NCBI GenBank assembly: GCA_002269645.1
Contig: NIVC01000717.1
Coordinates: forward strand, 186,001 to 250,000
Source: Macrostomum lignano
Taxonomy: Eukaryota
Direction of reading: 5' to 3'
Length of the DNA: 64,000 nt
The notes below the pieces were generated by a model that saw only the letters and a list, made by a program, of their open reading frames with translations, had not been told where the DNA came from and ran no database searches. This document shows, in pieces, positions 1 through 64,000 of the stretch (position 1 is its first letter; each line of letters opens with the position of its first letter). A program made the translations under genes and the position numbers.

Positions 1-59
1 TCTACAACGAGTATACATCAGAGCTATAGCTCAATTTCTCAGATAGTTTTGACTTCAAA

Positions 60-520
60 ATGTTTCTGCCTCATCCTAGCAGCGACGCATGGCACTCTCT
101 CGCCGAGTCTGAGCAGATGTCATTGTGGTAGGTCGCTTCTCAGGAACAGTTTCGATGAAGTAGGATGGCGCGCTTGGAAAGATGCTGGGTACGGCATCAG
201 AAGTGAACCAAGCGTCGATTTTTCAGCTTCTTTGCTTGTCCATCTGCATATGCAAATGCCGGAGCGCTTACGGCTGGAGTTGGAGTACTGAGAGTTGGTT
301 ACAAATAACCTTTCAGAAAAATGCAGCGAGCAGATCCGGTAGTTGTGCTTTGGATCGCAGCGCAACTTCTCCAACTCTGCTGCTGTCCACTTTCGGGGAA
401 TTGCAGAGATCCATTTTCCCGAAGCTCCGGCTGTGTATATATTCTTTTTCCAGTTAGCAAGCTATGAAATACGAGAGGTGTTACAAAAGTTCGCGTACAA
501 ACTGCTCTAGCGAGAAATCG
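60..520 (-). pseudogene. Frameshifted THAP zinc-finger domain gene relic (possibly from a P-element-type transposase)
   Basis: Minus strand gives, across at least 2 frameshifts, VFHSL..PELRE(K)WISAIPRKW..RICSLHF..SDAVPSIFPSAPSY, i.e. the THAP motifs W..AI.R, CxxHF and AVPxIF; stops follow. Confidence 0.75.
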
Positions 521-598
521 ATAAGCAGCAGCATCATTTCATATTTTATGCCATTCCCCTAAACTTGTATAGCGGAGTGGCGTGGGGCGGGTGAGTGT

Positions 599-1432
599 CA
601 TGGAGGAAAGAATAGAATGGAGTGCTAATCTGAGCCAGTTATTTTTATCTCGCTCGATCTTCGCTTTTAACATCCCTTCCCCCCGTTCTTTCCTATTGGC
701 TCGTGACTACCATAGACAAAGTCTTTTTCGTCTCGATTTCGTTTTCGCCCCCTCGGAAAGTAACACCATCTGAAAGTAGTATCGTGGACTATATATGACT
801 ATAATGCCAGTGGATACAGCATGCGAAGCTTTGAGCAAAAATTCAATCTACTTGATTCTGTACATTCGGTCAATTCATTTTAAGATTCACTTGAATCTAA
901 AAACGTTATATTACTAAAATACATGATGCGTTATATTTTGCAGCGTATATACAAGAGTCGTTGTGTGACCGTACTATGTTATGACCGTACATACATAGAA
1001 ATTCAAAGGCAGCACTAAATTCTTTTGAAAAATAAACATTAAACTAATGGCTTTCAGTTTATGTAGTAACTACCAGAAATTTTTAACTTTAACTTAAAAC
1101 TTAAACTTAAAGAAACTTAACGTACAATAAACTTTTATCAATTTTTGTGAAATTAAATGCCTGATGATTCTGGCAGCGAAAGGCATGTCATTTTAGTTAA
1201 GCTACACAAAAAACTAAAACTCTGAAAAAAACATATTTTGACGTGAGCTCGCACTTTGGTGTGACATATTTTTCAGAGGGGGCGAAAACGAAATCGAGAC
1301 GAAAAAGACTTTGTCTATGGTAGTCACGAGCCAATAGGAAAGAACGGGGGGAAAGGGATGTCGAAAGCGAAGATCGAGCGAGACAAAAACAACTGGCTCA
1401 GATTAGCACTCCATTCTATTCTTTCCTCCATG
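599..1432. mobile_element. Non-autonomous DNA transposon (MITE), P-superfamily-like, about 160-bp TIRs
   Basis: Near-perfect inverted repeats 599-759 and 1271-1432 starting CATGGAGG; 8-bp direct repeat GTGAGTGT at 591-598 and 1433-1440; no internal ORF. Confidence 0.9.
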
Positions 1433-2119
1433 GTGAGTGTCCCTTCCTGGGGAGCGCAGCGACCATAGAGACTTCCCTGCCTTACTATTGCCTGCAAGGC
1501 AAGCAAGTTGATACTTCGGCCATAGACATCTGCACAATGAAGGATGCCAGCAGCAACCACTGCCATAGACTCTCAATTTTCAAAACTATTGTTGAATTTT
1601 TGAGCTTATTGAAATCATGCCATAAAAATCGAGTTCCATTTTCCCTCGTTATGCGCCGGGCCAAATCGATTGCTTCTGAATCGGAATAATTTTATAAAAA
1701 TACCCCACCCAGCCAACGGATTAGGCCAGGATCGGCTAACTCCGGCCCGCGAAGCCTCTCTATCTGGCCTTCGGGTCTCAATGTTTGTGTCTCTTCTCCC
1801 CTCTCCCCTCTCATCTCTCGACTCACCTCTCTCCCCTCTTCTCTCTCCACTCTTCCCTCTCTCTTCTCTCTTCCCTCTCCCCTCTTCTACCCCCTTCCTC
1901 TCTCCCATCTCCTTTCTTCCCTTTCCCTCCTTTCTCTCATGTCTCTTCTCCCATTTCATCTCTCGCCTCTCCTCTCTTACTCTTTTCTCTCTTATCTTCT
2001 CTCATCTTTCCACTCTCGTCTGGCCCGCAGCCAAGAGCAGGATTCTTAATCTGAGTCTTGAGGTAAAAAAGTCTGCCAACCCTGGGATTAGGCAGTGACC
2101 TTCACTATCTTTAACTTAC

Positions 2120-5100
2120 GGATTTTCCAACAGTTCTGGAACTGTAGGCATCCCAGATCTAATGGCATCTTCGGTTAAAATCGATTGAATAATATTCTCT
2201 GGAATTGGATAAAGAATTGAAAAGAAAACAAATTAAAATAATAAAAACAACAACCTTAAAACGCAACAACTCACTCAGATCAGTGGAGCAGGTCAGCGAG
2301 TGCGCGTCCACATAGGACGAAGTTAACACCTGACCAGTGGCCATTTCGTACAGGCAGTGGCCAAACGAATAAACGTCAATTTCTTCAAAAGATTTCAGAC
2401 GTTTCAACGACAGAACTCGTTGACGAAGCGAGCAGCTCAGGCCTAGCAGACCGTTCTCAAGGTCTGTCAGCTTGCAGCCGTTCTCAGATACAAGCACGTT
2501 TCCAAGGTGGAGATGTCCTGGGTAAAGCAGTTTGAGCATTGGATTTTACATGACTTGTTTAAGCATTGGACACGTGACTCCCTACTGACCCTGAAGACAC
2601 GTGACTCCCTACTGACCCTGAAGACACGTGACTCCCTACTGACCCTGAAGACACGTGACTCCCTACTGACTCTGAGGACACGTGACTCCCTACTGACCCT
2701 GAGGACACGTGACTCCCTACTGACTCTGAGGACATGTGACTCCCTGACCCTGAGGACACGTGACTCCCTACTGACTCTGAGGACACGTGACTCCCTACTG
2801 GCTCTGAGGACACGTGACTCCCTACTGACTCTGAGGACACGTGACTCCCTACTGACTCTGAGGACACGTGACTCCCTACTGACTCTGAGGACATGTGACT
2901 CCCTGACCCTGAGGACACGTGACTCCCTACTGACCCTGAAGACACGTGACTCCCTACTGACTCTGAGGACACGTGACTCCCTACTGACTCTGAGGACATG
3001 TGACTCCCTGACCCTGAAGACACGTGACTCCCTACTGACCCTGAAGACACGTGACTCCCTACTGACCCTGAAGACACGTGACTCCCTACTGACTCTGAGG
3101 ACACGTGACTCCCTACTGACCCTGAGGACACGTGACTCCCTACTGACCCTGAAGACACGTGACTCCCTACTGACTCTGAGGACACGTGACTCCCTACTGA
3201 CCCTGAGGACACGTGACTCCCTACTGACTCTGAGGACATGTGACTCCCTGACCCTGAGGACACGTGACTCCCTACTGACCCTGAAGACACGTGACTCCCT
3301 ACTGACCCTGAAGACACGTGACTCCCTACTGACCCTGAAGACACGTGACTCCCTACTGACCCTGAGGACACGTGACTCCCTACTGACCCTGAGGACACGT
3401 GACTCCCTACTGACCCTGAAGACACGTGACTCCCTACTGACCCTGAAGACACGTGACTCCCTACTGACCCTGAGGACACGTGACTCCCTACTGACTCTGA
3501 GGACACGTGACTCCCTGACTCTGAGGACACGTGACTCCCTAACTACTCAGAAGACACATGACCTTAAAAGTACACTACCTAAGAACACGTGACGTAGCCC
3601 ATAATCGATAACTCACCGTAGGCGAAGCCCTTCGAGTGCATAAACTTGAGTGCTTCAAGAATCTGCCGACCAAACGACTGGATCTGCGGCACACTGAGAC
3701 CGCCGCTAGGAGACGAAGCTCCTTTTTGTCGGCCGTACTTCTTTAGACAGTCCAACTTTGGCTTTGCCTATAAAAATTAAACCAGTATGTACATTAGAAC
3801 TTTAAAGTGTAAACGTGAAGTGTAACAGGTTAACAATCTTTTTAAGGCCCACCTTGTGCAGTAGGTCTCGAACTGAGCCGTGCCTTTCAAATTGTCTGAC
3901 GCAATAAAATCCGTGCTTAACGGCTCCGCAAATGTTGGCATTGGCAATGAATGGGTGCTAAAATTTCAGCATTAGAACAAGAAATAATAATAATGAACAA
4001 ACTACTTTACTGTAAGTAGAAAGTAAAGAAAAAATAGATAAAATTACGCTAATCGACGTTAGACAGGACACAACGGCAGCCGTGTCTTTCTGGTCCAAAT
4101 TGCAAAACGGTCCGTAGCCAACCTATATAAAAACGAAAAAAAATCTTTAAATGAAATTTAACTACTAAGAAAATATATTGAATAAACACTCACCCAAGTC
4201 ATCAGGTACTCATTCCTGTCCGTGGGCAGAGCACTCTCCGCAGTGAAATAAGTTTTACGAATTCTTGTTCCTGTAAATTGTAAATCATGACTCACTGAAA
4301 TTCAATGCCACTTTATAAGCTTCAAGTTTTAATAACTTACCCATAAACGAACAGGGTTGCAACACCTGAAAAGTGCTTTCGGATCTGAGAACCATCGACA
4401 CGTGTTGCAGTGACAGCTCTGTGAGGATGCAAGAGTGGAAAGAAATTATTGTTGATAAAGGAATAACAGCATGAGCATCTGGGAGGATGATGGTGACCTA
4501 GCAACTAAAGATCTGGGAGGCTGGCCCAGCAACTGAGGATCTGGGAGGCTGGCCCAGCAACTGAGAATCTGGGAGGCTGGCCCAGCAAATGAGGATCTGG
4601 GAGGCTGGCCCAGCAACTGAGGATCTGGGAGGCTGGCCCAGCAACTGAGGATCTGGAAGGCTGGCCCAGCAACTGAGGATCTGGGAGGCTGGCCCAGCAA
4701 CTGAGGATCTGGGAGGCTGGCCCAGCAACTGAGGATCTGGGAGGCTGGCCCAGCAACTGAGGATCTGGGAGGCTGGCCCAGCAACTGAGGATTTGGGAGG
4801 CTGGCCCAGCAACTGAGGATCTGGGAAGCTGGCCCAGCAACTGAGAATCTGGGAGGCTGGCCCAGCAACTGAAGATCTGGGAGGCTGGCCCAGCAACTGA
4901 GGATCTGGGAGGCTGGCCCAGCAACTGAGGATCTGGGATGCTGGCCCAGCAACTGAGAATCTGGGAGGCTGGCCCAGCAAATGAGGATCTGGGAGGCTGG
5001 CCCAGCAAATGAGAATCTGGGAAGGTGTCAGTCATATCAATTACCCTTTCTGAGACAAGCAACTCACCTTGATAGTTAAAGCAATAGTTATCAGGATCAA

Positions 5101-8100
5101 GGAACTGTTTCACTGGAAACGACTGCTCCAGGAGAGGAATGCTCAAGAGAACATTCACATAGTTTTGCAACTCTTTCTGCCTAGTAGCCACAAACTCCCT
5201 GCCCTTGTTGCCAACCCATTTCTTAGGTGGCAGTGGCAATTCATAGCCAGAAATTTTCAGTACATTGTCTAAACTGACAAAATCGTTGTAGCGTCGGTAA
5301 ACTTTCCACGAGTCTGAGTCACCTCTGTTTACCTTGAGGATGTACTCCTGTGAAAGTGAATACAATATGCAAATTAATTTATTTCATATTCATTTCATTT
5401 TATGAGGGTTTACTTTATAAAGAGTAAACATCTGGTAACATGAATAAAAAATTATGAAACAGCAATAATTTTAATTCTATTTGCAAATATATTTTCATAC
5501 AACCAAACCACAAACTTATCACATGTATTTACATACTTTTGGGCTAATCTGTGCTGTTATTAATGTTCAATAAGTTGTTTAACAATCACCATGCCAACGT
5601 CAATGAGCACAGAGCAATGAACTAATCTAAAATTTCTGGTCTGATTTAGAAAATTGCCCTCGAAAGCACTTGCACTGTTGCAACAAGTGTTGTTATGTAT
5701 GCTATGTATTGCTCCAGAGTTTTTCAGTGGCACAAGCAATTTGAGAAGGGGTGGGAAAGGGTTGAGGATGACACCAGGCGTGGAAGACCTTCAATGTCAA
5801 ATGTCAAAGGCATTGTCCACATAGAGTTTCTGTGCCAAGGCCAGACTATCAATCAGCATGTTTACAAGTACAAAGGCATCCTGCAGAAAAGACAAGAGAT
5901 GGATCTCGCAAATAGGAATGTCACAGTGCTAGACCTAGCTTCCATATTCACCCAATCTAGCTCCATGTGTTTTCCTATTTCCCAAAGCTCAAGGAGGTTC
6001 TCAAGGGTACTCAATTTCCTAATGTTGATAGGGGCCTACCATCAGAAGGGCCACAATGACAAAACTGCAAAGTATTTCCAAAGAAGCCTGGAGCAGAAGA
6101 ATGGACAAGTGCATTTGGCTCAGAGGGGGAGTACTTTGAAGGAGCCAGATTTGATTCTAATTGATTTTTGCTAATGAAGTTTCTGTGAGCCCAGTCCTAG
6201 GACTTTCTAACATATCTCATAAATCATTTTTTAAAAGTCTAATTCTACATACTATAAAACAACAAACAAGCAACAATTCTTTGTGCAATGCTTGACAATT
6301 AGATAAAAAAAGTTATGAGTTAAAATTTAAAAAATGTAAAATCAAACTAATTTGCACTTTTTGTTGATTTATTTTAAAGCCATAAAAATAGTGATTTTTA
6401 GAAAATAACTTTTCATATCTCTTATCACATGCCCTCTTTTTCTATGCTAGATATCTATCCCTTGCTACTCCCTACATATGCCTTGCACCTCCTTAATATA
6501 TAGGCCTCTATGTATTATGCTATTGCTAAACTAATCTATATTAAACACTATCTAAAAATTGCCATTGGCTGCAATATGGAATAAACCATTTAATTTTATC
6601 CAAAGTATAACCAAACCCCTTTCCTTTTTTATATCAATGCCACAATGCCATCTAACACATTTGGAACACTAAATAACCTAATATTTTTATTTTATAAAAC
6701 AATTGCTTAGTATATGATATATATTAGTTATAATAAGGAGTATTATTGTTAATTTAAACAAGAAAAAATTTAGTAGCAAAAAAGAAAATCAAACTAAAGT
6801 CAATAATAAGAAGTAGTCAATTAGTTAAAAAATTATATATAGGGCCTATAAAAATTAACTTTTAAGCAACAAAATAACCTGTTAAGTAATTAATACTAGT
6901 TAAAGTAAAACTTGTTAAATAAAATATATTGCAAAATGTCTTCTGTTTTTTATCTATAAAATGTCCTATAAAATTTTATCAAGAACAGGTGTTTAAAAGT
7001 TTAGGATATTTGGGTAAGCAGATAATGCATATTAGAAGGACCTACCTATACTGGCTATAGGTATTAAATATACAGGGTTGTTTAAATAAATCTAGAACAA
7101 TTTGTTTCACCTGCCAGAAATTTAAATTGAGTCGCACATCCTCGCCACTATAGCGAATTGTAGCCCTGCATCCCTGCCTTCTTTTGCATTCCAGCTTGTT
7201 ATTACTCCTGCTTCCTATTCATGGAAATTGATTGCCTAAAAATTATTATTGATTTGTTCCACATGGGACACACTCCTTTTCAAATTTCAAAGCTGCTTGG
7301 TTATCCCAAAAGCACCGTTTATGACATTGTTCATTGCTTTAAGTCAATTGGCAGTCCCGAAAGAAAGCTGCACACTGCTTGTCAGGATCAAATTCGGACA
7401 TCTAGCTTCCTAGTAAGACTGAAATGGTCAATTTAGGCAGCACCAGGCCAGCCATATCTGAGCTGGCCAAGAAGTAGACAGTCAGTCAACCAACAATCTC
7501 GCGAGCTGTCAATTGAGACCTCGGATGCCGCAGCTTCTTGCTGAAGATCCTGCAGCTGCTGATGTTGCAGCAGAAGATGGCCGAGTTGACAAATGCCACC
7601 AGCTCATTTCTTCTTTCAAGTCAATGGGTGGCCCCTTTCGCTTCTTCTTAGACAAGAAAATTTTTAAGATCAACTGCTTGCGCAACTCAGAATGATAAGT
7701 GGGTCTGCCAGGACATAGCTGAAGTGCCAGCTAACTGCTGGAGCAAGAAGCCAGTGTCTGTCATGGTCTTGGCCATCATCTCTAGCAACAGTCACGTAAT
7801 GCCGCCACACTTCTTTGGCCAAGGGGAGACCATGACCAAGGAGATATACCAGCGTATCCTAGAGGCAAAAGTAAAGCCATGGATAGACAAGGCAGCTGAT
7901 AAATGTCGAAACATCTTCTAGCAGGACTCTATGCTAGTCTACAAGTTAAGGCTTATCTAGCAGTGGTTGGCTGCCAATGTGCCACATTTTTGGCTGAGCT
8001 GTGTGTGGATGCCGAACAGCTTAGACTTAAACCTGTGCAACTTCTACTTGTGGGGCAGAGTCTAGCGGGCAGCTTGTGCCACTTTCCATGGCAACGTAGA

Positions 8101-8873
8101 CCAGCTGAAGGCTGCTAGTGCCATTAGGCAGCAAATAGCTGCCCTAGATTTTGCAGAGGTTGCAGGGGCTGTCTAAGCTTTTAGGCGCTGAGTTTAGCGA
8201 GTGTTGGCAGCTAGAGGCAGCCATATTGAATAAAATATGCAGCATATGATGTAGATTAACAAGAAACTAATTGTAGGTCCTATAGTTAATTTCTTAGAAT
8301 CATTCAAAGTTGTTCCAGATTTATCAGAATGACCCTATAAATCATTGTTTACTTATACTCATACTCCTTTTCAAATAAATTTAATATTACATTTCACTAA
8401 ATAATAAAAAATTAACCTATGCTAAATAGTTATATCAGTTATTATATATTTATCAATTATTATATATTGCAATATATAATAATTAATATATTAATAAATA
8501 TTAATTATATTTTAATTAAATATAATTGTTATATTTTAGTTTAATTTTAGTCTCAATATTTTAGCATATAGCTACCTCTTTAAATCATTAATTAAAACAC
8601 TGAAAATCTTAACCAAATAGCGAATACTAGGTCCCTCCCTAGGTATGATATACTTTATAACATTGGTATAAATTTAAAACTGATACCTCAAAATATACTT
8701 AAGAGGCAGTTTCAAGCAACTGTTTATAAACAGTTTCTGCTCCCGAGTCCCAACTAACTTCTTAAGACAATACTTACCACATATTCCTTTAGATCTTGGC
8801 TACCTTCTATTGAAACAGTAAGCTTATAGTAGTCATCCAAAATCTTGGACTCCGATGCACTAAAAAGGGCCAT
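2120..8873 (-). CDS. PXK: PX domain-containing protein kinase-like pseudokinase (PXK/MONaKA, Slob-like); 3' end unresolved
   Basis: GT-AG exons with consistent phases: 8873-8778 (MALFSASESKILDDYYKLTVSIEGSQDLKEYV), 5347-5068 (PX: RRYNDF..LPLPPKK..FLDP), 4418-4341, 4270-4194, 4122-4048, 3957-3853, 3767-3617, 2517-2275 (GHLHLGN..DLENGLLGL, pseudokinase substitutions for HRD/DFG), 2198-2120 (GMPTV). Tentative further exon 2072-2014. Colinear with human PXK as I recall it. Confidence 0.93.
2569..3592. repeat. 27-bp minisatellite (GACACGTGACTCCCTACTGACYCTGAR), about 36 copies, PXK intron
   Basis: Direct tandem units visible, with occasional 24-bp variants. Confidence 0.97.
4508..5025. repeat. 28-bp minisatellite (CTGAGGATCTGGGAGGCTGGCCCAGCAA), about 18 copies, PXK intron
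   Basis: Direct tandem units visible. Confidence 0.97.
5600..5885 (+). mobile_element. Internally deleted mariner transposase relic
   Basis: Degenerate MSTEQ*TNLKFLV..SRVFQWHKQFEKGWERVEDDTRRGRPS (mariner N-terminal HTH) is fused directly to VKGIVHIEFLCQGQTINQHVY (DDD core region). Confidence 0.8.
7073..8337 (+). mobile_element. Near full-length decayed Tc1/mariner element, maT (DD37D) type
   Basis: TA flanks; imperfect TIRs CAGGGT..ATAAATCTRGAACAA; relic ORF ISKLLGYPKSTVYDIV (HTH), SVMVLAIISS..VMPPHFF, QD-37 aa-(D>N) ending WMPNSLDLNLCNFYLWG; many stops. Confidence 0.85.
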
Positions 8874-9338
8874 AGTATATATATAACATACGTACAGAAG
8901 AGTATTTTTAAACCCTTTTTATATGGTATTTATAACTTTATGATTTTATATAACTGAAAAATGAAAAGCAAAACAGAACTCGCTTGATAAGTTCTTGGAA
9001 AGTCGATCATTTAACTAAACGCTAAAGAACTTGCATTACCTTAGTCTTTCATATGTTAACTTTTTTACATAGGATTTATAAAGTATTTTCTTTTGTTACT
9101 TTTTAAGTCACTTAGCTTTAGGACTTTACCAAATAAATACGAATACAGTTAAAGTAATTTGTTTACTTAAGCTGTATCGCTTCACTTTGCTAATTTAAAT
9201 TGCGAACAATAGGTAGGATTAAAAATATAGAAAGAAAATCTTTCAGTGTTCTCCCCTACTTAAGCAACATATCATTAATCATTTTCAATGTGATACTTTT
9301 ATATTCTGTCTTTATGCTTACTTAAGTTTGTGCTGGCC
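8874..9338. promoter_or_regulatory. Putative bidirectional promoter / 5' UTR region between PXK and tomosyn
   Basis: Only 465 bp separate two divergent start codons. Inferred from geometry; no transcription start site identified. Confidence 0.55.
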
Positions 9339-45937
<36,599 letters not shown>

Positions 45938-47066
45938 CTTTATAATTTAGAAGCACGATCAGTGTTACACTACACATTGTGTATCAATATTGTAGGATAT
46001 TGTTATTCGTGCTTAATTAAGTCTGTCTTGCCCCGGATATAATAACAACATTTTTATAACAGTGTTATCTGTTGTATGGTTTCAATATTTTTATAAAAAA
46101 TATTTAATACGACCAATTTTAGGCATGCACGGGCGTCACTAGTAATGTTAGCTAATAACAGAATAACAACGAAGCATATAGCAGCATATATTTTTTGTTT
46201 TAGTTAATTGGTAATCCTTGTAGTTAAACTGTTTGGTGTCACCCAATCAATAGTTTTATTTTGTTGATTTTTTTCTATTTCAACGTATGGTCCTTCATCC
46301 GCTTCTTTCTCGTGTTAATCGTTAAATTTTTGTTAATGCGTTGTGGTAAAATCGTTCCGGATTTTTAGAAATCTGTGAACGTTTAATCTCAGTAATATCA
46401 GTTCACACTTTTTTCCAGATTCATCCAATAAATACGTTAATATTAATTTCTAAAAATTAATTCGTCCTAAATTGTAACTATTTCGCGCTTATTAGCATTG
46501 AAATATTTCACTCATAATTACATCGTGAATTTTGCATTAATAACCGTTTTGATTGCAATTTACAAATTCTAGTTCTTGTTGTAGTTGCTGAAGATTGTTG
46601 TACACCATCTTCGCTATATTTTACTAGAAAAGCATAGTATATCTCCTAACTCCCTAAGCAGTTTGTGTACTTTCATTCCGCCATTTTTTATGCATAATTT
46701 ATTTAAAGTTGTAATTCTAGCAAGCTTGTACATTGTTGTTTAATTGTTATATAGATAACAGTTGATATTTTGTTCTGGAAAATATTTTTGTTCGTTGCAC
46801 ACGCTTACAAAGATTCCGTAATTTTCCTCTGATCTAAGTGATTATTTATTGTTTTTATTGCATTAGCAAGAAAGCGAGCTATTCTTGTAGTCAAACTTTC
46901 TTCGAAATTATTTTATTTCCATTATTAGAAGGTCGAAATTAATTTATACAATATACTAAAAAATCAAATTTCTCAATGCACTTTTGTGATGCAAAATTGG
47001 CTATAAATTCAATGTCACGCCCATAAAAATGTCGCCTGACAGTCAGGCTGGGTTACTGATTCAGTC

Positions 47067-47420
47067 TTTTTTATTTTTTATCAGACAGGGGTTGTGTGCA
47101 CCCTGGCGCACTTTAAGCGACATAGGCACACAACCGGCGAGAACTGCCCATTCCGCCGACTCCCCTGAGCAGGCATACAAGCGCGCGGATACGTACGCAG
47201 GCACACACTCACACAGGAGTGTACAGCGGCCCTAACTTTATTTATCGTTAGACATTTACACTTCACAGTTCCTTCGGGGTTGGACCCCAAGGACGTTACG
47301 AGCAGATCGAGCCAAGCCGAGATTCCAATTAGCCCCAAATTAATGTGAATGCACTTGGAATCGAGCTTGGGCCGCTGGCACATCAGAGCGCCGCGCCTAG
47401 ACCATTGGGCTACGGCCCCC
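47067..47420 (-). mobile_element. tRNA-derived SINE, family A, second copy
   Basis: Colinear and highly similar to 30507-30871. Confidence 0.88.
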
Positions 47421-47734
47421 TTATCGGCACTTTATTGCTTTTAATATTCTAGTCTTATGTTCAGTGGCTGGCAGACTAAAATACTGCCAACCTCTCTCCG
47501 TCTTTTTTATTACTGAGTTCAATTCAGCTTTCTGTCCTTGCCTCGATTCTCATTGGCTGACGCCAGTCACACCACCCTATAGCGCCGCCAACCTCACTAC
47601 GCTGTCGTTCTATCCCTCCAGTTTAATTGCTCGGCCCCTCACAGCAGTTCACAGCTTCAACCCTCTGTTCCTCTCCGCATTCTCATTGGCTATCGTTAGT
47701 CTGAAATCGATCTTCATTGATAATAGCTAGTGGC

Positions 47735-47835
47735 GCCGATTCAGACTGAGTGGTGCCAATTCGGATTGAGTGGCGCTGATTCGGCGCCGATTCGGATTGA
47801 GCGGCGCCGATTCGGATTGAGTAACACCGATTGAG
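47735..47835. repeat. Short about 20-bp repeat (GCCGATTCGGATTGAGTGG)
   Basis: 4-5 degenerate units. Confidence 0.75.
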
Positions 47836-48267
47836 TGTTAAAAACGGTTGCGCACAGAGAGATTTTGAAAAACAGCGTACTTTTAAAGTTAGATACATGT
47901 TCGATCTATAATTAGATTTCTTAAATAAGCGGTTTACTCGCAGTCAGGAATGTTGAAACTGATGCGCGCACAGGTGTACTATATAACTTTGTCGATGTCA
48001 CTTTCCAATTTAGGTAGAATAGCTAAAGGAATAAACACCCGACCAATCTGTTTAAAAATTAAATTTAACTATTCGAAGGCATCACCATACATCAGTTTAG
48101 TTACAGCTTGTCAACGCTAAATTTATCTAAAATAAATTTATCTATGCTGTCATCTTCTAAATTTATTAGCTCATTCCGACTACATAAAAACTCGCTCTGA
48201 AAAAAATTCTCATTAATAAAGCAACCTAATTTGAAAGGTTTTGTTTTAAATAAAACAAATCAGCTAT

Positions 48268-48590
48268 ATGGATTTCGTTAAGGTTGGAAAATCTGGCAAG
48301 TCACTGAGCCTGACAAGAAAAAGCAATATTGACGGTTACAAGGATATTTGCATCATCAAGGACATCGAGGTGTGTAACGTTGCACTATTGATTTCGTGTA
48401 TTATTAAATTTGTGTCTCTGCTCAATATGCAAGTCACTGGAATATTCTGCAGAGACGAGGCGCCGCAGTCAAGCAACTGGCAGACAATGCATCCAGAATG
48501 CGAACGACTTCTGCGCAATTCAACGATCTTGCGGAGAAACTTGCTCAAAAGCACAAAGCGAAAGATAGAAAACTTTGCACCCTACTGTAA
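48268..48590 (+). CDS. Tomosyn-like R-SNARE mini-protein (or alternative tomosyn terminal exons) ending in CaaX
   Basis: Exon 48268-48369 (MDFVKVGKSGKSLSLTRKSNIDGYKDICIIKDIE), GT-AG intron 48370-48452, exon 48453-48590 (RRGAAVKQLADNASRMRTTSAQFNDLAEKLAQKHKAKDRKLCTLL*); 79 aa. Aligns without gaps to the tomosyn tail encoded at 45794-45937. Exon 2 homology is solid; exon 1 is less sure. Confidence 0.72.
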
Positions 48591-49104
48591 ATTCTGACAA
48601 ATTAATTTTGCGAACAAACTCACAAACTCAAATTGGCGTTTAATATTCCAGTGATGCCGCTAGTTTTGATTTTGTTTTAATCTGTTCCACTATATGCATT
48701 TATTCTTAAATATCTAACAAGCTGTCTTGAAAAAGCCTTGTCACATAACATGTACATCTAAGTCGATTCTGCTGTACATTATATGTTTGATATTTATTCA
48801 GATCTCTAGTAAGATTTTGACCTTTTCTGTCATTTTACGTTTGAACAATCAAACTTTTCTGTTATTAACTGGCTTTATAAACGCTATAGGTTTTCATATT
48901 AGAAAGTTTTTCACAAACGCTACTTTCTACTTGTACCAGTAGTGCAGCTTGCGTATTACGAGAAAGAGTAAAGCTTTTGTAAGAATGTATAGTAGCTATT
49001 TAGTTACACTATTAAATCAATAATTACTGGCAGATTTACTTTAGATTGGCTCAATATATATAAAGCTTCAATTAAATGACTTATGTTCTTGATGAAACTA
49101 TTAT

Positions 49105-49582
<478 letters not shown>

Positions 49583-49701
49583 CATTAAATTTGTCTAAAC
49601 TTCAGTCTGATTAAGGCTGCATTTAGTATAAGCATCTGGGACTTGGTTGAACAATTTATTTGAGCAAATGGAGACGAGTTCTTAATCCCATGCAACACTC
49701 C

Positions 49702-49998
49702 TCACTTCTCAGCGCGCACTCGCAGAGTCCTGACTCGATCTTGGATCACCTTGCGCAGTCGCTCTTCCTCTTTGACGTTGATCAGCACCAGCACGTCGTT
49801 GTCGGTGACGCCGCAAGCGTACAGCGATGCGACGTCCTGCAGAACCTCCGCCTTGAAGATCAGCTTCATTTCGGTGACTGTCTCCGGGAACGATCGGATG
49901 GCGAGGTGGACTCGCTGTTTGAGTTGCAGCACAGAGAACCAAGGCGGGCAGTCAATCAGATAGGCTCGCCTGCCGTGCAGAATTCTAATGCGGATCAT
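49702..49998 (-). CDS. Small ubiquitin-like domain protein (98 aa), no C-terminal diglycine
   Basis: GC-rich ORF in AT-rich context; ubiquitin-fold pattern MIRIRI..SVLQLKQRV..MKLIFKAEVLQD..SL..CGVTDNDVLVL, then a charged helix. A GTGAG donor near the stop means a further exon is possible. Confidence 0.8.
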   Translation of the reverse strand: MIRIRILHGRRAYLIDCPPWFSVLQLKQRVHLAIRSFPETVTEMKLIFKAEVLQDVASLYACGVTDNDVLVLINVKEEERLRKVIQDRVRTLRVRAEK

Positions 49999-50194
49999 TG
50001 AGTCTTTAAGTTGATTATTTATAATGATTTTAATCAAAACAAAACATCTATGTTAAACTTTGTCCGATTCTATATCGTTTCTACATCTTTAATCTATAAC
50101 TGCATGAGCAGCTGAAGCCATAGACTACGTGCTAACAATTTGGTGTTTCGGCCAAGGTTCAAAAAGGGTCTGCTACTGCACTAGCGTGAGTAGT

Positions 50195-50420
50195 CAGGTA
50201 AGGTGACTGAGGAGGTGTCAGATAAGGAGACTGAAGACGTGGTCAGGTAAGGAGACTGAAGACGTGGTCAGGTAAGGAGACTGCAGAAGTGTCAGGTAAG
50301 GAGACTGCAGAAGTGTCAGGTAAGGAGACTGAAGATGTGTCAGGTAAGGAGACTGAAGAGGTGTCAGGTAAGGAGACTGAAGAGGTGTCAGATAAGGAGA
50401 CTGAAGAGGTCAGGTAAGTA
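50195..50420. repeat. 24-bp minisatellite (AGGAGACTGAAGASGTGTCAGGTA), about 9 copies
   Basis: Direct tandem array. Confidence 0.93.
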
Positions 50421-52021
50421 CAGCCATTTCGGATATTTTCAACACCGAATCGATGAGTCTCGTACATGTTTATCAAGCATTTACATTCACGGTTTTTTTA
50501 AAAGAAATGAAACTTTTGAGTGCAAAATTTTTCTCAGAAATATGAACGGAGTCTGTGACAGCTAATCCTCTGCATCGATTAAATCCTTTGCAGGTGCGTT
50601 AGACGGGAGGTTGAGCTGCTGAACTAAGTAGGGATTAGAAATCAGATTAAAGCGCACTACCTGCATAATCCCTAGGGATTCGGTAGGGCAGGTATCCATG
50701 ACGTGCCGCGGAATGACGCTCTCAGTGATTAGAGTGCTAGATTATCATTATGTACTTGTAGATTATCTGTACCTTTCATAGCGTCACTTTCTCTGCATTA
50801 AAATCTAATAGCAATTAGTTTCTACGTGATAGAAAGGCTTCCTGAGAGAAATATAATAGAGAGGCTTGATGAAATCAGTCAGCTCAGTTAACATCTTGAC
50901 AACATTTTTCTCACTTTATACTGTGCACTGCATTTACAAGCTAATGAGCTCAATACTTTAGTTAAACTCTTTTTTGTGCGCAAATTACGATGTACTTTAA
51001 ATGCCAAGCTATAGCAGAATTCATGTAATTGGCATCAATAGAACGTTAATTGACAACCAATTATTGACACTAAATAATGCATTCAACAATTCAGCTCATA
51101 GTCAGCTCGTTACCTTGGTTCGAGACTAGGAGACAGAAATTAGACTCAGCAACATCGAAAAGTCGCCATCACAGAGGAGGAATTAAGTGGGGGGGAGCGG
51201 TGTGCGGGGGTTGGACGGATTAAAGCTACCCCGATCAGTTTTCTTGCATATTTTATTTCAGAAAAAATCTAAGAGAAATTGCTCACAGGCGCGTAGAGTG
51301 GCGGCTTTTCAATGTTGCTGAGTATAGGTGTCTTTCCGGCTGACACCAAGCCAAACTGCACAGCACCTTAGTCACGATATCCTGTGAACTTCGCTCCATG
51401 TTCAAATTCTATTTACCTTTTCGTCATATATTGGTCAGTTTCGAATCTAGATTCGGCCAAAAACGGATTGGTACCACTGAGTTATTGCTCGAACGGATTT
51501 ATCTGCACTTTCTGGGTGTTCATGCAGATCTTCAAAAACATGCAGGGTCGACAGACACCTCACCGCATGAGGTGAGCCGTTTTTAAAGAATAAAGAGTTG
51601 GATTGATAAAAAAATTGTAATAAGCTTAGGTACAACTGTAGTTGCTCTTAACCATGTAGGTTGTTTAACGCTTAATGTTGTTTAATAATTGCGTTATAAT
51701 CATTTATAATTTTTATAATTTGTACAACACTTTATGTACAACATAAAACGTTTTGTACAACACTTTCTCTTCTATGCGTGACAGAAAATTAGGGTCACAA
51801 AATCACACAAAAATTACATTGACAATAAAACAATAATAATATTATAAAGTGCTTGACTAATATGTGCAAAAGTACACATGCTACCCTGTGAAAGAACAAC
51901 ATTAAACTACAATTTACAGACATTTTTCTGGTGGTTTTTTCATTTTTTTGTGTTTGAGTGTCAGAGAGCATGGATAAGCAAAAGAGGGGGAGCAGATGCA
52001 TGTAGTTGTCAAAGTTGATCA

Positions 52022-53281
52022 TCAGACAGTGCTCACGGTGAGCTTAGTGTGCGAAGGTTGATTGTGGTAGTCCTTCTGCTTGATAAGCTGCTGCTGCTGC
52101 TTCTGCTGCTGCTCTGCTTTTCCTCGACTGGTCCTGGTGGCCAGAGCAACAGCCGTCTGCTGCTGACTGCGGTGTCTGTACAGGGCCGATTTAATCGACT
52201 TGCCTTTGGCCTCGCGAAGTCGTTGAACCCGATCCTCAGCGGCCAGGCAGCAGCTGCAGCCGGGGCAGAGTCGATGACAGCGCAAGGCCACCAGCAGCTG
52301 GGACACAACCAGCAGAGATCGCCGCCTGAACGAGCGCACGAACACCAGGTACACCCAGAAGTTCAGCACGTAGTTGAAATCCTTCACAGACGAAGTGAAT
52401 CGAGAGTTGTGCGACAGGAAAGCGGCGTACTTGGCGTGCTGCTTCTGGTAGGCCTCGGGCCGGCTCTCGAACACCTGGCGAACGCAGATGCTGACAGCCA
52501 GAGGGAGGACCAGAATGCAATAGGCGATCGCCAGGGTCAGGTGGGCATAGAACCTGCTCATCTCCATCTGATTGTCGGCAGCTGTTGGCAAGATACTTGC
52601 TCGATTGCGTCGAATCACTGTCAGCTTGGCCACGATCACAACGCCCAGGAGGCAGACAATGACAGACGGCACAACGAACGAACCGAACGTCATGAAGTAG
52701 AGCATGACGCGAGACAGGCTCCGGTTGACGCCGCTCTGTGCTTGAAGCTCGCACTTGCGCTCAAGCTGGAGACCAATTTTGCTAGTGTTCTGCAGTTGAA
52801 TATCGTGAATGAGAGCCATCGGGAGCATCAGAGTCAGGCCGCACAGGTAAGTTAACCCGACAATCAGCAGAGTAGGTTTGATGTAAAAATGTGACATAAA
52901 CTGTAACGGCCGGAATATGGTCAGCGTGCGGTCCAGACTGAAGATGATGAGCAGGTAAGACGAAGTGAAGTAGGCCACGCTGGGAATGTACTCCATCAGT
53001 TTACAGGTGACGCTGGATATAGTGTCAATCTTGATAAGAATTGCTCCGCCAGACGCGTACCAGAGTCCCCGGCCAAGAAAGTCGTCCAGAAACGTGTTAA
53101 AAATCAGCGCAAACGTGTCGGAGACGGCTATAGCGATGCCATACACGGCGAACCGGGTCCAGCGACGGCTTCCAGCATTTTCCAGCAGGAATATGGCCAT
53201 TGTTGTCACGTTGCCAAGCAGTCCGAAAAGTACAACGCCAGGCATGACGTAACCGCGAAGTATGCCAACTGCATCGTCCAT
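52022..53281 (-). CDS. Class A (rhodopsin-like) orphan/peptide-type GPCR, coding region intronless
   Basis: Seven hydrophobic segments; GLLGN (TM1), AVSD (TM2), C at the top of TM3, SLDR (DRY variant), LP in TM4/TM6, NFWVY (NPxxY variant), helix 8 SFRR, polyQ tail. A short upstream exon is possible. Confidence 0.9.
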   Translation of the reverse strand: MDDAVGILRGYVMPGVVLFGLLGNVTTMAIFLLENAGSRRWTRFAVYGIAIAVSDTFALIFNTFLDDFLGRGLWYASGGAILIKIDTISSVTCKLMEYIPSVAYFTSSYLLIIFSLDRTLTIFRPLQFMSHFYIKPTLLIVGLTYLCGLTLMLPMALIHDIQLQNTSKIGLQLERKCELQAQSGVNRSLSRVMLYFMTFGSFVVPSVIVCLLGVVIVAKLTVIRRNRASILPTAADNQMEMSRFYAHLTLAIAYCILVLPLAVSICVRQVFESRPEAYQKQHAKYAAFLSHNSRFTSSVKDFNYVLNFWVYLVFVRSFRRRSLLVVSQLLVALRCHRLCPGCSCCLAAEDRVQRLREAKGKSIKSALYRHRSQQQTAVALATRTSRGKAEQQQKQQQQLIKQKDYHNQPSHTKLTVSTV

Positions 53282-54088
53282 AATGATGTAGTGATCTCTA
53301 TCAAACAAACGTTCCCTGTTTGCGCAAGAAGATTTTTAGGTCAGACAGTCAGCCGCATCCGCGATATTTAGGTTTCATTCTCGGATAAGCAAAGAAATTC
53401 GGGTGGGCAGAAGCCCGTCAACCAATAGGAGAGAAACTGCTCATTCATTGCTCAGTTTGGCCCTGCCGGAGAAGAATTCGAAATTACTGATGTGCCGTCC
53501 TGTTTCCAGCCTGTGCGCCAGCAAGTGACAAACTGGATTTCCCGCTCCCCCCGACTCGGGATGCCTTCTCCAGCTCTGTCAGCGCAGCGTCAGTCAGTGC
53601 AACTTGCATCCTTCTGCGCTTAGTTTATGGGAACCGCAATTTGTCAAACTCATTCCCCATCTAGGCTGGCTCTCGGCAGCTCCCCTCAACCCTTAGTTGG
53701 TCCTCAAGCCGAAAATGCTTTCTTTGCTCATACCAGAGATTGGGATTTCCTCCCATGCTAGGGCGCGTCGCTTTACAAGTTACCACGAGGCTCTCAAGCT
53801 GTGGCTGAAGACTCCCGCTTGAGTCTCTGCGGCATCCAGCGGCCGCCCGCCCAAGGAAAGGCAGAGTGGCTCAAAGAGCTTCACTGTGGCATTCTGCTGA
53901 TGGCCTTCTTATCCGGGCTTCCTCATCTGCGAAAGAGGCATCAGGGAGCAGAAGTAATACCCTTAATCTCAGCTTGTCTAGGAAGCCAAAACCAAAATCC
54001 CTTTTTATAACCCCATTCTGGGCAAAAATCCCCGTGTGTCTTTCGTAGTTTCGTAGCATGTTTATCAACAAAAAAATCCCCTTATGCC

Positions 54089-54350
<262 letters not shown>

Positions 54351-54769
54351 AGCAGCTGAGGCAGGCAGTGAAATCATGCCGCAGGGGAGGCAGCCGCGGG
54401 GGTAATTAAGTTAACACGGGGCCCACATCCCAGCCAGTTACCTCTCGCCCAAAGCCTTCCCGTAAATTTTCCCCCGTCCGGGCACTCAGCCCCCCCTCCC
54501 CCCCTCATCCCCAGTTTCGCGTGTCTTGCCAGATTTTTCGGTCCATTTTGAGTGCAGCTTATTTAATAAAAAATTGTAGGCAGCCTGTCATGCTCTGCAG
54601 TGGCTCTGGCAGGCAAGAGTACGAAGAATAACAGGGGGACACATTTACAACGAAACGGCCCTGATGGCTCCTAAGTCTGGCAAAGAAGTTACAGCTTGTA
54701 AATCATAATATTTACCAGCAATGGAATTCCCTACAGATAACTGCGGCATTCCCCACAATCAGAAGTAGA

Positions 54770-55800
54770 ATTCCCTACAATCAACACTAGAATTGCCTAC
54801 AATCAACAATAGAATTGCCTACAATCAACAATAGAATTGCCTACAATCAACAATAGAATTCCCTACAATCAACACTAGAATTGCCTACAATCAACAATAG
54901 AATTGCCTACAATCAACAATAGAATTGCCTACAATCAACACAAGAATTGCCTACAATCAACACTAGAATTGCCTACAATCAACAATAGAATTGCCTACAA
55001 TCAACACTAGAATTGCCTACAATCAACAATAGAATTGCCTACAATCAACAATAGAATTCCCTACAATCAACAATAGAATTCTCTACAATCAACACTAGAA
55101 TTGCCTACAATCAACAATAGAATTGCCTACAATCAACACTAGAATTGCCTACAATCAACAATAGAATTCCCCACAATCAACAATAGAATTCCCCACAATC
55201 AACAATGGAATTCCCTACAATCAACAATGGAACTTCCTACAATCAACAATGGAATTCCCCACAATCAACAATGGAATTCCCCACAATGAACACTAGAATT
55301 CCCCACAATCAACAATAGAATTCCCTACAATCAACAATAGAATTCCCTACAATCAACAATGGAATTCCCTACAATCAACAATAGAATTGCCTACAATCAA
55401 CAATGGAATTCCCTACAATCAACAATAGAATTCCCTACAATCAACAATGGAATTCCCTACAATCAACAATGGAACTTCCTACAATCAACAATAGAATTGC
55501 CTACAATCAACAATAGAATTCCCTACAATCAACAATGGAATTCCCTACAATCAACAATAGAATTCCCTACAATCAACAATAGAATTCCCTACAATCAACA
55601 ATGGAATTCCCTACAATCAACAATGGAATTCCCTACAATCAACAATGGAACTTCCTACAATCAACAATAGAATTCCCTACAATCAACAATAGAATTCCCC
55701 ACAATCAACAATAGAATTCTCTACAATCAACAATAGAATTCCCCACAATTAACAATAGAATTCTCTACAATCAACAATAGAATTCCCCACAATTAACACC
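54770..55800. repeat. 22-bp minisatellite (CTACAATCAACAATRGAATTSC), about 46 copies
   Basis: Direct tandem array. Confidence 0.97.
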
Positions 55801-56399
55801 AGAATTCGCTCAATTAGTAGAATTTTCCTAGTGATGTGAGAATTTCAAATAAACTACTTATTAAAACTTCTCCTTATTCAGATAACTACCCTCTGTAAGA
55901 AATACTCCGGAGAACTGAATGCAATGCGAATCCTAGGAAAATAACCGAGTTTAAGGAGATCAATTTCGAATTTCTTTTTTCCGCTTCAAACAAGAAGTTA
56001 CATGCCGAATACTTTTCAACGAAATTGCTTTTAGGCTTCCTGGAGGCAGTTTTCCACAGGAAATTGCATCTTTTGAGAGTCTGCGGTTTTAGATTGCGGG
56101 CCTGAGCTCGAGTTCAATTTCCTTTACTAGAAACAGGTAAAAACTGTGATTGAGAAGCAGCTGCAGAACCCATTCATTATTCTTGTATCTACAGTTTGTC
56201 CTGCATTCGGTGTCTCGGGGTGAGGTGCAAGGTTCGTGTCCTTCATTCTTGCATTCTTTGTGTTCTAAAACTTTTCCTATTAACTTTTTCTTATTTGATT
56301 CAAATTGGTCGCTCGTAAAGAACCAGAATTGAGACGCCGCTGTGTGGGTTTGATTATGCGCAATGATTTAGGATTGTTGCACAAAAACTTTACTGCAGG

Positions 56400-56444
56400 G
56401 ACAGACAAACAAACATGGACAGACAGGCAGACAGACAGACAGGC

Positions 56445-56501
<57 letters not shown>

Positions 56502-56503
56502 GG

Positions 56504-56561
<58 letters not shown>

Positions 56562-56925
56562 TGGACAGACAGACATGGACAGACAGACATGGACCGACAG
56601 ACATGGACCGACAGACATGGACAGACAGACATGGACAGACAGACATGGACCGACAGACATGGACCGACAGACATGGACAGACAGACATGGACAGACAGAC
56701 ATGGACAGACAGACATGGACAGACAGACATGGACAGACAGACATGGACCGACAGACATGGACAGACAGACATGGACAGACAGACATGGACAGACAGACAT
56801 GGACAGACAGACATGGACAGACAGACATGGACAGACAGACATGGACAGACAGACATGGACAGACAGACATGGACAGACAGACATGGACAGACAGACATGG
56901 ACAGACAGACATGGACAGACAGACT
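56400..56925. repeat. (GACA)n evolving into a 14-bp (ATGGACAGACAGAC)n array
   Basis: Visible transition at about 56560. Confidence 0.96.
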
Positions 56926-57899
56926 AGAACTCTGTGACGAATAAATTCACTGGTGAAATTATTTAATTAACACTGAGAGGGAGACAAAAGTGAGACGGAT
57001 TGAGACGGATTGCAATCAGCCGGTAGAAATCGAGTGAATGATGAAGTCAGATTGACTAAAATTAAAAGCAGCCTGCAGAAACAGAATTGGTATACTCCAT
57101 GGCTAATGGACTCATGCGAAGTTGGGAAGAGAGAACCTCACATTGGGAGCTGAGCTTTCTCAGCTCAGAGATGGAGTGCAGCTTCACTTGCCACAGGAAC
57201 AGCCAGAAGAGCCTCCCTGCTCTTTCGTTGGCTTGCGTCGATTAACTTTCCTTCCTTTTTCTCCCGCTTGTCTCAATCTCGGGAATCTCCCAAAGATGAT
57301 GGCCGTGCAGTGATGGAGATTAGCTATGTAAAGTCCAAGCAGACTTATAGATGCAGGGGGGGGGGTGCGAAGAAGCTGAGCGCAGAGATTTGCATTTGCT
57401 GGCTGGGCCGGGCAATGCGGGTATAAAGCGCCTTCACTTTCTAGGAATTTGATGGCGATATTAGTGACGAATTGTCGCACACTCTGGTTGGAGACAGAAG
57501 TGCAAGGCAGACAGACGTCCCGAAAACGCACAAGTTGCAATTGTGTACTTTGTTAATTAGACATATTCTGTTTTGAGAGGCTGAGGTAATTGGCTCTGTC
57601 AGAATAACTTGGCGTTTTAAAATAGGGATAGGGGGGGGGCTCAGCTGATTTTGGCGTTACGACCCCCTGTGCGAGGCTGTATTCATTTGGGGCTTGTCCT
57701 AGAAAATTGGCCATGGGGGGTTGTCGTGCCCATCACACACCCATGAAAAAGTCAACCCCCAAGGCACAGGAGTGTACATGCCTGATGATTAGAAATTCAG
57801 GTACCTGCGTACAGAATTGGCGCGATTGTGTGCTCATGCATCAGCGGAATGGGCAGAACTGGCTCAGCGCTTGGTGTGAGGCGATGTTGCCGAAGACAC

Positions 57900-58520
57900 T
57901 CACCCCAGCCAAACCCACCAACCCCAAAAAGTCTGTCCATCTTCACCTTCAGCCAACCCACCACCCCCAAAAAGTCTGTCCATCCTCACCCCCAGCCAAA
58001 CTCACCACCCCAAAAAGTCCATTCATCCCCACCCCAGCAAAACCCACCACCCCAAAAAGTCAAAATTCATCCACACCCCAGCCAACCCACCACCCCCAAA
58101 AAGTCTGTCCATCCTCACCCCCAGAAAAACCCACCACCCCAAAAAGTCAAAATTCATCCACACCCCAGCCAACCCACCACCCCCAAAAAGTCTGTCCATC
58201 CTCACCCCCAGCCAAACCCACCACCTCAAAAAGTCCATTCATCCACACCCCAGCCAAACCCACCACCCCAAAAAGTCCATTCATCCACACCCCAGCCAAA
58301 CCCACCACCCCAAAAAGTCTATTCATCCACACCCCAGCCAAACCCACCAACCCCAAAAAGTCAATTAATTCATTCACACCCCAGCCAAACAAACCAACCC
58401 CAAAAAGTCAATTCATTCACACCTCTGGCCAAACCCACCAACCCCAAAACCCCTCCACATCAGAGCCAAAGCCACAACCCCATAAGTCGGCCCACCACAC
58501 CCTCAGCCAAACCCACCAAC
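57900..58520. repeat. C/A-rich degenerate tandem repeat (CCAGCCAAACCCACCACCCCAAAAAGTC..)
   Basis: Repeated 30-64-bp units. Confidence 0.88.
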
Positions 58521-59639
58521 CCAAAGAGTCAAAATTTCTCTTAACAGGCCTATGCTAAAAAAATTAATGCTGCCAGCTCCAAGGCAGATTTCAGAGATTC
58601 ATCAAATCGGTCACTGTATCAAACTCGGCTTCGATTTTTCTAAACATGAATTAAGTGACATTGCAGTGGTATTGCCTGAGGTTAAAGAATTTCTGACTAA
58701 TCTTCTAACCCCGTACGCCAGTCTAAAATGAGATACAGTGTCATTAAATCGGAGTTTGATGCGGAATTGTAAAATGTGCTGAGCACTTCATAATCAGCAG
58801 ATCATGGCATATAAGAGTTATATCATGCAGATTAATGCCTTCAGGCGGTTCTTCTATTCTCTCTTCCCATTGCTAGAAAATTGGAAAGAGATGCTAATTA
58901 TATGACTGCAGATGCATCAAATTTATCCGAGTTCACGTGACCTTTCTGGAGACTTCCATCTCGAAAATTGAATTATTTCATAGTTTTGTTAATAATAGGT
59001 GAAATAGATAAATATTTCGTTCAATAGAAAGATAAAAAATTGTTCATACAGTTGGTTGTACAGTTTGTCATGTAGTCAGTCATGTACTTCACCTAAGAAT
59101 TAGTCAGAGTGAGTCATAGAGTTAGCCACAGAGTTAGTCATGGAGTTAGTCATAGAGTTAGTCATAGATCGAGGTAGTCACAGAATTATTCATAGCGTAC
59201 TTCATAGAATTAGTACACCCTGGTGTAATCAATGCTCCTTAATCTCTGCAACCAGGCTACCGCATACAGTACAATAATAATTCCTAACTGTCATAAGCGC
59301 CATCTACTTTTTTATATTTCCCACAATAAAATGGCGTACTTTAATGACCCTAGATTTTGATAAGCCGTTTCTTACAAAACAATATAACTGTTTTTTATCG
59401 ACATTTTACCAGTTCCGTTTAAATTAAGAGTTGTATATTATTATTAATTTTGTGACCTTTCGCACACTGCAAAGTAACGAAATTGGTATTGAGACTTTTT
59501 TAAAACTCATTTCCGCATATTTAGCAATAATTTCAATACGGGTCCCTAGCCACTGCTTCTTCCAAACAGTAGTCTGATAAGAATATTTAGAAAATCGTTT
59601 TGTTAATTAAAATATCGTTTAAAAAGTCTTCAGGCTTGA

Positions 59640-61322
59640 AGTTGCACCAGGGGCTTTAGCACCAGGGGCTTTAGAACCAGGGGCTTTAGTACCAGGGGCT
59701 TTAGCACCAGGGGCTTTAGCACCAGGGGCTTTAGTACCAGGGGCTTTAGCACCAGGGGCTTTAGCACCAGGGGCTTTAGCACCAGGGGCTTTAGCACCAG
59801 GGGCTTTAGCACCAGGGGCTTTAGCACCAGGGCTTTAGCACCAGGGCTTTAGCACCAGGGGCTTTAGCACCAGGGGCTTTAGCACCAGGGGCTTTAGCAC
59901 CAGGGGCTTTAGCACCAGGGGCTTTAGCACCAGGGGCTTTAGCACCAGGGGCTTTAGCACCAGGGGCTTTAGCACCAGGGGCTTTAGCACCAGGGGCTTT
60001 AGCACCAGGGGCTTTAGCACCAGGGGCTTTAGCACCAGGGGCTTTAGCACCAGGGGCTTTAGCACCAGGGGTTTTAGCACCAGGGGCTTTAGCACCAGGG
60101 GCTTTAGCACCAGGGGCTTTAGCACCAGGGGCTTTAGCACCAGGGGCTTTAGCACCAGGGGCTTTAGCACCAGGGGCTTTAGCACCAGGGGCTTTAGCAC
60201 CAGGGGCTTTAGCACCAGGGGCTTTAGCACCAGGGGCTTTAGCACCAGGGGCTTTAGCACCAGGGGCTTTAGCACCAGGGGCTTTAGCACCAGGGGCTTT
60301 AGCACCAGGGGCTTTAGCACCAGGGGCTTTAGCACCAGGGGCTTTAGCACCAGGGGCTTTAGCACCAGGGGCTTTAGCACCAGGGGCTTTAGCACCAGGG
60401 GCTTTAGCATCCGGGGTTTTAGCATCCGGGGTTTTAGCACCAGGGGCTTTAGCACCAGGGGCTTTAGCACCAGGGGCTTTAGCACCAGGGGCTTTAGCAC
60501 CAGGGGCTTTAGCACCAGGGGCTTTAGCACCAGGGGCTTTAGCACCAGGGGCTTTAGCACCAGGGGCTTTAGCACCAGGGGCTTTAGCACCAGGGGCTTT
60601 AGCACCAGGGGCTTTAGCACCAGGGGCTTTAGCACCAGGGGCTTTAGCACCAGGGGCTTTAGCACCAGGGGCTTTAGCACCAGGGGCTTTAGCACCAGGG
60701 GCTTTAGCACCAGGGGCTTTAGCACCAGGGGCTTTAGCACCAGGGGCTTTAGCATCCGGGGTTTTAGCATCCGGGGTTTTAGCACCAGGGGCTTTAGCAC
60801 CAGGGGCTTTAGCACCAGGGGTTTTAGCACCAGGGGCGCCAGCATCAGGGGCTTTAGCACCAGGGGCTTTAGCACCAGGGGTTTTAGCACCAGGGGCGCC
60901 AGCACCAGGGGCGCCAGCACCAGGGGCGCCAGCACCAGGGGCGCCAGCACCAGGGGCGCCAGCACCAGGGGCGCCAGCACCAGGGGCGCCAGCACCAGGG
61001 GCGCCAGCACCAGGGGCGCCAGCACCAGGGGCGCCAGCACCAGGGGCGCCAGCACCAGGGGCGCCAGCACCAGGGGCGCCAGCACCAGGGGCGCCAGCAC
61101 CAGGGGCGCCAGCACCAGGGGCGCCAGCACCAGGGGCGCCAGCACCAGGGGCGCCAGCACCAGGGGCGCCAGCACCAGGGGCGCCAGCACCAGGGGCGCC
61201 AGCACCAGGGGCGCCAGCACCAGGGGCGCCAGCACCAGGGGCGCCAGCACCAGGGGCGCCAGCACCAGGGGCGCCAGCACCAGGGGCGCCAGCACCAGGG
61301 GCGCCAGCACCAGGGGCGCCAG
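59640..61322. repeat. 15-bp minisatellite, two variant blocks (AGCACCAGGGGCTTT then AGCACCAGGGGCGCC), about 110 copies
   Basis: Direct tandem array; variant switch at about 60830-60900. Confidence 0.98.
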
Positions 61323-61791
61323 CCGTTGATTTCCTAGAGCCCTAGCGTTAAGGTCGGTGACCCCCCCTGCCACCCCGAGGCAGTCAGTAGCCCAGACGGT
61401 TCTGTACTTTACCAAATTTTGTATACAAACATATTTAGCATTAGAATTCACTGGACAGAAGTATGCAAACTTTCGGAAAATAACTGCAGACAGTTCTTCC
61501 TACTAAAAAAGTAGTATGATATGAATAGCACTATAGCACAGTGCAGGTTTGCAGCTTTAAATTTAAATGTTAGCTACTTTGTCCAATTTAGAATTAAATG
61601 GCATTAACTGCACCTCATTCAAGTGCGTATGCACTGAGCTTTCCGCGTCAAAAAAATTGCATTGACTCAAAGATGAAAGTTGAACGTGTCGTTTATATCT
61701 CGGTAGGAACACATCGAATCGACCGAATTTGAACAAAGAATTTCGAAGTTTTATTAGGACTTTTCTGTTCAGTAAAGCTACTTCAATTATG

Positions 61792-63689
61792 CTAGTCTTC
61801 CTCTTTGATCTCCTTCAACATCTGCATGTGCAGTTGGCCCAGACTGCCCGTTCTACCGCTGGTGGCCTGAGCCGCTGCAGCCACTGCCGCCTGAGACTGG
61901 AACACCCCTGGATTGCGCTTCATCTCCAAGCGGTCGACCATCTCTGCGGCAGCTCGACTAGCTGACCAGTTCGGGCAGAGCGCCACAAGGCGGAGTCGGA
62001 CAAAGGCGAACGCCAGGGCGAGCTGAACTCGACGCCTGAAGCTGCGAACGAACATCAGATAGACCCAGAAGTTGATGGCGTAGCTGATGTCCTGAAATCG
62101 ATTAGTCGATTGATTCGTTTCTAGAGACGTTTTTTTCTGGTTCAAAATAACGATAGAAGTACCCCTAGCATGCTGCATGATAGCTGCGTACATTACAACT
62201 TGCATACTTCCTTGCTGGGGTACGCTTCCTGAATTCTGGCCCGGCAGAGCAGCTGAGTGATAAACGAGTCTGACGCTCTTGCGCCACGACCCAGCTGGTT
62301 CGATTCCACATTTATTTGGGGCTTGAGCATTAAAAATGGCCTGGGGTTGTCGTTGCGATTGACATCCATGTCGGCCAACTCCCCATGAGCACAGAGTGCA
62401 TATGCCTGACGATTAAAAAAGTCGGGACAGCTCATGCTCCCTGTGTGAGTGTGTGTATGAGTTCGTGTCTGTGTATGGTACTGCACCCACCGCTTGTACA
62501 CAGGAGTGCTCATGTGCTCTGGAGTAAGCGAAATGACCTGAATTGCCTGAGCACTAGTTAAATGACAATGTCGCTGTAATGTAGATCTATCTACCTGGTC
62601 TATTATTTCTGTCATAGCTCAAAGGAGTGATGCAAGCAGTGCTCGAAGCCCACTGGACTAGTGACAAAAATAGAACTAGTACTCAAAAATCACGTCTTTT
62701 TGGCTTTTCTAGCATGACAACATCGAGCGTATACGCACCTTGACGGAGTCCAGCAGCTTGGCAGCCTGTTCAAGGACGTGACACCGGCAGCTCGGTCGAG
62801 GCTCGCAGAGGCCGCAGCCCGTCCTCATCACGATCACTACGCAGAGCGGACTCGACAGCAGACAGAAGGTGATGGACACCGCCAGGTTGGCATAGTAACG
62901 CGACATCGCCAAGTCTTTATCGTGTGAGCCGGGCAGCAGGTCGCGTCTCAAGCGTCTCACCTGAATAAGCTTGGCAACAATGGCTGCACTGAGTGCCGCT
63001 TGCAGTAGGCATGGAGCAACAAATATTCCGAATGCTTTAAAGTACAGGATGTACTTTGCTGCTGAGCTTGACTGTCCTCCATCGGTGCAGTTCAAAGCGA
63101 TTCGACAGCTAAACGACATGACATCCTCGTAGCCGGCGGTCTCCAGTCCATAGACCGCGATCACCGGGGACATGAGAATCAGGCCGAGGACTGCCACAGA
63201 GACTGCCGCAGCCACAGACTGAGTCACGTACCGGTGAGTCATCATTCGCATCGGCTGACTCACTGTCAGCAGTCGGTCAGCTGAGAATATCACTAGCAGG
63301 TAGGACGAGGCGAACAATGTCGAGTGTTGCATGTACTCGAGCAGTCGGCAACTCATCGGATGAGAGGCATCGAGCTTCAGCACCTCACTACCGTAAATGT
63401 GAGCCAAGCCTCTGCCAAGGAAGTCGTCGATGAAGCTGCTGAAGATAAGCACGCTGGAGTCCGATATCGCCAGAGCTACACACCAGATACCAAATCGGTT
63501 CCATCGCGACAGCCGAGCCTCCAGTGAGAAGATTGCAATTGTGAGAGCGTTCCCGAGAAGGCCCAGAATCACAATGGCAGGCGAACCAATTGCCCTGGTG
63601 GCACCGACTCCGTATCTTAGACGGTTCTCGAACTTGTCCGAACAGTTGTCCGGCCAGTGGTGCGAGAGCTCTCGGACGCCGTCAGGCAT
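61792..63689 (-). CDS. Class A GPCR, paralog of 52022-53281, two coding exons
   Basis: Exon 63689-62739 (GLLGN, AISD, FIDDFLGRGL, SSYLLVIFSADR..SVK), phase-0 GT-AG intron 62738-62092, exon 62091-61792 (DISYAINFWVYLMFVRSFRRR..*). The start may be extended by an upstream exon (acceptor at about 63738). Confidence 0.9.
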
Positions 63690-64000
63690 GCTGCGAGGTT
63701 GCAAGCCTTTGGAGAGTGAAAGTTGGAGACAGTATTTCTGTAAAATACGTGCAATGGATTGTAACAAAACTTTTTTCACAGGAATACTTACAAAGATCCT
63801 GTTATCCCTTCTGTTTCAGTTAGGTTGTTCTCGTTAAACAGTATTTAAGTTGACGCAAACAAGAACGTTTTTTACTGCTGACCTAGAATTCGCCCCTTTG
63901 CCCGTTCTGACAAACTGTTTGCTTTCCTGTTGCATCGCATGGGGATGTGCCAGGGGTTTTTACCTATTATCTGGTTTGCTGGTGCCTGTACACCGAAGCA

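What the first reader, a model, noticed from the sequence alone, without database searches (positions are those of the whole stretch)
48264..48590. Unannotated tomosyn-derived R-SNARE ending in a CaaX prenylation box
Seen: 2.3 kb after the tomosyn stop is a diverged copy of its tail, RRGAAVKQLADNASRMRTTSAQFNDLAEKLAQKHKAKDRKLCTLL* versus [44 protein letters not shown]. The zero-layer R and layers +1 to +8 (V, L, A, M, S, F, A, L) fit the synaptobrevin pattern, so it appears to be under protein-level selection. The aromatic end is replaced by polybasic plus CTLL. Known: tomosyn and amisyn are anchorless decoy R-SNAREs, CaaL directs geranylgeranylation, and Ykt6 is the classic lipid-anchored R-SNARE. 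Inference: either a stand-alone 79-aa prenylated mini-SNARE (ATG 48268, with an AG 4 nt upstream that could be a cis or trans-splice acceptor), or alternative terminal exons giving membrane-anchored tomosyn (in-frame joins 45394 to 48453, or 44930 to 48264). I know of no described equivalent; it could be a new membrane-tethered regulator of vesicle fusion.
Basis: partly seen in the sequence, partly recalled or inferred. Interest (0 to 1): 0.9.

Follow-up and report, generated by a model that had tools for sequence, protein, structure and literature searches.

The report
Lipid-anchorable half R-SNARE beside flatworm tomosyn
Just downstream of a tomosyn gene in the flatworm Macrostomum lignano lies a diverged copy of tomosyn's last exon. 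It forms a predicted 79-residue protein carrying half of a vesicle-fusion (R-SNARE) helix and a lipid-anchor signal; the idea is plausible and new, but expression, conservation and function are all untested.

Summary
The sequence observation holds. Window 48453-48590 encodes RRGAAV...KDRKLCTLL*, a significant but diverged copy of the last exon of the adjacent tomosyn paralog (35% amino-acid and 53% nucleotide identity; BLASTP E 6e-11). It has Arg at layer 0, compatible residues at layers +1 to +8, and a CaaL box at the end.

The window is Macrostomum lignano NIVC01000717.1:186001-250000. The feature is not unannotated: the exact 79-aa two-exon product is UniProt A0A1I8IDN3, an uncharacterised entry with an automatic name.

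Only the C-terminal half of an R-SNARE motif is present (layers -2 to +8; Pfam 21 bits, below the 26.4 cut-off). Exon 1 has no detectable homolog. None of the three possible transcript models restores the N-terminal half.

Neutral-decay simulations disfavour a dead relic (P about 0.02-0.04 given an open frame; chance CaaX end 6e-4). No ortholog, paralog or transcript could be retrieved.

- **Best reading (about 0.4):** a lineage-specific small gene whose product is geranylgeranylated, polybasic and membrane-tethered, and acts as a tomosyn-like decoy or inhibitor.
- **Rival (0.35):** a non-functional relic plus a gene-prediction artefact.
- **Rival (0.15):** alternative terminal exons of tomosyn.

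Moderately interesting; everything functional is inferred.

The parts
48264..48369 (+). Exon 1 of the mini-gene. An AG acceptor-like site ends at 48263, the ATG is at 48268, and the exon encodes MDFVKVGKSGKSLSLTRKSNIDGYKDICIIKDIE. It has no detectable homology to tomosyn. It supplies only Ile at SNARE layers -1 and -2.
   Evidence: The tomosyn-tail HMM gives -0.4 bits for exon 1. The exact exon is used in UniProt A0A1I8IDN3.
48370..48452 (+). 83-nt GT-AG intron, phase 0 (GAG|gtgtgt ... ttctgcag|AGA).
   Evidence: The acceptor fits the [T/C]TNCAG/CAG motif reported for M. lignano (PMC8629364).
48453..48590 (+). Exon 2, a diverged copy of the tomosyn last exon. It encodes RRGAAVKQLADNASRMRTTSAQFNDLAEKLAQKHKAKDRKLCTLL plus the stop codon and carries R-SNARE layers 0 to +8.
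   Evidence: Pfam Synaptobrevin 19.6-21.1 bits, below the 26.4 cut-off.
48456..48458 (+). Codon CGA for Arg36, the predicted zero-layer arginine. It is the same codon as in the tomosyn exon.
48549..48572 (+). Polybasic juxta-anchor stretch KHKAKDRK, inherited from tomosyn KYKDKDKK.
48576..48587 (+). CaaL box Cys76-Thr-Leu-Leu (TGC ACC CTA CTG), followed by TAA. In tomosyn the aligned codons are TGG CAG TTT TAA (W Q F stop), so the box arose by W>C and a one-codon shift of the stop.
   Evidence: A chance CaaX-type end arose in 6e-4 of neutral simulations.
45794..45937 (+). Parent-like sequence: the last exon of the adjacent tomosyn paralog (QGLERGEKL...KKFWQF*).
   Evidence: (P0007).
44835..45394 (+). 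Three preceding tomosyn exons (44835-44930, 45045-45184, 45267-45394). The last has a GC donor (CAG|gcaagt). 44930 and 45394 are the donors of the two possible alternative joins.

Best explanation
This is a lineage-specific, two-exon small gene in Macrostomum lignano. It arose when the last exon of a tomosyn gene was copied about 2.5 kb downstream and acquired a new 5' exon with a start codon.

The 79-residue product has three parts:
- a short basic N-terminal segment;
- one helix carrying R-SNARE layers -2 to +8 with the zero-layer arginine;
- tomosyn's polybasic tail, now ending in CTLL.

Inferred mechanism:
1. GGTase-I geranylgeranylates Cys76.
2. Together with the polybasic stretch, the lipid places the helix on the cytoplasmic face of a membrane, most likely the plasma membrane.
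3. There the helix occupies the membrane-proximal (C-terminal) half of syntaxin/SNAP-25 acceptor complexes, as tomosyn's SNARE motif does.
4. Because it has a lipid anchor and lacks the N-terminal half of the motif, it cannot drive fusion. It therefore works as a membrane-tethered decoy or brake, or possibly as a placeholder that a full v-SNARE displaces.

Shown: the homology, the layer pattern, the CaaL motif, the intact splice signals and the identical independent gene model. Inferred: transcription, prenylation, localisation, binding and the inhibitory effect.
For: - Exon 2 is homologous to tomosyn tails: E 6e-11; 28 bits; one search shows it is the only hit in 45938-49700.
- All nine layer positions are R-SNARE-compatible.
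- The same ATG, donor, acceptor and stop give UniProt A0A1I8IDN3 from an independent annotation of another assembly.
- The intron is a clean GT-AG with an acceptor of the species' consensus type.
- pS 0.67 against pN 0.42.
- When neutral decay is simulated to the observed 53% nucleotide identity, an open frame survives in 8% of runs. Among those, the layer pattern survives in 4% and the BLOSUM score is reached in 2%. A CaaX-type end arises in 0.06%.
- Precedents: SNARE-only tomosyn products are biologically active in C. elegans (TOM-1B, PMC10112904). Engineered geranylgeranylated SNAREs are membrane-bound, enter SNARE complexes and dominantly block fusion (PMC2192637).
Against: - No ortholog or paralog was found in 1.84 billion representatives or 5.8 billion clusters. 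Those libraries hold almost no Macrostomum data.
- No transcript evidence could be reached.
- Only half a SNARE motif is present, below Pfam's cut-off.
- Exon 1 has no homolog, and its AlphaFold model is low-confidence.
- There is no AATAAA within 400 nt of the stop, only ATTAAA at 49011 and 49071.
- The ATG context is weak, and a spliced leader added at 48264 would put an out-of-frame upstream ATG in front of it.
- The gene caller used for the NCBI record in the collection did not call it.
- The simulations assume that the neighbouring tomosyn exon is the parent. The UniProt proteome does not even contain this window's tomosyn, so a closer, unseen parent cannot be excluded.
Confidence: 0.4

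Rival explanations
1. It is a non-functional relic. A partial tandem duplication copied the tomosyn last exon. It is now decaying or recently dead, and the 79-aa UniProt entry is a prediction artefact. A gene predictor supported only by protein similarity to R-SNAREs would have added a fortuitous upstream ORF as exon 1.
For: - Single copy, with no homolog anywhere.
- Exon 1 is unrelated to anything; its only hits are repeat-inflated matches to bacterial Ig-like repeat proteins.
- Half motif below the Pfam cut-off.
- AT-rich surroundings (35% GC).
- No canonical poly(A) signal nearby.
Against: - Given an open frame, the joint retention of Arg at layer 0 and all eight hydrophobic or small layers occurs in 4% of neutral runs, and the observed BLOSUM score in 2%.
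- A CaaL end next to a polybasic stretch arises in 6e-4 of runs.
- Six of 14 conserved non-Met residues use different codons, the signature of amino-acid conservation through saturating synonymous change.
- The flanking splice signals are intact.
Confidence: 0.35
2. The two exons are alternative 3'-terminal exons of the upstream tomosyn gene. The donor at 44930 would join 48264, or the weak GC donor at 45394 would join 48453. The result is a full-size tomosyn (WD40/Lgl scaffold) whose anchorless tail is replaced by a prenylatable one, that is, a membrane-anchored tomosyn isoform.
For: - Both joins are in frame.
- The AG at 48262-48263 is preceded by a T-rich tract.
- Tomosyn's last intron has a GC donor. 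From general knowledge, such donors are often associated with alternative splicing.
- A spliced leader at 48264 would be out of frame, whereas the tomosyn exon is in frame.
Against: - In-frame compatibility is a 1-in-3 event for each join.
- The exons lie 1.8 kb beyond tomosyn's own AATAAA at 46427.
- The 45394>48453 join removes three residues (QGL) and breaks the heptad register, so the Pfam match stays at profile positions 26-71 and 20.5 bits.
- The 44930>48264 join drops the conserved linker [21 protein letters not shown] and the whole N-terminal half of the motif.
- The independent annotation made it a separate gene.
- No tomosyn model ending in CTLL exists in the databases.
Confidence: 0.15
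3. The stop at 48588 is bypassed by splicing from a GTAAAT donor at 48587 to the ttccag acceptor before 48652. This adds LDAASFDFVLICSTICIYS, a short hydrophobic tail, so the protein would be tail-anchored rather than prenylated.
For: Donor-like act|GTAAAT in phase 2 and a consensus acceptor 65 nt downstream. This was the best of all downstream acceptors tested, with mean Kyte-Doolittle hydropathy 1.61 over 18 residues.
Against: - The tail is only about 13 hydrophobic residues long and is interrupted by Asp, Ser and Thr, which is too short for a SNARE transmembrane domain.
- AT-rich non-coding DNA readily gives such strings.
- It is the best of many acceptors tried.
- The independent model stops at CTLL.
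Confidence: 0.03

Closest known systems
Tomosyn (STXBP5/TOM-1) C-terminal R-SNARE motif; regulatory R-SNARE group
   Same: Exon 2 is a homolog of the tomosyn last exon. Shared features are the R-G after the zero layer, RMR, and the LAQK.K.KD.K tail. It lies directly downstream of a tomosyn paralog that has Lgl_C and Synaptobrevin domains. The expected mode of action is the same: occupying Q-SNARE acceptor complexes in place of a v-SNARE.
   Different: - No WD40/Lgl scaffold.
- Layers -7 to -3 are absent.
- The universal anchorless ending KYKDK(DK)K[WF]W/YQ[FLM], seen in the 16 tails retrieved, is replaced by a CaaL box.
C. elegans TOM-1B / TOM-1S, the short SNARE-only tomosyn isoform (PMC10112904)
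   Same: A small tomosyn-derived protein consisting essentially of the R-SNARE region, with demonstrated activity of its own.
   Different: TOM-1B is made from an alternative 5' exon inside tom-1 and shares the canonical complete SNARE exons, with no lipid anchor. Here a duplicated, diverged exon outside the gene gives half a motif plus CaaL.
Ykt6, the natural lipid-anchored R-SNARE
   Same: An R-SNARE without a transmembrane domain that has a C-terminal CaaX box (PMC6143360, PMC8000380, PMC12001115).
   Different: Ykt6 has an N-terminal longin domain, a complete SNARE motif and a double-Cys CCAIM-type signal (farnesyl plus a second lipid), and it is a fusogenic SNARE conserved in all eukaryotes. 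None of these applies here.
Engineered geranylgeranylated Snc1/Sso2 (Grote et al. 2000, PMC2192637)
   Same: A SNARE helix held on the membrane by a CaaL-directed geranylgeranyl group. These proteins are membrane-bound, enter SNARE complexes and dominantly inhibit fusion. This is the best functional analogy.
   Different: Those are artificial constructs with full SNARE motifs. This would be a natural protein with a half motif.
CaaX-bearing complexins (vertebrate Cplx3/4 and invertebrate complexins)
   Same: Small helical SNARE-complex regulators whose CaaX lipidation concentrates them at membranes (PMC11536687).
   Different: They are an unrelated family that binds the groove of an assembled SNARE complex and does not replace a SNARE helix.
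Amisyn (STXBP6)
   Same: A small protein with a tomosyn-like regulatory R-SNARE motif that acts as a brake on exocytosis (general knowledge; grouped with tomosyn in PMC6143360).
   Different: Amisyn has an N-terminal PH-like domain and a complete motif, has no CaaX box and is vertebrate-specific. No sequence relationship beyond the SNARE motif was detected.

Membership tests
R-SNARE (Pfam PF00957 Synaptobrevin / V-SNARE coiled-coil homology) | Arginine at the central zero layer | tested here: met
   Arg36 aligns with the zero-layer Arg of tomosyn tails and falls in the Pfam match.
R-SNARE (Pfam PF00957 Synaptobrevin / V-SNARE coiled-coil homology) | Hydrophobic or small residues at layers +1 to +8 in 3-4 spacing | tested here: met
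   V, L, A, M, S, F, A, L at +4, +7, +11, +14, +18, +21, +25 and +28 from Arg36.
R-SNARE (Pfam PF00957 Synaptobrevin / V-SNARE coiled-coil homology) | N-terminal half of the motif (layers -7 to -1) | tested here: not met
   Only Ile at -1 and -2; Asp, Asp and Ser at -3, -4 and -5. The Pfam match covers profile positions 23-71 only. No other SNARE-like exon exists in 45938-49700, and chimeras with tomosyn exons do not extend the match.
R-SNARE (Pfam PF00957 Synaptobrevin / V-SNARE coiled-coil homology) | Score at or above Pfam's gathering threshold (26.4 bits) | tested here: not met
   21.1 bits for the 79-aa protein and 19.6 bits for exon 2; the tomosyn tail scores 35.3 bits.
R-SNARE (Pfam PF00957 Synaptobrevin / V-SNARE coiled-coil homology) | Forms a four-helix bundle with Qa, Qb and Qc SNAREs | not testable with these tools
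   Needs binding assays or a complex structure. The single-chain AlphaFold model has pLDDT 69 and is uninformative.
Tomosyn family (Lgl-like scaffold plus regulatory R-SNARE) | Tomosyn-type SNARE tail sequence | tested here: met
   28-29 bits against an HMM of 10 tomosyn tails; BLASTP E 6e-11.
Tomosyn family (Lgl-like scaffold plus regulatory R-SNARE) | N-terminal WD40/Lgl propellers in the same polypeptide | tested here: inconclusive
   Absent from the 79-aa model. Present only if the exons are spliced to the upstream gene; both joins are in frame, but no transcript data exist.
Tomosyn family (Lgl-like scaffold plus regulatory R-SNARE) | Anchorless aromatic C-terminus (KYKDKKWYQF type) | tested here: not met
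   It ends in KDRKLCTLL, whereas all tails retrieved from other animals end in K[WF][WY][QP][FLM].
CaaX proteins, GGTase-I substrates | Cys four residues from the C-terminus, aliphatic a2, and Leu as the last residue | tested here: met
   C76-T-L-L followed by the stop. The rule that X = Leu directs geranylgeranylation is established knowledge.
CaaX proteins, GGTase-I substrates | Actual prenylation, and conservation of the Cys in orthologs | not testable with these tools
   No ortholog was retrieved. Biochemistry is required.
Ykt6 | N-terminal longin domain and CCxxx double-Cys lipidation signal | tested here: not met
   Pfam finds no longin domain in the 79 aa, and there is a single Cys in the C-terminal box.
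TOM-1B-type short tomosyn isoform | Alternative 5' exon inside the tomosyn gene spliced to the canonical SNARE exons | tested here: not met
   Both exons lie 2.3 kb or more beyond the tomosyn stop, and the SNARE exon is a separate copy with 53% nucleotide identity.

The most novel reading that the evidence does not exclude
Macrostomum lignano makes a natural geranylgeranyl-anchored, polybasic, tomosyn-derived half R-SNARE, either as a 79-aa protein or as a tomosyn isoform tail. It sits on the target membrane and regulates exocytosis by occupying the membrane-proximal half of Q-SNARE acceptor complexes. This would be a natural counterpart of the engineered geranylgeranylated SNAREs and of the synthetic C-terminal v-SNARE peptides used in fusion assays. 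It would have been born from a single exon duplication in which W>C and a one-codon stop shift created the lipid anchor.
Probability: 0.25. Interest if true: 0.65.

Novelty: new variant of a known kind. Interest (0 to 1): 0.45.

Why it matters
If real, it would be the first natural example of a regulatory (tomosyn-type) R-SNARE helix tethered to a membrane by a prenyl group. It would also be a compact case of gene birth: one duplicated exon, one new 5' exon, and two small changes that turn an aromatic tail into a CaaL box.

It would offer a natural test of two long-discussed ideas:
- lipid-anchored SNAREs arrest fusion after docking or hemifusion;
- occupancy of the C-terminal half of the acceptor complex controls v-SNARE entry.

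The significance is limited because the gene appears to be lineage-specific, carries only half a motif and has no expression data.

Tried and rejected
1. **Orthologs and paralogs.** I ran a word-indexed search of 5.8 billion clusters with the 79-aa protein, a full HMMER scan of 1.84 billion representatives, and a profile search with tomosyn tails plus the copy. The only hits were the protein itself, canonical tomosyn tails and two bacterial Ig-repeat proteins. The bacterial hits match exon 1 through summed repeats, and I regard them as spurious.
2. **Exact look-ups.** The 79-aa product, the unspliced 109-aa ORF, the 30-aa ORF and neighbouring ORFs are not on record. Only the tomosyn last-exon ORF led to the source contig.
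3. **Is exon 1 a copy of tomosyn's penultimate exon?** A 'VG.SG' and 'IDGYK' resemblance suggested it, but the HMM score was -0.4 bits, so I rejected it.
4. **A hidden exon for the N-terminal SNARE half.** Six-frame HMM and tblastn scans of 45938-49700 found none.
5. **A downstream transmembrane exon behind a donor at the stop codon.** Only a weak candidate turned up.
6. **Transposon capture.** There are no convincing terminal inverted or direct repeats around the exons and no tRNA-like element.
7. **PDB sequence search.** No significant hit; VAMP8 and VAMP2 appear only at E about 1.
8. **AlphaFold without an alignment.** pLDDT 69, with strands in exon 1 and two helices in exon 2; too weak to use.
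9. **Layer versus non-layer conservation by Fisher test.** Not significant on its own (p 0.07-0.13).
10. **Literature.** There is no paper on prenylated or CaaX tomosyn, on Macrostomum tomosyn, or citing A0A1I8IDN3. The paper describing the first M. lignano annotation is not held, so the evidence behind the UniProt model could not be checked.
Full report
**What is in the sequence**

Window 48453-48590 (+) reads RRGAAVKQLADNASRMRTTSAQFNDLAEKLAQKHKAKDRKLCTLL followed by TAA. Window 48268-48369 reads MDFVKVGKSGKSLSLTRKSNIDGYKDICIIKDIE.

The two blocks are separated by an 83-nt phase-0 intron with GAG|gtgtgt and ttctgcag|AGA. An AG lies four bases before the ATG.

The tomosyn tail [47 protein letters not shown] ends at 45937. 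All coordinates, the 79-residue length and the two proposed in-frame joins (44930>48264 and 45394>48453) were reproduced.

**Origin and annotation status**

- The tomosyn last-exon ORF is on record from NCBI assembly GCA_002269645.1, contig NIVC01000717.1 (390,821 bp).
- The fetched locus is identical to the window, which places the window at record positions 186,001-250,000. The organism is therefore the free-living flatworm Macrostomum lignano.
- The exact 79-aa protein already exists as UniProt A0A1I8IDN3, 'V-SNARE coiled-coil homology domain-containing protein', a cluster of one.
- 'Unannotated' is therefore wrong for the stand-alone model. The entry carries only an automatic name, and no paper mentions it.
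- From memory, A0A1I8 entries derive from the MAKER annotation of the earlier ML2 assembly. I could not read the paper, so I do not know whether RNA or only protein similarity supported the model.

**The neighbour is a tomosyn**

The last four exons are 44835-44930, 45045-45184, 45267-45394 and 45794-45937. Together with an upstream exon at 43190-43396, they give Lgl_C (22 bits, cut-off 20) plus Synaptobrevin (31 bits, cut-off 26.4). They are 47-79% identical, piece by piece, to M. lignano tomosyn fragments in UniProt.

The species therefore has at least two diverged tomosyn paralogs. The one in this window is itself missing from UniProt. Its last intron uses a GC donor (CAG|gcaagt).

**Homology of the copy**

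- Exon 2 aligns without gaps to the tomosyn last exon: 15/43 identical, 27/43 positive, E 6e-11.
- It is the only such match in the window and in all six frames of 45938-49700.
- It scores 28-29 bits against an HMM I built from ten tomosyn tails, and 19.6 bits against Pfam Synaptobrevin. It is therefore tomosyn-type rather than brevin-type.
- Arg36 uses the same CGA codon as the parent. Layers +1 to +8 are V, L, A, M, S, F, A, L, against L, L, T, M, A, Y, A, L in tomosyn.
- The polybasic stretch is inherited, not new (KYKDKDKK becomes KHKAKDRK).
- The ending changed from TTT TGG CAG TTT TAA to CTT TGC ACC CTA CTG TAA. A W>C change and a one-codon shift of the stop created CTLL.

**What is missing**

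Exon 1 has no similarity to tomosyn's penultimate exon (-0.4 bits) or to anything else credible. The two hits in the 1.84-billion-protein scan are bacterial proteins with many Ig-like repeats.

Counting back from Arg36, only layers -1 and -2 are hydrophobic (Ile, Ile). Layers -3 to -5 are Asp, Asp and Ser. The Pfam match covers profile positions 23-71 and stays below the cut-off (21.1 against 26.4 bits).

Splicing exon 2 to tomosyn's 45394 donor removes three residues (QGL) relative to the canonical protein, and the Pfam match does not extend (20.5 bits, profile 26-71). The 44930 join gives 20.0 bits. Whatever the transcript, the product carries a half R-SNARE motif.

**Transcript models**

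- **Stand-alone gene.** This model has a good internal intron. Its acceptor fits the species' reported motif (PMC8629364).
- **5' end.** The acceptor-like AATCAG before 48264 fits the reported trans-splice motif [T/C]TNCAG poorly. The M. lignano spliced leader ends in ATG, so attached at 48264 it would open a 6-codon out-of-frame upstream ORF (MLYGFR) that overlaps the start codon.
- **Poly(A) signals.** Tomosyn's own AATAAA is at 46427. After the mini-gene there are only ATTAAA signals at 49011 and 49071, followed by a (TTAG)120 microsatellite.
- **Alternative-terminal-exon models.** Both are in frame, which is a 1-in-3 event for each, and they cannot be excluded.
- **Bypass of the stop codon.** A bypass through a GTAAAT donor to a short hydrophobic exon is possible on paper but unconvincing.
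- **Transposon capture.** No transposon signature flanks the exons.

**Is it under selection?**

Nucleotide identity to the parent-like exon is 53%, with pS 0.67 and pN 0.42 (NG86 dN/dS about 0.37, with dS near saturation). Six of the 14 conserved non-Met residues use different codons.

I simulated neutral decay of the tomosyn exon with AT-biased mutation. The first version put all divergence on the copy's lineage. The more conservative version let the tomosyn lineage accumulate only synonymous changes.

At the divergence that reproduces 53% identity, the conservative version gave:

| Outcome in neutral runs | Frequency |
|---|---|
| Frame stays open | 8% |
| Arg at layer 0 plus eight compatible layers, given an open frame | 4% |
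| Observed BLOSUM62 score reached, given an open frame | 2% |
| CaaX-type C-terminus arises | 0.06% |

These results argue against a copy that has drifted freely since duplication. There are four caveats:
- The parent is assumed.
- An unseen closer paralog is possible.
- Recent loss of function cannot be detected.

A simple Fisher test of layer against non-layer conservation is not significant (p 0.07-0.13).

**Comparative evidence**

None could be obtained. The protein libraries contain tomosyn last-exon ORFs from many animals, and all end in KYKDKKWYQ[F/L/M] or close variants. None has a CaaX box. They contain nothing like the copy. The DNA collections available here do not include flatworm genomes or transcriptomes.

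**Mechanism (inferred)**

- C-T-L-L satisfies the CaaX rule with X = Leu, which directs GGTase-I (established knowledge).
- A geranylgeranyl group next to a polybasic stretch is the classical plasma-membrane signal of Rho and Rap GTPases (established knowledge).
- A tomosyn-type helix covering layers 0 to +8 would be expected to pair with the membrane-proximal half of syntaxin/SNAP-25.
- Engineered geranylgeranylated Snc1 and Sso2 are membrane-bound, enter SNARE complexes and dominantly block fusion after docking (PMC2192637).
- The SNARE-only TOM-1B isoform of C. elegans is active by itself (PMC10112904).
- CaaX lipidation is already used by another class of small SNARE regulators, the complexins (PMC11536687).

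The most economical prediction is a membrane-tethered decoy or brake. A placeholder role, analogous to C-terminal v-SNARE peptides that pre-structure acceptor complexes in vitro (my own knowledge), is an alternative.

**Comparison and verdict**

It works like a tomosyn or amisyn-type decoy with a Ykt6-like solution to anchoring, but it is a member of none of these:
- It fails the full-motif and threshold tests for R-SNAREs.
- It lacks the Lgl scaffold and the aromatic tail of tomosyn.
- It lacks the longin domain of Ykt6.
- It lacks the gene structure of TOM-1B.

I rate it a new variant of a known kind.

| Reading | Probability |
|---|---|
| Stand-alone gene | 0.40 |
| Relic or prediction artefact | 0.35 |
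| Tomosyn isoform | 0.15 |
| Transmembrane-exon variant | 0.03 |

Interest is moderate (0.45). The idea is neat and cheaply testable with existing M. lignano RNA-seq. However, it is lineage-restricted, carries only half a motif, and has no expression or conservation evidence so far.

Noticed in passing
window 45395-45793: The last intron of the tomosyn paralog has a GC donor (CTGCAG|gcaagt) rather than GT. It also contains a 53-nt tandem repeat of 4.5 copies (45434-45673) that reads as a long proline-rich ORF.
   Followed up: partly
window ~14700-45937 (+): The tomosyn gene spans more than 30 kb because its introns are filled with long tandem arrays. Examples are about 3.8 kb of a strongly C/T-rich short repeat at 23837-27619 (GC skew -0.9), 'SVCLSVCL' arrays at 31.9-33.8 kb, and a 42-nt repeat of 10.6 copies at 44123-44567. 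Many of these read as long spurious ORFs.
   Followed up: no
(P0004, P0005, P0006): M. lignano has a second, diverged tomosyn paralog whose tail ends in ...[12 protein letters not shown]. The last exon is 73% identical (36/49) and the other exons 47-79% identical to the window's gene. The window's own tomosyn is absent from UniProt. Whether the other paralog also has a downstream mini-exon could not be checked.
   Followed up: partly
window 48268-48369 (exon 1): Residues 2-36 give nominally significant hits (E 9e-6 and 2e-4) to two large bacterial proteins with many Ig-like repeats ('SGKT..YSLTVKAKHDGYQYxCVVTDG'). AlphaFold also draws this segment as three beta strands. The E-values come from summing repeats, so I treat the match as chance. 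The segment remains unexplained.
   Followed up: partly
window 49104-49582: A (TTAG)n microsatellite of about 120 copies lies between the mini-gene and the convergent downstream gene.
   Followed up: no
window 49702-50037 (-): A convergent ORF with a weak ubiquitin-family match (22.1 bits, just under the 25.4 cut-off). It was also called as a gene in the NCBI-derived record (116 aa). A minus-strand AATAAA lies directly after its stop.
   Followed up: no
window 52022-53308 (-) and 62709-63779 (-): Two single-exon ORFs look like paralogous GPCRs. The first matches rhodopsin-family 7tm_1 at 64.7 bits. The second was not scanned and is judged only by shared motifs (GRGL, FS.DR). They suggest a small GPCR cluster.
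   Followed up: partly
window 4505-5365 (-): An ORF with a PX domain (59 bits) runs into a tandem-repeat array. It probably belongs to a sorting-nexin-like gene upstream of tomosyn.
   Followed up: no
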